Below are positions 1 to 64,000 of a DNA stretch of 64,000 nt, piece by piece. The translations under genes and the position numbers were made by a program. Numbering within the stretch: the first letter of the stretch is position 1; every line of letters starts with the position of its first letter. Where the stretch lies: positions 448,001-512,000 of the forward strand of contig JBHLNF010000001.1 in the NCBI GenBank assembly GCA_048937405.1. Reading direction: 5' to 3'. The notes below the pieces were generated by a model. It was not told the origin of the DNA, did no database searches, and saw only the letters and a program-made list of their open reading frames with translations. Origin of the DNA: Promethearchaeota archaeon. GTDB lineage: Archaea > Asgardarchaeota > Lokiarchaeia > Sigyniarchaeales > SOKP01.

Positions 1-536
1 TTATTTAATTCGATTTTTTGATGAATTATGTGTATTTTTGATATAGTTCCTTTTACGGGACATACTTCTTCTACTTTATTTAGAATTCGCTCAATTTTTT
101 TAAAATTCTCTTCAGTTTTAAGATTCCAAGTAATAGTTAAATTAAAAAATCCTGGAAAAGGTTCTTTCTTAGGCTTTAATGCACTTCTTTGATCATATTC
201 TGCTTCTACTTTAACTTTAATAGAATCTACCTTTATATTCATATAAGATAAATATAGAAGTGCTGTAATTTCTAAGCAATTAGCAAAAGAAGCTAATAAC
301 ATTGGCATCGGACCGGGAATTTTACCTGAACCACCTAAATCTTTTGGACCATCACACTCTATTTCATAATCATTTACTTTTGCTTTAACGTGCAAATTAT
401 TAATCTGCTCTGATATTGCAGCCATTTTTACAATAAATAATTCATCGCCTTTAGCGGTGTCTTTTTCTTTATTCATTTTTTTAGAGCGGATTTCATATGC
501 TTTTAGAGAGTCATCTGAGACTAACTTTTTATTCAT
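1..536 (-). CDS. OsmC/Ohr-family protein (3' end runs off window)
   Basis: Hand-translated; absent from the ORF track. ATG at 536, GPMPMLLASFANCLEIT...EEVCPVKGTI gives the two-Cys OsmC pattern. No stop before base 1. Confidence 0.8.
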   Translation of the reverse strand, partial: MNKKLVSDDSLKAYEIRSKKMNKEKDTAKGDELFIVKMAAISEQINNLHVKAKVNDYEIECDGPKDLGGSGKIPGPMPMLLASFANCLEITALLYLSYMNIKVDSIKVKVEAEYDQRSALKPKKEPFPGFFNLTITWNLKTEENFKKIERILNKVEEVCPVKGTISKIHIIHQKIELN

Positions 537-651
537 AGTCATATAAAATTTTTTATTTGCTATATTAATTTCGATGAACTTAAACAGTAATGAATAATTA
601 TAAAGAAATACAACATTAAAAATTTCTAAATCCTTATTAAGGAGTTTAAGA

Positions 652-1785
652 ATGAATGAAGAGGAATTAATCAGGGAAATTCAGTCATGTATAGATTGTA
701 AAATTTGTTTGGATCTTTGTGATACATATAAGGTTACTGGAGATGAATTAAAATCTCCCAATGGAAGATTAAAAATCGTAGATAAAGTCTTTTCTAATAT
801 AGAAATTTCTAATGAAGAATTAATCGGACTTTATACTTGTACTTTATGTGCAATGTGTGATTTAGGCTGCCAACAAGAAATAAAAATATCAGAAATTGTT
901 CATTCATCAAAAGTAAAATTAGTAGAAATGAATAAAGCACCATTAGATATACATAATAAAATTATTAAAGGAATTATTGAAAAAGATAATTCTGTGGGTG
1001 GAGAACCAGATGATAGATTAAATTGGTTACCTGAAAGACATAGGAAGGAAGAAGTGTTTGAGAATAAAAATTCAGATACTCTTTTATATTTTGGCTGTAT
1101 GTCTTCTTTTCGAGTTAAAGAGAGTGCTACATATCCTTATGGAATCTTAAAAAATGCTGGTTATGATTTCAAAATTTTAAAAAATGAACCATGTTGTGGG
1201 GAATATGTATATTCTGCGGGAAATCTTGAACTCGCAAAAAATATTTTTGAAGAAAATATTAAACTCTTTAGAAGAATAGGAATAAAAAACTTAATTGTTA
1301 CATGCGGTGGATGTTTATATGCTTTTGATAAAGTTTACAGAAAATATTTTGAAGATTTTGATTTAAATGTAAGACATATAGTTGATGTAATATACGAGTT
1401 GGAAAAAGAAGGAAGAGTAATTTTAAAACCTTTAGATAAGGTGATTACATACCATGATCCATGTCGATTAGGGAGAAAATACAAAAATGGATCTCTATAT
1501 ACTGAGCCACGAGAACTTTTAAAGAAATGTGGTTTAACTATAAAAGAATTGACTCCTGATCCAGAAGCAACACCTTGCTGTGGTGCAGGATCAGGAATCA
1601 GAGGGGTTGATAGTAGTATTTGTATTAAAATTGGCAAAGATTTATTTAATCATGTAGAAACAAAAGAGATTGCTACATCTTGTCCTTTATGTGTGTTTAA
1701 TTTTAGATATGTAAACTATAAAAATCAAGTGGAAAAAAAAAGTAAATATTTTACTGATTATATTTTAGATTCAATGAAAAAATAA
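652..1785 (+). CDS. Fe-S oxidoreductase, HdrD/GlpC-like (2x4Fe-4S plus CCG domains)
   Basis: CxxCxxCxxxC twice, YFGC, EPCCG, TYHDPCRLGR, CCGAG, TSCPLC. Confidence 0.85.
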   Translation: MNEEELIREIQSCIDCKICLDLCDTYKVTGDELKSPNGRLKIVDKVFSNIEISNEELIGLYTCTLCAMCDLGCQQEIKISEIVHSSKVKLVEMNKAPLDIHNKIIKGIIEKDNSVGGEPDDRLNWLPERHRKEEVFENKNSDTLLYFGCMSSFRVKESATYPYGILKNAGYDFKILKNEPCCGEYVYSAGNLELAKNIFEENIKLFRRIGIKNLIVTCGGCLYAFDKVYRKYFEDFDLNVRHIVDVIYELEKEGRVILKPLDKVITYHDPCRLGRKYKNGSLYTEPRELLKKCGLTIKELTPDPEATPCCGAGSGIRGVDSSICIKIGKDLFNHVETKEIATSCPLCVFNFRYVNYKNQVEKKSKYFTDYILDSMKK

Positions 1786-1790
1786 AAAAA

Positions 1791-2591
1791 TTAACTTCTA
1801 TTATCTAAAATGATTACAGCATCCACAAAAAGTTCATAATTCTCGTCCTCATCGAAGTCATGAATAACAACCTTATCAACTTCATCTAATTCTCCTTTAA
1901 TTTCATTGAGTTCTGATTGTTGCACAATTTTTACATCAGAATGTTTCAATCTTTTTGCAATTTCCACAGTACCTGGAATTTCTTTTGCAGAAGTTAACAC
2001 TATAACTCTCCCTGTATATTCAGTTAATTTGAGGGCTAGTTCTAAAGACTCATCGCCGGTGTCTACAATTAATATTCTCTTTTCCCTTAATTCTTCAAGA
2101 TCAGGAACTTCCGTATATACTCCTTTCCCTTTAAACTCATCAACCCCCAATATTACTCGTACATCTAGTTGACATGAAGTAACCACCTCTATATCTGGTT
2201 TTGTTCCCTCACGATAGTTATTTATCGCAGCTTTTAATGCATCTGCGGCTAAATTTGAACAGTGCATTTTGATTGGTGGTAAACCGTCCAGTTCTTCTGC
2301 TACATCACTTCGAGTAATTTTATATGCATCATCAAGTGTCATCCCTTTTGCCATCTCTGTAACCATCGATGAAGTTGATACTGCAGATCCACATCCAAAA
2401 GTCTTAAATTTAATATCCTCAATAATCTCTTCCCCTTTATCATTTTTCCCAATTTTAAGAAACATTTCCATTAAATCTCCGCAAACTGGGTTTCCCACTT
2501 TTCCATATCCATCAGGATTTTCAATTTCACCTACATTTCGTGGATTCCGAAAATGGTCCATTACTTTATCGGTATATTTATGTACACTCAT
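1791..2591 (-). CDS. iscU: Fe-S scaffold IscU/NifU-N fused to a degenerate TrxR-like Rossmann domain
   Basis: YTDKVMDHFRNPRNVG, GNPVCGD, FGCGSA, LPPIKMHCS; extra ~130 aa C-terminal domain. Confidence 0.9.
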   Translation of the reverse strand: MSVHKYTDKVMDHFRNPRNVGEIENPDGYGKVGNPVCGDLMEMFLKIGKNDKGEEIIEDIKFKTFGCGSAVSTSSMVTEMAKGMTLDDAYKITRSDVAEELDGLPPIKMHCSNLAADALKAAINNYREGTKPDIEVVTSCQLDVRVILGVDEFKGKGVYTEVPDLEELREKRILIVDTGDESLELALKLTEYTGRVIVLTSAKEIPGTVEIAKRLKHSDVKIVQQSELNEIKGELDEVDKVVIHDFDEDENYELFVDAVIILDNRS

Positions 2592-3782
2592 TTAATTTTC
2601 CTCCTCTTTTAATTTTTGTAATAAATCTGAAGGTGTTAGTGGTGATAAAATTCTTAATCTTCTTATTATTCCCGGCAAAACTTCTATAATTTTATCAATA
2701 TCTTTCTCTTCAGAAAATCTCCCTAAGGATATTAGTAAACTCCCATGCGCTTCCTCATGTAATAGACCACATGAGATAAGTGTATGAGATGGTTCTAGGG
2801 TTTTTGAAGAGCAAGCAGAACCTGTTGCCACCTCCACTTTCTCATCCTTTAAGGAAAGAAGTAACGATTCACCTTCAATATAATCAAACCGGAAATTGGC
2901 GTTATGAGGCGTTCTTTTCTCAGGATGTCCATTAAGATGTGATTTAGGTATCTTTAGAATTTCTCTAATTAATTTATCCCTAAGAATTTTTAACCTTGCA
3001 GCTTCTTCATTTATTTCTGCCTTCATTATCTCTGCTGCCTTTGCAAAACCAACAATTCCAGACATATTTTCAGAGCCAGATCTCATCCCTTTCTCCTGAC
3101 CACCTCCAATAATAATTGGATTTACTCTTACACCTTTTTTCATATAAAGTGCTCCTACACCTCTCGGTCCGTAAATATCATTCGAAGATAAGGTCAGTAA
3201 ATCAAATGGTACTTTTTGTACGTCAATAGGAACGGTACTTTCACTTGCTACTGCATCAGAATGAAACCAGATTTTTTTCTTATTAGCAATTTCTGCAATT
3301 TCTTCTACAGGTTGAAGCGACCCTATCTCATTACTCGCTGTTGATATTGAGATTAGGGTTGTTTCATCAGTTATTAATCGTTCTAATTTGCTCAGATTAA
3401 CAATACCAAATCTGTCTACAGGAACTCTACTTACTTTAAATCCTTGTTTCTCCAAGTATTTTCCTATATTTAAAATCGAAATATGTTCTATCTCTGAAAT
3501 GATAATGTGATTTCCTTTTCTCTTATTTCGAAGAACCGCTCCAATTATTCCTAGATTATTTGATTCTGTAGCTCCAGATGTAAATATTATGTTATCTGGA
3601 TCTGGAGCATTAATAAATTCGGCAATTTTCTTCCGAGATTCTTCTAATTTATTTGTAGCAACATAACCTAAATTATGTAATGAAGATGGATTACCAAATT
3701 CCTCGGTAAAATAGGATTTCATAACTTTAAATACTCTCGGATCAACAGGTTTAGCTGCTTGGTAATCTAAATATACACTCAA
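2592..3782 (-). CDS. iscS: Cysteine desulfurase IscS/NifS
   Basis: VYLDYQA, FGNPSS, FTSGATESNN, GGGQE, ATGSACSS; abuts iscU. The PLP-lysine motif reads SSNDIYGP rather than SxHKxxGP. Confidence 0.9.
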   Translation of the reverse strand: MSVYLDYQAAKPVDPRVFKVMKSYFTEEFGNPSSLHNLGYVATNKLEESRKKIAEFINAPDPDNIIFTSGATESNNLGIIGAVLRNKRKGNHIIISEIEHISILNIGKYLEKQGFKVSRVPVDRFGIVNLSKLERLITDETTLISISTASNEIGSLQPVEEIAEIANKKKIWFHSDAVASESTVPIDVQKVPFDLLTLSSNDIYGPRGVGALYMKKGVRVNPIIIGGGQEKGMRSGSENMSGIVGFAKAAEIMKAEINEEAARLKILRDKLIREILKIPKSHLNGHPEKRTPHNANFRFDYIEGESLLLSLKDEKVEVATGSACSSKTLEPSHTLISCGLLHEEAHGSLLISLGRFSEEKDIDKIIEVLPGIIRRLRILSPLTPSDLLQKLKEEEN

Positions 3783-3797
3783 TACTTTTACCTCTTC

Positions 3798-4079
3798 TTA
3801 TTTTGTTTTCTTAAATACAAATATTAAATCATCGCCATCTTTACTAAATTCTACTACCTTTGTATCTGTTCTTTTGGCCCATCTTTTAAGATCCTCTTCT
3901 GCAGCTGGATCATCGGCGATAACTTTAAAACACTGTCCTTCACTAAGAGTTTCACTTAAATTTCTTACTTCAAATAATGGTTCGGGACAATATAAACCAC
4001 GAGTATCCAATTCCTCGTCAATTTTCATACCTTTACTTTGCTTATTATTCAATTCAAAAACCTCCTTAAAGGGATTCAT
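3798..4079 (-). CDS. tusA: TusA/SirA-family sulfur carrier
   Basis: LDTRGLYCPEP and DDPAAEEDL motifs; true start may be the internal Met (MKIDEE). Confidence 0.85.
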   Translation of the reverse strand: MNPFKEVFELNNKQSKGMKIDEELDTRGLYCPEPLFEVRNLSETLSEGQCFKVIADDPAAEEDLKRWAKRTDTKVVEFSKDGDDLIFVFKKTK

Positions 4080-4272
4080 TTTTCATATTCCTTGAGATAT
4101 AAACGATTCAAAAAGAGTATAAATCTTCTTATTATAATTTAATGACAATAATAATATCTAAGAAAAATGCATAAAACATATCAAATAATACGTTTATAAA
4201 ATATAAATATAACCTAATAGGATGATCTATCGAGTAAAAATAAAAAACAAAATCTAGTACTATAAATATTTA

Positions 4273-4908
4273 TTATTCAATCCCAGAAAGTCTTTTTATA
4301 TGTCTCACTCCATCAACAGCATCATCAGCATAGTCATCCGCCCCTAGTCTTTTAGCAAGTTCCATATTTAAGGGAGCACCTCCAACAATTAATTTAACAT
4401 TGTTTCGAATTCCTGCTGCTTTCAAAGCTTCATGAACAACCTTTATTTGTTCTACTGTCATAGTTAATAAAGTACTTAAAGCTATAATCTTTGCTCCAGT
4501 TTCTTTTACCTTATCTACTATTATTTTTTCATCTACATCCATCCCTAAATCATAAAGTTCAAAACCAGAACTTAAAAGAAGAGAACCTAAAATATTCTTT
4601 CCAATATCGTGATTATCTCCTTTTACAGTACATATAATTACTTTTATTTTATCTTCTTTATTGTCCACAGTAGCTAAAACAGGTTTCAAAATATTAAAAG
4701 CTTCCTTCATCGTTTCTCCTGCTAAAACAAGTTCAGTTAAATAATACTCTTTTTCTTCATATAGATGTCCCACTTCGTCCATACCTTTTGTTAAAGCGTC
4801 TAATATTTCAAAAGCGTCTTTACCCTCATTTAATGCCTCTCTCACAGCATCTGCTATATCATCTACTTCTAATTCAATTACCAAATCCGTTAATTTTTCA
4901 AAATCCAT
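4273..4908 (-). CDS. Corrinoid (B12-binding) protein, MtbC/MtaC-like
   Basis: GDNHDIGKNI, DLG.DV and VGGAP B12-binding motifs plus N-terminal cap domain. Confidence 0.9.
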   Translation of the reverse strand: MDFEKLTDLVIELEVDDIADAVREALNEGKDAFEILDALTKGMDEVGHLYEEKEYYLTELVLAGETMKEAFNILKPVLATVDNKEDKIKVIICTVKGDNHDIGKNILGSLLLSSGFELYDLGMDVDEKIIVDKVKETGAKIIALSTLLTMTVEQIKVVHEALKAAGIRNNVKLIVGGAPLNMELAKRLGADDYADDAVDGVRHIKRLSGIE

Positions 4909-5037
4909 CCAAATCTACTTCTTCTTATGAATTTAATCCCAAAAGGTAATTAAATTAAATTAAATTTATCCTTTAAATATTATTTTAAAAAAATAAACCA
5001 TAAATGTAAAAAATTTAAAAAACAAAAAAAAGAGAGT

Positions 5038-5183
5038 GAGGGATGATGAGAAAAGTTCAAAATCTTAAATGTCCAAGATTTTGGAATAAAATTTAGTTAC
5101 CATTTTAATTAGGAAATTCCTCATTAAAGTTGATATGACTTCAATTTTAGGGGATATTATTTGTATTTTCTCAATCTTCCCTC
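5038..5183 (-). ncRNA. Candidate small structured RNA (long terminal stem)
   Basis: Imperfect inverted repeat 5038-5054/5166-5183 and inner hairpin caaaatctt/aagattttg. On the minus strand, TTTAAATA lies 24 nt upstream and a T-tract downstream. Confidence 0.35.
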
Positions 5184-5493
5184 TAGATTATTAATATGAT
5201 ACTTTCGTATTTAAATTTATTTTATTTTAAAACTATAAAATTTGGATAGATAAGATATAAATAAGAATTAGAACCGAATTCTTGGACTTTTTAATGGATT
5301 TGAGATAAAAAATGCTGAATTAGACTGATATAATCATTAAAATGATTCAGAAATCAAAATATTGATAACCCAATATTCAGTTTTCTTCATGATATTGATG
5401 TCTTTTGATAATTCATTTTATATATTTTACAATATTTTTGCACTTTAAGATATTTGACGCTAAAAATATAAATCACTAATAATTATAAACCTC

Positions 5494-6285
5494 GTGTCGG
5501 AAAAAGAAAATTCTTTTAACAAAATTCCTCAAAGAAGTTCATCAGATAGTTATAATGGTAAAAATGATTTATTAAGTGATATTTCCAAAAATTTCGCCAT
5601 TTTCTGTGAAGAAATAGTTAAAGAATATGAAATTGGAGATTTTATTGTCAGAGCAGTAGATCATGTGTCTTTTTCAATAGATGATGGAGAATTTCTGGTA
5701 ATTAAAGGACCAAGTGGTGCAGGTAAGACATCATTATTAAATCTAATAGGTGGTTTGGATTCTCCAAACAGTGGTGATATTTATAGTTTTGGGGTCAAAA
5801 TCTCAGATATGGAAGAGGAATCATTAGCAACTTGGAGATTGTTAAATTCTGGATTTGTATTTCAGAATTATAATCTTATTAGTACTCTTACTGCAGAGGA
5901 AAACGTAATGTTTCCTATGAATCTCTCTGGAATAGAATTTAAAGAGCAAAGAAAACGAGCAGTACAATTATTGACTCAAATGCATCTTGAGGATAGAAGA
6001 GAACATCTACCTTTCCAGTTGTCTGCTGGAGAACAGCAAAGAGTGGCTATAGCAAGAGCACTGGCAAATGATCCTCCAGTTATTATTGCTGATGAACCTA
6101 CAGCAAATTTAGATAAAAAAACTAGCAGATTTATCAGAGATCTTTTTAATGATTTAAAAAATAATATTAGAACTATTATAATTGCTACTCATGATGACTA
6201 TTTAATAAGTTTAGCTGATAGAATTATTTCATTTGATGATGGGCGAATTATCAAAGAAGAAAGAACTAATATTAATAAAAAATAA
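5494..6285 (+). CDS. ABC transporter ATP-binding protein (LolD/MacB-like)
   Basis: GPSGAGKT, LSAGEQQRVAIARAL, IIADEPT, ATHD. Confidence 0.93.
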   Translation: MSEKENSFNKIPQRSSSDSYNGKNDLLSDISKNFAIFCEEIVKEYEIGDFIVRAVDHVSFSIDDGEFLVIKGPSGAGKTSLLNLIGGLDSPNSGDIYSFGVKISDMEEESLATWRLLNSGFVFQNYNLISTLTAEENVMFPMNLSGIEFKEQRKRAVQLLTQMHLEDRREHLPFQLSAGEQQRVAIARALANDPPVIIADEPTANLDKKTSRFIRDLFNDLKNNIRTIIIATHDDYLISLADRIISFDDGRIIKEERTNINKK

Positions 6286-6300
6286 TAAAATCCTTAAAAA

Positions 6301-8211
6301 ATGTCATCATTTGATTTTGCATTAAAAGATTTGTACAGAAAAAGACATTCTAATTATCCATTTCTAATAATTATCGTAGTCATTGTAGCGTTCTCAGAGT
6401 TTTTAATTTATTTCACATCATCATTAGGTATAAATATTCTAACTCAAACTTCATATCCTAATGAATTTTATTTCTCTGGTGTAATTAATCAAACTTATAA
6501 AGAATTTAATAATTTAATTCAAATCTTGTTTATTTGTTTAGCTGCTGTTATAGTGGTTTCTGTTACAACTACATTAGTTATTTCTAAAAAAAGAGATATT
6601 GCAATTATGAAATCTTTGGGTACACTCCCCCGAAAATTATACAGTTTTTATTTATTAGAAGTATATATTCTTTTTTTTATAGGTTTTCTATTTGGGTTTG
6701 TTTTAGGTTTGATAATTTTTGGAATTTTTGCATTAATTATGATGATGCTAAATTTCCCTGTAATATTTATAATTGATTTTGTTTATACTCCTAGTTTGTT
6801 TTTTTTATGTGTAGTAGGAATTTTTCTTATTACTGGATATACTCTCAGAAAAATTGGTAGACAAAAAATAATCAGCACTTTTTCGAAAGATATACCTTAT
6901 GATTATAATGCTAGTAAACCGCTAATTTTCATACCAAAATGGTTAACCCTAATTGGATTTAATATTAAAATTGCTGTTGTTAATACGTTAAGAAAAAAAG
7001 GTGAATTTAAGAGATATTTAGTTATATTCTTAATAATTGGATTAATGATCTTTACACTAGGTTTGGGTACGTTAGTTCTAAGATTATCCTCCCAAGAATG
7101 GATAAAAAACTCACAAGGAGAAAACATTGTGATATTGGGACATAAAGACGTGATATATAATTATTCATTGATGTATGAAATGTTTTCTGATCCTACTCTG
7201 GTAGTAGATGAAAATTCAATTAATTTTATGGATTCCAAGTATCTTTTTAACTTAAGTGATCTAAATGAATTAAATAACTTAGAAGGAATCGAAATGATAG
7301 ATGAGAGATTAATAAATTTTTATAATGTAAGAGAAATGCAAGGATATTATATAAATGATAATGACATAACGGTAACTGTTGGGCAAAATCGAAATAATAC
7401 GATTCCTATTATAGGTATTAATCCTGAAAATATTATACAAAATTTTGAGATTGAAGGAAGATTCTTCACAGAAGAGGATGCTTATGATAATATAACTATT
7501 GGAGATGGTCTGGCTCATAACTTTTTTGAATACCCATTACAGCAAAGTATTGAAATAAATCCGTCTGGAAGAAAATTCCATATTTCTGGAGTATTAATTG
7601 ATAGCTTTTATTCTGGATGGGCCGCTTATGTCAGTATTGAAGAATCTAGAAAGATATTAAACCTAACTAATGAAGAAATCAATCTTGTTATATTAAAACT
7701 GAGTCGTAATTCTTACAATGAAATTAGAGGAGATCTTGAGTATATAACTGAAAATATTGGAGAAGAATTTACTTACCTATTATTAGATGATACATTTCAA
7801 CAAAATATTGATTTCCTAAGTTATTTATCATTTTATCCCCTGATATCTATTGTTATAATCTCTATAATTGCTATACTATCCTTATATAATTATCAAAAAG
7901 CAGGTTTGATGGAGAAAGCAAGGGATTTCTTAATTATGCGTGCTATTGGTTCAAAAACTAGATCTTTGAAAAAAATTCTATTTTTAGAATCCTTATTTGT
8001 TTTAATTCCCTCGTTAATCTTAAGTTTAGCATTTGGGATGATTTTTAATTCCCTATTTTTATTAAATCGTGTATATTTGCCACCTTTATATGTACCATTA
8101 ATAATTTTTTTTCTTTTATTCGGTTTATTTATTATTTTCAATTTTTTAAGCCTTTTCCCCTTAGTCAAAAAAATATATAATTTTTCTGTTAAGGATTTTA
8201 ATATATACTAA
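6301..8211 (+). CDS. ABC transporter permease (FtsX/MacB-like)
   Basis: Multiple TM helices, KRDIAIMKSLG and FLIMRAIG repeats; follows the ATPase. Confidence 0.85.
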   Translation: MSSFDFALKDLYRKRHSNYPFLIIIVVIVAFSEFLIYFTSSLGINILTQTSYPNEFYFSGVINQTYKEFNNLIQILFICLAAVIVVSVTTTLVISKKRDIAIMKSLGTLPRKLYSFYLLEVYILFFIGFLFGFVLGLIIFGIFALIMMMLNFPVIFIIDFVYTPSLFFLCVVGIFLITGYTLRKIGRQKIISTFSKDIPYDYNASKPLIFIPKWLTLIGFNIKIAVVNTLRKKGEFKRYLVIFLIIGLMIFTLGLGTLVLRLSSQEWIKNSQGENIVILGHKDVIYNYSLMYEMFSDPTLVVDENSINFMDSKYLFNLSDLNELNNLEGIEMIDERLINFYNVREMQGYYINDNDITVTVGQNRNNTIPIIGINPENIIQNFEIEGRFFTEEDAYDNITIGDGLAHNFFEYPLQQSIEINPSGRKFHISGVLIDSFYSGWAAYVSIEESRKILNLTNEEINLVILKLSRNSYNEIRGDLEYITENIGEEFTYLLLDDTFQQNIDFLSYLSFYPLISIVIISIIAILSLYNYQKAGLMEKARDFLIMRAIGSKTRSLKKILFLESLFVLIPSLILSLAFGMIFNSLFLLNRVYLPPLYVPLIIFFLLFGLFIIFNFLSLFPLVKKIYNFSVKDFNIY

Positions 8212-8315
8212 TCCTTTTAATTTAGAAAAGTGTTTAGAAAAATAATATGATAGATTTTCATAACATAAATTTTAATTTTTAAAATCTTATTATTCTAATA
8301 TAAAGGTGATTCTTC

Positions 8316-9641
8316 TTGATGTCTGAAAATACCTTAAAAGCTCGTATCGACACCTTAAAAGCAGATCTTGTCAAAAAAGATCATGAAATCCATCGTCTCC
8401 TCGATAGAATTGAAGAACTTGAAGATACAATTATGAGATTAGAAGCACTTATTCCAGATGAGGACGATACAAAGAAGAGCAAAAAAAAACAAGCTGTTGA
8501 TTCAAAATTGGTTATAGAACTCGATGAAAAAGATAGACAAATTCGAGAATTAAAAAACAAAATGGGATTCTTAAGAAAGGAAAAAGTACAACTTCAGCAA
8601 GAATTAGAAAGAATAAAATCCAGAAGCAATGAATCCTCTGTTATCAGAGTTGAGGAATTTAGGGATAAAACACCTCTTAATGCATTAGTAAAAGATCTAC
8701 AAGAAAAAATAAACAAACAAGAATCACTAATTCATAAATTAAGAAATGAAATAGCTAGCAACAAAGATTTTGATAAAAAATTAAACGAGAAAGATAAAGT
8801 AATTAGTATATTGAAATCAGAAATCACTGAATTAAATCGAAAAATTAAAGAATTTAGCACAATTGATAATGATAATGAAGGTGATACACTTTCTAAAAAA
8901 TTAATAGATGATCTTCAGCAACAGCTTAATAAATATAAAAGGAAAATTAGTGAATTAACCCTAAAACTTGAGGAATCAACTGAAAAACATAAAAGGGAAA
9001 ATAAAGGAAAAGGAAGTTTAAAAACTAAAGATTTGCAAAAAGAAATAAAAAATTTAAATGAATCTTTGAAAAATAAAGATAAAGAAATTGATGAATTGAA
9101 AAAAAAAAATATTTCCTTACAGAAAGCTGATATTGCTGCTAGTTTTGATAAAAATGATATCTCTTCTACTGAAATGATTGAACCTCTAAACGAAGACTTA
9201 AAGAAGAAATTAAATATAGCTAAATTGCAAATAAAAACACTTCAAGAACAGATTAAAACAAAAAATATAGACGAATCGTTAGAATCTAGCATGAATAAAG
9301 GTGAATTTAAAGGTAAATTAAAAATGCAAAGAGAAATGGCAATTTTTCTTCAAAAGCAACTTGACACAAAAGAAGGGGAAATTGAAATGATTAAAAATGA
9401 GGCTGTTCAGATAAAGGCAAAATATAGACAACTAGAAAATCAAATACAAATTAAGGATCAAAAAATTAGAGAATTACAGCGCCAATTGGATGAGTTGAAT
9501 ATTCAACCGCAAGTTATATCAAAGAAGGAAGATCCTAATCTAGCTTTGAGAGTTAGAGAGCTTAAGAATAAAATGGAATCTCTAGAAAAACTAAATAACG
9601 AACATAAATTAGAGATTTCTCAGTTACGAAAAAACATTTAA
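8316..9641 (+). CDS. Long coiled-coil protein, unknown function
   Basis: 441 aa, K/E/L/Q-rich heptad pattern throughout, no ATPase motifs. Confidence 0.75.
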   Translation: MMSENTLKARIDTLKADLVKKDHEIHRLLDRIEELEDTIMRLEALIPDEDDTKKSKKKQAVDSKLVIELDEKDRQIRELKNKMGFLRKEKVQLQQELERIKSRSNESSVIRVEEFRDKTPLNALVKDLQEKINKQESLIHKLRNEIASNKDFDKKLNEKDKVISILKSEITELNRKIKEFSTIDNDNEGDTLSKKLIDDLQQQLNKYKRKISELTLKLEESTEKHKRENKGKGSLKTKDLQKEIKNLNESLKNKDKEIDELKKKNISLQKADIAASFDKNDISSTEMIEPLNEDLKKKLNIAKLQIKTLQEQIKTKNIDESLESSMNKGEFKGKLKMQREMAIFLQKQLDTKEGEIEMIKNEAVQIKAKYRQLENQIQIKDQKIRELQRQLDELNIQPQVISKKEDPNLALRVRELKNKMESLEKLNNEHKLEISQLRKNI

Positions 9642-9651
9642 AACTGCAAAT

Positions 9652-10632
9652 ATGGAACTTATTATTTTAGGTAGTGCAGCAGCAACACCTATTAAAGAAC
9701 GAAATCTCTCTAGTATTGCTTTAAGATATAAAAATCAAATTTTTATTTTTGATTGTGGAGAAGATTTCCAACGTAAGTTTGCCGAAGCAGGTTTGAAGTT
9801 TAATAAACCTTTAATAATTTTTATATCTCATTTTCATGGAGATCATATTATTGGACTTCCTGGATTTTTATTTCGTTTGAGTTTAAATGGCAGAACTGCT
9901 CCAATGATGATATTTGGTCCCCGAAATCTTTTTCTTTATTTATTTCTTCACAAAAAGATTCTTGGATTAAAAGCTAATTATTCTTTAAAAATCATAGAAA
10001 TCGATCACATATCTCAAGAATTGATAGAATATGAAGGATTAGATTCTGAAATACCAACTAAGAAAACTAAGTTGAATAATAATACTATATTTGATTCTAA
10101 AAATTTTTCAATTAAATATGCGTTAGTAGAGCATTCTGTTGTCACCTTTGCATATTCTTTTATTGAAAAGCCAAGATATGGGAAATTTAACCCTGACTAT
10201 GCTAGAGACTTAGGTATTCCTGAGAGTAACCTTTGGAAAAAATTGCAGGAAGGACAAATAATTAACTTTAGGGGAAAAATTATCAATCCTGTTAAACAGG
10301 GAATAGTTGGTCCAAAAAGACCTGGAAGAAAAATAACATATTCAGGAGATTTAGCCCCAAGTGATTCATTAATTGAATTAGGAAGAAATTCTGATATATT
10401 GATCCATGAAGCTACATTTTCAAAAGAGTTAGCCAAAATAGCTAAAGAAAAACAACATTCCACCTCTATTGATGCAGCAAATGAAGCAAAAAAGATGAAT
10501 GCTAAACAATTAATTTTAACCCATATTTCAGCAAGATATCAATCAGATGCATTAATTTTACTAAAAGAAGCTAAAGAAATATTTCCAAATACAATTCTAG
10601 CTGAAGATTTACTTAAAATTGAATTAAAATAA
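9652..10632 (+). CDS. rnz: Ribonuclease Z
   Basis: FDCGE, SHFHGDHIIG, exosite GP loop, HEATF, HST, LTHISARY. Confidence 0.95.
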   Translation: MELIILGSAAATPIKERNLSSIALRYKNQIFIFDCGEDFQRKFAEAGLKFNKPLIIFISHFHGDHIIGLPGFLFRLSLNGRTAPMMIFGPRNLFLYLFLHKKILGLKANYSLKIIEIDHISQELIEYEGLDSEIPTKKTKLNNNTIFDSKNFSIKYALVEHSVVTFAYSFIEKPRYGKFNPDYARDLGIPESNLWKKLQEGQIINFRGKIINPVKQGIVGPKRPGRKITYSGDLAPSDSLIELGRNSDILIHEATFSKELAKIAKEKQHSTSIDAANEAKKMNAKQLILTHISARYQSDALILLKEAKEIFPNTILAEDLLKIELK

Positions 10633-10695
10633 CATTTAATTCTGTAATTAAATTAATAAAAAAAGAGAAAATCAAATAAAAATTTTAATTTCTAA

Positions 10696-10905
10696 TTATT
10701 TTCCGCCTGCAATATGAGGTAGGATAATAATCTCGTCCTCTTTCCCAATTTTCGTTTCTGGGGTTGCTTTCTTTCCATTCACGAGTATCCCGAAGAACTT
10801 ATCCTCTAAGTTAAGTTCTTGTAATAGATCAGCAACAGTCATTGTTTTTTCAGGGCTAAATGTTTCATATAATCCGGTATCTAACAATTCTGAAACTTGT
10901 TTAAT
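10696..10905 (-). CDS. MoaD/ThiS/SAMP ubiquitin-like protein ending GGK
   Basis: TVADLL, VNG, ILPHIAGGK. Frame is open upstream of TTG 10887 to ATT 10905/ATA 10908, just after GGTGA. Confidence 0.85.
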   Translation of the reverse strand: MKQVSELLDTGLYETFSPEKTMTVADLLQELNLEDKFFGILVNGKKATPETKIGKEDEIIILPHIAGGK

Positions 10906-11167
10906 TATAGATCACCTACTATTTTTTAATTATTTATAATATAATCTTTATTATATTTAATGTTATTTCTTTAGATTTAATCGTTAATGAAAATTATGAG
11001 TTATTTTTTTTGAATAATATCTTAAACATTTTTTGTTTATTCAGTGTTAAACTTTCTTTATTTTAAATTTTACCCTATAATTTTTTGATTATAATTAAAA
11101 TCCAATTTTTTTTATTTTTATATTAATTTCTATATTTAGGCTGTAGTTATTTAGAGGAGATAAAAAA

Positions 11168-12820
11168 ATTATTGATGAAGAAGATTTCATTGATTACTCA
11201 GAATTTTTAGATAAAATAAGAACAACCGAATTTAGGATAAAACAAATAACAGATCCTATCGAGAAAGAAAAAGCAATAAAAGAGATGCTTTCTTATTCTC
11301 TAAATTTTGCTGACAATATCACACAATCTGGAGAATATTTTGAAGCAGGAGAATTTCTTTTCTCGGTTGCTGAAATTTTTGAAGGAATAGATTTCTTAAA
11401 AGCTATTGACATATATTATCACATAATTGATATATATAAAAAATTAATTGTTGATCTTAAACTACAAGGAAAACTACATGAGATTGCTGAGTTATATTTA
11501 CGAATTGCTGAAATTTATAACGAAAAAATAGGAGATTTAGAATCTGAAAAAAAAAATATCTTAAATAGTATAAAACTTTTAAAACAAGAAAGTGAACTTT
11601 TAAAGGAATTTAATGAAACTCGGAAGCTGGCTCAAAATTATCAAAATATTGCAGAATTATTTCTGAAATTGTCAGATTTCAAGAATGCAATAAAATTTTC
11701 TGAAAAGGTCATCCAAATTTCAAAAATTCAAAATTATTATGATATGATATCCTTTTCTTACCAACAAATTGCTTCTTGTTATGCAGAACTCGAGGATTAT
11801 AATAAATCACAAGATATTTTATTAGATGGGATTGAATACTTTTCAAATATAATAACTAACCTTGAAGAAATAAATGATAACTCAACATTAGCCCAAATTT
11901 ATCAGATTTTAAAAAAATTTTATAAACTCTTGGATGAAAGGGATCAGTATATAAATTATTCAAAAAAAGAAGCTGGAGCTTACATTGATTTAGCAGAGTC
12001 ATTAGAAAAGAAACAAGAAAATTTTCATAAAATTGCACGTTACTACCGAGGCGCTGGATTATGTTACCTCGATATTAAGAATAATCTGATTGAATGTGCA
12101 TCATGTTTTTTATTAGCCGGTAATTTTTATGAAAGAATTGAAGATTTTAACCAAGCGGCTATAAATTTTTTCGATGGGGCTAATGTTTTTAAAGAAATGG
12201 ATAATTTTGAAATGGCTTACAAACACTATGTAAAAGCAGGAGATAATTTTTGGAAGATAGCAAGTATCAACGAATCTACAGAAAGTTACTTAGAAGCTTA
12301 TGATGTTGCTATTGAGGGTGAATTAGAATTTAATAGATTCGGTATTTTTAACCAAATTATTAGAGGATTGAATAAAATTGCTGAAGAAGGTTTAAAAAAT
12401 AAGCAGTTTTTTACGGCTGCTACGCTTATTTTGGAAAGTATAAAATTCTATGAACAACTTGATGATGCAAAAGATTTTCTTTTAAAAGAAATGGTAAATA
12501 ATTTGTATCGTTATTATTACAGAGCAGCTAACCTGAAAAAGGTTGGTTTTTCACATATTGTTCAAAGTTATGTTCTTGCTTCTATCTCATGCCTATTAAA
12601 TGGGAAATTGGATAAAGCATGGGAAATTATTTCTGAAATTGATTCTGATGGTTATACAGTGAGAAAATATAAAGAACTGATAAAAATAATGATCAATCAT
12701 GTTTCCAATGGAAAAGAAGTAGATATAGAAATTTTTCCATATAATTTGAGAAGGCTTATTGAAAGCTCTACAGATATAACTTATCTTTTGAAATTATTTA
12801 AAGGATTTAAAATAAAATGA
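11168..12820 (+). CDS. TPR/alpha-SNAP-like helical repeat protein
   Basis: Repeats such as AASCFLLAGNFYE, AAINFFDGANVF, AYKHYVKAGDNF. ORF-track ATG is at 11285, but the frame is open to ATT 11168, 8 nt after GAGGAG. Confidence 0.75.
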   Translation: MIDEEDFIDYSEFLDKIRTTEFRIKQITDPIEKEKAIKEMLSYSLNFADNITQSGEYFEAGEFLFSVAEIFEGIDFLKAIDIYYHIIDIYKKLIVDLKLQGKLHEIAELYLRIAEIYNEKIGDLESEKKNILNSIKLLKQESELLKEFNETRKLAQNYQNIAELFLKLSDFKNAIKFSEKVIQISKIQNYYDMISFSYQQIASCYAELEDYNKSQDILLDGIEYFSNIITNLEEINDNSTLAQIYQILKKFYKLLDERDQYINYSKKEAGAYIDLAESLEKKQENFHKIARYYRGAGLCYLDIKNNLIECASCFLLAGNFYERIEDFNQAAINFFDGANVFKEMDNFEMAYKHYVKAGDNFWKIASINESTESYLEAYDVAIEGELEFNRFGIFNQIIRGLNKIAEEGLKNKQFFTAATLILESIKFYEQLDDAKDFLLKEMVNNLYRYYYRAANLKKVGFSHIVQSYVLASISCLLNGKLDKAWEIISEIDSDGYTVRKYKELIKIMINHVSNGKEVDIEIFPYNLRRLIESSTDITYLLKLFKGFKIK

Positions 12821-12939
12821 ATCCACATTCTTGTATATCCTCTATTTAAATAACATAATTTTCATTAATATTCGCAAAAAACTTTATAAAATCTTATATT
12901 TTTTATTTTTTACATTTTAGTGATTCTAGTTTTTGAAAA

Positions 12940-13608
12940 ATGAATGAAAAGAAAAATAAAGAAATTATTTTAAGCTTTGATTTAGATAACACCTTAATTA
13001 ATAATAGGGATGGAATTATAGCTTCATTTAATTATGCCTTAAATAAGTTTAATCTACCCAAATTAGACAAATCAAAAATAGAACATATGATTGGAATTCC
13101 TTTAGATGACATGTTTGCTAAGTTTTTGACCCAAGATCCTTCAACTTTATCTTCTGCTTTTAGAGAATATTATGGAAAGAAAGGGATTTATCAAGCAATA
13201 CCATTACCTGGAATTAAATCTAAATTAGAAGAATTAAAGAGTTTAAATTTTACTTTAGGAATAATAACTTCTAAGAAGCAAGAATTGGCTAAAAAATTAG
13301 TAGAAATTCTTCAAATAAAGGATTATTTTGATTATATTATAGGTGAAACGGAAGACACAAAGAAATTAGGTAAACTTGATCCAAAATTAATAAAAATTCT
13401 GAAAAATAAATATCCCCATCAAAGAATTATTGTTATTGGTGATCATCCTAAAGACGTTTTGCTTTCTAATAATTTAAACTGTCCATTTATTGGAGTATTA
13501 ACCGGAAACCATTCTGCTAATCAATTGAAGGAATTAAAGAAAGGAAATTTAAAAATAATAAATTCAGCTAGTGAAATATCAATTGATTTAATATATTCAT
13601 TAATCTGA
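12940..13608 (+). CDS. HAD-superfamily phosphatase (Gph-like)
   Basis: FDLDNTL, ITSK, VIGDHPKD. Confidence 0.88.
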   Translation: MNEKKNKEIILSFDLDNTLINNRDGIIASFNYALNKFNLPKLDKSKIEHMIGIPLDDMFAKFLTQDPSTLSSAFREYYGKKGIYQAIPLPGIKSKLEELKSLNFTLGIITSKKQELAKKLVEILQIKDYFDYIIGETEDTKKLGKLDPKLIKILKNKYPHQRIIVIGDHPKDVLLSNNLNCPFIGVLTGNHSANQLKELKKGNLKIINSASEISIDLIYSLI

Positions 13609-13668
13609 AAAGAAAAAGTCTTTATGATTAATGAAAGAAGAGAAAAAAATTAAAAAAATTAAACAGTC

Positions 13669-15126
13669 TTAATCTTTTGACCAAGATTCATATTCTTTCA
13701 TGAATTCTTCAGGGTTCCATTGTTTTTCCATGAATTTTGGTATACCACTTGAGTCTCTAGGTCCCACAACTACGAACGAATCCGCTTCATCTTCTAAGGC
13801 ACCACTCAAACGAGCTGCCATGCCTGGAATAACAAGAATTCTATGTTTTACTTTATCAAATGCTCCAAATTCTTTAACAGCCTCAGCAATACTACCAGCA
13901 TTAAATTGACCTCCTGCAACGGCGCTTTCGATTCCGATACCCTCAGAATCTACTACTAAAAGCCAGCAATTTATATTTCCTCCTTGTAAATCTTGTTCAA
14001 CTGGGATTTTAGTCATCCTATAATTACTGGTGACGAAGATTGGAGCCATATCATCAGGTTCTCCAACCTTATAGAGGCCAGCATCAACAGCAGGATAAAT
14101 TCTAGGATCTGAAAATACACTTTGTCTTAATGTCATTAATGCTAAAAGAGCCCAAATTTCATCTTTCTTTTGACCTGTATGTAGAATGATAAGATTTGTA
14201 TCTATTGATTCCATTATTGCTCCCATTATCACTTCTTGAAATTGATGTTCCCAGAGATCTTTATCCTTTCCTATTTTTACTTGATTCCAATAAGCTGCGG
14301 GAACACCCATAACTGGCCAGCAGGCATTTACATCTTCTTTATCTATTGCTGCCGTTCTTAGTTGCATAATATTATCATAGGTGATGGAAAGATTACCTGG
14401 TCCAAAATAGGTTCCTGAATCTAAAACAATTTCTTTTACACCAAACTTCTGTAAGGTCGCACTTAAAGACATCAATTCATTTAAATTACTTGAAGTAATG
14501 ACAACAGGTAAGATATTTTCTATTGCAAACTTTCCTATTTGTTCCCATGTATCTTTTGTTACAGCGTAAAGCAAAGGCTTTTTATCTTTGATTTCTTCAG
14601 CAGCAGCTAATAAATTCTCAGCATTAAAGCTACACAACATAATTGGAAGATTTGAGAGTTCTGTTAACCTTTTAGCAGCTAATTTAAATTGTTCTTTATC
14701 TCCAGATACATTTCTTAAAGTAATTCCATCTAGCGTAAGGACATCTCCAATCCTTTCTATTTTAAGCTCTGAAAGGTATTTGATAATATCTTCTAAATCT
14801 GTGTCATCATCTGCTATTTCAATAAATATAGCTGTTTGATTATAGAATGTTAATTGATGTCTCATTAAAATTTCTTCACCTCCGATTGTAACTGCTTTAT
14901 CTCCTGTACCAATAGTTACAGGTTTTTGAGGAGGAGTTAAAAGCTTAATGAGTTTCTCTCGATTTTTTGATTGTTTTGGCTCTTGCATTAAATGACTGCA
15001 ATCTTGAACTTTAACCTTTCTTTCCAATGTATCTGTCGCAAATGCCATACATGTATCATAACCGCAATCTTTACAATTTGACTTATCCAAAAGGGCATAA
15101 ACGTCTAACGGACTTGGTCTAGCCAT
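13669..15126 (-). CDS. cdhE: Acetyl-CoA decarbonylase/synthase gamma subunit (corrinoid Fe-S protein large subunit)
   Basis: NCKDCGYDTCMAFA, IGGEEILMRH, FSDPR, VTSNY, IPGMAARLSG, VGPRDSS. Confidence 0.92.
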   Translation of the reverse strand: MARPSPLDVYALLDKSNCKDCGYDTCMAFATDTLERKVKVQDCSHLMQEPKQSKNREKLIKLLTPPQKPVTIGTGDKAVTIGGEEILMRHQLTFYNQTAIFIEIADDDTDLEDIIKYLSELKIERIGDVLTLDGITLRNVSGDKEQFKLAAKRLTELSNLPIMLCSFNAENLLAAAEEIKDKKPLLYAVTKDTWEQIGKFAIENILPVVITSSNLNELMSLSATLQKFGVKEIVLDSGTYFGPGNLSITYDNIMQLRTAAIDKEDVNACWPVMGVPAAYWNQVKIGKDKDLWEHQFQEVIMGAIMESIDTNLIILHTGQKKDEIWALLALMTLRQSVFSDPRIYPAVDAGLYKVGEPDDMAPIFVTSNYRMTKIPVEQDLQGGNINCWLLVVDSEGIGIESAVAGGQFNAGSIAEAVKEFGAFDKVKHRILVIPGMAARLSGALEDEADSFVVVGPRDSSGIPKFMEKQWNPEEFMKEYESWSKD

Positions 15127-15688
15127 TTTAATTTCTCCAAATTCTTTTTAATCTATTGAAAATAATCAATAAGTATGTGTAGTCTAATTGTAAATTGAAT
15201 TAAAAACTTGGTTTTTTCAAAATAATTATATATTTAACTCTTTTTATCTGGATTTTATCCTTAAAATTAATCTTGCAATAATTTTAAAATAAATAATGTT
15301 TTTGCCATCCTTCTTTTTTTTGTAAATTAGAAAAGATTTAGTCGTTGGTTTTATTCTTTAATTTATTTATTCATTATTATATTCCGCATAATCAGCGATA
15401 AATCTAAAATGTAGTTCAAATCCACACTCACTTACGCTTAATTTTATCTTTCATCAAAATACCATTATAAAAGTCAGAGAATAAATTCAAACACCTAAAA
15501 TGATACAATTGATTAAATTATAGGAATACATACATAGGATTTTAAAAAGAATAATTCCAAATTATTTTTTAAAGCTTAGATTAAGAACTTTCAGAATAAT
15601 AGCATAAATAAACTTACAATATATTACTTTAAATATTATTTGAACCAAAATGAAATCATTTTAATTCATAAATAACATCTAAACAAAT

Positions 15689-16024
15689 CTAATCTCCTAA
15701 ATTTTTCGAAATTCTTTGTAAATATAGTTTCATAAACAATCTTTGTTTATTACAATAATTGTATTTCTGCTTTTGAGTTAGATCAGAAGAATTTTTTAAA
15801 ATATAATGTATCTTTTTTATAGTTCTAAAATGATTTTCCGCATTCCATCCAATATTTCGTCCTTCTTCAAGAAAAAAATCTTTTTTTAAATCTTTAATGA
15901 TTAAATTGGAATTAAACCTAATACTTTTATGTAAAGAAAAATCACTAAATATAGCAGATTCATTAAAAAATAAATTACTTTGAACATTCTTAAAAAAATT
16001 TCCTTCTATTTTTCCAGAACTCAT
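15689..16024 (-). CDS. Hypothetical protein
   Basis: 111-aa ORF in otherwise non-coding AT-rich DNA; no recognised motif. Confidence 0.4.
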   Translation of the reverse strand: MSSGKIEGNFFKNVQSNLFFNESAIFSDFSLHKSIRFNSNLIIKDLKKDFFLEEGRNIGWNAENHFRTIKKIHYILKNSSDLTQKQKYNYCNKQRLFMKLYLQRISKNLGD

Positions 16025-16165
16025 CCTTTTAGAGTCTAATGTATTAAATATTACTAATACTATTATTTTACTTATATTAATTTCAGAGTGGGATTTATAT
16101 TAATCAGTTAATATAATTGAAATAAGATTAAAATGATTTTTTGGAACATACACTATTAAAAAGAG

Positions 16166-16258
16166 GGGATAAGGATAACAAAATTTAAATTTTCTATAAA
16201 AAAGAGATAATTAAAGGCGAAATCCAATGTAAGATTGAAAATTTTGTTTCCTATCCCT
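16166..16258 (-). ncRNA. Candidate small structured RNA (long terminal stem)
   Basis: GGGATAAGGATAACAAAATTT (16166-16186) is complementary to AAATTTTGTTTCCTATCCC (16239-16257). On the minus strand, TTATATTT lies 24 nt upstream and a T-tract downstream. Confidence 0.35.
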
Positions 16259-16400
16259 ATTTAAATCTAAATTAAAATATTAAAATATAACGAAAATTAA
16301 TCAGAAAAGTAGCATAATTAAGATTTTTCTAATTATTTAAATTCTCTCATATTAATTGAAAAAATTTAAAAAAAAGAAATTTTAAAATGAATCTAATAAA

Positions 16401-16928
16401 TTAGTAATATTCTATTTTAGAAATGAGTAATGCGAAGAAACCATAGAAGATTATATTTACTAAACAACTTATAATTGAATAAATTAGAAGAATATCAAAT
16501 GAACTCCAATCATATAAATCCGATATTGTACTTTCCAAAGTTGCGCTTATAGAAGCCCCAATTATCACTAGAGTTACACTAATTACTGATGTAAGAACCC
16601 AACCTCCAATGCATTGACCTTTACTCTCTCCGAATCGTCCTGCTAGAATTGCTGCTATTAATAAAGCTGTTAAAAAACCTATTCCTAATAGAAAGGAGGA
16701 TAATTCAAAACTTATTAAAATTGGTTCGGCTATTGTTAAAATCAAAATCATAGAAGGTGTTGAGATAATTGAACCAAATAAATAATAGAGAATCATTAGA
16801 GGATAATTTTCAATTGTGCTAAATAACACATCAAATCCATCTCCTATAGCATAATTAATTATTGTAAAAATAAAATTTAATCCAACAAATGCGGTTAAAC
16901 TCAATAAAAATGCTTTTCCAAACCCCAT
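16401..16928 (-). CDS. Membrane protein (4-5 TM), unknown function
   Basis: Hydrophobic helices; GGAG SD upstream. Confidence 0.75.
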   Translation of the reverse strand: MGFGKAFLLSLTAFVGLNFIFTIINYAIGDGFDVLFSTIENYPLMILYYLFGSIISTPSMILILTIAEPILISFELSSFLLGIGFLTALLIAAILAGRFGESKGQCIGGWVLTSVISVTLVIIGASISATLESTISDLYDWSSFDILLIYSIISCLVNIIFYGFFALLISKIEYY

Positions 16929-17134
16929 ACTACTCTGACTCCTTTTTTATGCCAAAAATTATATCTTATTATCTACAAGGAAGAATAAGATTTTAAACTT
17001 TAGGATGAAAAAAAAATAACAGTAATTAGACTTTCTATAGTAAGATTTTATTATAGAAGCTAATAAAATCTTAAAAATAACTGATTTTACCTCAAAATTT
17101 TAATAAGTCATGAAATCCTAAAAAGACTATAATA

Positions 17135-18163
17135 ATGAAAAGATTTAATGAAAGATTATCTCTTGGAAAGCTCAATCTCAAATATTTAGCCCAGCTACTT
17201 TCAAATATTGATATAAATGATAAAAGAGTAATAATGGGATCGAAAATTGGTGAAGATGCTGCAGTCATAGATATACCTGGGAAGAATTATTTAGTTACTA
17301 AAACAGATCCAATTACTTTTGCAACTGATGAGATTGGTTATTATGCAGTAATTGTGAATGTAAATGATCTTGTGTGTACAGGAGCTAGACCAAAGTGGTT
17401 TCAATCAACAATTTTATTACCAGAAGACTATACGACAAAAGAAATGATTGAAAGTATATTTAATGATATCCATAATACTTGTAAATCTATAGGAATAACG
17501 GTTGTTGGGGGTCATACAGAAATCACTCCAGGATTAGATAGACCAATTATAATTGGATCTTTAATAGGAGAAGTAGAAAAGAATAAACTTGTACTTAGTT
17601 CAGGTGCAGAACCAGGAGATGCACTTATTCTTACAAAAGGTATTTTTATTGAGGGTACATCTATTATAGGACGTGAAAAAGAAAATGAATTACTTCAGAA
17701 AGATTTCAGCCAGGATTTCATAGAAAAATGTAAATCTTATTTGTATAATCCTGGAATAAGTGTAGTTAAAGAGGCTTTTTTAGCAAATGATAATTTTGAA
17801 ATAAAAGCAATGCATGATCCTACAGAGGGAGGATTAGCTACAGGAATTGCTGAAATGACTGTTGCTTCTAAAACAGGGGTATTAATTGAAATAGATAAAA
17901 TAAAAATATTGCCTGAACCTCTAAAACTAAGTAAAACTTTTAATTTAAATCCATTAGGTACAATCTCTTCAGGTTCTTTGTTAATTGCGATTGATAATGA
18001 TTATAGTATAGAATTATTAGATTTATTAAATAAAAATAAGATAAATGCAGAAAAAATAGGAGTTTTTACCTCTATGAAGTATGGTTTGAAAATTAAAGAA
18101 AAAAATGGAAGATTATCTGATTTAAAATACTCTGAGAAAGACGAAATAACCAAAATTATATAA
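17135..18163 (+). CDS. AIR synthase-related (PurM/HypE/ThiL superfamily) protein
   Basis: GEDAAV, KTDPIT, VNDL, GGHTEIT, MHDPTEGGL. Confidence 0.88.
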   Translation: MKRFNERLSLGKLNLKYLAQLLSNIDINDKRVIMGSKIGEDAAVIDIPGKNYLVTKTDPITFATDEIGYYAVIVNVNDLVCTGARPKWFQSTILLPEDYTTKEMIESIFNDIHNTCKSIGITVVGGHTEITPGLDRPIIIGSLIGEVEKNKLVLSSGAEPGDALILTKGIFIEGTSIIGREKENELLQKDFSQDFIEKCKSYLYNPGISVVKEAFLANDNFEIKAMHDPTEGGLATGIAEMTVASKTGVLIEIDKIKILPEPLKLSKTFNLNPLGTISSGSLLIAIDNDYSIELLDLLNKNKINAEKIGVFTSMKYGLKIKEKNGRLSDLKYSEKDEITKII

Positions 18164-18325
18164 TTATATGAAAATAAAATGAAATGATCTTCAAACTTTA
18201 CCGATTATACAATTTTATTCCTTTTTAACTAAAATTTTTATTTTTAAAATTTATGTTATTATATATATAGCATTTAATTCTTAGGGTTGTTTAATACTGA
18301 TTAGGAAAATAAACGGATTAAATAT

Positions 18326-20257
18326 TTGATCAAGGTGACTTATAAAGAACTAGATTATTTTGCTCAAAATCTTCGAGAAGGGGCTAATAAGCTGGATTTT
18401 AGTATTAAAAATGTTAATAAAGGCTTATTTGAAGTTTTGAAAAATCAAAGTATTAAATTCGGAGAATTTAAAGACAAAATCAAATTAAAATGGGAAGAAT
18501 TTGAGGAAAAAAATAAGAAAAGAGTAATAAAAAAAGAATTCCCCTCGTTTTTTTATGAAAATTTTCATGAATTATTCAACTACTTCATGGAAGAGTTTTT
18601 TGGATTTAAAAAGAATTCCTTAAATTTGGATAGTAAAGAAAAAATTTCTGAAGAAATAATATTTTTTGAATATAATCTTCTTCTAAATTTGAATGAAGAG
18701 GAAAAGATTCTTGAAAAATCCAGTAAATTTAAATTTGAGGCTTTTTATGGATTCTCAATTATTACTGGTTATTTATATTTTCTCGTTCGTCTTTTAGGAA
18801 TTATTATTAGAGAAACAATAAAACAACGTTTTTTAATATTGCTTGATGCAATTACCATCAAAACTAACAATGCACATAGAAACTTGAACTTTATGATAAC
18901 CATTAAAGATAGTAAAGATGAAATTTTTAATTACTATTATGATATGGTTCTATTCTATTTCTTAAGGCAAATAAAAGGTATTCCAGAAGAATATCTCGAT
19001 AAGCTACTTGAAGGAAGAGAAAAACTCTATCAAGTGGCTTTAGAACTATACCCCTCCTCCAAAGAAAAATTAGTAGATCTTCTTTATTATTTTTATAAAA
19101 AATGTAATTTACTAATGAGTTTCTCCCCTTTATTAGATTTCTTTAATTTTGTAGGAGCTAGAGTTGAAGATTCCATATTTTCTAAGCATGATATAATAAA
19201 AAAAGAATTTTTAGTTAACCTTGATTATACACCTGAAAAAAGAGAAGCTATTATTAGGTTTTTTGATTACATTGATAAAAAATCCACTTTATATTCTACT
19301 TTCCAAGCAAATAATCTCCCAACTGTAAAATCGCAATTAAATTTATTTCTATTATATATGAAGTATTACCTTGGGAGTGGACTAGAAGCTTTAGAAGTAG
19401 GAGATTTACTTTTTTTACCATCTGTTTTTAAAAAGACACTAAATAAATATAATAAAAAAGTAGATGATGTGATAGGAACACACTCTATAAGAAATATTAA
19501 AACATTTTTAAATTACCTCTCTACAGCATCAAATACTAAAAGCATTGATCTCTTTTTTTATAAAATTTTTAAAAAAAGTATTTCTCAATTAAATTATGGA
19601 TTTTTTAAAACCTTTCTAAAAAGTCTAAATTCGAATTTCTCTCAAAGAATAGATCAAGAAAATGAGACACTTTCTGAAGATTCTCAAAATGCCCCATTTA
19701 CTTTCAATGTTATTGTTGATCATATATGTAGAATTCTTTACATATTGATCGATAAAATCTTTATAAGAGCTACTCTAAGTGATGCTTCAATAAATTTTAT
19801 TGATCCTCGTAGTAGATATATTGGTAAAAATATCGCTCTAAGAGTTTTAGAATTATTTTTATTTCAAGATATAAACTACTCTGATGATGTATGGCCAGAT
19901 TATTTAATTAGTTTAAATAAAGAACAACTTATGATTCAAATGCAAAAATTTAACGTAAACATTCCTGAAAGGCAGTTTTATACCGTTGAAGAATTATTAC
20001 AAATCTCTATAACATATAATATTCATTCCTTCTCTGATCAATCCTTTTTTGAAGAATGGTTGATAACTGACATTATAATTCCATTAAATAATTTGATAAA
20101 AAAAATTCAAAATGAAGTTAAGGATATAACCAATGAAAAGGAAATTTATAAAGAGTTAAGTAATTTTTTACTCCAAGATATAAAGGATGAGAAAATTATT
20201 AAAAATCTTAAACTTTTAAGCAAAGATCTTGCCCCATTTTGGAAGAACATTGAATAA
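18326..20257 (+). CDS. Large hypothetical alpha-helical protein
   Basis: 643-aa ORF; no recognised motif. Confidence 0.75.
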   Translation: MIKVTYKELDYFAQNLREGANKLDFSIKNVNKGLFEVLKNQSIKFGEFKDKIKLKWEEFEEKNKKRVIKKEFPSFFYENFHELFNYFMEEFFGFKKNSLNLDSKEKISEEIIFFEYNLLLNLNEEEKILEKSSKFKFEAFYGFSIITGYLYFLVRLLGIIIRETIKQRFLILLDAITIKTNNAHRNLNFMITIKDSKDEIFNYYYDMVLFYFLRQIKGIPEEYLDKLLEGREKLYQVALELYPSSKEKLVDLLYYFYKKCNLLMSFSPLLDFFNFVGARVEDSIFSKHDIIKKEFLVNLDYTPEKREAIIRFFDYIDKKSTLYSTFQANNLPTVKSQLNLFLLYMKYYLGSGLEALEVGDLLFLPSVFKKTLNKYNKKVDDVIGTHSIRNIKTFLNYLSTASNTKSIDLFFYKIFKKSISQLNYGFFKTFLKSLNSNFSQRIDQENETLSEDSQNAPFTFNVIVDHICRILYILIDKIFIRATLSDASINFIDPRSRYIGKNIALRVLELFLFQDINYSDDVWPDYLISLNKEQLMIQMQKFNVNIPERQFYTVEELLQISITYNIHSFSDQSFFEEWLITDIIIPLNNLIKKIQNEVKDITNEKEIYKELSNFLLQDIKDEKIIKNLKLLSKDLAPFWKNIE

Positions 20258-20272
20258 TATTGATTCAATTTA

Positions 20273-20788
20273 TTAATCTAAGTTAAAAATTCCTGTAAAT
20301 TTAAAAAATTCACTCTCAATATCTATTATAGGTAAATTTAAGATCATTTTACTTTTTAAATTCCCTAAACATATTTTCCCAGAAATCATTTTGATATTTT
20401 CAGAAAGTTGTTCCTCAATGTCATTCAAATTTGATACACATAGTACTGTGGGATTATAAAAATTCCTAAATCCTTCAGTAAATATGATATCTATATTGTA
20501 TGGCCCTTTTTGTAACCATTTTAAAAGTGACTCAAAATTTAAATCATTATTTTCTAAGAAAATAGCTGTGTGGTTATTTATATTTTGAATTACAGAAAAA
20601 GATGCCCCAGCTTCATTGAATTTATATGAATCTTTTCCTTTTTTATCAACTGGGTGATGTTTAACATTTTTTATCACAGCAGTGTTATAATTCAAATTTT
20701 TTTTTAGTGATTTTATTGCATTTACTATAAAACTTGTTTTACCAGAACCAGAATATCCAATAACATCTATTATATGAATGATAATCAC
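20273..20788 (-). CDS. mobB: Molybdopterin-guanine dinucleotide biosynthesis protein B
   Basis: GYSGSGKT, AVIK..H, GKDS, AGA, FTEGF. Confidence 0.9.
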   Translation of the reverse strand: MIIIHIIDVIGYSGSGKTSFIVNAIKSLKKNLNYNTAVIKNVKHHPVDKKGKDSYKFNEAGASFSVIQNINNHTAIFLENNDLNFESLLKWLQKGPYNIDIIFTEGFRNFYNPTVLCVSNLNDIEEQLSENIKMISGKICLGNLKSKMILNLPIIDIESEFFKFTGIFNLD

Positions 20789-20963
20789 ATAAGGTTATTT
20801 TTAATTAAAACTCAGTAACATCCTTCAAAAATTTGTTTTTTGAAATATCTTAAAATCCTTTTCTAATTTTTATCTGTTTTAATAAAAAAAAATTAAATAT
20901 ATCGCAATTTAATATACTTAAATAAGATTATTCTAATATAATCAAAAACTTTTCGTTATCTAG

Positions 20964-22949
20964 ATGCCTAAACAACGAATAATATTTGATGCAAATTTTT
21001 TTATTTGTATGCTTCAAATTAAAGCTCGAAATATTCTAAATAATTTAGGAATAATAGCTCAAGATTTGGGATATGAATATTATATCTCCCAAATTGTTTT
21101 TAATGAAATAAAAGGACCTCATACATATAGAGACAAACTAAAAACCATTCTAAATGTAGAAGAAATTTTAGATAAAGAAATAGATACTGTTAAAATTGCT
21201 TTAAACCGATCTAATGTGAGATTTCCAGCTCAAGATCCTGATTTAACTCTTGTTTGCCTTGGAAAGAAATTATTGGATGAAAATAATACTATACCTGTTC
21301 ACTTAGTAACAGATGATTTTAAATTAGCAAAAAATGCTCAATTACTCTATAAAGGTCAAATTAATATATTATCACTTTCAAGTTTTTTGCTGAAAATACA
21401 AAAATCGACAACTAAATCTCAGATGAGAAAATATTTCAAAGAAATTTGGAAAAGAAGCTTAAATTATACTTTATCATATATGATTGAACGCTCTAAAATA
21501 TATCCTGCTGAACAAAAAATAACTTGGTTAATTGAAAAAGCGATTGCTGTTACAGAAACTTCGATTCTTTCCCAGGATATTGAGCTTGAAAATCCTGAAG
21601 CTGGTGTCAAATTTGAAATTGGGGCTTCAAAGTATTTAGATGAAATAAATATTGCTGAAAAATATATATCAAATGAAAATCTCCCCCAAAGTGAAGAAGA
21701 ACAAATAATAAGAATAACAAAATTCTTAGAAAATTTAAAGATTTCAAGAGAGTATGTAATTAGAGCTAGAGAGGCGATAATAAAAAGTGACCCTAAAAAT
21801 GCTATAAAATATCTTAAAACTGGCAATGGATTTTTAGTATCATTACTTCAAGTTGCTTCAGGTCAGTTGACAAATATCAGGGACTATGAAATTGTAGAAC
21901 AGTTAATTTGTTCTGAAATAAGTAAAATGGAATTCTTACGGTCATTTTTATTAGTTTCTCTTGGTCGAATTAATATAGCTATAGATTCTCTTGAAAGAGC
22001 TGCTCTATTTTCAATAATAATACATAACTACAAAACATGTTTAACTCTAAATTATGTCAAGGCTTTGATATATTTATTTCATGGACTTTATGATAATGCT
22101 ATCAAGCAGTATAATTTTACTGAAGAATTAGCTGATATTTATGAAGATGATAAATTAAGACTTAAATCATTAATTGGAAAAGCTATTGCAATCTATATTC
22201 AAGGTGATGATAAGGAAACAGCCGAAAGTATTATGGAAGAAATTTCAAAAATTGACTTAGATGAAAACTTTCTTGATGCGATAATTGTATTTAGTGAATT
22301 AGGAGATTACTTTTTAGCATTAGGACATTCTCAGATTGCAGTAAATCTTTATAATCAAGCATTGGAAATCTCAATTGATTATAAACTAACATTCAAAAGT
22401 GAAACTCTAATCGAAAAATTAAAAAGATCATATATTGCAACAGTATTAGCTGGTTATTCTGCTGAAGATATGGTTGAAAAATTAGATCATCTACTAGATA
22501 AAGCTTATTCAATTAAAGATGTTGAAAAGTATAACGAACAAATTAAAAAGATCTCAAGCTTTAATCTATTGTTTTATACACCTTTTCCATATCTTACAGG
22601 TAAAAATAAAATAATTCCTTTCTCAAAACTTCCAAAAGAATTTAAAGAGGATTACTTAGAAGTTGTATATTTTGAAAAGTCTAAAAAAGTTCAGGATCAG
22701 ATTCTTTTTATTGTCTCCCATTACGAATTAGGTTTACTAGGAATTAAATTAAAAACAAGTGAAAATGTAACAGGGATTGCAGAAAATTATTCTCTCAAAA
22801 TCAAATCTACTGCTGGGGTAAAAATTTATGAACCTGATGAAGATCTAAAAAATAGTTTTTTAATTAGAGCATTAATAGAGACTACAAAAAAAGATGATGT
22901 CAAAATAATTTACACTCTGCCATCTTTTTTTAAACAATTGAATTTATAA
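20964..22949 (+). CDS. PIN-domain plus TPR protein
   Basis: IIFDANFF...EI...QDPD...LVTDDF PIN acidic motifs, followed by TPR-like helices. Confidence 0.75.
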   Translation: MPKQRIIFDANFFICMLQIKARNILNNLGIIAQDLGYEYYISQIVFNEIKGPHTYRDKLKTILNVEEILDKEIDTVKIALNRSNVRFPAQDPDLTLVCLGKKLLDENNTIPVHLVTDDFKLAKNAQLLYKGQINILSLSSFLLKIQKSTTKSQMRKYFKEIWKRSLNYTLSYMIERSKIYPAEQKITWLIEKAIAVTETSILSQDIELENPEAGVKFEIGASKYLDEINIAEKYISNENLPQSEEEQIIRITKFLENLKISREYVIRAREAIIKSDPKNAIKYLKTGNGFLVSLLQVASGQLTNIRDYEIVEQLICSEISKMEFLRSFLLVSLGRINIAIDSLERAALFSIIIHNYKTCLTLNYVKALIYLFHGLYDNAIKQYNFTEELADIYEDDKLRLKSLIGKAIAIYIQGDDKETAESIMEEISKIDLDENFLDAIIVFSELGDYFLALGHSQIAVNLYNQALEISIDYKLTFKSETLIEKLKRSYIATVLAGYSAEDMVEKLDHLLDKAYSIKDVEKYNEQIKKISSFNLLFYTPFPYLTGKNKIIPFSKLPKEFKEDYLEVVYFEKSKKVQDQILFIVSHYELGLLGIKLKTSENVTGIAENYSLKIKSTAGVKIYEPDEDLKNSFLIRALIETTKKDDVKIIYTLPSFFKQLNL

Positions 22950-22993
22950 TCACTAATTTTTATGTAAAATAATAGATTAAGAATTTATATATA

Positions 22994-23266
22994 TTATTCC
23001 CTTCTTAAACTCTTATCCCGTTGACTAATTTGATGAGAATGCACTGCACAACTTATGCAGTAATATTTGGTTTTACTTGGTGTTTGAATTATAGTACCTG
23101 CCTTTTTTAATTCAGTATACATTCGCCCATCAACAAGAGATACTCTTCGTGTCACAGCTTTAGCTTTACTTCTAGCAACAAACCTTCCACATTTACTACA
23201 TTGAACTCTAGCATAGTGTCCTTTACTAGAACCACTTCTGCCGCCACTTTTTCTTTTTTTTGGAAT
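22994..23266 (-). CDS. rps26e: Ribosomal protein S26e (apparent AUU start)
   Basis: Hand-translated (I/M)PKKRKSGGRS...VQCSKCGRFV...YYCISCAVHS. No in-frame ATG/GTG/TTG lies between the N-terminus and the upstream TAG. Confidence 0.92.
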   Translation of the reverse strand: MPKKRKSGGRSGSSKGHYARVQCSKCGRFVARSKAKAVTRRVSLVDGRMYTELKKAGTIIQTPSKTKYYCISCAVHSHQISQRDKSLRRE

Positions 23267-23399
23267 AAAAATCAGCTAATCTTAATTTATCTTATTTACC
23301 TTTACAGTATTAACTAATAGAATAGTTTAAAACTTAAATAATTTATCTTTCATTGAAATAATGATATAAATAATTAGTTAATCGAGTCTAAAAAATAAA

Positions 23400-24122
23400 C
23401 TAATTTAGATTCTCTTGATTAATAGTAGGATTTCTTAAAGCTCTGAAGGCATAACACAATCTTTGTAGAACAGTATAAATTAAAGTAAAAGTGTAAATAA
23501 CAATGCCTACAAGAAAAACTAGAGTAACAGGGATCCTGGTAATAAATGGAATGAAAATTGTTAACGGATCTCCAAATATAATTAATGTTGAAAAATATAC
23601 TATCAATTCTATTATTATAGTAAAAAGTAAAAATAAAATTCTTTCGGCTCGTTCCATAAATCCAATACCTTTCATATTTACACCTTCAGTTTCTGCTCTT
23701 GAACGAATATATGAGATCATGATAGCTAAAAACAAAAGTGTATAACCTAATAAATACTGCACTAAACCTCCATATATTAAACCTAATATAAGTATTGCAT
23801 CTGATAACCTATCCAGATTTGAATCAAGGAATGCCCCAGTTTGGGTTTCATTTCCTGTTCTTCTAGCTACTTCTCCGTCAAATAAATCAAAAGCACCTGC
23901 TATTCCTAAAATGCATGGAATTATCCATGAAAGCCATAGTGAAAAATATAATCCAAATAATGCTATAATTAGTGAACCTACAGTTGTGCATATAAATCCT
24001 ATAATAGAAATCTTATTTGGAGTAAAATTATGCTTAATTAAATACTCTACTGGACGATCTATAAATCTATTTGAGATTTCCCTCTGTCTTGCTCTTTTCT
24101 TTGTATCAATTTTCTTTTTCAA
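23400..24122 (-). CDS. CDP-alcohol phosphatidyltransferase (archaetidylinositol phosphate synthase-like)
   Basis: TPN, DLFDGEVAR, GAFLDSNLDRLSD, SYIRSRAE, ERAER. Confidence 0.9.
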   Translation of the reverse strand: MKKKIDTKKRARQREISNRFIDRPVEYLIKHNFTPNKISIIGFICTTVGSLIIALFGLYFSLWLSWIIPCILGIAGAFDLFDGEVARRTGNETQTGAFLDSNLDRLSDAILILGLIYGGLVQYLLGYTLLFLAIMISYIRSRAETEGVNMKGIGFMERAERILFLLFTIIIELIVYFSTLIIFGDPLTIFIPFITRIPVTLVFLVGIVIYTFTLIYTVLQRLCYAFRALRNPTINQENLN

Positions 24123-24194
24123 TTTCTTTTAAAATATCTGTGATCTAATAATTTCGATTATTATTTTTAAAATTATATTATAATAAAAAATTTA

Positions 24195-24791
24195 TTATAA
24201 AGCTAATAAGTATAATTTCAATAATCGTATGACTGAGGACGCTAGATATGATTGTTTTCCAATACATATCTTTGGAATATTTAATGTGGATAATTCCTTT
24301 GAGTAAATATATTCGTCCTCTTGACTTCCAATTATAAAGAGGATATTTTTTTTTTCTTTAATAGTACCCAATATCTTAAAAAAATCTCGACCTTGTTCAG
24401 ACAAGATATATATATCATAATTTGACTCTTGAAAATAACTTACTGCTTCTATTAAATTCATTTTTGAATTTCTAATCGCGTGTAGCGGATTAAGGTGCAA
24501 ATCTTCATTAATCTGAAATTTTCGAAGAAAATCAACGAAATAATCAGAAAAAAGGATTTCATTTTTAGGAAAAAAATCATAATCAAAAAATTTTGAATTA
24601 AAAAAAAAAGTACCATAATGATCGAAAAATATCCATATCTGAATATTTCTTTCAAAAGAATCCTTCCTTAGCAATGCTGCCAAAATGCATCGTGAAATTA
24701 CATCTAATCTTCCTGAGGTTCCTGGAATATCTTTGATATTATAATTATCAATGTTTACTGTTTTAGAATTGATAAAGAAAACAATATTCAT
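24195..24791 (-). CDS. trmY: tRNA (pseudouridine54-N1)-methyltransferase, SPOUT
   Basis: DIPGTSGRLDVISRC, PKNE, LSEQG, IGKQSYLAS. Confidence 0.8.
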   Translation of the reverse strand: MNIVFFINSKTVNIDNYNIKDIPGTSGRLDVISRCILAALLRKDSFERNIQIWIFFDHYGTFFFNSKFFDYDFFPKNEILFSDYFVDFLRKFQINEDLHLNPLHAIRNSKMNLIEAVSYFQESNYDIYILSEQGRDFFKILGTIKEKKNILFIIGSQEDEYIYSKELSTLNIPKICIGKQSYLASSVIRLLKLYLLAL

Positions 24792-24973
24792 AGCATTAGC
24801 AATTTATCTAATATATAGGAGAAACGATTTTTTTATTAAAAGTATTATAATAAGTTTTGATAATCATAACTTTTAGTGTATTCTTATTCAAGAAATTTGG
24901 AAAAAAAAAGATATTTGTATGAATTTCTAATCTTTTCCTTTTATTTTAATTTACAGTTTAAAAAATAAATTTT

Positions 24974-25978
24974 TTATATATTATTATTGTTGTTATTAAT
25001 GGAATTCTTTTTTTTGTATCTAATAATTAGATAGAATACAGAACACATAATAATAACAGATATTGCGATACCCAAAATTGCAGCACCATATTCACTAGTT
25101 ATCCAGCTAAATATAGGTTCCCAGGGAGATACTAAATTCTCAAGCCAAGATTCACCATTTTGATCTATCAATACACGTTCTAACCCATCTGGGCCATCCG
25201 ATAAAATTCCAATTGTAAATCCAACCGCTATCATTAAAATTAATGCAATAGAAACTATGAATATTGTAATTATCGGTTTCTTATATTTGGAAATATTTAT
25301 TGTTATTACTTTTTCCATCATAATAGACTCAGTCATAATTATTTCTGGTTTAACTCTATAAATGTATAAAATAATTAAAGCAGAAATAACCGCTTCACCA
25401 ATACCTATTAAAAGATGCCAATAGACCATAGCAGGGATAGCAATTTGAAATGGAACTGCACCTGAAATACTGATTTCAATCCCACAAATAAAAGAGGCTA
25501 ATACAATAGAAATATATGATCCAATAGCTGTTCCAATCGTTACTGCCAATTCTTTCTTAATAGATGTTTTGTTTAAGATTTTTACTATAAATACTACAAT
25601 ATAGAATCCAAAAATTCCCCCAATTATTCCCATATTGAAAGCATTTGGGCCTAAAGCTAATATTCCTCCATCTCCAAACAAACTTTGAACAACTAAAACT
25701 AAAAAAAGAATGATAACTGATGCCCATGGACCTAATATAATTGCAACAAGGGTTCCTCCTATTAAATGACCAGAAGTTCCTCCAGGAACAGGATAATTTA
25801 CAAATTGAAATGCAAATATTACAGCGGCTAAAACTCCAATATATGGAACTAATTTGTCAGAATCCTCTTTCTCAAAAAGTTTTCCCATCTTAAAATATCC
25901 AAGAATCATAACAACTATGACTACAATCCAAAGGACAATAATAGTGGCGGGATCCAATAATCCATCTGGTATATGCAT
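24974..25978 (-). CDS. cbiM: ECF Co/Ni transporter substrate component CbiM/NikM fused to PDGLE (NikN-like) domain
   Basis: MHIPDG N-terminus, GTSGHL, GDGG, GEA, PDGLE. Confidence 0.92.
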   Translation of the reverse strand: MHIPDGLLDPATIIVLWIVVIVVMILGYFKMGKLFEKEDSDKLVPYIGVLAAVIFAFQFVNYPVPGGTSGHLIGGTLVAIILGPWASVIILFLVLVVQSLFGDGGILALGPNAFNMGIIGGIFGFYIVVFIVKILNKTSIKKELAVTIGTAIGSYISIVLASFICGIEISISGAVPFQIAIPAMVYWHLLIGIGEAVISALIILYIYRVKPEIIMTESIMMEKVITINISKYKKPIITIFIVSIALILMIAVGFTIGILSDGPDGLERVLIDQNGESWLENLVSPWEPIFSWITSEYGAAILGIAISVIIMCSVFYLIIRYKKKNSINNNNNNI

Positions 25979-26116
25979 TTTTAAAAAATATAGGTTAATT
26001 TTATTTGTTATGTATTATTAAAATGTTACTATATTATAAAAAAGTATGAATAAATAAAAATATTACTTTTTTAAAATTAGTATGGCTTTCTAAAAATTAC
26101 TCCGACTGATTGAATT

Positions 26117-26914
26117 TTGAGAACTACATTACCTTTTAGACTGGAGAATGAAAGACTTTATTTAAGAAAAATTCATCCTTTAATTCGTTTAATTATACCA
26201 TTTATTCTGGTAGTATCTTTTTTAGTTTTGGAAGACTTTTATCTAACAATAACAATTTTATTTCTTACATTAATTATTGATCTACTCCTCCGAGTAGATT
26301 TTATAACAATATTTTCAAGATTAAAAATTGTTATCCCATTTGTTTTTTTAATAACAATATTTATTCCATTTTATGTTGGTGAAACGGTATATTATAGATT
26401 CAATTTTGGAATTACAATCTATCAAGAAGGATTAAATCTTGCTTTTCTTATATTACTTCGAATATTTGGTGCTCTATTTATTTTCATGTCGTTTTTCTCA
26501 ACTTTAACATATTCAGAATTTATAAGTGCCTTAACAAAATTAAGAATACCCTCAATGTTAATAGGATCTTTAATAATTATGCTACATTATATCCCGATCC
26601 TTGCCACTTCTAATAAAAAGATACTTGAAGCGCAAGAAATGAGAGGCAAAAAAATTAGCACATATTGGCAAAATTTAAAGACACATGCTTATATTTTGGG
26701 CAAGAGTATCATAATGAATATGGAAAGAAGTGAAAAACTGTATGAAAGTCTAAAAATGCGAGGTTTTTCTGGTAAAATTTCATTTGCTCCAATCAAATTG
26801 AAAGCATCTGATATTGGGATTTTGATTTTATTCATATTTATAATCGTTAATTTTGTTTTTATAATTGATTTGGAATTAATTTATCGAGGTATATTCAAAT
26901 TAATTATGCCGTAG
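26117..26914 (+). CDS. cbiQ: ECF transporter T component CbiQ/NikQ
   Basis: IHP, AQEMRG, ERSE..YESLKMRGF. Confidence 0.88.
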   Translation: MRTTLPFRLENERLYLRKIHPLIRLIIPFILVVSFLVLEDFYLTITILFLTLIIDLLLRVDFITIFSRLKIVIPFVFLITIFIPFYVGETVYYRFNFGITIYQEGLNLAFLILLRIFGALFIFMSFFSTLTYSEFISALTKLRIPSMLIGSLIIMLHYIPILATSNKKILEAQEMRGKKISTYWQNLKTHAYILGKSIIMNMERSEKLYESLKMRGFSGKISFAPIKLKASDIGILILFIFIIVNFVFIIDLELIYRGIFKLIMP

Positions 26915-27651
26915 AAGTAGAGGATTTGAATTTTAATTATAATTCTGGTTTTAAAATACAGAATATATCATTTAAACTAGAGGAAAAAGTAATATGTGGA
27001 CTTACGGGAAATAATGGTTCAGGTAAAACCACACTATTGAGACTGTTAGTTGGATTATTAAAACCTAAATCAGGTAATATTAAGATTTTCAATGATCCAC
27101 TTACAAGAAATAAACAGGAATTATGGGAGATTAGGAAATCAATTGGATTTTTATTCCAAAATCCTGATGATCAATTATTTGCCCCCACTATTGAAGAAGA
27201 TATTAGTTTTGGACCAAGGAACTTAAAACTTGATGAGGAAGAGGTAAAATTAAGAGTAGATTGGGCTTTAGATGCTGTAAACTTATCTGAGTTTAGAACT
27301 TATTCACCTTTTAATCTTTCTTGGGGACAAAAAAAAAGAGCCGCTTTAGCAGGGTTATTAGCAATGAAACCTAAATTACTAATTTTAGATGAACCTTTTG
27401 CAAATTTAGATTTTAAATCAATCTACAATCATCTTGTAATTTTAGAAAAATTGCGAAAAGAAAATGAGATTACTATCTTTTTCACCTCTCACAATTTGTT
27501 TTTTGTTGAACACTGGGCGAAAAAAATGTTATTTTTGGAAAAGGGAAGGATTCTTTTTGATGGGAAATCTAATGAAGGATTAAGAAATTCCGATGTTAAG
27601 CAATTGTTAGGCTCATATGATGATATTTTAGCTCTAATAAAAAAAGAATAA
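26899..27651 (+). CDS. cbiO: ECF transporter ATPase CbiO/NikO
   Basis: GNNGSGKT, FQNPDDQLF, LSWGQKKR, LDEP. The N-terminus (I/M)NYAVEVEDLNF starts at ATT 26899, 8 nt after GAGGT. Confidence 0.92.
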   Translation: MNYAVEVEDLNFNYNSGFKIQNISFKLEEKVICGLTGNNGSGKTTLLRLLVGLLKPKSGNIKIFNDPLTRNKQELWEIRKSIGFLFQNPDDQLFAPTIEEDISFGPRNLKLDEEEVKLRVDWALDAVNLSEFRTYSPFNLSWGQKKRAALAGLLAMKPKLLILDEPFANLDFKSIYNHLVILEKLRKENEITIFFTSHNLFFVEHWAKKMLFLEKGRILFDGKSNEGLRNSDVKQLLGSYDDILALIKKE

Positions 27652-27737
27652 TTAGTCTATTCAATCACATCCTTTTCTATTAAATTAATTTTAAATTTGC
27701 TAAATTTATATTTAAATAAAATTTAATCTAAAATTTC

Positions 27738-28235
27738 ATGCTTCTCACACTTACCTATTTTCATCAAATCAAAGGTCCAAATGTATTGATATCTTATCCT
27801 GATGTTAAATTAGAAGAAGATATTGTAAGTAGACTTCTTAAATTCTTTGATCTTGAAATTGAAGAAACTTTTTTTGAAATTGTACTAATAACAAAAAAAA
27901 AGAAAATTATCAATTTTCATTTTGAAATTCCATCTGAATGGGCACGAGGGAAGAAAGAATTTGCTATGCTCTCGTTGATAATGAAAAGAGAATATGAAAG
28001 CGAACTACTTTATGCCTTTATAGTAGACGCTTCTTACAAAATTCTTAAAACTAAAAATGTTTATAAGGCTCTTTATAAAGATGATGATTTTCGTAATAGT
28101 AATGATCTAGAAATCGATATTGCCTATGAACAAATAAGAAAAATCCTTTTTGACTGCTTAAATAGTTTAATTTCGAGAATAGAAGATAAAATTAAAGGTG
28201 TGAATAAAAAAGATCCTTTTCCATTCTCTAAATAA
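27738..28235 (+). CDS. uDENN/longin-like protein (folliculin/SMCR8-type motifs)
   Basis: YFHQIKGP..L..YP and FEIPSEWARG....LSLI. Confidence 0.6.
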   Translation: MLLTLTYFHQIKGPNVLISYPDVKLEEDIVSRLLKFFDLEIEETFFEIVLITKKKKIINFHFEIPSEWARGKKEFAMLSLIMKREYESELLYAFIVDASYKILKTKNVYKALYKDDDFRNSNDLEIDIAYEQIRKILFDCLNSLISRIEDKIKGVNKKDPFPFSK

Positions 28236-28269
28236 CAAAAATATTTTTAATTTAATTTTTCTATTATTA

Positions 28270-28520
28270 TATTGGGACTACGATGAAGGATTAATAGCGT
28301 CATCGAGGGCACATATGATGATCTATGATTATGTAGCGCAAGAGTACGCTTACACTTGAGTTGTTTAATCAGAAACATTCCTGAACAAATGGGCTCTTAT
28401 CCTAGCAATGGTATATCCCAATAGCAATGAAGTTAGAGTCAGTACCCAGACAGGATACATGATTATATCCCAAAAAGGCATAAAAATTAAACGCCTAGCA
28501 CGAGAGAACTATTTTGATTT
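28270..28520 (+). ncRNA. Candidate structured non-coding RNA, family unassigned
   Basis: About 40% GC by hand count over 28272-28470, in an AT-rich background. No substantial ORF; several hairpins and a C/D K-loop-like motif. Strand uncertain. Confidence 0.5.
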
Positions 28521-28587
28521 TATGGAAAATCCATTAAATGAGAAGAAAGAGTTAGTGTTTTAGGCAACAATAATATGCTGATTTTAT

Positions 28588-29058
28588 TTAAAGCATACCT
28601 ATAGAATCAGATTTGAATAATTCCTTCATTTCTTTTCCAAGTTCTGCTTGATCTGTATGCAAATATCTTTCTAAGATGGTTTCAAGCATTGGACCCCATT
28701 TTTTCATAGTAGCTCTTATAAATCCAATTTGTGCATTTTTATCCGTAACAATACACAAAACACCATCTCCTACTTTCATTGAAAATATCATTCCTTCAAG
28801 ATATTCTGTTATCTGAAGATCAATAGAACCATAACCTAAAATTTGTCCTTGTTCCTCACCAGCAACGAAAACAGCACCCCCTATTGCACCAATCTTCTCT
28901 ACAGAAATTCCATCATTATCAGAAAATTTGAATTTGGATTGACTTAAGATAGTTATTCCTGTATCATCGGTTAAAAGAGCATACTTTAATCCCGGAGCAC
29001 TATTGATAATGGTAGTTAAGATCTTTTTTAATCTAATCTCGTCTTCGGAATAATTCAA
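28588..29058 (-). CDS. Roadblock/LC7 domain protein
   Basis: PGLKYALLTDDTG, KIGAIGGAVF, QITEY..G, IGFIR. Confidence 0.85.
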   Translation of the reverse strand: MNYSEDEIRLKKILTTIINSAPGLKYALLTDDTGITILSQSKFKFSDNDGISVEKIGAIGGAVFVAGEEQGQILGYGSIDLQITEYLEGMIFSMKVGDGVLCIVTDKNAQIGFIRATMKKWGPMLETILERYLHTDQAELGKEMKELFKSDSIGML

Positions 29059-29266
29059 ATATGTGTCAACCCAATATTTAATTCTCTTCTTTATTCAGTT
29101 TCTATAAGATTAAAATATATTTATTTAAACTTATCTTAATATTTTTACCTTAAATCTTCTTTAGATAAAGAAGAAATTTTAGATATAAAAATTTAAGTTA
29201 ACTATTGAATTTTCTACGGAATGTGATAAAAACTAATTTTTTATCTAAGATCATTGAATCTATTTT

Positions 29267-29644
29267 TTAAAATAGTTCCTGCGATTTAAGTAATGTTTTT
29301 AATGGCTTTAAACGACTCTTATTTTCCTTAGACTTTTCTAATAAAATCATTAACTTGTAATTTTTTGCTTTATCTAAATCTCGTTTAATTTTGACAAGTT
29401 GAGAATCTTCGATGAAATTTCGATCCTTGGTAATTGCAGACAAGGCTAATGTATTTTCAAGAAGCCATAACTTTTTCGATATTTTAGAAGCTACCGGAAA
29501 ACCATGCCTATCAGTTATTATTCCAGCAACAAAATTAGGAAAGTTTTTTTCTATTCTGTATAAAAAATACTTAACCTCATTCTCATTTATTAGATTATTC
29601 AATATTACTACACCTAATCCATCAAATTGATCTAATATGATCAA
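29267..29644 (-). CDS. Short roadblock-like protein
   Basis: AGIITDRHGFPVAS roadblock-type N-terminal motif. Confidence 0.55.
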   Translation of the reverse strand: MIILDQFDGLGVVILNNLINENEVKYFLYRIEKNFPNFVAGIITDRHGFPVASKISKKLWLLENTLALSAITKDRNFIEDSQLVKIKRDLDKAKNYKLMILLEKSKENKSRLKPLKTLLKSQELF

Positions 29645-29819
29645 GTTGCCTAATTATCATTAAATGTTATAATATGGAGATAATATCATTATTCAATCAA
29701 AAAAAGCCTGAAGCATAGTAAAATAAGAGATTACATATATGATATGAGGATATTATAGAAATTAACCAATATTTTATGATATGTTATTCTTCATAAAAGT
29801 GATGACTTTTTTCCATGAG

Positions 29820-30773
29820 TTATTTATTTTGGGATTTTTTTAATGATATCCCAAGCTTAAGATTTTCTACAAGTTCACTGAAACGATTGCGAACTGTTAC
29901 TTCAGTTACACAACTGATACAAGCTATTTTTCTTTGAGTTCTTCGTTCTTTGGTTAAAATACATGAAGCATAAATCGCAGCTGCACAGACTCCTGTAGGA
30001 CCTCTCCCCGAAGTTAAACCACGTTCTTCTGCCATTCTAATAATTTGTTTTGCTATTTTTTGACATTTTGGAGGTAATTTTAACTCTGAAGTAAATCTTG
30101 TGAGATAATCTATAGGTCTAGTAGGATTTAATTCAAGTGATAATTCATGAGAAATAAACCTAAAAGAACGACCAATTTCTTTCTTGTCAACACGAGCTAC
30201 TTCAGCTATTTCATTTAAAGTCCGTGGAATTTTGAACATTCTGCAAGCTGCATATAAACTTGCAGCAGCTACACCTTCTATACTTCTACCACGAATCAAA
30301 TGGGCTTCAACAGCATCTCGATATATTTTAGCAGAACATTCTCGTAAATTTTTTTGGAGATCTAAATTGGAGGCCATTCTATCAAGTTCACTTAACGCAA
30401 ATGTGAGATTTCTTTCAGTTGCATCAGATACTCTAATACGACTTTGCCATTTACGCAATCTATAGATCTGTCCTCTTAATTTAGCAGGGATTTCTTTGCC
30501 AAAAATATCTCTATTTTTCCAATCTATCATTGTACTAAGCCCTTTATCGTGTATCATATAAGTCATTGGAGCACCAGTCCTTGTTCTCCTCTTTTTCTGA
30601 TCTGCATCAAATGCTCTCCATTCTGGTCCACAATCGATATGTTTTTCTGAATGAACTAAACCACACTTTTCACAGACTATTAATCCTCTATTTTCATCAA
30701 AAAATATATTTTCTCCGCATTCAGTACAAATATCACTTCCAGAAGATAAGCTTTCTTCTGCTTCTGATTTCAT
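29820..30773 (-). CDS. tfb: Transcription initiation factor IIB
   Basis: CTECG/CEKCG Zn ribbon, [33 protein letters not shown]. Confidence 0.97.
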
Positions 30774-30847
30774 TTCTTTCCAGTTTGAAATAAAAACACC
30801 TTTTTTTAAGAAATATATTCTTACTTTAAAAATATTTTTTAAGAAAC

Positions 30848-31168
30848 CTAATTTATCTTAGTGAAGAATTCTTCATTTGGGGAGAATGATTGGTTCTGCT
30901 GAATTTTAATCGAGATGAAAGGAAAATCTATTGGACCAAAAATATCTTTTATAAATCCAATTCTTTCATATTTCTCATTATAAACTAAGTTTTTAAAAAT
31001 CTTTTCTAAACTCTTATTCCACTTTTTTGCTCTAAATATTTGATGTTTCTTGGTTGATTGTCCAATGTAGAATAAGTTCAATTTAACCCAGTTTTTTTTC
31101 AATAGATCCCCTTTAGAGTAGATAAAATTTAAAATTAAAATAAATGATGGTAGGTAATATTTAAACAT
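30848..31168 (-). CDS. gar1: H/ACA RNP subunit Gar1
   Basis: [19 protein letters not shown]; conserved archaeal gar1-tfb adjacency; true start probably internal. Confidence 0.75.
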
Positions 31169-31267
31169 AATGGTTTTTATAAGAATTTCGATAAAATTGA
31201 TTATCAGAAATTTATTAATTTAAAATGATATCAAAATGATCATTAGTTTCAAACAAATATCAACTTT

Positions 31268-32389
31268 TTAACAAAAATCCTTTGTCAAGCTATATTTTTT
31301 CTTACAATCACACTCATATTCTGATTTTTCTAACTCAGATATATTTTGAGTCAAAACAAAATTCTTTAGTGAAGTTTTTGCTGAATTCTCACAACTTCTC
31401 TTCAAACAATTATGGATTCCTCTTTTTGTACCGGCTCCCGATGGATCACATAATAACCGTATGTTATTTGGACTTCCTTCACTAATCGATTTCTTTATAC
31501 ATTTAAATAGGGAATAAAACCATGGTGGACGATATCTATTTTGAAACCACAAATATTCTGTAAGAGTACCTTTTTGAATATTCATTGGATTAATTGAAAT
31601 TGAATTTACACCCAAATTCTTTAATATTTCTATCGAATTGGAACAATCATCAATCGCAGCTTGTTCATTTAAAAACAGTGGTTTAAACAATAAATACACT
31701 TTTACTCCAATATCATAGTCTTTACATCTTTCTAAAGTAGTATTAAAATCTTTAAAGAGAATTCCTTTATTTATATAATTATTCCTTATGTAATCATTTA
31801 TAGTTTCAAGTCCAATAGCTATTTCAAAGTGTTTTTTTCCAAATAACTCCGTTATTTCTTCTAATTTTTCTTTAGTAATATATTCCACACGGGATTCAAT
31901 AACAATCTCCTTAAATTTTTCGACTTTTGAAATTTTTTCATAGATATATAATCTAACTTCTTCAGGTATTTCCTTTTCGTCTAAAAAGCTTCCAGAATTA
32001 AATATTTTAAAAATATAATTGTTAGAATCTTTACTTATTTCATTTATTTTATTATTAAAAGCATAATCAAATTGATTAATAAGATTCTTAATTGGTACTT
32101 CTTTGTTATAGGCATCTAAATAATATCCACACATAGAGCATCCTCCATAATCACTTAATGCCCAACTACATCCTCTCGTCCGTAAAATAATTGTAAAAGT
32201 CTTTCCTATTTCATTAAGTAACCTGTCATCTTTAATCCAATAACTTATTGGGTGTGATAATTTTTCTTCCTTATAGACCCCTTTACGTTTATAAGCATTT
32301 TGTTTAATTAACTTAATCTTCTCAATTAAACTTTCCTCTTCTTCCAAGAGATTAGTATACCCATTCATAGATTTTTGCAATTCTCCCAT
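31268..32389 (-). CDS. Archaeosine biosynthesis radical SAM protein RaSEA
   Basis: ILRTRGCSW...GGCSMCGY, FNSGSFLD, GLET, INKG, YRPPW, RGIHNC; overlaps arcS. Confidence 0.9.
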   Translation of the reverse strand: MGELQKSMNGYTNLLEEEESLIEKIKLIKQNAYKRKGVYKEEKLSHPISYWIKDDRLLNEIGKTFTIILRTRGCSWALSDYGGCSMCGYYLDAYNKEVPIKNLINQFDYAFNNKINEISKDSNNYIFKIFNSGSFLDEKEIPEEVRLYIYEKISKVEKFKEIVIESRVEYITKEKLEEITELFGKKHFEIAIGLETINDYIRNNYINKGILFKDFNTTLERCKDYDIGVKVYLLFKPLFLNEQAAIDDCSNSIEILKNLGVNSISINPMNIQKGTLTEYLWFQNRYRPPWFYSLFKCIKKSISEGSPNNIRLLCDPSGAGTKRGIHNCLKRSCENSAKTSLKNFVLTQNISELEKSEYECDCKKKYSLTKDFC

Positions 32390-34436
32390 TTTTAGAATTT
32401 TTTATGAAATTAGAACCAACAATTAGCTCCCCACTTCCTATTATCTCTTTCTTTCCTTTACTTACTATAATTACTTGACTGTATGGAATAAGGTCTTGAC
32501 TATATTCTAATACACCAGTTCGAAATAAAGTATTTCCTTGAATTTCCTCTCCATCAAAAATAATAAAATGTGAATTAATCATCTGAGTAAATTGAATTAA
32601 TCTTCTAAATCCTCTAATTGATAATTTAATTTGACCTGTTGATAAGTTAAAAAATCCTAATTTTTCGTGAGTCTTTGAATCATTTAATTCAATCTGATTT
32701 TTATCTTTGAAATGAGTCAATTTTAAACCATTTAAATTAACCTTTCTTCCTGAACCAATTCCAAATTGATAATCTAAAATTTTAGCAAACTTTCTACTCC
32801 AAGTTTTAGATAAAAATTCTTTATTTAGGTTTTGATTTCTTACTTGGAATAAATCTTTATATTCTTTAACTAATTCCTCTAATGATTGGAGAGATCGAAT
32901 AGATGTTGTCTTATCTTCAATTTTAGAGAAATAAAAATTATGTGGTAATTTTGAAGATGCTCTTTTTACAATTTCAAGGTATCCATTCTTCAAATGACAT
33001 ATTATAGGGATATTTTTATCATATTTTTCTAATAATTTGACAAGCATTTCAGATGTTATATTTGTTTCTTCATTATCCCATTCTCCTGTAACGGAAATGT
33101 CATAAGCATTAACTGGATAAACATTTTCTAACTGTCTTGGTATTACTCCTAAAGGTGAAGTTAGAATGAATTCTTGAAATTTAGGAAACTCATTAAATTT
33201 TCTTAAAACACTGGTAAATTTTATATGTGATTTTGAATCCGAATAAGGTTTTTTTGCCGAACATGGTAGCAAAATTATTAAATTTGTCCATGGTTCTGGT
33301 TCGAAATTCTCAATTGTATTTTCTCGAAAAAATTGGAAATCTGGTCTATAGTATGATGAGGGTCCTAAACTTCTTATTATTTTACTTTTTTGTATTACTG
33401 ATGTTTCGTATTTAAGCTGTTCATAATATTCTTTATCCAATACTTTTAATATTGAAATTAAATTTGTATCATCTAAGGAAGATTTTTCTACAAAAGCTCT
33501 AAAATCTTCATAACTTAAATACTGCTTGATCTTATTCATATAATTTGAAGCTGTAATTAAATTATGTAAGCTCAGTAAATTCAATTTTTCAGCAGAATAT
33601 TTATTATCTAATATCTTTTTTAAATTATCATTACAAACTATACAGGAACAAGGAAAATATTTTACTTTATATATTGGTAAGAGATATTCTATTGTATCAT
33701 AGAAGTTTTCTGCAGATAGAAATAAAGAATAAGAACAATCAATAAGATCTATCCCTAAATATATTAATAATGGATAATATTTTGGTATAATTCTACCTGA
33801 TGCCATTAAAATTAAATTATTATCCAACTCAGTTTTTATCTTAGAAATTATTTTTAGAATATTTCTGTAATTGCTTAAATTATCAAAAAGACTAGCTATA
33901 TTCACTATTTTGATATTATCAAATTTATTTATAATTTCTATAAATAAATCGATTAATTCAGAAAAATCAAATGTTCTTATAGTTAAACCAAAATTTAAAT
34001 TTGGATAATCAATTAGTATTTTTTCTGCATTTTGAAGATAATTTTTTATTTCTTTTAAGGCAAATTCTTTAGTAATACTAGTAGTGGGGATATTAAAGGG
34101 AATAATTGATATAATATTATCCTCAGCAAAAATTTCAGTATTTTTTTTCAATATTTCTCGAAATTTATGAATTGTTCCAGAATGAATGAAGACAAATCCA
34201 TTATTTTTAAATTTCTCTCGTAAAAATCCAATTTTCAAGAAAAATTCTTTGGAAATTGTAAAAATCTTGTGATCCTCAAACTCTTGAATGAAATTTAACT
34301 GTTTCATTAATGCACTTTTTATAGGGATGATAATGTTTGGTGTTGAAACATATAGTTTTCGTTCCTTAGAAAAGACAATTCGCCCAATTCTCGAATAACC
34401 AATCTTTGTAGCTAATACTTCAAAGAAATATGTCAT
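32352..34436 (-). CDS. arcS: Archaeosine synthase subunit alpha (TGT-like plus PUA)
   Basis: LLPCSAKKPYSDSKSH, LTSPLGVIPRQLE, YDISVTGEW, C-terminal PUA. Confidence 0.9.
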   Translation of the reverse strand: MTYFFEVLATKIGYSRIGRIVFSKERKLYVSTPNIIIPIKSALMKQLNFIQEFEDHKIFTISKEFFLKIGFLREKFKNNGFVFIHSGTIHKFREILKKNTEIFAEDNIISIIPFNIPTTSITKEFALKEIKNYLQNAEKILIDYPNLNFGLTIRTFDFSELIDLFIEIINKFDNIKIVNIASLFDNLSNYRNILKIISKIKTELDNNLILMASGRIIPKYYPLLIYLGIDLIDCSYSLFLSAENFYDTIEYLLPIYKVKYFPCSCIVCNDNLKKILDNKYSAEKLNLLSLHNLITASNYMNKIKQYLSYEDFRAFVEKSSLDDTNLISILKVLDKEYYEQLKYETSVIQKSKIIRSLGPSSYYRPDFQFFRENTIENFEPEPWTNLIILLPCSAKKPYSDSKSHIKFTSVLRKFNEFPKFQEFILTSPLGVIPRQLENVYPVNAYDISVTGEWDNEETNITSEMLVKLLEKYDKNIPIICHLKNGYLEIVKRASSKLPHNFYFSKIEDKTTSIRSLQSLEELVKEYKDLFQVRNQNLNKEFLSKTWSRKFAKILDYQFGIGSGRKVNLNGLKLTHFKDKNQIELNDSKTHEKLGFFNLSTGQIKLSIRGFRRLIQFTQMINSHFIIFDGEEIQGNTLFRTGVLEYSQDLIPYSQVIIVSKGKKEIIGSGELIVGSNFIKNSKNGRIAKIYEWVY

Positions 34437-34591
34437 ATCTTCATTAAAGAGTATTATTTAGTCATTTAAATTTTTTAACTTTAAATTATGAAATCTCTCA
34501 AAAGTATTAAGAATTTATGTATTTAATTTCAATCCTTAAGTTAATATTGAGTAAGACTTAAAATATTTGATAATATATTAAATCATTAAGT

Positions 34592-35563
34592 TTAGAACAT
34601 TCTGAAATTTATATATGGTATTAATTCGTCCAACACAAAATTTGTATATGTATCTTCTATCTCTTCAGAACTATATAATTCTCTTATAAAGATAGCATAA
34701 TCTTCTATTTTTTTTACTCTAACAATTCCAAAGAGTCCATATTGCTCACCTATTCGAAATAAATATGTAATATTTTTGTTCATATCCAGCTTGAGAGCAA
34801 TCTCATTGTATTTTGAAGGATCTTTTGGTTTTATTCGAAGCAGATATTTTCCTTCAAATCCTATTTTTTTTGGACAAAAATTAACAGTATAATTTAAAAT
34901 AATATCTTGTTGTTCGAGTTTTTTAATTCTGTTATAAATCGTTGATTGAGATATTTCATTTTGAAGTTTTTCTTTAAATATATTCTTTATTTCATATGTG
35001 GATATTGGTTTAAGACCTTGATTGTCACGTAGTATATTCAGAATTTTATAATCGATATTGTCTAATTCGCTGGTTTTTAAATTTTTAAGACTAATTCCAT
35101 TTGTTTTAAATACTTTAATAGTTTCAATAATTTGATATTTTTTAAAATAAGACTTAGCCATTATATTATCAATATTGTTTAAAATTTGATAATATTCTTC
35201 AGGGGATTTAAATATAAATAGGGCAAATAATGAAAAATCTCCGATAATACCATCCAACATTCTTAGCTGAGGTATATCTAATAATTCTTTGACTAGCTTA
35301 GGTTCTTTCGGATTGGTTTTAATTTCCATCATTACATATTTCAATGAATTTGGACGAATATTTGGATTAATATTTATTGTAAAATTTTTAATTATTTTTT
35401 GATCTTTCAAAATATCAATTTTATTTTGATAAGTCTGTCTAGAGAGTCCAATCGCACGTGAAATTTTTGAAATTATAAATTTGGTTTTTCCACTTAAGTT
35501 TTTAATAAATTTTTGAGCTTCTACTTGATCAATGATATTATTCAAATTATGACAATTTTCCAA
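34592..35563 (-). CDS. Tandem (double) Lrp/AsnC transcriptional regulator
   Basis: Two HTH + RAM modules (GLSRQT..., LDNIDYKIL...ISQSTIYNRIKKL). Confidence 0.82.
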   Translation of the reverse strand: MENCHNLNNIIDQVEAQKFIKNLSGKTKFIISKISRAIGLSRQTYQNKIDILKDQKIIKNFTININPNIRPNSLKYVMMEIKTNPKEPKLVKELLDIPQLRMLDGIIGDFSLFALFIFKSPEEYYQILNNIDNIMAKSYFKKYQIIETIKVFKTNGISLKNLKTSELDNIDYKILNILRDNQGLKPISTYEIKNIFKEKLQNEISQSTIYNRIKKLEQQDIILNYTVNFCPKKIGFEGKYLLRIKPKDPSKYNEIALKLDMNKNITYLFRIGEQYGLFGIVRVKKIEDYAIFIRELYSSEEIEDTYTNFVLDELIPYINFRMF

Positions 35564-35682
35564 TTTTTTTCTTTACTAATAATTAAGTGTTAAATATTAT
35601 ATATAAATTAATTGCACCTGACCAAAAAGAGCTTTATTAATTAATTAAAATTAATATTCTTATAAAAAACAAAGTGATTTAA

Positions 35683-36951
35683 ATGGTTAATTATAAAGTA
35701 GCTGATGAAAGTCTAGCAGAAAAAGGAAAAGAAGCATTGTATATCGCAGAAAGTAAAATGCCTGTCACTGCTAAGGTTATTCGTGAAAGATTTCAAAAAG
35801 AAAAACCACTAAAGGATATAACAATTGCAGGTTGTTTACACGTAACGAAAGAGACAGGTAATCTTGCTTTAACTCTTAAAGCTGGCGGTGCTGAAGTCTA
35901 TCTGTGCGGTAGCAATCCTTTATCAACTCAAGATGATGTAGCTGCAGCATTAATAAAGGAAGGAATTAATGTTTTTGCTTGGCATGGTAATACTGATGAA
36001 GAATTCTATTGGTGTATAAGGCAATGTTTAGATGCCAAACCAAACATCTTAATTGATGATGGAGGTGATATGATAGTCACTGCCCATCAAGAATACGAAA
36101 ATCTAATAAATTCAGATACCATTCTTGCGTGTCAGGAAGAAACTACCACTGGAGTTAAAAGATTCAAGGCAATGGACAAACAAGGAGTGTTAAAAGTGCC
36201 ATTATTTCCTGTTAATGATGCGCGATGTAAGAATCAATTTGATAACGAATTAGGTACAGGTCAAGGTATAGTCTCTGCGATTTATGGAATGCATGTTCTT
36301 TTTGCGGGGAAAAATGTAATCGTGGCAGGATTCGGTCACTGCAGCAGTGGAATGGCGTTGAGAGCTCGCGGTTTAGGTGCAAATGTAATTGTAACCGAAG
36401 TTGATCCGATTAAGGCTCTCCAAGCTAAATTTGCAGGATATCAAGTTATGCCTATAGCAGATGCTCTTTCTATTGCTGATATTATTCTAACAGCTACGGG
36501 TTGCAAGCATGTAATTTCCCCAACCAAAGAGATGTTTGATAAGTTCAAGGATGGAGTCATTCTCGGTAATCTCGGACATTTTGATATTGAAGTGCCAACC
36601 AAGGAACTTTACGAGTACGCTAAGGAAATTAAACCTATTCGTAGTAATGTAGAAGAATTAATCTTCCCCAACGGTAAAAGAGTTTATTTGCTGGCAAAAG
36701 GCCGTTTAGCCAACTTAGTGTTGTCAGAAGGACATCCTGCTGAGGTAATGGATATGTCATTCGGGCTTCAATCTCTAATGTCTGAATATATTGTCAAGAA
36801 CAAGGACTTATTAAAACCTGGAATAATTGATGTTCCAGTAGAGATAGATGACATGGTGGGCTTCTTAAAACTTCAATCTATGGGCGTTGAGATTGATAAA
36901 TTAACTGAGGAGCAATATAACTACATCCACGGCTTTCTTGAGGGGACCTGA
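35683..36951 (+). CDS. ahcY: Adenosylhomocysteinase
   Basis: GCLHVT, SNPLSTQDD, DDGGD, EETTTG, VNDA, GHFD, GRLANL, GHP..VMDMSF. Confidence 0.97.
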   Translation: MVNYKVADESLAEKGKEALYIAESKMPVTAKVIRERFQKEKPLKDITIAGCLHVTKETGNLALTLKAGGAEVYLCGSNPLSTQDDVAAALIKEGINVFAWHGNTDEEFYWCIRQCLDAKPNILIDDGGDMIVTAHQEYENLINSDTILACQEETTTGVKRFKAMDKQGVLKVPLFPVNDARCKNQFDNELGTGQGIVSAIYGMHVLFAGKNVIVAGFGHCSSGMALRARGLGANVIVTEVDPIKALQAKFAGYQVMPIADALSIADIILTATGCKHVISPTKEMFDKFKDGVILGNLGHFDIEVPTKELYEYAKEIKPIRSNVEELIFPNGKRVYLLAKGRLANLVLSEGHPAEVMDMSFGLQSLMSEYIVKNKDLLKPGIIDVPVEIDDMVGFLKLQSMGVEIDKLTEEQYNYIHGFLEGT

Positions 36952-37195
36952 GTAATCAGTATTGATAATATTTTTTTTTTCTTAACTTTTGTTTAATTTG
37001 CACTAGGTAGATGAGATATTTGAAAATAGAATACTTTTTATTTCATAATATTTTTTTCTTTATTTTTTTCTGAATAGCATAAACAATGGTAAAACCAGCA
37101 TTCATTAAAAGATAGATTATGTTTAAAACAGGTTTTATCTAAACATTTAATTTGAAATTGAGAAAAAGAAATTAAATATAACTAGTAATGTGAAT

Positions 37196-38092
37196 CTATT
37201 TGAGGTTTTTTTGGATGAAGTTTCCTATTTTTTCAATAGCTTCTCTACCTTCTGGAGTAGAAGCCCCAACTCCTGCAAACACATGAATCATATCTTCCCA
37301 TACATCTAAGGTTACATCAACACCTGCTTTTTTAGCGCGTTCTGCAAATCGTGTGCAGTCATCAAGCAACATTTCAGATGTTCCGACTTGAATAAAAAGA
37401 GGAGGGAGTCCTTTAAGGTCTGCATATAAAGGAGAAGCTAAATAATCTTTAGGATCAGTTTCCCCTAAATATGATTCCGTCATTAATTTAGCATATTCAG
37501 GAGATAGAAATGGATCTACATCCACTTTTGTTGTCATCGATTCTCCTGTCCCTGCTAAATCTGTAGCTGGTGATAGACAAACAGCAGCAGCAGGAAACGA
37601 TACACCTTTTTCTTTCAAAGTCACTAAAGTAGATAATGTTAAACATCCGCCAGCAGAATCACCTCCAATAATCAAATTATTCGGGTTGATTTTTTCATTT
37701 GTAATAAGCCATTGATATGCCGCTACAGAATCACTTATACCAGCGGGAAAAGGATGTTCAGGAGCTAAGCGGTAGTCAATTGCTAGCATCCGAATTTTAG
37801 CTGCCCGAGAAATTCGGTAAATTAAATCCCGATGAGTTGCTATTGATCCTGCGATAAATCCTCCTCCGTGTAAGTATAACATTACATGGTCATGATTTAC
37901 ATTTGGAGTGGTAATCCATTCTGCTGGAACGCCTCCAGCATCTACAGGTTCACAATTTACATCTTTCGGTAGCCCTGCCATTTTGCCTAACTGTTCTAAA
38001 GCATTACGTATGATTTCAACTGTTGGTTCCCTTGTGATTTCCTGAACTCGTTTCAATATTTTAATAACCCTTTGCATTCCCTTGCTAACCAT
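37196..38092 (-). CDS. Alpha/beta hydrolase (HSL-family esterase)
   Basis: YLHGGG, DYRLAPEHPFP, GDSAGG, D...HVF. Confidence 0.93.
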   Translation of the reverse strand: MVSKGMQRVIKILKRVQEITREPTVEIIRNALEQLGKMAGLPKDVNCEPVDAGGVPAEWITTPNVNHDHVMLYLHGGGFIAGSIATHRDLIYRISRAAKIRMLAIDYRLAPEHPFPAGISDSVAAYQWLITNEKINPNNLIIGGDSAGGCLTLSTLVTLKEKGVSFPAAAVCLSPATDLAGTGESMTTKVDVDPFLSPEYAKLMTESYLGETDPKDYLASPLYADLKGLPPLFIQVGTSEMLLDDCTRFAERAKKAGVDVTLDVWEDMIHVFAGVGASTPEGREAIEKIGNFIQKNLK

Positions 38093-38186
38093 TATAAATT
38101 TCCCTCTCTCGATTAAATTAAGTTGAAAAATTTCTAATTCTTATGCCTAAATTTTATATTTTAATTTTAAGCATTTAATTAGAATT

Positions 38187-39632
38187 TTATATAGATTTTT
38201 TAAAATCATTTTTGTCATTTAAAGTTTTTTTCCCTCTCATAAATGACAAGAAAGCTCCAGCAAGGCAAATTATTGAGGAGACAATTAATAAAATTTGCAT
38301 TCCTATTACGAATTCTTGCTTAGCAGTAGGATCTGTTATTAATGTTGAATTTGATAATATTGGATTTAGAATGGAGAGAGGGATGAAAAGAGTTAATATT
38401 GCACTTAATAATGCTACACTAATTGATTGTCCAACCACACGCATGGTAGAAAGAGTTCCAGCAGCAATCCCGTGATCTTTTGGTTCTACAGCATTCATGA
38501 TAGCAGAATTATTCGGAGAAGAGAATAGTCCAATCCCAAATCCAACCACAAATTGGGTTATTAGAATATATATTATAGGTAAAAATCTTATAAATATACT
38601 TAAAATGATATATCCAATCGCCATAATAACCATCCCTAACGTCGTTAAAATCCTAGTTCCCCATTTATCTGAAAATCTCCCACTTAATGGGGCTATACTG
38701 GCCATTGTGATTGTTGTCGGTAATAAGAATAAAGCCGTAATAGCAGGCGAGATTCCTAATATTGATTGAAGATATATTGAAAGTAAAAAACTAACCCCCG
38801 ATATAGCTGTATAATTGAATAGAGCTGCAAAATTAGCAAATGAAAACACTTTATTTCTTCTAAATAAACTTAGTTTAAATAATGGATATTTTGCTTTACT
38901 TTCTATATAAATGAATAAGATAATACTTGATGTTGAAATAATCAATAATAAAATAACTTGAATAGAACCCCATCCAACTAGGTTAGCGATGGTCAATGCT
39001 AAAAGCAAAGTAACTAAGAATGACATAAAGAGTAGTGTCCCCCAAATATCAAATCTCTCTTCTTTTATTCCCGGATTTACTTTTCTTAGTTTAAACCATC
39101 CCACAATTATGAGAATAATTCCTATTGGAACGTTTATAAAGAATATAAGCCTCCAAGTGGAAAATTGGACAATTATTCCTCCTAAAACAGGTCCAATAAT
39201 TAATCCTAAATATATAGTTGCAACATTAATACCTAATGCTTTACCAGTCTCTTCTCGAGGAAAAATGTCTGTTATCATAGAAGGTGCATTCGCTGATATA
39301 AAGGAACTTCCAATACCTTGGATTGCTCTAAAAATTACTAATATAATTCCAGAGGCTACAAATGTAGAAAAAAAACTTGCAAATGTAAAAAGAAAGATTC
39401 CAAACAAAAAAAATAATTTTCTTCCTTTCAAATCCGATAATCTCCCGAAACTGATGAGAGTAACTGCTTGAACTAACAAATATATTATCGGAATCCATTG
39501 GACAACTTCAAATGATGTTTTTAAATCTCTTGAAAGAGAAGGTATCGCAATATTTACGATACTTGCATCTAAAGAAGACATAAATACTCCGATAGTCGTT
39601 ATTATTAATACAGTCCACTTATAACGTACCAT
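38187..39632 (-). CDS. MFS transporter, DHA2 (EmrB/QacA-like)
   Basis: LDASIVNIAIP, GRLSD.KGRK, WRLIFFINVPIG, about 14 TM. Confidence 0.9.
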   Translation of the reverse strand: MVRYKWTVLIITTIGVFMSSLDASIVNIAIPSLSRDLKTSFEVVQWIPIIYLLVQAVTLISFGRLSDLKGRKLFFLFGIFLFTFASFFSTFVASGIILVIFRAIQGIGSSFISANAPSMITDIFPREETGKALGINVATIYLGLIIGPVLGGIIVQFSTWRLIFFINVPIGIILIIVGWFKLRKVNPGIKEERFDIWGTLLFMSFLVTLLLALTIANLVGWGSIQVILLLIISTSSIILFIYIESKAKYPLFKLSLFRRNKVFSFANFAALFNYTAISGVSFLLSIYLQSILGISPAITALFLLPTTITMASIAPLSGRFSDKWGTRILTTLGMVIMAIGYIILSIFIRFLPIIYILITQFVVGFGIGLFSSPNNSAIMNAVEPKDHGIAAGTLSTMRVVGQSISVALLSAILTLFIPLSILNPILSNSTLITDPTAKQEFVIGMQILLIVSSIICLAGAFLSFMRGKKTLNDKNDFKKSI

Positions 39633-39875
39633 TTTAATAATTCCTTATTTATAGGATTATGAATTCAAACATCTTCTACATTAAAAAGATTTTTCTAATG
39701 ATTTATTCATAAAAATAGAGTAGTACAAGCAAAAAAGAGACATCTTTTTTTCTCTGATTCAATTTATCCTATAATGAACTATTAATGCTTTTTTCTAACA
39801 AATTTTCGAGTTCTGACAAATATAGAGCTCTTTTACTTAACGCTTCAAAATAACTGGAGTATTTCTTAAGTATCT

Positions 39876-39970
39876 ATGATAGGATTCCTAAAACTACTAT
39901 CAATGGGCGTTGAGATTGATAAACTGATTGAAGAACAATATAACTACATCCACTGTTTTTTTTGAGGGGA
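39876..39970 (+). repeat. Degenerate duplicate of the ahcY 3' end (copy of 36853-36946)
   Basis: Translates MIGFLKLLSMGVEIDKLIEEQYNYIH versus ahcY MVGFLKLQSMGVEIDKLTEEQYNYIH; ends gagggga as in ahcY, after a frameshift. Confidence 0.9.
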
Positions 39971-40112
39971 AAATATATTCAATATTTTTTATTTTTCATA
40001 TATTCTTTCAAAATTACCTTTAACTTATTTAAAAATGTTTTATTATTAGAATTATCAAGTATTTTTATTAATAAAAAATACTGATAATACCAAATCAATA
40101 ATTTAACTAATT

Positions 40113-41267
40113 ATGTTTGATGTAAATGATTGTGTTAGATGTGGAGTATGCTTAAAAAGCTGTCCTATAATAGATTTGGATATCGATCAAGCTAAGGAAG
40201 AAATTGAGAATCTTATTGCTGGTTCGAGTTTTATTGTTGACCAATGTGCAATCTGTGGGACATGTGATTTAAATTGTCCTAATGATTTAACTCCATCATA
40301 TTTAATTAAAGAATTGAAATTAGCAAAAATAAAAGAATTAGAAGAAAATGGCAAAATTCGACGTTCAAGTAAATTTATATTCCCTTTTAATAAACCAAAT
40401 GTTTTTGAGTTTTATGAAAAAGTAATGATGAGTTCTGATGAAGCAAAAAATTTGAAAGAATGGAAATCACCTTCAAAATCTGAAGATCTGGTTTTACTAG
40501 GATGCTCTATTTCATATTTTATGCAGTATTTATTCAAAAATCCTACACTTGAAGGATTATTAGAAGGAAAAAGCTTTGCTGGAGGTATTGATTTTTGTTG
40601 TGGCGAAGTTTATCATAGAACGTGTATGCCTCTTCCGAATATTGATTTTGAAGAGCATTTATATTCTAAATTTTCTGACTTAGGAGTTAAACGATTAATT
40701 ATTTTTTGTAATGAATGCTATGAAGCTTATAAACATGAATATAAAAGGATTTCTAATGATTTTGAAATAATCTCAATTTGGAAATATATTGTAAGAGCAA
40801 TTGAATCAGGCAATTTAAATATAACAAATAAATTGAATCTTAAAGTCGCATTTCACGATTCATGTGTAGTAAAAAAATATCCTGAGTTATTGGATTATCC
40901 TCGAAAAATCGTTGAACTAACAGGTTGTGAAATAATAGAATTAGAACATAATCGCGAAAATGCGTTATGTTGTGGTTTATCTCTTGGTTTACTGGATCAA
41001 AAATTTATGGAAAAAATCCGAACGAAAAGATTTAGAGAATTTAAGAAAGCAGATACAAAATATATAATTAATACTTGCCCTGGGTGCATTTCTAACTTTG
41101 CATTTGATTATCGAATTCAAATGAAGAAATACAAGGTTTTATCTGTATTAGAACTCTTAAGAATGAGCTGTGGTGAAGAAATTAATTTATTTAAAAATGT
41201 AGAGGTTTTTAATGGTATATTAAATAAATCTATGGAGCTGTCAAGAAAAAGAAAGATGGAAAGGTAA
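40113..41267 (+). CDS. Fe-S oxidoreductase, HdrD/GlpC-like (CCG domains)
   Basis: CVRCGVCLKSCP, CAICGTCDLNCP, FCCGE, FHDSC, LCCG, TCPGC. Confidence 0.85.
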   Translation: MFDVNDCVRCGVCLKSCPIIDLDIDQAKEEIENLIAGSSFIVDQCAICGTCDLNCPNDLTPSYLIKELKLAKIKELEENGKIRRSSKFIFPFNKPNVFEFYEKVMMSSDEAKNLKEWKSPSKSEDLVLLGCSISYFMQYLFKNPTLEGLLEGKSFAGGIDFCCGEVYHRTCMPLPNIDFEEHLYSKFSDLGVKRLIIFCNECYEAYKHEYKRISNDFEIISIWKYIVRAIESGNLNITNKLNLKVAFHDSCVVKKYPELLDYPRKIVELTGCEIIELEHNRENALCCGLSLGLLDQKFMEKIRTKRFREFKKADTKYIINTCPGCISNFAFDYRIQMKKYKVLSVLELLRMSCGEEINLFKNVEVFNGILNKSMELSRKRKMER

Positions 41268-41450
41268 AATATTGCTGAATCTCTTTTTAATCTTAGGTAA
41301 TTTAGTTAATAATAGTTAAGAAATATAATGAAAAATAGAATAAGATCTTAAAAACTTATATCATTTCTGCTTTTTCTTAAATAATAAAAAATCACTATTC
41401 CATAACTTATCATCCAAGATTATATTATTATTTTTTTGGATTACCCAGAA

Positions 41451-41900
41451 TTATTTGTTTACTAATTCGATTGTTTTTCTATCTTCAACTTTTATTTCCA
41501 TTACAATTTTACCAAATCCTCCACATTTTAAACCGACATCCCCCGTACAATCAGAACGTTTAAATCTCATTTTATTAGAATCAACACCAGCATAATACAA
41601 TTCATTTGCAGCAAAGATTAAATGAGCTAATGCACTTAAAGCATATATACAAATTTTTTTAGGGCCATATTTTGTAAGTAATTGTCCAATCCCATTAAAA
41701 TAAAATTTATCGCCTACTTTATGTTGTGCAGTACAACCATGAGAGCAAACGACTTCAGTAATTATAGTTCGATCTAATAGTTTTAATGATTTTGAAATTG
41801 CCTCTAAATTTCTAGGATTTTCAAATAAAGTTTGTAATTCCTCATTTGTTTATCCATAGTGTTCCTTAATTTTATTCTTCATATCATCATTTATTTTCAT
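41451..41900 (-). pseudogene. Cys-rich hypothetical protein interrupted by TAA at codon 17
   Basis: MKINDDMKNKIKEHYG*TNEELQTLFENPRN...SHGCTAQHKVGD...KICIYAL...CTGDVGLKCGGFG; GGAGGT SD upstream; TAA at 41850-41852. Confidence 0.75.
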
Positions 41901-42056
41901 AATTTACCTCCATTATGGTTTTTGATTCTTAAATTTTTTAGTTTCACAAAATAGATTCTATTTTAAAAAGACTTTCGATAAAAGAAAACTAATTTTAAGT
42001 TGAAATTGAAAAATTAATATCCATCAATAATCAAAAATTACTCACTTCATTTCAAA

Positions 42057-43082
42057 TTATGTTTTAGGATTTAAAATTTCATCAGCACTGATCTTATCTC
42101 CATACACTTCATAAGCAAGAAATCTTAAACCATCCAAGCCTATAGGTTCTTCTTCAAGCTTTCTCGATTGCCAAATTTTTAATTTTTTGAATTCCTTTTT
42201 AATTGCTTCTACATAACCAAGTTGAAGGTTTCTAATTTTATTACAAAAATCACACTTTTTTGGTTCTGGTACAATCATATTTATATGAACACCCTCTAAA
42301 TTAATATAACGTCGTGTTAAATCTCTAGCTCTTTTGATCTCTTCAAAACTTGGCTTCTCAGCTATAGTCACTAATCTAAGTGACCCAATCTCGTGAATCA
42401 GATCTGAGATTCGTTCTCCCCGCCTTTCTAATTCAACAATCATATTAAAAATATCCTTTCCTAACTCTCGTCTTTCCTCGTAATCATCAAAGGGTTTAAC
42501 TATATTTCGCCACATTTTTGAAACATTACGAATAGCACCCTTAATGGAATTGTAAAAATTTAATGAGTATTTGAGAACAACTTTTACTTGGTCTTCAGGT
42601 ATCTCAAAAAGAGTAATCATGTTTGCTGTAGGGGGAAAATCTGCAATTATTATATCAAATTGAATATCCTGAGTATTAATATCCTCAGCATCTAATATTT
42701 TTTGAAAAAACATAGCATTTTTTAAAGCTAACGGAATGGAATCAGGAGTAAAAGTTTTATCTATAAACTTTTCAATTTGGGGAAGCATTCCTATTAGTGG
42801 CATTTGCCTTGTAAGGTTTTTCATTTTTTCAATTAAATCCTTCGTATATTTCTTAGCATAACTATCCGCATCGGGCTCAATACCCCATAAATTTTTAGTA
42901 AGAGTAGTTACTTTATTTCCAATTTTTAATTTGAATAAATCACTAAGGTTATGGGCCATGTCAAAAGAAATAAGTAAGATTTTTTTTTCAGGAAGTAAAT
43001 CTGAAAGTAAAACTGCTGTAGCAGCACTAATAGAACTTTTCCCTACACCCCCCTTTCCTCCCAAAACAATAATTTTTTCCAT
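42057..43082 (-). CDS. ArsA/Get3 (TRC40)-family ATPase
   Basis: GGKGGVGKSS, SFDMAHNLSD, DFPPT, CDFC, EEPIG. Confidence 0.88.
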   Translation of the reverse strand: MEKIIVLGGKGGVGKSSISAATAVLLSDLLPEKKILLISFDMAHNLSDLFKLKIGNKVTTLTKNLWGIEPDADSYAKKYTKDLIEKMKNLTRQMPLIGMLPQIEKFIDKTFTPDSIPLALKNAMFFQKILDAEDINTQDIQFDIIIADFPPTANMITLFEIPEDQVKVVLKYSLNFYNSIKGAIRNVSKMWRNIVKPFDDYEERRELGKDIFNMIVELERRGERISDLIHEIGSLRLVTIAEKPSFEEIKRARDLTRRYINLEGVHINMIVPEPKKCDFCNKIRNLQLGYVEAIKKEFKKLKIWQSRKLEEEPIGLDGLRFLAYEVYGDKISADEILNPKT

Positions 43083-43627
43083 ATCTCAATTTGGTTTAAA
43101 AGCTTTAATTTATAATATCAAAAATAAAAATAACATAAAAAAATTAACTAAATAGTTTAGAATATTACTATAAAATTCTTCTAATTAGCAAAAAAATAAA
43201 TTGGTAGAATAATTTTAATAGATATTATAGTAAATGTTATCAAGATTATTTATTATATTATAAAAAAAATAATCAATCATAATATTACATTTAATTTATT
43301 AAATTTCCAAATAAATTTATTAAATATTTTTACCAATTAATTAAACCAATTAACAAAATAATAAAAAAAAAATAAAATAATAAAAAGTTCAGTAAATCAA
43401 ACTTACTAGTAAGATAAATAATTATAAATAAGAAGTAGAGCTACATTTCAAGTTTAATAATAATTTACAATATTCTAATAATAGATAAATTTTTTTAAAA
43501 TTTACTAGAAATAGTTAATTTAATATAAGTTCTAATCTAGTTGGCTAGATTCTACTTCTATTTCACAAGACTTCCTTTAAGTTTTTTTTTATTGAACAGA
43601 TTAAAAATTTATAGAATTGAAAAGGAA

Positions 43628-44812
43628 GTGACTAAAATAACAAATCAAAATGAGTTTACAACCAAATACATTATTGAAGTTAAATTCATAATTAAAGGGG
43701 TTGTAGAAAAGTCTGATGTTGTCGGTGCTATATTTGGGCAGACTGAAGGATTACTTTTAGATCTAGATTTAAGGGATCTACAGAAATCAGGACGTATTGG
43801 AAGAATTGAAGTAGAAAATGAATCTAAAGAAGGAATTTCTGAAGGTATTATTAAAATTCCTTCATCCTTAACTAGGAGAGAAACAGCTTTATTAGCTGCA
43901 ACTGTAGAAACTGTATCCCGAGTTGGGCCTTGTGAAGCGGAAATTAAATTAATTGATATTCGAGATGTGAGAGAAACTAAGCGACAAAAAATCATTGAAA
44001 GAGCCACTGAACTCTTAAAAGAATGGGATCAAAAATCATTAGACCAAAGTGAGATCGAAGAACAAATTGATACAGATATTAAACTTGGAGAAATAATTTC
44101 ATGGGGATCAGAAAACCTCCCAGCTGGTCCGGAAGTAGAAACTAACCCAGAATTAATTATTGTTGAAGGTCGAGCTGATGTTCTTAATTTATTAAGAATT
44201 GGGGTTAAAAATACTATAGCTGTTCAAGGAACTCATGTACCAAAATCCGTTATTAAATTAGCTAAGCAAAAAAAATCTGTAACTGCTTTTGTAGATGGAG
44301 ACCGGGGTGGAATGATTATCCTCAATGAACTTCTACAAGTCACTAAGATTAACAAAGTTGCTAGAGCACCTGATGGATATGAAGTTGAAGAATTGACTCG
44401 AAAACAAATGATAAAAGCTTTACAAAATAAAAAACCAGCAAAATCTATAAAAATACCTAAAGAAAATGGCATTGATAGAAAATCTATTGGAGAACATACA
44501 ACAAATTTTCAAAAAATCTTAAAAAAACTTAAAATTAAAGATGAAAATATTATAATCGAAGCAACTAAGAATATTAATGCTGGTTTTGCTATTGGCTTTA
44601 ATAAGAATCTTGAAAAATTGTTTGATATACCTGTAGGTGAAATATTTGAAAAAATTAGAGATTTTAAAGATACCAAGTTTTTGATTATTGATGGGATTTT
44701 AACAAAAAGGCTTCTTTCTCTCTCATTAAGTATGAAAATCAAATTCATTGCATGTAAAAATAAAGAAGAAGAATTAACAATTCCAGAGCAAATATTGATA
44801 CATTTCTTTTAA
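43628..44812 (+). CDS. dnaG: Archaeal DnaG (TOPRIM; exosome-associated)
   Basis: GVVEKSDVVGAIFGQTEGLL, GRIGRI, IVEGRADV, DGDRGG. ORF track starts at 43541; GTG 43628 is more plausible. Confidence 0.95.
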   Translation: MTKITNQNEFTTKYIIEVKFIIKGVVEKSDVVGAIFGQTEGLLLDLDLRDLQKSGRIGRIEVENESKEGISEGIIKIPSSLTRRETALLAATVETVSRVGPCEAEIKLIDIRDVRETKRQKIIERATELLKEWDQKSLDQSEIEEQIDTDIKLGEIISWGSENLPAGPEVETNPELIIVEGRADVLNLLRIGVKNTIAVQGTHVPKSVIKLAKQKKSVTAFVDGDRGGMIILNELLQVTKINKVARAPDGYEVEELTRKQMIKALQNKKPAKSIKIPKENGIDRKSIGEHTTNFQKILKKLKIKDENIIIEATKNINAGFAIGFNKNLEKLFDIPVGEIFEKIRDFKDTKFLIIDGILTKRLLSLSLSMKIKFIACKNKEEELTIPEQILIHFF

Positions 44813-44842
44813 ATGTAAATTTTTTCTCTTATAGAATTATTT

Positions 44843-45082
44843 TCATTTAAGAAAATCTAGAACAGAAAAGATAGATTGTATCACATATGAAACTACACCC
44901 AAGACTAAGATTCCTATTATACAAATTTTGAAAACTAAGAAATAATCTTTCCTTTTTGGCTTACTTGCCACTTTCATTATTCTTCTTGAATTTCGGAAAA
45001 AAATTACCAGTCTCTCATAAAGACCTGGTTTTTTTTTTTTCTTTGCCTTACTATACTTATCATATTTCGGGTAGGTTGACAC
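44843..45082 (-). CDS. secE: Protein translocase SecE/Sec61 gamma
   Basis: RIMKVASKPKRKDY, then one TM; follows ftsY. Confidence 0.88.
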   Translation of the reverse strand: MSTYPKYDKYSKAKKKKKPGLYERLVIFFRNSRRIMKVASKPKRKDYFLVFKICIIGILVLGVVSYVIQSIFSVLDFLK

Positions 45083-45143
45083 ATTAAAAATAAAGAATTT
45101 TCAGATAAAAATTTATCTCTTAAGCCTTGAGAATTATTTGATT

Positions 45144-46037
45144 TTAAACAAGATCTAAAATATTTGATACAAATAATTCACGATCAAATAGAATTAAATC
45201 ATCATAATCTTGTCCTACTCCACAAAAAATTATTGGCTTCTTTGTTTCAAAAGAAATTGACAAAGCAGCACCACCTTTAGCATCCGCATCAAGTTTAGTT
45301 AATATATTTGCATCAATCCCAACATGCTTTTTAAACTCTTTTGCTTGAAATAGAGCATCATTACCTGCTAAACTATCACCTATAAAAAGAATTAAATCAG
45401 GTTTGGCAACTCTACATATTTTTTGAATTTCAATCATCAAATTCTTATCTGTAACTTGTCTTCCCGCTGTATCAACTAAAACAACATCTATATTTTTAGC
45501 TTTTGCATGTTCAATGGCGTCATAAGCCACAGAAGCAGGATCAGATTTATACTCATGTTTTATGACTCTTATTCCTACATTATCCATATGATATTTCAAC
45601 TGTTCAATTGCAGCTGCTCGAAACGTGTCCGCTGCTGCTGCTACAATTGAAAAACCATCTTTTTTTAAATAATTAGCGATTTTAGCCATAGTGGTCGTTT
45701 TTCCAGTACCATTTACACCAAGAAATACAATCACATAAGGTTTCGGTGTTTTCTTTTTTATATCTTCATATAAATTGATATCTTCTTCTGGTGTTAAAAT
45801 CTCAGTTATCGTTTCTTTTAAAGTCTCAAATAACATTTTTTGGGTTGATAATAATCTACTTAGTTGTTCTCCTTTAAAAGATTCAGTAATTCTTCTGCAA
45901 ATTTCATCAGCGGTATCGATAGCTACATCATTACTTAAAAGTAGTAATTTTAAATCTTGTATCGCATTAGTTATTTTTTTTTCAGTTAGAGTTTTTTTTA
46001 CAAAAGAAGAAAACGTACTTTTTAGTTTTTCAAGCAT
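45144..46037 (-). CDS. ftsY: SRP receptor FtsY (NG domain only)
   Basis: GVNGTGKTT, DTFRAAAIEQL, DTAGR, TKLDADAKGG, GVGQ. Confidence 0.96.
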   Translation of the reverse strand: MLEKLKSTFSSFVKKTLTEKKITNAIQDLKLLLLSNDVAIDTADEICRRITESFKGEQLSRLLSTQKMLFETLKETITEILTPEEDINLYEDIKKKTPKPYVIVFLGVNGTGKTTTMAKIANYLKKDGFSIVAAAADTFRAAAIEQLKYHMDNVGIRVIKHEYKSDPASVAYDAIEHAKAKNIDVVLVDTAGRQVTDKNLMIEIQKICRVAKPDLILFIGDSLAGNDALFQAKEFKKHVGIDANILTKLDADAKGGAALSISFETKKPIIFCGVGQDYDDLILFDRELFVSNILDLV

Positions 46038-46096
46038 TTATCTCTCCTAAAGGATTTAAACTATATTTTATCTAAAACAAGTCTAATTAAATAATT

Positions 46097-46522
46097 CTAT
46101 TCTTTTGAATAGGTTTTCTGAACAATATCAGAAATTTGTCTGAGTGTCATTTCCACTTTTTGTAATTGAGTTCGTAAGTATTCAATTTGTTGATTATGTT
46201 GTTCCATACTTTTATCAAGGAATTCAATTGCTCCATTTATATCTTTCTCGATAACAACATCTTGAGGAATAGATACTAAAACCTTCTCTGGGTTTTTAAT
46301 AATTGCTTTAATATTTACTAAACCACCAATTGGTATAAGTATTTCATCACCTTCTTTTACACCTTCTTTTATATTTTGAAGAGTTGTTTTAATATTCAAT
46401 AAATTACCTAGAGAAGCATTCATGAATTCTAACTGTCCTTGAATCATATTATATTGTTCCCTAAAGTATTGTATTTGTATTAGTTGTTCTTGATATTCTT
46501 GAGAAACGTCCATTTTTATCAA
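46097..46522 (-). CDS. pfdA: Prefoldin alpha subunit
   Basis: EILIPIGG, KVLV, VVIEK; operon position. Confidence 0.9.
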   Translation of the reverse strand: MIKMDVSQEYQEQLIQIQYFREQYNMIQGQLEFMNASLGNLLNIKTTLQNIKEGVKEGDEILIPIGGLVNIKAIIKNPEKVLVSIPQDVVIEKDINGAIEFLDKSMEQHNQQIEYLRTQLQKVEMTLRQISDIVQKTYSKE

Positions 46523-46545
46523 TTCAATTTACATTTCTTTTTTAT

Positions 46546-46773
46546 TTATTCTGATAATTCTCTAATAAGATGATCTTGTGATTCATTTAAAGATATTTCT
46601 TTTATTTCTTGGATTTTAATTTTGCGCCTAAAAATACCAATTGATGTAATTTGACTTAAGATATTTTCAAGTGCATCTTCTTTCTTCAAGGCGCGAATCT
46701 CTTTTCGAAACAAATATTTCTTATGATTTTTATTATAGTTTCCAATAATTCTGAAAATTTTTATTTCTGACAT
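46546..46773 (-). CDS. rpl18a: Ribosomal protein L18Ae/LX (eL20)
   Basis: IFRIIG, FRKEIRA, RRKIKI; lies between aIF6 and prefoldin. Confidence 0.82.
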   Translation of the reverse strand: MSEIKIFRIIGNYNKNHKKYLFRKEIRALKKEDALENILSQITSIGIFRRKIKIQEIKEISLNESQDHLIRELSE

Positions 46774-46869
46774 AACTAATTATTTCCACAGTTTAAGAAC
46801 TTTTAAAATTGGAAAATTTTTCAAAAAATATTAATTTTTCCATTTTTCCGCTTCGATAAAGAAATAGGT

Positions 46870-47541
46870 TTAAAGTTTAAGAACCGATGTAAGTCTCATT
46901 AATTCTGGACCTGTAGAAGCCATTCCAAATATTCCACTTTTATCGTTTACTATTGCTCCTGAACTTAAATATGGTACTCCACGATTAATAGTTGAAACAT
47001 CAACCTCATTAACCTTTAAAACCGATGATATAAATTCAATCTCCTCATCTGTAGATAGGGGATGTACTAAACAACCAAAATTGTTTGTTATTGATATTGA
47101 TCCCGGAAGGAAATAATTCGCAAAATCAAAGATAACAGTTTCAACATTTAGAATATCTTCAATCTCAATCCTATAATTTTCTAAGAATGAACTAATTATC
47201 GCACCTTTATCATTACATAAGATTAAATTACCAAAGGTATTATCAATAGACTTTAATACCCCTATATTACACGATTTGTCTACGAATGATCTTAAATTGT
47301 TTAATTCATCTTCTCGTATAATATGTGGAACAATTATTCCATATTTATTCGATACTGAATAAACTCCAAGTAAATTAGAATTATTGATTGTAAGTGGATA
47401 GAAAGGTTCTTCAAAAATAGCTTTGATTTTTTTTAATGTAGATTTTAATAATGTTGGTGGATAAAGGATAAAAGAATTATTTCCAGTTAAAAATATTCCC
47501 ACTAAATTTCGACCAAAAATTTGAGCCTTAATAATAGCCAT
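46870..47541 (-). CDS. eif6: Translation initiation factor 6 (aIF6)
   Basis: GNLILCNDKGA, LVHP, STINRG, STGPEL. Confidence 0.93.
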   Translation of the reverse strand: MAIIKAQIFGRNLVGIFLTGNNSFILYPPTLLKSTLKKIKAIFEEPFYPLTINNSNLLGVYSVSNKYGIIVPHIIREDELNNLRSFVDKSCNIGVLKSIDNTFGNLILCNDKGAIISSFLENYRIEIEDILNVETVIFDFANYFLPGSISITNNFGCLVHPLSTDEEIEFISSVLKVNEVDVSTINRGVPYLSSGAIVNDKSGIFGMASTGPELMRLTSVLKL

Positions 47542-47627
47542 TTATGATAAACTGATATAATTCTAATTCTTAAATTTTAGTTAAAAAGAGTATAAGGTTT
47601 TTAAAATTTTCTTGTACTTAGAAAAAT

Positions 47628-48074
47628 TTAACTTAAATAAACAACAACTAACCCATCTATATTTTTAGTTGCTCTTACTTTTATTTTTCGTGGTGGCTTT
47701 TGAATTCCTCTGGACCAAATATGTTCATTCACTTCTTGAGTTATAATTAAAGATTCTGGCTTGAAATGACGTGTCATATATTCTTTTAAATATTTAATTG
47801 CCTTTTTAGCTCTTTTGTTTCTTGGTCCTTTTCGAGCCTTAGCAAGAGGGATAATATATATCCTTTCATCAATAATTTCTTCTTTTGGAGCTTCTATTTC
47901 CTCCTCTTCTTCTCTTTCTAAAATCCCTTCTTCAAAAACTTCCCTTATTTCTTCTTCTTCAGAGATTTCATCTAAACTAAATTCTTCAATCTCTTCAATT
48001 TCTTCTGGTTCTTCAGAATCTCCTAATTCCTCTTCCAAATTCTCTAATTCAATTTCTTTTTCCTTTTTTCCCAT
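47628..48074 (-). CDS. rpl31e: Ribosomal protein L31e with acidic N-terminal extension
   Basis: ERIYIIPL, RAKKAI, NEHIWSRGIQKPPRKIKVR. Confidence 0.93.
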   Translation of the reverse strand: MGKKEKEIELENLEEELGDSEEPEEIEEIEEFSLDEISEEEEIREVFEEGILEREEEEEIEAPKEEIIDERIYIIPLAKARKGPRNKRAKKAIKYLKEYMTRHFKPESLIITQEVNEHIWSRGIQKPPRKIKVRATKNIDGLVVVYLS

Positions 48075-48102
48075 TATCCTTCATTTTGATATTTTATATT
48101 CT

Positions 48103-48264
48103 TTAATCTCGTTTTATTCGTGTATTCCGCCATTTTCTATCTGTATGAGGGCTACTTCTTATTCTGCGATTTGTCTTTATCATAACCCAATTTGGAATTG
48201 ATTGACTCTGCTTATATTTCTTTGCTCTTCGTAATTTCGAAGGTAAATCCTTATTTCTTGCCAT
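48103..48264 (-). CDS. rpl39e: Ribosomal protein L39e
   Basis: Hand-translated MARNKDLPSKLRRAKKYKQSQSIPNWVMIKTNRRIR...RKWRNTRIK. Confidence 0.92.
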   Translation of the reverse strand: MARNKDLPSKLRRAKKYKQSQSIPNWVMIKTNRRIRSSPHTDRKWRNTRIKRD

Positions 48265-48302
48265 AAATCTTAATCTCTTTAAAATTTTAATGATTTTTTA
48301 AA

Positions 48303-48644
48303 TTATTTTTTTATTTTAAATTCTTTCTTTCGTCCCATTGAAGATATTTGTTCTAAAAGCTTTTTAAATGCTTTATCTGGTAAAGGAATTGCACCTCTCA
48401 GTTGTCCTGTTTGAAATAACTGAATCAATTGTAATTCAATTTGTTGTGCAAATTCTGGTTTAACCATCCGGATATTTTCTAATCTTTGTCTTCCTTCTTG
48501 ACTTAAGATCTTTCTCATAAGTTGATATTTTTTATTTTCAAATTCTTTTTGTTGGGCTTCTGCTATTTGTTGTTGAACTGCTTGTTGTTGCAATTCCTGT
48601 AGCTTTCTTTTTCTGATATTATCTAATTCTTCGTCATTACTCAC
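48303..48644 (-). CDS. PDCD5-like dsDNA-binding protein
   Basis: ELDNIRKRKLQEL, ILSQEGRQRLENIRMVKPE. Confidence 0.92.
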   Translation of the reverse strand: MSNDEELDNIRKRKLQELQQQAVQQQIAEAQQKEFENKKYQLMRKILSQEGRQRLENIRMVKPEFAQQIELQLIQLFQTGQLRGAIPLPDKAFKKLLEQISSMGRKKEFKIKK

Positions 48645-48675
48645 GTTAGACCCCTAAAGTTCTTATATTTTAGGT

Positions 48676-49095
48676 TTAATGTCGTAAAATTAAATATGCT
48701 GTTCTTTCTAATAAACTTGTACCTTCAGCAGAAACTATTCTTCCTTCTTTTTCAACCTTTAAGAGTAATTTTGCATTTTCTAACTGTTGTAAAGCTACTC
48801 TAATAATTTTCCCACTTCCCTTAGCAGAATGACTTCGACCAGGACCTTTTCTATTTCGCCCCCCATAAAATTTTCGAAGTTTGTTTACCCCAATAGGTCC
48901 AAATTTCTTCACCTTCCTAAGAAGTGAGGCACATCTGATATACCAGAAGTTTTCAGAATCGTGTGGTGCTAATTCTTTAAAAAAGGCAGTTTTCCAAAAT
49001 TCTGATCCTTCAGGAGGGGAAATTTCTGGATACTCTCTCAATTTTTCTGCTATTGCTTCGACAAGTTTTTCTGGTTGAACGACATATATAGACAT
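48676..49095 (-). CDS. rps19e: Ribosomal protein S19e
   Basis: WKT...KELAP, WYIRCASLLRK, GPIGV, YGG, GSGKIIRVALQQLE. Confidence 0.96.
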   Translation of the reverse strand: MSIYVVQPEKLVEAIAEKLREYPEISPPEGSEFWKTAFFKELAPHDSENFWYIRCASLLRKVKKFGPIGVNKLRKFYGGRNRKGPGRSHSAKGSGKIIRVALQQLENAKLLLKVEKEGRIVSAEGTSLLERTAYLILRH

Positions 49096-49187
49096 GATCT
49101 TTAATTCTATACTTCTTTATTAACTATAATACGTTTAAAAAGTCAGAATAAATTAAAAATTTTTCCTATTTTTTGTGTTCTAGAACG

Positions 49188-49460
49188 ATGGATTACCAAA
49201 AAGAATTTAAGAAGGCTTTATTATCGCAACCGGATTGTATTTTGGGAAAAAATGGGATAACGAATGAGTTTATTAACCATGCAAATAAGTTATTAAAAAG
49301 ATATAAAATAATAAAAGTCAAAGCATTAAAATCCATAGCAACAAAATCGAATATAAAAGAATTAGCTAGTAAAATTTCACAATTAACATGCTCTTATCTA
49401 ATCGATGTCAGAGGTAAAATATTCATACTTTCCTTATTGAAGTTAGATAAGCCAAAATGA
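49188..49460 (+). CDS. YhbY/CRM RNA-binding protein
   Basis: LGKNGIT, IIKVK, DVRG. Confidence 0.85.
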   Translation: MDYQKEFKKALLSQPDCILGKNGITNEFINHANKLLKRYKIIKVKALKSIATKSNIKELASKISQLTCSYLIDVRGKIFILSLLKLDKPK

Positions 49461-49483
49461 AAAAAGTTATAAAGATAATTTAG

Positions 49484-49819
49484 ATGCCAAAAAGGAGTAA
49501 AAATTCAAAACATATTGTAAAAAAAATTGCAAATTCCAGAATGCTTTATTTATTTCAGAAAGCTCACGAAATATTTCCTAAAGATCCAAAATTAGCAAAT
49601 CGTTACACGTATTTGGCAAGACGGTATGCTCAAAGAACAAGGATAAAAATTCCTGAGGAGTGGAAAAAAAGAATTTGTAATAAATGTAAAATGTTTTTAT
49701 ATCCAGGATTGAATTACAGGATTAGAATGCATTCAAAAGGAAAAGGCTCTCATGTTTCTTTAACTTGTTTTGAATGTAATAAATCTACAAGATACTTTAT
49801 AAAATTAAAAACATACTAA
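49484..49819 (+). CDS. rnp4: RNase P protein component 4 (Rpp21)
   Basis: IA..R, ANRY, KRICNKC...PG, TCFECN. Confidence 0.92.
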   Translation: MPKRSKNSKHIVKKIANSRMLYLFQKAHEIFPKDPKLANRYTYLARRYAQRTRIKIPEEWKKRICNKCKMFLYPGLNYRIRMHSKGKGSHVSLTCFECNKSTRYFIKLKTY

Positions 49820-49856
49820 ATTAGAAGTAACATTCAAAAAATCTTTTGTAATTGTT

Positions 49857-50531
49857 ATGCCATTAATTATTGTCTTTACTGAATGTGGTTTAGAATTAAT
49901 TCCTAAACAAATACGCTCTCACCCTGCAGTTAAGAAAAATTTAACACCAAAAATTTACGCCTCTCAACTCTTAGATAACACATTACATTTTTCTGCGATG
50001 AAAAATTTGAAAAATTTTCAAAAAAGAGGAAGACCAGATATCACTCATATATGTTTACTCAATGCATTAGGATCATCTCTCAATAAAAGTGGAAATCTAA
50101 TCTTGTTTGTTCATACGTTTAATAATAAAATTTTCAAATTTAATCCTGAAATTAGGATAGCAAGAAATTATAATCGATTTAAAGGGCTGATAGCTAAAAT
50201 GTTAATAGATGGGAGAATTGAGATAGAATCTTTAAAACTTATTACTCCATTCGAAGGTAATCTGCAGAACCTTATAGATAATTTTGAAGATCCAGAAGTA
50301 TTTATCTTATCGAGTAAGGGTAAAAGAAATAAAGATTATAAAGAATTATTTGCAAAGGATATAAAAAAAAATTATATTGCACTTATTGGTGGATTTCAAA
50401 AAAATGGATTCTCGAAATATGTCATAAATCTTTCAGATAATTTAATTTCTATTTCTGAATACTCTTTGGATGCTTGGATTGTTACCAATAGAATTATAAC
50501 TTACTATGAACTTATTTATGGTATTCTTTAA
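49857..50531 (+). CDS. nep1: Nep1/Emg1 SSU rRNA pseudouridine methyltransferase
   Basis: RGRPDITH, RIARNYNRFKGL, IGGFQ. Confidence 0.92.
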   Translation: MPLIIVFTECGLELIPKQIRSHPAVKKNLTPKIYASQLLDNTLHFSAMKNLKNFQKRGRPDITHICLLNALGSSLNKSGNLILFVHTFNNKIFKFNPEIRIARNYNRFKGLIAKMLIDGRIEIESLKLITPFEGNLQNLIDNFEDPEVFILSSKGKRNKDYKELFAKDIKKNYIALIGGFQKNGFSKYVINLSDNLISISEYSLDAWIVTNRIITYYELIYGIL

Positions 50532-50593
50532 AATCACTAAAATTAAAAGAAATGATAAATTTTTAAACTTACACTGACTTCTAAAATTTTCAA

Positions 50594-50665
50594 GCGCGAT
50601 TAGTCTAGTGGTCAGGATCTCGGCCTTCCAAGCCGATGACCCGGGTTCAATTCCCGGATCGCGCA
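50594..50665 (+). tRNA. tRNA-Gly (TCC)
   Basis: GCGCGAT/ATCGCGC acceptor stem, TCGGC-CTTCCAA-GCCGA anticodon arm, CCGGG-TTCAATT-CCCGG T arm. Confidence 0.97.
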
Positions 50666-50819
50666 TATCGTCAACATTTTTATCACTTTAAAATCAAATC
50701 AATAAAATAAATCTTCGTGAAAGGATGGTTTCACGATGTTTTCACCAAAAAAAAAAAACCAATTTTTTATTTATAATTAAAAAGACAAAAAGTTATATTT
50801 ACATAATTGTATATAATTG

Positions 50820-50888
50820 GTGAAAAAACGTCTCTAATTACAATTTTAGATCACTTCAAAATTTTCTGTAAAAACGGCGTTTTTTCAC
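50820..50888 (+). repeat. 13-bp inverted repeat followed by T-tract
   Basis: GTGAAAAAACGTC (50820-50832) / GGCGTTTTTTCAC (50876-50888). Confidence 0.6.
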
Positions 50889-50976
50889 TTCTTTTAGAGT
50901 AAATATAGATTATTAGAATTAATCTTAAATTTTTTCCTTTACTATTGACCTTTACTGAAAAAATGTATTCATTGTA

Positions 50977-52113
50977 ATGGTTAAGTATATTTATAAGGAA
51001 TTTAAATCTGTTCTAAATAAATTAAAATTTCCAGATTCATGGTTTTGGTCTCGCTATACCCTGAATACTTATTCAGGATGTGCTCATGCGTGTATTTATT
51101 GTGACGCCCGTAGTCAACGATACTATATTGAAGACTTTGAGAATGAAGTAATCATTAAGACAAATTTTGACAAAAAATTAGATCAGAGATTTAAAAGAGC
51201 ACGAACATTATTACCTGATATAATAGCCCCTGGTGGAGTAAATGATGTTTATCAACCAATTGAAAAGAAGATTGAACATACTAGAAAAATTTTAGGAATC
51301 ATAGCAAAACATAAATTTCCTATCAATATTGCAACTAAATCTAACTTAATCACTCGAGATATAGATATTCTTGAAAAAATCGCTTTCGATACGTGGTGTA
51401 CTATCGGATTTTCAATTAGTACAAGTGATGATGAACTCGCTAAATTCTTAGAACCTTTTTCATCCAAACCCTCTGAAAGACTTGAAGCTCTTAAGACCAT
51501 TAAAAAACAGGCCCCTAATATTCAAATTGGTACATATTTTATTCCAATTATCCCATTTTTAGAAGATAACGATGAAGATCTAGAAGATGTAATAAAAAAA
51601 TCAAAAGAAGTAGGGGCGGATTTTATTTTATTTTCTCCTGGTTTGACACTACGAGATTCTCAAGCTCAATATTTTATCAATAAATTGAAAAAAAGTAAAT
51701 ATTCCAACATTGTTAAACCACTATTAAATTTGTATAAAGGACAAATTCATCCACCATCAGATTATACCAAAAGAATCAACACACGATTATGGAATTTATG
51801 TCAAAAATATAAAGTTAATATCCGAGTAAAACGTTGGATTCCTTCAGATTTCCGGAAATGGAATTATATATTATCAGAATTTCTCCTAAATAGCGAATAT
51901 ATAGATGCTTTAAAAACAGGGAAAACTAATAAAAAATTAATGTGGGCAGGATTAAATCTAAATAACCTGGATGAATCGATTCTGGATGTTTATAAAAGAG
52001 GTGAATTACACACTATTAAGAGTTTTACCCCTAAAATAATTAGGATTGTTGAATCTTACTTAAAAAAAAGAATAGATTTAAAACAAAAGACGGGGTTAGA
52101 GAAATTTCTATAA
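50977..52113 (+). CDS. SplB-like radical SAM protein (putative DNA repair)
   Basis: LNTYSGCAHACIYCDAR, DVYQPIE, ATKSNLI, LEP....ERL. Confidence 0.88.
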   Translation: MVKYIYKEFKSVLNKLKFPDSWFWSRYTLNTYSGCAHACIYCDARSQRYYIEDFENEVIIKTNFDKKLDQRFKRARTLLPDIIAPGGVNDVYQPIEKKIEHTRKILGIIAKHKFPINIATKSNLITRDIDILEKIAFDTWCTIGFSISTSDDELAKFLEPFSSKPSERLEALKTIKKQAPNIQIGTYFIPIIPFLEDNDEDLEDVIKKSKEVGADFILFSPGLTLRDSQAQYFINKLKKSKYSNIVKPLLNLYKGQIHPPSDYTKRINTRLWNLCQKYKVNIRVKRWIPSDFRKWNYILSEFLLNSEYIDALKTGKTNKKLMWAGLNLNNLDESILDVYKRGELHTIKSFTPKIIRIVESYLKKRIDLKQKTGLEKFL

Positions 52114-52145
52114 AAACAACAATAACTCAGGAAATTAAACTCGAA

Positions 52146-52850
52146 TTGAAAAAGTCTACTCCTAAATTAACACCTGAACAGATTATTCGAAGAAATAAAA
52201 TATTGAATACTGATAATCCTAATTTTTTTGGATATGGTCATAAAATCTCTGATATAGAAAAAATTACGAAAAACGTATATAAAAAATATAGATGCAGTTA
52301 TGAGGATGCTGTCGATATTTGTAAAAATTTAGTTAGTTCTAATATTCTTGAGGAGAAATTTTCTGGGGTATTTTTTCTCAATCACTTTAAAAGCGATTTT
52401 AATCAAGAAACTATTGATTTATTTGAAGATCTGTTCTCTAAACACTGTGATACATGGGCTTTTTGTGATTCTAGTTGTATAAGAGTAATTGGACCCTTTT
52501 TAGGAAAAAAAAATAACCAAAAGCTTGGGAAAAAAACCATTGAGAAATGGTCTATCAATGAAAATCTATGGATTAGACGGGCATCATTAGTAATTCTTAT
52601 TAAAATAATAATGATAAATAAGGAATTCGATGAGAATTATCTATTTGAGTTGGTAGAAAAAATGAAAAATTACTCTGAATATTATATTCAGAAAGCTATC
52701 GGGTGGATTCTTAAAACCTGTTCGAAATATAATCCCGATTCAATTTATAATTACCTATTACGTAATAAGGAGAGATTTTCTCGCCCTGTTCTTAGATATG
52801 CTAGTGAAAAATTGTCAAATGAAAAAAGAAAACAAATTTTAAAGAAATAA
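52146..52850 (+). CDS. DNA alkylation repair protein (AlkD-like HEAT repeat)
   Basis: DTWAFCD, W...ENLWIRRAS, YYIQKAIGWILK, LRYASEKL. Confidence 0.88.
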   Translation: MKKSTPKLTPEQIIRRNKILNTDNPNFFGYGHKISDIEKITKNVYKKYRCSYEDAVDICKNLVSSNILEEKFSGVFFLNHFKSDFNQETIDLFEDLFSKHCDTWAFCDSSCIRVIGPFLGKKNNQKLGKKTIEKWSINENLWIRRASLVILIKIIMINKEFDENYLFELVEKMKNYSEYYIQKAIGWILKTCSKYNPDSIYNYLLRNKERFSRPVLRYASEKLSNEKRKQILKK

Positions 52851-52968
52851 AATCCTTAGACAGAATAACTGTGTAATTATAATTTGATTATTATCAAGTA
52901 GAATAGCTATTTAAAATTCAACAACAAATTAATATTTAAAAAAGAAATTTATGAGATGAAAAAGTAAA

Positions 52969-53997
52969 ATGCGAACCGCAATACTTCAAGAAATTGGAAA
53001 AGTAAGTATAATTGATGTTCCTAAACCCTCTCCCGAAGCTGGAGAAGCCCTAGTAAAAATTACAACCGCAGGGGTTTGTCATACAGATTTACATGTTGTG
53101 ATGGGAGAGTGGATGCAATTACCTACTCCACGTCCCCTGGGACATGAAGGAATTGGTATAGTCGAGGAATTGGGTCCTGATTCTGAATCTAATATAAAAG
53201 TAGGTGATAGAGTTATATTGGGTCTTGGTGGAACATTAGGATACTGGTGTGGAACCTGTGAGTATTGTCTATCAGGAAAAGCTATGTATTGTCCAGAAAG
53301 AAAACCTTTGTTCGGAATATTTAGTGAATACATTTCCGTATGGGCTCAATCTTTGGTAAAAATCCCCGATGAACTAAGTGATACTGAAGTTTCTCTAGCA
53401 TGTGGGGGTTTAACAGCGTATAGAGCAATCAAAAAACTTAAGAGCCTCAAAATTCCTTCTGATAAATATATTGCTATCATTGGGGCTGCTGGTGGCCTCG
53501 GTCATTATGCTGTGCAGATCGCAAAAAGTTTTGGATATAAAGTCATTGGAATCGATAAAGGATCTGAAAAACTAGAGATCGTTAAGAAACTCGGTGCTGA
53601 TCATGCGATAGATGTTAATGATGTTGAAAAGTTCGTTGAAAAAGAGTTAGGGGGAGTTCAAGTAAGTATAGTATTTGCAGCAAATATTTCAGCTTATAAT
53701 CTTGGAATAAAGTTACTCAGAGTAGGAGGAACACTAATTGGAGTAGGTATACCGCCATTCAATGAGGGACCAATATCAGTAACCCCATTTGAAGTAATAA
53801 TAAGAGACCTACAAATAATCGGATCCCTAACTGGTACTGTAGAAGATATGAGGGAATTAGTCCAAATAGCAGTAGAAGGAAAGGTTAAAACTCATGTCGG
53901 GAGAACTGCTAATCTTTCAGAAATTAATGAAGTATTTGAGGAAATGAAAAAAGAAAAATTTGTGGGTAGAGCCATTATTACTAACCTTATGAAGTAA
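52969..53997 (+). CDS. Zn-dependent alcohol dehydrogenase (AdhP-like)
   Basis: GVCHTDLH, GHEG.G, CGTCEYC, GAAGGLG. Confidence 0.93.
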   Translation: MRTAILQEIGKVSIIDVPKPSPEAGEALVKITTAGVCHTDLHVVMGEWMQLPTPRPLGHEGIGIVEELGPDSESNIKVGDRVILGLGGTLGYWCGTCEYCLSGKAMYCPERKPLFGIFSEYISVWAQSLVKIPDELSDTEVSLACGGLTAYRAIKKLKSLKIPSDKYIAIIGAAGGLGHYAVQIAKSFGYKVIGIDKGSEKLEIVKKLGADHAIDVNDVEKFVEKELGGVQVSIVFAANISAYNLGIKLLRVGGTLIGVGIPPFNEGPISVTPFEVIIRDLQIIGSLTGTVEDMRELVQIAVEGKVKTHVGRTANLSEINEVFEEMKKEKFVGRAIITNLMK

Positions 53998-54026
53998 AAA
54001 AAAGACAAATATGATAACAGAATCTT

Positions 54027-54707
54027 ATGAAATATAAGGCTATTATCTTTGATCTATTTGGTACTCTTGTCGATAGTTATTCAGTTCAAGGATACAACAC
54101 ATTATTAACAGATATGGCTTCAGCTCTCGAATTACCTAGTGAAAAGTTTTCAAAAATTTGGCGTGATACAACTTATGAGCGTGGAATTGGGATTTTTAAA
54201 ACCACTGAAGAAAGTATAAGATATATTTGTAGTAAACTTAAAGTTTCTGTAAGTGATGAAAATATTAGGAAATGTGAGCAGATCAGACTAAAAAACACAC
54301 GCAAAACTCTAACTCCCAAAAAAGGAGCAGTTGATATTTTAAAAAGTATAAGAGGATTAGGATATAAGATGGGGTTAATAACTAATTGTTCTACCGATGT
54401 ACCTCTCTTTTGGAAAAAAACAGAATTTTCACAGTTATTTGATGTCGCTATATTCTCCGCTTCAGTAGGGTTGAAAAAACCTGACGCTCAGATATATAAT
54501 TTAGCATGTGAACAATTGGGAGTCGAACCAAATGAATGCCTTTACATTGGAGATGGTGATAGTAATGAACTATCGGGAGCTTCTCAGTTAGGTATGGATG
54601 CTGTTATGATCCGTGATCCCAATGAGATAGATCCCTATCGTTTAGTTGAAGTAGATTGGGATGGTCGGAAAATTGAATCTTTTATAGAGATAATGGATCT
54701 GATTTAA
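54027..54707 (+). CDS. HAD-superfamily hydrolase
   Basis: IFDLFGTL, LITN, KKPD, YIGDG. Confidence 0.9.
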   Translation: MKYKAIIFDLFGTLVDSYSVQGYNTLLTDMASALELPSEKFSKIWRDTTYERGIGIFKTTEESIRYICSKLKVSVSDENIRKCEQIRLKNTRKTLTPKKGAVDILKSIRGLGYKMGLITNCSTDVPLFWKKTEFSQLFDVAIFSASVGLKKPDAQIYNLACEQLGVEPNECLYIGDGDSNELSGASQLGMDAVMIRDPNEIDPYRLVEVDWDGRKIESFIEIMDLI

Positions 54708-54992
54708 TTTTTAATTACTTTTTAAGTTATAAAGAGAGAATTTCATGTCCTATTCTGAGATATGCAACTGAAAAATTACCAAAGGAAATGAGACTATAAT
54801 TATTGAGTCGGTAGCTCTTATTGTTTCTAATTCTATTACCTTTTAATATAGTATATTATATTTGTTAAGAAATACATTTAATTTGATATTAATAATCAAC
54901 TAAGTTAAGGAACTTAATGTAAAAAAAAGGTGATTATTAAAATTCATAAATGAGAAAAATACTTTCAATGGAAATTAGTTATATTATTACTA

Positions 54993-55874
54993 TTGTTTCT
55001 ATTGCCATTCGCTTTGATTCTCAATATTCCTATTAGTACTGCAAATAATAATGCAATACTAAACAATTTTGAAAAAGTCTATCATTTAGAATACTTTTTG
55101 CGATTCTCACCCACTAAAGATGGTTATTCTGAAACTAAATATGCTTTAGATTTTGAAAAATATAATGAAAGTGGAGAATCCTACATAAAAGTTTCAATTT
55201 ATTATGAAGACCTACAATTAACTATATTTAATGATAATTTTAGTTATATCATTTCACTTTCCTCTCGAGAAATACTTGAAGCAAGTGATAATGATTATAG
55301 TGAATATCTTTTAGGCACCCATACAGAGTTATTCTTAAAACCGTCAGAGTTTGAGAATTCTAATAAAATTCGCATCGATGAACCGTTGACTTTTTCTGGT
55401 TATCTTATAGATTATCAAGATCCTCAATCCCTTAGAAGTGACGTAACTTTTAATTACATGGGAATAGAACAATACACTTTAAATTTGCAATATAATTTTA
55501 CAGCTTACCATTATAAAGTTACACATGTACTATGGTCAGAAGGAGATTTCTGAGATACTTACTACATTGACGTCGATTATTATTTTGATAATAATACAGG
55601 GATCCTCTTGGCAGAAAAAGTTTATGGTTATTTGTATCATTATAAATCTGATTCGATTTCACATGAAATTTATATTACCCGTACTCTCGCTCTAATTAAT
55701 CAAACAACATTATTGAATTCTTATAAGGCGATGAATATAGATCGAAATCCCTCAGATGAACCTGATGAAACAAAAAGACTTGATTGGAATTATTCTATCC
55801 TTCTTATATTCTTATCAGTTTGGATTTCGCTGTTATATAATGGAAAAAAAATAATAAAAAAAAATAGGAATTAA
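54993..55874 (+). CDS. Secreted/membrane-anchored protein with in-frame TGA (candidate selenoprotein, or pseudogene)
   Basis: ORFs 54993-55553 and 55608-55874 share one frame, joined across TGA 55551-55553 (EGDF*DTYYIDVDYYFDNNTGILL). Hydrophobic N-terminus; C-terminal TM plus basic tail. Confidence 0.6.
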
Positions 55875-55878
55875 ATCA

Positions 55879-55916
55879 ATGAAACCGCGTTATAAACCTT
55901 TGGAAACGCGATGGAG
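55879..55916 (+). promoter_or_regulatory. Eukaryote-type SECIS-like hairpin
   Basis: A-UGAA / ACCGCGUUAU / AAA / CC-UUU-GG / AAACGCGAU / GGAG, beginning 4 nt after the stop codon of the TGA-containing gene. Confidence 0.45.
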
Positions 55917-56130
55917 AGAAAGGAATGCCCCTTTTTAGTTCCATTCTATACCACCTTTTTTTCTATAATTATTTTGGATCATATACATATAAAAATCGAT
56001 AAAATGAAAGATTTCATCTTAAAAAATTATTCTATAGAAAAAAATTTATATGATATTTTTCCCTTTCTAAATTACGAATTTTGATATTATAAAAACTCAA
56101 GTGTTTTATAAAGTAAGAATTCGCAATATC

Positions 56131-56263
56131 GGCAAAGTGGCGTAGCCCGGAGTGCATTGGAATATTCCCGATGACGGGTAGGAACGCACTAGAATCATCA
56201 GAATTACTGATAATGGTGAAACTGAAGATCTAGGTATCGTGAGTTCAAATCTCACCTTTGCCA
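56131..56263 (+). tRNA. tRNA-Phe (GAA) with two non-canonical introns (56151-56181, 56193-56220)
   Basis: GGCAAAG/CTTTGCC acceptor stem and GTGAG-TTCAAAT-CTCAC T arm. Removing two BHB-type introns gives a 74-nt cloverleaf with CTAGA-CTGAAGA-TCTAG. Confidence 0.88.
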
Positions 56264-56343
56264 TACTATTTTTCATTTCTATTTCTTTTTTAAATAACCT
56301 TGGTAATGAATATTTTTTCTTATGATAAATAATTGAAATAAGC

Positions 56344-57603
56344 CTATTTCCATTTTTGCCTTAAATCCTTGATTATTTTCTCCCCATAAAAATTCATTTT
56401 TTTTTTTCTTTCTTTAGATAATCCAGTGTAATTATCATCATACGTCAACATCTTTTCAATCTCCTTAATAAGAGATTCACTACCTACATCATAACCATAT
56501 TTGATACACAATTTTTCCAAATCATCTCTGTATTTAAAGGAATAATTTACTCTTTTATCTTTGTAAATCCTCTGTAACTCCTTTTCTATTTTTACTCGCT
56601 TCTTAGGATCACTGATACTCTTTAACACTAATCCAAAAGTTTCCACTCGGTATTCCCATTTTTTAGGTTTTACCATATATAGGAATTTACTCACATTACC
56701 TTTAGCTTCTAATCCTGTAGTAAAAGTATTTTTTCCTTTAACAGGAGAGATTTTAACAGTCTCAATCCCATTAGCTTTACAAAGGAATTTAAAATCTTCT
56801 AGTAATGGAAAAGAGGCGTTATTAAAGCTAATATGTAAAGTTTTATTATGTTTATGAATATGAATTGAGCCATCTGTATCAACTAATCTTCTTATTGCTA
56901 CTAAATGAAATTCCTTGTTTTTTTTAATCCAATTTGGTACTTTTATTTGATTTTCTTTTTTATCTCCTGATTTATGTCCTTTTTTAATTAATGCTTCAAT
57001 AATTTTTTTCCTATGGACTGAAAGTTTAATTGCATCTGCTTCTTTTGGTTCAAATATCCTTGGTCTTTTTTTCAATGTTTTTTTCATTAAATCATAAACA
57101 TATTTAATGTATTGTGGTTCTTGAGATTCATTCAGTGTAATTTTGTATTCGCTTTTACTGCATGGGATAGTTCCATCACCAAGACCAATACAAATCATCT
57201 CTACTAATTCCTTATTTTCTACAAGTGGCTCATTAGGATTTTCTTTGAATTCCAAATCGTTTTTATCTTGTTCTTGTAAATATTCCTTTATTCTTATTTT
57301 TTCAAGTTGCTTCTTAATAGTGTCATTCTCCTTTTGATGGGAAGAGACTTCTTTTTTAGAATTTTCTTTAACATTTTCTTTTCTTTTAAATTTCATTTCA
57401 AATTGATAGATATCAGATTTGTCTTCATCATTAAATTGAAATTTAGTATAATTATTTTTAATTAAATCTTTTTTTCTATCAAGAGAATTGACCTTTTTAT
57501 CAAAAAATTCTTCATCTTTCTCCTTTTTATTTTTAGCTTTTAAATTATAGCGTTTATTAACAAATTCTTTATTATTATAATCTTTCATCAAATTATACTT
57601 CAT
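56344..57603 (-). CDS. Free-standing double-motif LAGLIDADG (DOD) endonuclease-like protein with K/E-rich N-terminus
   Basis: MICIGLGDGTI and AIRRLVDTDGSI motifs, KKGHKSGDK, ISFNNAS. Confidence 0.8.
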   Translation of the reverse strand: MKYNLMKDYNNKEFVNKRYNLKAKNKKEKDEEFFDKKVNSLDRKKDLIKNNYTKFQFNDEDKSDIYQFEMKFKRKENVKENSKKEVSSHQKENDTIKKQLEKIRIKEYLQEQDKNDLEFKENPNEPLVENKELVEMICIGLGDGTIPCSKSEYKITLNESQEPQYIKYVYDLMKKTLKKRPRIFEPKEADAIKLSVHRKKIIEALIKKGHKSGDKKENQIKVPNWIKKNKEFHLVAIRRLVDTDGSIHIHKHNKTLHISFNNASFPLLEDFKFLCKANGIETVKISPVKGKNTFTTGLEAKGNVSKFLYMVKPKKWEYRVETFGLVLKSISDPKKRVKIEKELQRIYKDKRVNYSFKYRDDLEKLCIKYGYDVGSESLIKEIEKMLTYDDNYTGLSKERKKKMNFYGEKIIKDLRQKWK

Positions 57604-57719
57604 TAATTTTGATCAAAATTTTAAACCTATGATTATTTTTCATAGTAGTTCTATAAAAACAGATTTTATTCAAATGCTTTTCTCTAATTATTTAAACTAG
57701 TTTTTTATACTATTAACCT

Positions 57720-58229
57720 TTAATTTCTTCTCAAATCATTTCTAAGGAAGACCTTAAATTTTTTATTATTATCATCTATTAATTCCCAAAATTCATCATA
57801 TATCTCTTTGAGGCTCATTTTTTTTTTCTGAGAAGTGATTTCTTTATTCTTTATACTATTACTTATTTTTTTTATGGTTTTACATGGATTATATTCAACA
57901 TAATTACCTTCAAGTATTAAATTTTCAATAAGTTCACAATCGTCTTGTTTGGTATTGCTAGAATCTAAAACATTTTCTTGATGAACTTTATTTTCAAATT
58001 CAAAATCTACTTTTTGATATCCTCGAACCTGATAATTTTTATCTACATAAGCTTGAAATTGATGTTGACATACTAATCCACGTGCTATTGACATTGTAGT
58101 TAATTGTTTTGCCTCTTCTATAACAGATTTAGGTACATCAAGAGTTTTTTTAGTTTTACAGACTGGACAAATAAATTGAATACTAGCGATACTAATATCT
58201 ATATTTTTCTTAGCTTCTGTAATGGCCAT
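57720..58229 (-). CDS. Hypothetical Zn-ribbon protein
   Basis: FICPVCK...VCQHQFQAYVDKN.QVRGYQ. Confidence 0.75.
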   Translation of the reverse strand: MAITEAKKNIDISIASIQFICPVCKTKKTLDVPKSVIEEAKQLTTMSIARGLVCQHQFQAYVDKNYQVRGYQKVDFEFENKVHQENVLDSSNTKQDDCELIENLILEGNYVEYNPCKTIKKISNSIKNKEITSQKKKMSLKEIYDEFWELIDDNNKKFKVFLRNDLRRN

Positions 58230-58346
58230 ACTAACACCTTCTTGAATTCATTTAAAAATAGAAATAAAAACCCCATTTATTTCTTAAAGAAAATTTTGAA
58301 ATTTAAGTAATAGGACAGAACTTAATAAGTAATTTATAATAGGGTA

Positions 58347-58937
58347 TTAGGCATTATTCGGATTGAATATAATATTCATATTGTTTTCATCCAATTCAAA
58401 ATTAATCAATAGATTAGATATCAATTCACTTTCAATTTTAAAATAATGAGTTCCTTTGGTAAATTTCTCCATAGATTCCTTGTCTATTTTTATTAAAATA
58501 CTGATTGTATCATTTAGGTTAATAGTTCTGCCACTTAATTTACCTTCTATAATATCATTTAAATTAAACGAATCTCCTTTGTGATAAATTAGGATACGAT
58601 TCTTTATTGCATCTAAATTAACACTTTCTTTTGAAAAATTTAATTCAACATTATCCAAATAAAATTTCCCATATTTAGAAAAATCAAGATCTTCAGGATT
58701 AAAATTATTCAAATTAAAATCTCCAATTTGAATTTCTTTAGGAATTATAAAAGGAAGAAGTAAATTAATGAATTTTATTTGCAATGAATCTACATTCCCG
58801 TCACCATCAGTATCCACAGTAAAGACGCATTTTTTTGGTGGAAAGAGTTTTTTTATTAATACTTTAAAAGCAGTTAAATCATAAGACATAAGTAGTTGAC
58901 TTTTTGATTTTATATTAATCATTATAAATCGAAGCAT
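58347..58937 (-). CDS. Hypothetical protein with DxDxDG motif
   Basis: VDTDGDGNVD; 1-nt overlap with the iolG stop. Confidence 0.7.
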   Translation of the reverse strand: MLRFIMINIKSKSQLLMSYDLTAFKVLIKKLFPPKKCVFTVDTDGDGNVDSLQIKFINLLLPFIIPKEIQIGDFNLNNFNPEDLDFSKYGKFYLDNVELNFSKESVNLDAIKNRILIYHKGDSFNLNDIIEGKLSGRTINLNDTISILIKIDKESMEKFTKGTHYFKIESELISNLLINFELDENNMNIIFNPNNA

Positions 58938-59962
58938 TAATAGTTTTCGACTTCTGAAATCTTTACAGGACGATTCTCTTTATGTGATTTCTGAGCAGCT
59001 AAAGCTACTAGAACATTTTTTAATCCGTCTTCTCCATTAGGTTTAGGCTCCAAATTTTTACCTAAGCAATCAAAGAAATATTTCAGTTCAGCTGAGTATG
59101 ATTCTATATATCTATCCATGAAAAAATAAGGGATTTTATCGATACTAGTACAATCAGCAGTATAAATACGGACAGTGTTAGTAGCTTCATTATCCGCTAT
59201 GGCGCATCCTTTGGATCCAAATATTTCAACACGTTGATCATATCCATAGACTGCTTGACGAGTATTATCAATTATTCCCATTGCTCCATTTTCAAATTTC
59301 AAAACAGCTACAGAGGTATCAATATCTCCTGCTTTCCCAATTTCGGGATCGATAAGTACACCTCCAGTTGCATAGACTTCTTCCACTTCACTTCCAACCT
59401 GGTATCTTGCCATATCCCAATCATGGATAGTCATATCAAAAAACATACCACCCGAACCTTTTATATATGAGATTGGAGGAGGGGCTGGATCTCGCGAAGT
59501 TATTTTAACAATTTGAGGTTCACCGATTTGACCAGAAACAACTGATTCATGGCATCTCATAAAATTACGATCAAAACGTCGATTATATCCCATCATGAGT
59601 TTTACATTTTTTTCTTTAACAACTGAAAGAGTTTTTCTAATCTTCTTTATATCTGAATCAATTGGTTTTTCACAAAAAATGTGTTTATTCATCTTGGCAG
59701 CTTCCTGAATAATTTTAGTATGAGTATCTGTAGGTGAACAAATTACTACTATCTCAATTTCAGGGTCATTTAAAATTTCAAATGGATCATTGGCGAGTTT
59801 TGGTATACCTTTCTCTTCTGCCCATTCTCGTAATTTTTCATCAATATTAATATCAACCACAATTTTCATATTAATATCAGGAATTTTACGTAATAAATTT
59901 TCAATATGTATTTTTCCAATTCTCCCAGCTCCAAATACTCCAACAGTAAATTTATTTACCAA
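58937..59962 (-). CDS. iolG: Inositol 2-dehydrogenase (Gfo/Idh/MocA)
   Basis: GAGRIG, CEKP, GYNRRFD, ITSRDP, DMTIHD, YGYDQRVE. Confidence 0.9.
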   Translation of the reverse strand: MVNKFTVGVFGAGRIGKIHIENLLRKIPDINMKIVVDINIDEKLREWAEEKGIPKLANDPFEILNDPEIEIVVICSPTDTHTKIIQEAAKMNKHIFCEKPIDSDIKKIRKTLSVVKEKNVKLMMGYNRRFDRNFMRCHESVVSGQIGEPQIVKITSRDPAPPPISYIKGSGGMFFDMTIHDWDMARYQVGSEVEEVYATGGVLIDPEIGKAGDIDTSVAVLKFENGAMGIIDNTRQAVYGYDQRVEIFGSKGCAIADNEATNTVRIYTADCTSIDKIPYFFMDRYIESYSAELKYFFDCLGKNLEPKPNGEDGLKNVLVALAAQKSHKENRPVKISEVENY

Positions 59963-60127
59963 AATTTATCACTTAAATCATTTACATTTGAATATAAAAT
60001 TTGAAAAAGTTCGAGTAAATTTATACTTACAAATTTTCTAATTAAATATTAAAAATTTATATTTGTTAAAGTCTAAATTGATTTAATTAATTAAAATTAA
60101 TTATCAAACAATAAAAGTGTTAACTTA

Positions 60128-61330
60128 ATGAATGAAACAAGTATTCAAGTCTATCGGTACCGCTGGATCGTTCTTTTACTGTTTATGCTAGAAAATATTA
60201 TACTACAAATGTTATGGATATGTTTTGCTCCAGTGAATGAAATTGCTCAAACTTTTTATGGAGTTAATAAACTTTTAATAGATTTACTAGCATTGAGTTT
60301 TATGATTGTATATATTCCAATAGCTTTTTTATCAGCTTGGATTATTGATAAATATGGTTTTAGAATAGGAGCTGGGATTGGAGCAATAATCACAGGAATT
60401 TTTGGGTTTTTAAGATTTGTTGCATTTGATGATTATATATTATTACTAATATTCCAAATTGGAATTGGAATAGGACAACCTTTTATCCTTAATGCTGTAA
60501 CAAAATTATCAGCAAACTGGTTTCCTGATGATGAGAGAACAACAGCTACAGGAATAGCTTTAATATCACAATTTTTAGGTATTGCTTTAGGAATGTTTAT
60601 CACACCCCTCCTAACAACTACAGAAGATCTTCTACCAATGCTGTTTATATATGGTATCTTATCTTTAATTATTAGTGTTATTTTTATTATACTTGTTAAA
60701 GATAAACCACCAACACCACCTACAAAAGATCTTTTAGAAGAGAAAGTTTTAATGTCTGAAGGTTTGAAGAAATTATTTAAGAATAAGCATTTTATACTTC
60801 TTTTCATCCTTTTTTTCTTGGGTCTTGGAATATTCAATACAATAGCCACTTATATTTTTGGAATTGTAGAACCCAGAGGTTATAGTGAAACGTTTTCTGG
60901 AATATTAGGTGGTCTAATGTTATTAGGGGGGATTGGAGGTTGTATTATAATGGCTACATTATCAGATAAATATGAAAAACGTAAACCTCTTTTGATAATT
61001 TCACTTATATTGGCAACAATTTCCTTATTCTTATTTACTTTTACATCTGATAGAATAATGTTAATTACGTTTTCATTTCTTTTAGGTTTCGGTTTACTTT
61101 CAGCAGGACCAGTAGGACTTGAATATGCTGTAGATATTACAAAACCAGTACCAGAAGCAAGTTCAAATGGAATGTTGATGATGATAGGGCAAATTGGAGG
61201 AATTTTATTTATTCTTATTTTTGAAGATGTTACAATAAATGGTGATTATTGGCCTGCTTTATTAATTCAAACTGTTTTTTTGGTAATTGCTGTAATAATC
61301 TCATTTTTCTTAAAAGAAACTAAAAAGTAA
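60128..61330 (+). CDS. MFS transporter (FLVCR-like)
   Basis: YRYRW, WIIDKYG, LSANWFP..ER..A, about 12 TM. Confidence 0.88.
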   Translation: MNETSIQVYRYRWIVLLLFMLENIILQMLWICFAPVNEIAQTFYGVNKLLIDLLALSFMIVYIPIAFLSAWIIDKYGFRIGAGIGAIITGIFGFLRFVAFDDYILLLIFQIGIGIGQPFILNAVTKLSANWFPDDERTTATGIALISQFLGIALGMFITPLLTTTEDLLPMLFIYGILSLIISVIFIILVKDKPPTPPTKDLLEEKVLMSEGLKKLFKNKHFILLFILFFLGLGIFNTIATYIFGIVEPRGYSETFSGILGGLMLLGGIGGCIIMATLSDKYEKRKPLLIISLILATISLFLFTFTSDRIMLITFSFLLGFGLLSAGPVGLEYAVDITKPVPEASSNGMLMMIGQIGGILFILIFEDVTINGDYWPALLIQTVFLVIAVIISFFLKETKK

Positions 61331-61445
61331 TTATTTTACTTTTTCTTTTCTTAAATCTATAATTAAAGAGTGGAATAAATAATAGGAATTAATAACATAT
61401 ATTATTAAAATTATCAAATACAAAAAATAAATGGAGAATGATTAA

Positions 61446-61931
61446 TTACATTTCCGCTCCACAATAAGAACAAAATTTTGCAATCTCATTTTTAGTGGGT
61501 GTTCCACAATTAGAACAATATTTTCCTTGTTGTTCTGGAGGGTTTTCTTTTTCTTGTATTGAAAAATATTTAATTTTTCTAGTTGTCTTATTAAATTTAC
61601 CTCTTAATTGTCCTGTAGCTTTTAAATCTAATATTATTGCTTGAATATCTTTAGGTGAGATTCCTGTACTTTTGCTAATATCATCTATCATAGCTTCTGG
61701 ATTTTCTTGAAATTCTGATAAAACCACATTCCTCAGTTTACTTCTATTAGTTATTGCAATTATTTGACTAAGTATGAGAGCTATTCCAATTCCAGTCGAT
61801 ATAAATCCCCACAACTCAAAACCATTTCCCCAATGGATAAATTCATTAATTCCCCAATACAAGAAGACTCCTGCAATAATCAAAGCACAAATCGAAAATC
61901 CTTCTGAATATTGATTTCTTTCATATCTCAT
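61446..61931 (-). CDS. Membrane protein with wHTH-like region and C-terminal zinc ribbon
   Basis: Two TM helices, then YCSNCG...FCSYCG. Confidence 0.8.
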   Translation of the reverse strand: MRYERNQYSEGFSICALIIAGVFLYWGINEFIHWGNGFELWGFISTGIGIALILSQIIAITNRSKLRNVVLSEFQENPEAMIDDISKSTGISPKDIQAIILDLKATGQLRGKFNKTTRKIKYFSIQEKENPPEQQGKYCSNCGTPTKNEIAKFCSYCGAEM

Positions 61932-62061
61932 TTTAAATCACTTATATTTCTCACGAAGATATCCCTTTAATGAAATTGATCAGTTAATATTTTAAGAATT
62001 TTAATGATCTATAGTTTACAATTTTGAATATCTACTTAATTAACACATAGAATCTTATTAA

Positions 62062-62415
62062 TTAATTTGTTACGATACATTTGTTAATTATTTCAAAAAT
62101 AGATGAAAATTCAACTTGATCCTCAGTAAGAATTATGATGATATTCCCAAGTATTTTGATCGATATTATATAAAAATTATCTGAATGGATGACGTTGAAA
62201 TCTGGAGCATGAACTCCAATTTCAGAAGTAATTTCTTCTGCTAATTCATACAATTGCGACATATTTAGCCCAATTGAGGATTTATTGAATTCTTCATTGA
62301 TATATGATTTAATTACAGCACCATTTTCAGATGTAATTAGAATAAAATAAACCTTGGCTCCAAAGGTTTTAATTAAATTATCGAGGACAAGGTCAAGTTG
62401 AAGTGTTGCTGTCAT
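62062..62415 (-). CDS. Roadblock/longin-like small protein
   Basis: FILITSENGAVIKS, central helix, then a beta-strand pattern; 117 aa. Confidence 0.6.
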   Translation of the reverse strand: MTATLQLDLVLDNLIKTFGAKVYFILITSENGAVIKSYINEEFNKSSIGLNMSQLYELAEEITSEIGVHAPDFNVIHSDNFYIISIKILGNIIIILTEDQVEFSSIFEIINKCIVTN

Positions 62416-62622
62416 TATGTTATATATAATATTTGGTATTAATAAATTTAGTAAGTTTTATGATAAAGCTTGTGATATTATTACTTGCTTTAAATATATA
62501 ATTTTAGGGATTAGTTGTAGTTTTATTACTAAATCTTGAATAAATAAAATTATCAGAAAAATTTAGCGAATAATAGTTTTAGTAGTATGCCAAACACGTA
62601 TAAAAAGACTTAATATTAGAAT

Positions 62623-63504
62623 TTAAATTTTGAAATACAGGTCAATCACTTGTTCAAAACTATGAAAAGGTGATAAATCCCCATTAAATTCAACCACATG
62701 AGAGTGGTAATATTTATCCATGAATTCTTCCATTACTAAGTGCATATATCTTTTTAAATTATCGGTATGGTTATCATTATTCACAATGTATGCAAAAATC
62801 ACATTGTTTTTAGTTTTCAAGAACATACGATATCCTCCTAGGTCAATATCTTCAAGCTTTAGCCCATATTCTTCTCTAGCAATGAAATCTTGCGAGTAAA
62901 TTAATATGGCTGATATAAAACCTGCGATTTGAAAGTTATTATTTGCCATATTCTGCCGATTTTTGTTAATCTTTGAAAAATACAAGAATCCTGCTTTATC
63001 TATGACAAAGATTCCAACTATCCCTTCTGCTTTTGGAATTTTTATAGCCTTTGTACAAATTTGTTCAATTTCAATTTTTGATAGATTAGTGGTCATACAC
63101 TTATATAATCGTTTTGAAAATTGATATAAATCATTGTATTTCATGGGATTCTCTATTTTATCAATGTAGGTCATTATTGTCTTATTATTTTCCTCTATTT
63201 CAAAGAAATGCATATATACATTAAGACTACCTATAGTATCTTTAATATACCCTTGTCTTTTTTCAAATATCAAGTCTTTATACAAATCAATTATCTTCAC
63301 TGTAAGTGTGATACCAATCCCTTTTTGAAAAAAAATTTCGATTTTTCCCCCAATATTCACCTTTGTTATACAAAAACCACGTAATTGAAAAATCTGGTTA
63401 TTTTCCTCTAAATTTTGGTAATTTTCATTAACAGTTATCATAGATTCTTGATATTTTTTTGTGCTAAATTTATCTTTTGTGTTAATAAAGTAATCATGTT
63501 TCAA
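62623..63504 (-). CDS. Protein with C-terminal longin-like domain
   Basis: IFVIDKAG.LYFSK, IAGFISAI, LEDIDLG, VIFAYIV, F.DKY. Confidence 0.7.
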   Translation of the reverse strand: MKHDYFINTKDKFSTKKYQESMITVNENYQNLEENNQIFQLRGFCITKVNIGGKIEIFFQKGIGITLTVKIIDLYKDLIFEKRQGYIKDTIGSLNVYMHFFEIEENNKTIMTYIDKIENPMKYNDLYQFSKRLYKCMTTNLSKIEIEQICTKAIKIPKAEGIVGIFVIDKAGFLYFSKINKNRQNMANNNFQIAGFISAILIYSQDFIAREEYGLKLEDIDLGGYRMFLKTKNNVIFAYIVNNDNHTDNLKRYMHLVMEEFMDKYYHSHVVEFNGDLSPFHSFEQVIDLYFKI

Positions 63505-63671
63505 CTATTTAAATTTAATTTATCAAATTAACAAAAATTTTTGACAACAAAAACATATCAAAGATTTTTTATATACTGGTTTTATTCTTCTTGTACTTTG
63601 TGAAATAAAATATGAAGATGGGTTTTAAAATTTATTCCTTAAAAATTAATATGAAATATATTGGAGTATTA

Positions 63672-63845
63672 TCATTTATGGATATATTTCTGTTTAATAT
63701 CAAAATCAGATAAATTAAAAGGTTTTAAAATCTTCTACTCCTTTTTGCCATTTTTTAAGACCCTCGGTGACATTTCCACGCCATATGGCCCTCTTTCCTT
63801 CTCGAATTTCTCCATTTCCCTTGTTTTTAGCAATTCTTGTGGGAT
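63672..63845 (-). pseudogene. Short frameshifted ORF
   Basis: After GAGGGGG, ATC-PQELLKTREMEKFEKE continues in another frame as RAIWRGNVTEGLKKWQKG; GC-richer than its surroundings. Confidence 0.4.
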
Positions 63846-64000
63846 TTTGTCCCCCTCTAAATCAATTTATTTTTTTACATATTTAGTAGTTTTTACACAT
63901 TTAATTTTTTTTGCACCAATATATTATTAAATAAAAAATAGTAAAAAAGGGATTTTATTTATTAAAATAGTCCTAAGTATTACTCTCTAATGAACATTTT

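Follow-up and report, generated by a model that had tools for sequence, protein, structure and literature searches.

The RNA locus

The locus is the gap between two convergent open reading frames, longin-like (27738-28235, + strand) and roadblock-like (28588-29058, - strand), in the 64 000-nucleotide stretch of DNA that was analysed (the window). The GC content of positions 28270-28520 is 37.8%, compared with 14-23% in five nearby intergenic stretches and 27.9% in the whole window; the gap is thus GC-rich, as stated in a preliminary description of the region (which gave about 40%). The absence of a meaningful open reading frame, stated in the same place, was also borne out. The longest + strand frame (51 amino acids, 28408-28563) is intact in only one of 47 homologues and the variability across these 47 sequences displays no codon periodicity, which argues for an RNA gene. 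The repeated motif TATATCCCAA that had been pointed out is present at 28412 and 28464.

In the alignment of homologues the conserved block extends over approximately 28243-28589, from a TATA-like box through a T-run. The TATA-like box (ATTTTTAA, 28243-28250, + strand) reads TTTATAA in most relatives, is preceded on its 5' side by an A-rich stretch and is located about 22 nt 5' of a UGGGA motif, with fixed spacing, in 45 of 46 homologues. This fixed distance places the RNA on the + strand with a start near 28272-28275. T-runs follow a UAUGC motif in most homologues, and the run at 28582-28589 (+ strand) is a probable terminator. With its ends deduced from the promoter and the T-run, the predicted transcript, a putative H/ACA guide sRNA with three motifs, would cover approximately 28272-28586 (+ strand, about 310 nt) and is conserved in the 47 sequences of the genus. 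The extent proposed previously (28270-28520) was too short: the element continues for about 65 nt past 28520, and a third hairpin (28493-28565), its ANA box and the T-run belong to it.

Conservation across genomes

Of 53 other genomes in the genus, BLASTN searches, which the preliminary description had suggested, located the element in 46, with 69-92% identity over about 330 nt. A covariance model was built from the 47 genus sequences and used to search the family, sampled as 130 genomes from 13 genera. Exactly one full-length copy was found in 118 of the 130, and at the level of the order full-length matches were obtained in 124 of 150 genomes. Five genomes belonging to two other families of the order contain full-length copies with weaker scores (54-77 bits); some of these other-family copies have a GC content of 55-58%.

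Second, partial matches to the model were observed in three genomes (G086:C17:42360-42496, G017:C36:63200-63362 and G087:C124:1-179), the first of which lies 450 nt from the full copy of the same genome. They could be incomplete duplicates of the gene or single-hairpin H/ACA RNAs related to it.

Fold and covariation

A structure model was built by hand and scored on a MAFFT alignment of the 47 sequences, using pairings with slid partners and 500 shuffles as controls. The proportion of paired cells was 87.5% (37-41% with the partners slid), the number of pairs with compensatory, two-sided changes was 32 (10-15 with the partners slid) and the number of compensated cells was 175 (18-51 with the partners slid). 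None of the 500 shuffles reached the observed pairing values. The single-sequence folding energy gave z = -1.18 for the + strand and z = -2.35 for the - strand. As the + strand folds no better than its shuffles, the evidence for structure is that of the comparison and not of the energy, and the strand was assigned from the promoter and from the polarity of the ANA boxes and K-turns.

The model contains three hairpins. In each, a lower stem leads through an internal pocket to an upper stem that terminates in U.U, G.A and A.G, and an A-N-A box follows the hairpin. The tandem sheared G.A pairs are formed by a UGA (5' strand) and an AUGA (3' strand), conserved in all three. The A-N-A boxes, with invariant A's, are positioned 0-1 nt 3' of each lower stem throughout the order, and the stems of hairpins 1, 2 and 3 are compensated in distant homologues. 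Hairpins 1 and 2 have short lower stems, of 5-6 bp. The upper stems are all interrupted by a bulge or mismatch; hairpin 1 has about eight layers, hairpin 3 has 8-9 and hairpin 2 about ten. They exceed the 5-6 bp found between pocket and K-turn in active Pyrococcus motifs, a rule based on Pyrococcus only (PMC2377435).

Further helices enclose the hairpins. UGGGA (28273-28277, + strand) pairs with UCCCA (28468-28472, + strand) to give helix P0, which may close a 5' domain holding hairpins 1 and 2; its support is conservation, with 97.9% of cells paired and zero compensatory changes. The closing stem proposed earlier, UAUUGGGA/UCCCAAUA, had to be abandoned, since it uses a UCCCAA copy found in this genome only; the conserved partner of UGGGA is the second UCCCA copy, at 28468-28472. 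The base of hairpin 1 is clamped by a fourth K-turn, in which a bulged, box C-like strand (CUAC-GAU-GA-AGG, 28278-28289, + strand; GA dinucleotide invariant) faces and covaries with a non-bulged, box D-like strand (CUU-GA-GUUG, 28355-28363, + strand). Double changes occur in all three of its NC-stem pairs and in two C-stem pairs.

Hairpin 2 stands on a basal helix formed by UAAUCA (28366-28371, + strand) and UGAUUA (28460-28465), 97.5% paired, in which one pair changes from AU to GC in two species and to GU in two. The basal helix of hairpin 3, GCAUA (28478-28482, + strand) with UAUGC (28574-28578), is 95% paired with no double change, and both of its strands are absent together in five species. 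Because of these closing helices below the ANA boxes, every ANA box is placed in an internal loop and not in a free tail.

Two of the stems listed in the preliminary description reappear in the model. ACAUA/UAUGU with its K-loop is the conserved upper stem of hairpin 1, a K-turn replacing the loop in some species, and GGCUCU/AGAGUC is the upper stem of hairpin 2, compensated in distant homologues. Four others (CGAUGA/UCAUCG, CAAG-GUA/UAC-CUUG, UGUUU/AAACA and AGUCA/UGAUU) clash with the covarying helices.

Proposed guide pockets and rRNA targets

The archaeal box H/ACA layout was taken as defined previously (PMC2377435, PMC7991803). According to the proposed mechanism, the lower stem and ANA box of each hairpin would be occupied by one set of Cbf5, Nop10 and Gar1, and its K-turn or K-loop by L7Ae. 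Each of the two pocket strands would pair with rRNA on one side of a single uridine, and Cbf5 would convert the uridine thus flanked into pseudouridine.

The target scan covered 1312 candidate uridines in 23S rRNA, 16S rRNA, SRP RNA, RNase P RNA and some tRNAs. Full 23S and 16S sequences were taken from other members of the genus, since the source genome and two relatives labelled 'complete' have gaps in their rRNA; the source genome itself contains the last 625 nt of 23S rRNA, which include the target site of hairpin 1, and no 16S rRNA was found in it.

Several observations were made on the rRNA genes themselves. The 23S fragment of the source genome lies at a contig end (G000:C25:1-625), and a gap of 100 N is present in the single-contig genome G023 (G023:C1, approximately 871600-871700) where the 16S gene is expected. 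The rRNA operons of these genomes are largely unassembled, and the 16S and 23S genes are unlinked (about 55 kb apart in G069). The 3' part of the 23S gene matches in two pieces, about 130 nt apart in G041:C48 and about 780 nt apart in G045:C35, and the 23S genes of G069 and G041 exceed that of G047 by about 400 nt, which suggests introns or insertions in the 23S genes of some species of the genus.

Hairpin 1 (28296-28350, + strand) has the lower stem AGCGU/ACGCU; three lower-stem and five upper-stem pairs are compensated. Its pocket is formed by the 5' guide CAUCGAGG (28301-28308, + strand), of which UCGAGG is invariant also in the other families, and the 3' guide GCAAG (28338-28342, + strand), of which GCA is likewise invariant. 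The upper stem (ACAUA/UAUGU) contains the K-loop (28316-28329, + strand), which in one clade becomes a canonical K-turn (C stem AGC/GCU, bulge AAU, GA and U.U); the AUGAUGA..AUGA K-loop is a likely L7Ae site. The ANA box at 28352-28354 (+ strand) is ACA here and AUA or AAA elsewhere, both A's being invariant.

The two guides pair with the 23S sequence GGCUUGC-[U]U-CCUCGAUG through 8 + 5 bp. This sequence is identical in all ten 23S fragments of the genus and in another family, and the predicted substrate segment carries GGCUUGCUUCCUCGAUG. The invariant guide bases, UCGAGG and GCA, are exactly those that pair with 23S rRNA. Both target arms abut the upper stem, and the distance from the ANA box to the first 3' guide base is 14 nt; the rule for archaeal H/ACA motifs is 14-15 nt (PMC2377435). 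In the scan this site ranked first in 47 of 47 species, with a mean score of 28.3 (z = 5.5, minimum 24).

The predicted target of hairpin 1 lies in the peptidyl-transferase centre, at the helix 89 base, and is the uridine two positions 5' of CCUCGAUG; the predicted pseudouridine is accordingly written as the U in GCUUGC-U-UCCUCGAUG of 23S rRNA. For E. coli numbering we take CCUCGAUGU to be 2498-2506, which places the target at 2496. A BLAST search against E. coli genomes for this numbering returned no match, and the numbering therefore rests on established knowledge of rRNA together with a table of yeast modifications. According to that table, yeast Ψ2865 is guided by snR46 and yeast m5C2870 is equivalent to E. 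coli 2501 (PMC8307265); the offset is 369, so that Ψ2865 corresponds to the nucleotide targeted by hairpin 1. P. abyssi has three domain V sites that are highly conserved in eukarya, namely Ψ2549, Ψ2588 and Ψ2603, and Ψ2588 is guided by motif 1 of the three-motif RNA Pab40 (PMC2377435). Their spacing of 39 and 15 nt equals that of yeast 2826/2865/2880, from which we infer that Ψ2588 is the same site.

Hairpin 2 (28378-28456, + strand), an H/ACA-like motif, is composed of the lower stem UUCCUG/CAGGAU, pocket strands AACAAAUG and AGUACCCAGA, the upper stem GGCUCU/AGAGUC, a K-turn (28399-28406 with 28424-28434, + strand) and an apical hairpin. Its ANA box (28457-28459, + strand) is ACA, with AUA or AAA in some species, and A-N-A is kept across the order. 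Nine pairs show double changes. The lower stem is swapped wholesale between clades (UCCUG/CAGGA, GCAAAA/UUUUGC or CUGCA/UGCAG), and the upper stem is compensated in other families. The distance from the ANA box to the pocket is 16 nt here and 12-18 nt among clades; the 3' pocket strand varies in length and ACCCAG is lost in nine species.

No convincing target for hairpin 2 was found in 16S rRNA, 23S rRNA, SRP RNA, RNase P RNA or a few tRNAs, namely the seven returned by aragorn. At the equivalent of E. coli 2586, the target expected from motif 2 of Pf7 and Afu4, ACCCAG pairs on one side only. Other CUGGGU sites and a match in tRNA-Gly were rejected because the upper stem would have to melt. 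Hairpin 2 possesses all of the protein-binding features, with no recognisable target.

Hairpin 3 (28493-28565, + strand) has the lower stem GCCUA+GCAC/GUGU+UAGGC with a U bulge, and an apical hairpin whose stem covaries. The A-U pair beside GCCU/AGGC becomes G-C in five species; GCAC/GUGU is CCAU/GUGG in one homologue from another family and GCAU/AUGC in others, without the U bulge. As these distant homologues assign GCAC/GUGU to the lower stem, the pocket is small and consists of the 5' guide GAGAGA (28502-28507, + strand; GAGAG invariant) and the invariant 3' guide GUUA (28551-28554, + strand). The K-turn is formed by UUUUGA (28512-28517) and AAUGAGAAG (28537-28545), both on the + strand. 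The ANA box (28567-28569, + strand; ACA, with AAA in many species) follows AGGC after one base; its distance to the pocket is 16 nt when a bulge of 2-3 nt is counted and 14 nt in GC-rich relatives lacking the bulge.

The pattern UAAC-U(N1-4)-CUCUC occurs once in 16S and 23S rRNA together, in helix 69, where 0.003 occurrences are expected. Pairing of hairpin 3 at this site would comprise 4 + 5 bp and leave five bases, UAUA(A), unpaired. An alternative site in domain II of 23S rRNA, AGC-[U]G-GUUCUC at U1006, fits about equally, with canonical 4 + 6 bp, and requires that two closing pairs be opened. Judged from these complementarities, the helix 69 loop (E. coli 1915/1917), paired in an atypical UNUN manner, is the probable target, held with modest confidence; that hairpin 3 is directed to AGC-U-G-GUUCUC in domain II instead is a tentative second choice. 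A site at 23S 2622/2623 was rejected, as it needs a register slip in a CU repeat and fails in the clade that includes the source genome.

H/ACA proteins and genomic context

The source genome encodes Cbf5 (TIGR00425, 421 bits), and Nop10 and Gar1 were also detected above the cut-offs, the Pfam match of Gar1 being at G000:C7:478854-478997. The gar1 gene (30848-31168, - strand), upstream of tfb, lies outside the RNA as part of its context, 2.3 kb from the RNA gene. The RNA gene and gar1 are 2-6 kb apart in five of six genomes checked, one of another family; since the genomes checked are related, this linkage is a hint and not a test.

The tfb gene of the gar1-tfb pair occupies 29820-30773 (- strand). 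Elsewhere in the window an Rfam tRNA match was obtained at 56131-56263 (+ strand; 133 nt, 41 bits), which is much longer than a plain tRNA and so fits an intron-containing tRNA.

Identification of the RNA

A search of the window with Rfam 15 at gathering thresholds gave nothing at the locus. At E values up to 10, positions 28150-28650 gave chance-level snoRNA and miRNA matches only, and HgcG (RF00064) had no match at E values up to 10 at the locus or in the whole genome. The comparison with Rfam that had been proposed in the preliminary description therefore identified no family, even at this permissive threshold. SRP RNA and RNase P RNA are encoded on other contigs of the genome, so that the element is neither, in agreement with that description. 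Of its wording 'undescribed or highly divergent ncRNA', the second half holds, the RNA being unannotated, structured, divergent and unmatched in Rfam; the first does not, as its kind is known, since the anatomy and the rRNA complementarity assign it to the long-known class of archaeal box H/ACA guides. Full-text searches of the literature found no paper describing Asgard H/ACA guide RNAs.

Very probably, the gap contains an independent + strand gene whose product is a box H/ACA guide sRNA with three motifs and a length of about 310 nt. This identification is based on the conservation, the covarying fold, the ANA boxes, the K-turn signatures, the rRNA complementarity and the protein genes. Transcription, the transcript ends, protein binding and the pseudouridines are predicted from these features.

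Comparison with known guide RNAs

The three-motif H/ACA sRNA named Pab40, Pf7, Pho40 or Afu4 (Rfam HgcG, RF00064; PMC2377435) occurs in Thermococcales and Archaeoglobus. Pab40 and the Loki RNA each combine three H/ACA motifs within about 300 nt. The 23S position predicted for hairpin 1 is, judged by the spacing, also that of Pab40 motif 1; motif 3 targets helix 69, as hairpin 3 probably does (with the alternative site available), and in both RNAs it is motif 2 that varies or is uncertain. The Loki RNA differs in having a fourth K-turn around hairpin 1, enclosed ANA boxes, longer upper stems and a GC content of about 36%. The likeness is one of layout and targets, without similarity to the Rfam model, and may reflect shared ancestry or convergence.

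Stem-loop SL2 of Haloferax volcanii sR-h45 guides Ψ1940/Ψ1942 of helix 69 with an unpaired UNUN and ANA distances of 17 and 19 (PMC7075261). With its four unpaired target bases and long ANA distance, this helix 69 stem-loop is of the same style as the pairing proposed for hairpin 3, whereas sR-h45 has two hairpins and Ψ2605 as its other target, and the Loki RNA has three hairpins and the helix 89 site. The nucleotide predicted for hairpin 1 is also the one guided by yeast snR46 (25S Ψ2865) and its human orthologue (PMC8307265, PMC1766470). Unlike the Loki RNA, snR46 has the eukaryotic hairpin-hinge-hairpin-tail arrangement with H and ACA boxes, no K-turn, and Nhp2 in place of L7Ae.

Alternative interpretations

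The extra K-turn, the enclosed ANA boxes, the upper stems, which exceed the length suited to the L7Ae-Nop10 contact of Pyrococcus, and the strongly conserved orphan hairpin 2 could together represent an H/ACA RNP architecture specific to Asgard archaea, in which the units are assembled in one particle and hairpin 2 is not a guide but acts in rRNA folding or processing, like snR30/U17. We regard this as improbable. If true, the architecture would be intermediate between the single-hairpin guides of archaea and the multi-domain snoRNPs of eukaryotes. The odd features deserve a structural look and leave the class assignment unchanged.

A more distant reading, and a very improbable one, is that the RNA is H/ACA-like only and binds L7Ae in another role, as a scaffold, an rRNA-folding chaperone of the snR30/U17 kind or an L7Ae sponge or regulator. 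Four K-turn-type motifs, a hairpin 2 without a target, unusually long upper stems, ANA boxes enclosed by extra helices and the failure of the Rfam H/ACA models to match would all suit such an RNA. Against it, a universally conserved rRNA site is complementary, in canonical geometry and with the ANA box at 14 nt, to exactly those bases that are invariant in hairpin 1, and this site is H/ACA-guided in yeast and Pyrococcus (PMC8307265, PMC2377435). The ANA boxes at all three hairpins are, moreover, kept across the order.

Box C/D sRNAs contain a C/D K-turn, C'/D' boxes and a guide of 10-12 nt ending 5 nt upstream of D or D'. The AUGAUGG-like box near the 5' end and the NNGA box after hairpin 1 might then make the element a composite C/D and H/ACA RNA that also guides 2'-O-methylation, to which we attach even less weight. 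The K-turn of 28278-28289 with 28355-28363 does covary, and Pab21 is a precedent for an archaeal H/ACA sRNA with an attached C/D motif (PMC2377435). However, the RNA contains no C'/D' pair, the D-like box is CAGA, CGGA or UUGA and not CUGA in most species, and there is no space for a guide of 10-12 nt 5' of this box, because the ANA box and the stem of hairpin 1 are located directly there.

That there is no separate gene can practically be discarded. On this view the gap would be a decayed protein gene, or would serve the convergent longin-like and roadblock-like genes as a bidirectional terminator or structured 3' UTR, as the position and the terminal T-runs would allow. The element, however, has a conserved TATA-like box of its own at constant spacing, is retained in several relatives in which the flanking genes differ and is conserved far beyond what a terminator needs; the 51-residue frame is intact in one homologue of 47 and codon periodicity is lacking.

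Significance

The identification as a box H/ACA guide annotates, for an entire family of Loki-type Asgard archaea, an RNA gene that is missed by Rfam-based pipelines. The prediction that follows is that pseudouridylation at the helix 89 base, guided by snR46 in yeast and by Pab40 in Pyrococcus, is RNA-guided in those archaea that are most closely related to eukaryotes as well, and this predicted guidance supports an ancient origin of the guide-target pair. The alignment and the covariance model provide a starting point for the remaining Asgard H/ACA repertoire.

Follow-up and report, generated by a model that had tools for sequence, protein, structure and literature searches.

A probable selenoprotein family with a conserved in-frame UGA and a Loki-type SECIS element in Lokiarchaeia

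The window analysed in this study, a stretch of 64,000 nucleotides from a Promethearchaeota archaeon, carries on its forward strand a reading frame (54951-55874) whose sole interruption, as read from the sequence, is the TGA at 55551-55553. Within it, 54993-55874 forms a single 293-codon frame broken at this TGA alone, as the preliminary description of the locus had reported. A second in-frame TGA lies at 54951-54953, and the ATG at 54950, which adjoins a run of five A residues (A5), is one base out of frame. The region 54929-55942 is best explained as one monocistronic gene, which would encode a selenoprotein of about 306-310 residues. The features of the gene are as follows:

54929..54934, + strand: GGTGAT, Shine-Dalgarno-like and conserved in the family, with a presumed ribosome-binding role
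54942..54944, + strand: ATT, candidate near-cognate start, three codons before the 5′ TGA
54951..54953, + strand: 5′ TGA, in frame and probably a second Sec codon (U-E-K-Y in this copy; relatives have U-x-x-C)
54972..55022, + strand: N-terminal hydrophobic helix, putative signal peptide or signal anchor (translation K-LVILLLLFLLPFALIL)
ending at 55043, + strand: S-T-A / N small-x-small site after the N-terminal helix, possibly cleaved
55083..55697, + strand: predicted beta-rich ectodomain, residues 44-248 (LolA/LprG/YmcC-like half-barrel model)
55551..55553, + strand: internal TGA, putative Sec codon at residue 200 (context W-S-E-G-D-F-U-D-T-Y-Y), between two predicted beta strands
55785..55871, + strand: predicted C-terminal TM helix with the basic tail KKIIKKNRN (AF2 helix over residues 278-305)
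55872-55874, + strand: TAA stop, overlapping the last base of the helix I 5′ strand of the 3′ element

Each of the 26 distinct homologous loci that were examined (about 22-94% identity) has the internal TGA, which occupied the same alignment column in 25 of them. In the remaining locus, L067, the TGA was shifted by about 35 residues, and the column held Pro, the sole sense residue found there. TGA was present at this column in 13/13 aligned full-length genes, and every full-length match among 160 class-level and 399 phylum-level genomes contained an in-frame TGA. Among the homologues, the codon at this site was always TGA and never TAA or TAG. Moreover, of 15 database homologues, 14 stop immediately in front of the TGA column, and the tryptophan of the remaining one at this column is a TGA read under table 4. 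A search of 5.8 billion clustered proteins, 1.84 billion representatives and 399 Asgard genomes returned no full-length homologue with Cys at the UGA, and the two protein collections contained none with any other sense codon there. Such an aligned Cys is the usual supporting signature of a selenoprotein, although not a defining one, and it is absent here.

The sequence 3′ of the internal TGA evolves as in-frame coding DNA. When the copy in the window was compared with L020 downstream of the TGA, 6, 2 and 24 differences were counted at codon positions 1, 2 and 3, respectively, and 18 synonymous codon changes were found against 10 non-synonymous ones. The residues D208, Y209, F211, T215, G216, A220, E221, R243 and N249 were invariant after the TGA. 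Purifying selection was seen on both sides of the internal TGA. Furthermore, contigs from two other samples, one of them from another study, were identical to the window over 55113-55990, including the internal TGA. The earlier suggestion that this locus encodes a candidate new selenoprotein is strengthened by a UGA that is invariant across homologues and by the coding constraint downstream of it.

A structured element of about 76 nt follows the frame and consists of the following parts:

55867..55942, + strand: putative SECIS, Loki/Asgard eukaryote-like type II, assigned by conservation, covariation and a cross-match to the mvhD SECIS
55867-72 with 55937-42, + strand: helix I, GGAAUU/AGUUCC
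55879-82, + strand: AUGA, starting 4 nt past the TAA
55883-91 with 55905-13, + strand: helix II, 9 positions
55894-96, + strand: unpaired AAA in the apical loop AUAAACCUUUGGA
55897-98 with 55902-03, + strand: mini-stem CC/GG in the apical loop
55914-15, + strand: GA directly after helix II
55919-34, + strand: small hairpin AAAGG-N6-CCUUU, a conserved part of the element

The preliminary description had placed a type II SECIS-like hairpin 4 nt after the TAA. This hairpin proved to be conserved and covarying and to cross-match an mvhD element, but the element is longer than was then stated, extending over 55867-55942. The alternative hairpin that had been thought to overlap its 3′ arm is the small hairpin listed above, which belongs to the conserved element and is not a competing fold. 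The element was found after all 25 homologous loci having 3′ DNA (E 3e-26 to 6e-5). In the covariation analysis, 92% of cells were paired and double changes occurred in 17 of 24 pairs, counts that, like those for helix II given below, lean towards structure as the alignment was fitted to the model; the signal is argued to be real because slid controls were only 41-54% paired. Double-change cells numbered 72, against 25 +/- 5 in shuffles, and 0 of 500 shuffles reached the observed value. All helix I and helix II pairs showed compensatory changes; helix II had double changes at 9/9 pairs and 89% of its cells paired, and helix I alternates among GGAAUU/AAUUCC, AAGGAG/CUCCUU and AGAAGUA/UACUUCU across the loci.

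The AUGA/GA kink-turn core of the element is likewise conserved. ATGA was invariant in 20 of 21 aligned rows (GTGA in L076), GA followed helix II in all, the AAA was invariant in the aligned rows, and the CC/GG mini-stem was replaced by UA pairs in five rows. The position of the stop codon varies among the relatives, between 22 nt before and 14 nt after the AUGA; in L016-L018 the stop is the UGA of the AUGA itself. In the window's copy, 7 of 9 helix II positions pair, one C.A and one A.G both lying at the helix base, and A-U-G-A faces G-A-G-A preceded by G instead of U, giving GGAG where the family has UGAG. The element ends in a hairpin with an oligo-U stretch.

A model built from family sequences only (R1) gave as its best non-self match in the 4.47-Mb genome an mvhD/FlpD element (C13:236017-236091, 31.8 bits, E 5.5e-4), which lies 3′ of a two-UGA mvhD/FlpD gene. 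The same layout was seen in four mvhD elements and in the selD 3′ UTR. A hand-written descriptor scan placed the element among about 11 of this architecture in the genome, with 38 raw matches against 11-20 in shuffled sequence; about half of the raw matches are noise. When 55780-56000 was compared with Rfam release 15, no SECIS model matched, even at E 10, and the SNORD97 and several miRNA models listed were rejected as noise. Taken on the sequence evidence, the identification of the 3′ element as a Loki-type eukaryote-like type II SECIS is strongly supported, and Sec-inserting activity is predicted for it.

The machinery that such an element would require, for which a genome check had been proposed, was found. 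SepSecS (474 bits), PSTK (154 bits) and a SelB-like factor (231.8 bits) are present, the latter two scoring below curated cut-offs, one of which was built for bacteria, and selD contains one in-frame TGA. A tRNA with a 9-bp acceptor stem, a UCA anticodon and an intron adjoins SepSecS and was read by eye as tRNA-Sec; its Rfam tRNA-Sec score is 23.9 bits only, and ARAGORN found no tRNA-Sec in the genome even with introns allowed. The top Rfam tRNA-Sec match was the window's tRNA-Gly and was rejected. An intron-containing tRNA-Sec matching that of this genome was described by Mariotti 2016 (PMC4989117). TGA terminates 266 of 1822 long frames (15%) and is therefore an ordinary stop in this genome.

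From these observations, the gene is very probably a selenoprotein gene of an uncatalogued family, in which UGA 55551 would be read as Sec through the Loki-type SECIS; we infer the insertion of Sec from the sequence. The SECIS, the SelB-like factor and Sec-tRNA would together let the ribosome read UGA 55551 as Sec and not as a stop. As far as searched, the family appears to be restricted to one order of Promethearchaeia (Lokiarchaeia).

The product is probably exported and membrane-anchored, as had been proposed, and both the sequence and the AF2 model (two helices, a beta-rich domain and a basic tail) agree with this. The model places a helix over residues 2-23, and the N-terminal segment is kept hydrophobic in all homologues; the C-terminal TM segment is conserved in all full-length homologues. 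The protein would therefore be expected to comprise an N-terminal hydrophobic helix, a beta-rich extracytoplasmic domain, a C-terminal anchor and a basic cytoplasmic tail, with the Sec in a turn between two strands of the ectodomain. The predicted domain is all-beta (pLDDT 67, pTM 0.63). Foldseek matched it in the PDB to LolA, LprG, LppX, LmcA and MucB/RseB (prob 0.96-1.0, TM 0.2-0.43), and VIA-align gave Z 9.2 to 4fvs and 8.9 to LmcA; these matches are just above background (Z about 9, TM 0.2-0.43) and were obtained on a medium-confidence model (pLDDT 67). The language-model neighbours of the N-terminal fragment were LolA, MucB_RseB and DUF2092 clusters (0.87-0.89). With moderate confidence, the ectodomain may be said to resemble LolA/LprG-type half-barrels, which bind hydrophobic ligands. 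No Pfam domain match was obtained on the read-through protein, for which Zn_dep_PLPC (E 0.084) was rejected. Since a Cys precedes the Sec in distant relatives (G-C-x-U), the Sec might, with low confidence, form a centre of redox or soft-ligand type whose substrate is hydrophobic or resides in the envelope.

The 5′ TGA was conserved in 25 of the 26 loci and was absent from L088. A Cys was found at +3 from it in 14 loci and within +2 to +5 in 18. L089, an independent assembly with 94% protein identity, has the same 5′ TGA arrangement and TGC where the window has TAC; the copy in the window is without any Cys. The statement that the UGA has no CxxC-like context holds for this copy only, since most relatives have U-x-x-C at the 5′ UGA, and distant ones have C-x-U or C-U at the internal UGA. 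The motif GGTGA[TG] was found 15-16 nt upstream of the 5′ TGA in most homologues; in about half of these, the GTG within it (54930-54932 here) shares the frame of the ORF. GGTGAT rarely precedes ATG in this genome, and a genome-wide search with the 5′ leader motif recovered this gene only. The candidate start position is ATT, ATC or ATA in 22 of the 25 loci having the 5′ TGA, and in L022, L009 and L010 it is directly preceded by an in-frame TAA. In five loci, the first in-frame ATG, GTG or TTG comes only 26-33 codons past the 5′ TGA, and in L021 and L087 an ATG lies just after it.

The balance of this evidence slightly favours the view that UGA 54951 is also read as Sec via the same SECIS. Initiation would then take place at the non-AUG AUU 54942 or at the in-frame GUG 54930, and the resulting N-terminus, M-x-K-U-x-x-(C/Y), would lie on the cytoplasmic side of the first helix. 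A more specific proposal is that a single 3′ SECIS directs Sec insertion at both UGAs, the first being decoded at about codon 4 after non-AUG initiation (AUU/AUC/AUA, 6-7 nt past GGUGAU), which would give a cytoplasm-facing M-x-K/R-U-x-x-C tip on the first membrane helix; this is plausible and is held tentatively. Against this reading, non-AUG initiation and Sec decoding at about codon 4 have, to our knowledge, no precedent in archaea. If true, the early UGA would tie synthesis of the whole exported protein to selenium supply, and the N-terminal tip might provide another redox site, on the opposite side of the membrane to the ectodomain Sec. The conserved 5′ UGA also raises the questions of how early a SECIS-dependent UGA can be decoded and of whether non-AUG starts may be used in Lokiarchaea.

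Several other explanations of the interrupted frame were considered. The preliminary description had pointed to a decaying gene or a sequence error, in which the TGAs and the out-of-frame ATG 54950 arose by mutation or by a homopolymer miscall adding one A after this ATG. Such an origin would suit the position of ATG 54950, one base out of frame beside the A5 run, the loss by this copy of the Cys of U-x-x-C and its slightly weakened SECIS; however, it can be regarded as refuted, as the two TGAs and their relation to the frame are seen again in 25 independent loci (L089 and 24 further ones) from different assemblies and studies, the A5 run of L089 is identical, the contigs from other samples do not differ across the internal TGA, and purifying selection is seen on either side of it. 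Alternatively, UGA 55551 might be a true stop or be subject to leaky read-through without Sec. The gene would then yield mainly a secreted protein of about 200 residues, with a downstream frame that is separate or translated from time to time, and the 3′ element would serve as a terminator or a stability structure. Gene callers do annotate products of about 183 aa in all databases, and the terminal hairpin and oligo-U of the element could also act in termination. Nevertheless, the 106 codons downstream contain no separate start and are more constrained than the upstream part; without them the predicted beta sheet would be incomplete and the membrane anchor would be missing. The restriction of the codon to TGA, together with a 3′ element that bears the AUGA/AAA/GA signature and cross-matches the mvhD SECIS, likewise argues for Sec at this site and makes a true stop improbable.

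With respect to the 5′ UGA, it is possible, but rather unlikely, that this codon is undecoded. It would then be the stop of a very short conserved leader ORF (AUH-x-x-UGA or GUG...UGA) by which translation is gated or coupled, and the start of the main ORF would lie further 3′: several relatives could use TTG +6, L021 and L087 an ATG at +1 or +4, and the present copy TTG 54993. TTG +6 would give ideal M-K-R/I signal peptides in L016, L017, L019, L020 and L022, an ATG directly follows the TGA in L021 and stands at +4 in L087, and L088 does without the 5′ TGA. However, the five loci lacking a canonical start for 26-33 codons would have to initiate past the whole hydrophobic helix, and position +6 is TGG in the window, L012 and L013. 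Moreover, both TGT and TGC are used for the conserved Cys at +3, and in L076 the spacing from the TGA to this Cys is altered by a 3-nt indel that keeps the frame; both observations argue that the stretch after the 5′ TGA is translated. Translation might also begin at the xUG overlapping the 5′ TGA (ATG 54950) and undergo an early +1 shift, within a few codons of the start. In favour of this, every locus has A, G or T in front of the TGA, so that ATG, GTG or TTG is always available, and in L009, L010 and L011 the frame from this xUG meets a stop after 3-5 codons. This route is very improbable, since the preceding codon is almost always AAA or AGA and an A before the TGA is therefore expected by composition, no common slippery site was found, and L013, L016 and L080 would need the shift at codon 2.

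With Sec assigned to UGA 55551 as above, the element may be compared with the lokiSECIS, the Asgard eSECIS-like element of type II form (Mariotti et al. 2016, PMC4989117; Huang et al. 2024, PMC11227280). Both are located in the 3′ UTR and are closed by a helix I; in both, an AUGA_GA core is combined with a helix II of about 9 bp, and conserved unpaired adenines precede a mini-stem. The overall layout, including the small 3′-side hairpin, is that of the mvhD and selD elements of this genome. The present element differs from the lokiSECIS in serving a protein family outside the seven Asgard families, in the GGAG (not UGAG) and the two non-Watson-Crick positions at the helix II base of this copy, in that the stop codon of relatives can fall inside the element, and in its probable action on a UGA that lies some 930 nt upstream, near codon 4.

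The known Asgard selenoproteins are SelD, FrhA/VhuU, HdrA, FrhD/MvhD, Prx-like, AhpF-N-like and DsbA-like proteins (PMC11227280), and the present family is not among these seven. It shares with them an in-frame UGA with a 3′ eSECIS-like element in Sec-utilising Lokiarchaeia and, like hdrA-mvhD, would have more than one UGA per mRNA for one element. In contrast, it is related to none of them in sequence or fold, the searches above gave no homologue in Cys form, and it is predicted to be an extracytoplasmic, membrane-tethered beta half-barrel, neither thioredoxin-like in fold nor a metalloenzyme. In the published Asgard selenoproteomes, families were identified through their homology to known selenoproteins or Cys homologues (PMC11227280; methods of PMC4989117), and the family was probably missed because it has no Cys form and is invisible to that approach.

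Among proteins of similar predicted shape, model residues 37-251 align with LolA/LolB/LprG/LppX/LmcA/RseB-MucB/YmcC-like proteins (Foldseek prob 0.96-1.0; VIA Z 7-9.2), near background, and the LolA-type proteins, like the product predicted here, are exported or envelope proteins. Unlike those families, which are bacterial and without Sec or a conserved redox Cys, the present domain lies between two membrane helices, and no sequence-profile match links them. The thioredoxin-fold redox selenoproteins are not matched either; the domain here is predicted to be all-beta, with the internal Sec in a beta turn. In eukaryotes, SELENOK/S, SELENOT, SELENOM, SELENOF and SELENOP (extracellular, multi-Sec) are membrane or secretory selenoproteins with a 3′ SECIS of the same architecture and UxxC/CxU/CxxU-type motifs. 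No homology to these proteins was detected and the fold is different, and the U-x-x-C of the present family falls within the first few residues, before the hydrophobic helix. The locus would thus add a predicted extracytoplasmic, membrane-tethered, non-thioredoxin-fold selenoprotein to the lineage in which the SECIS comes nearest to that of eukaryotes, and it supplies 25 covarying examples of the Loki SECIS, some with the stop codon inside the element.

Related genomes, whose inspection at the UGA and the hairpin had been proposed, have thus given the UGA in all 26 loci and the hairpin after all 25 with 3′ DNA. Databases annotate the family throughout as a hypothetical protein of about 183 aa. 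A 570-aa repeat protein (P0031) that matched the family was set aside as a spurious low-complexity match. Conserved operon partners were also considered and rejected, as the neighbours differ among loci; a HAD hydrolase upstream in two loci was the sole shared neighbour.

In the gene under study (54929-55942), the frame containing TTG 54993 extends to TAA 55872-55874 and is interrupted only by TGA 55551-55553. A second TGA in the same frame (54951-54953) lies directly 5' of a hydrophobic segment (K-LVILLLLFLLPFALIL), ATG 54950 is out of frame by one base, and an AUGA motif starts at 55879, 4 bases past the TAA. Re-reading of the sequence reproduced this layout as first described. In the assembly (4.47 Mb, 29 contigs, GC approximately 29%), of which the window is C7:448001-512000, TGA is an ordinary stop codon because it closes 266 of 1822 long frames.

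Fifteen homologues were retrieved from 5.8 billion clustered proteins, and 14 of them (approximately 183 aa) stopped precisely one residue short of the TGA column. The only full-length protein, P0001, carried a 'W' in this column, and its DNA showed that this residue was a TGA translated under table 4. Moreover, HMMER, run exhaustively against 1.84 billion representatives, produced 23 matches, comprising N-terminal pieces stopping at the TGA point, C-terminal pieces and one spurious repeat protein. The DNA of 26 distinct loci was fetched for comparison, and an in-frame TGA was present within the domain in all of them. The preliminary description had proposed inspecting the residue aligned to the UGA in related genomes; in 25 of the 26 loci it was a TGA in the same alignment column (G-x-x-U, followed by a conserved D-Y-Y-F-D-x-x-T-G). 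The remaining and most distant locus, L067 (22% identity), has Pro in the Sec column and an in-frame TGA approximately 35 residues further downstream; L067:2378-3405 also keeps the 5' TGA (U-A-G-R-C) and the SECIS. Therefore, the Sec position migrated within the family. Downstream of the internal TGA, differences between homologues fell mostly at third codon positions. Compared with locus L020, the window gene showed 6, 2 and 24 differences at codon positions 1, 2 and 3, with 18 synonymous versus 10 non-synonymous codon changes, and at least 11 residues past the TGA were invariant. In the AF2 model, a predicted beta sheet runs across the TGA site and a C-terminal membrane helix lies beyond it. 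Judged from these comparisons, the internal UGA is conserved and has been read through in evolution. The family was present in 15 of 399 Asgard species genomes searched, all of one order (13 of 133 genomes in taxonomic family f1 and 1 of 14 in f2), and every full-length match contained an in-frame TGA. In addition, contigs of two other samples, of which one belonged to a separate study, were identical to the window over 55113-55990.

The same RNA element followed the gene in all 25 loci with 3' DNA, and the hairpin first noticed after the TAA was thus upheld. Its parts are as follows.

Parts of the SECIS-like element (55867-55942)
55867-55872 with 55937-55942 (+), helix I, GGAAUU with AGUUCC
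internal loop, AAAUCA
55879-55882 (+), 5' side of the core, AUGA
55883-55891 with 55905-55913 (+), helix II
apical loop (+), AUAAACCUUUGGA, with AAA at 55894-55896 and a CC/GG mini-stem
55914-55917 (+), 3' side of the core, GAGA
55919-55934 (+), small hairpin, AAAGG-AAUGCC-CCUUU

RNAalifold recovered helix I, helix II and the small hairpin. Covariation was counted in a model-based alignment of 21 loci, which was fitted to the structure and so favours it; 92.1% of cells were paired and 17 of 24 pairs showed double changes. Double-change cells numbered 72, versus 24.9 +/- 5.0 after shuffling (0 of 500 shuffles reached 72), and sliding the partner columns by 1-3 lowered pairing to 41-54%. Compensated variants were also visible by eye in helix II (AAUCGCGUU/AACGCGGUU, GGCUACGUU/AACGUGGUU, ACCAAUUUC/GAAAUAGGU and AGCUUAUUU/AAAUAAGCU) and in helix I (GGAAUU/AAUUCC, AAGGAG/CUCCUU and AGAAGUA/UACUUCU). 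Compared with its relatives, the window copy is a little weaker: the base of helix II contains C.A and A.G, and GGAG replaces UGAG. The contigs of the other samples carry the same letters at these positions. The stop codon lies 22 nt 5' of the AUGA in L009, coincides with the UGA of this AUGA in L016-18, and falls within the apical loop in L012 and L010 and within the 3' arm in L011. This shifting position indicated that the RNA is conserved independently of the reading frame. Coding sequence and SECIS accordingly overlap in L016:1944-2023, L017:1148-1227 and L018:791-870, and also in L012, L010 and L011. A 33-nt A-rich stretch (55844-55877), which includes the 5' strand of helix I and the beginning of the element, aligned with 3-4 mismatches to several unrelated contigs of metagenomes, and this gave rise to a depth spike; the matches may represent the 5' halves of elements akin to this one, or no more than low complexity.

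No Rfam family matched the window element. A covariance model built from ten close family members only was run on the whole genome, and its best non-self match (C13:236017-236091, 31.8 bits, E 5.5e-4) lies directly 3' of an MvhD/FlpD gene that contains two TGAs in frame. Each of the four Sec-mvhD genes in the genome is followed first by AUGA and a 9-bp helix, then by an A-rich loop and a 9-bp return strand, and lastly by GA(C/G), a small hairpin and helix I as the closing stem. The element in the selD 3' UTR is of type II (AUGA, AAUGAGCU, U-AAA-C with a mini-stem, GGCUUGUU, GA). These layouts match the lokiSECIS and Asgard eSECIS-like type I and II forms (Mariotti et al. 2016, PMC4989117; Huang et al. 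2024, PMC11227280). By its architecture and by the model match, the window element is of the same class as the known SECIS elements of this genome, in agreement with its initial reading as a type II eukaryote-like SECIS. A descriptor scan (AUGA, 9-position helix, AAA loop, GA, helix I) gave 38 matches versus 11-20 in shuffles; approximately 11 also had the small hairpin, among them the selD, mvhD and window elements. Outside the window, the full architecture was also found at C7:578800, C7:839657, C16:26673, C16:26212, C19:95112 and C19:133272. Another SECIS-like element, at locus L027 (C7:547306-547385, outside the window; AUGA, AAUCUUUUA, AUAAAAAUUAG, UAAAAGAUU, GA), lies 3' of an ORF in which two in-frame TGAs are adjacent (AVHAD-U-U-ADV) and which may encode a further uncatalogued selenoprotein.

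The Sec machinery, which had been left to be confirmed, was represented in the genome by SepSecS (474 bits), a SelB-like factor 6 kb from it (231.8 bits), a PSTK-like protein (154 bits) and a selD carrying U within KIHG-U-SCK. Immediately 5' of SepSecS, reading by eye revealed a tRNA whose acceptor stem spans 9 bp, whose anticodon loop is CUUCAAA (UCA) and which holds inserted segments; it fits the intron-bearing tRNA-Sec reported for Lokiarchaeota (Mariotti et al. 2016, PMC4989117). The tRNA-Sec gene (C7:230420-230580, outside the window), with apparent insertions in both the D-arm and T-arm regions, scored only 23.9 bits by Rfam and was not found by ARAGORN. Within the window, 17168-17938 (+) (C7:465168-465938) encodes a SelD/AIR-synthase-related paralogue (TIGR00476, 93.7 bits, below cut-off) without an in-frame stop, probably a PurM-superfamily enzyme and not selD.

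The 5' TGA had been suspected to be a sign of decay. This suspicion was not borne out, as the codon is kept in 25 of 26 loci and an independent assembly (94% identity) repeats the A5 run and the frame; reading of the 5' end by frameshift is very improbable. We lean towards the 5' UGA being a Sec codon. In 14 loci the residues after it are x-x-Cys, and 18 have a Cys at +2 to +5, with both TGT and TGC used; the window TAC (Tyr) is TGC in L089, and in L076, 3 nt are deleted between the TGA and the Cys codon with the frame kept. Of 25 loci, 22 have ATT, ATC or ATA at codon -3, at a distance of 6-7 nt from the preceding GGTGA[TG]; this codon comes right after an in-frame TAA in L022, L009 and L010. 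In L009, L010, L076, L078 and L079, the frame lacks ATG, GTG and TTG between the upstream stop and a point 26-33 codons past the TGA, and the first canonical start lies beyond the whole hydrophobic helix. In the simplest single reading, translation would initiate at AUH, or at an in-frame GUG or AUG where present, and Sec would follow at about codon 4. However, five loci have TTG at +6, L021 and L087 have ATG just past the TGA, L088 lacks the 5' TGA, and GGTGAT is uncommon as a ribosome-binding site in this genome. That the UGA instead terminates a leader ORF is possible, though we consider it doubtful.

The AF2 model, based on a 13-sequence alignment (pLDDT 67, pTM 0.63), contains a helix at 2-23, strands between 44 and 248 and a helix at 278-305. 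Foldseek against PDB retrieved LolA, LolB, LprG, LppX, LmcA, MucB/RseB and YmcC-like structures (prob 0.96-1.0, E ~1e-4, TM 0.2-0.43). VIA-align against 48,161 chains gave Z 9.2 (4fvs), 8.9 (LmcA) and 7-8 (LolA, LolB and MucB), with a stated background of 7-8, and the language-model neighbours of the N-terminal fragment were LolA, MucB_RseB and DUF2092 clusters (0.87-0.89). A LolA-like ectodomain fold is predicted with moderate confidence. Sec200 lies between modelled strands 182-194 and 202-212. In distant members, G-C-x or Y-G-C directly 5' of the UGA yields C-x-U or C-U and so suggests selenenylsulfide chemistry; the window protein has zero Cys. The conserved polar residues H44, E46, R140, D142, E143, H186, D208, E221, R243 and N249 suggest a defined site.

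The seven reported Asgard selenoprotein families were all found by homology (Huang et al. 2024, PMC11227280), an earlier selenoprotein survey proceeded via known families or Cys homologues (Mariotti et al. 2016, PMC4989117), and a 2026 review adds no further Asgard families. Literature text searches found no description of the present family. The recoding mechanism is already known; new are the family itself and its Sec-only nature, together with the fold and location predicted for it and the 5' UGA.

Approximately 190 nt 3' of the SECIS lies an intron-containing tRNA gene (56131-56263 (+), 133 nt, Rfam tRNA 41.2 bits), which ARAGORN did not detect. The adjoining Lys-rich ORF of 419 aa (56344-57603 (-)) matched DUF6513 and, weakly, LAGLIDADG_3 (E 7e-5), and is possibly a gene of the homing-endonuclease type.
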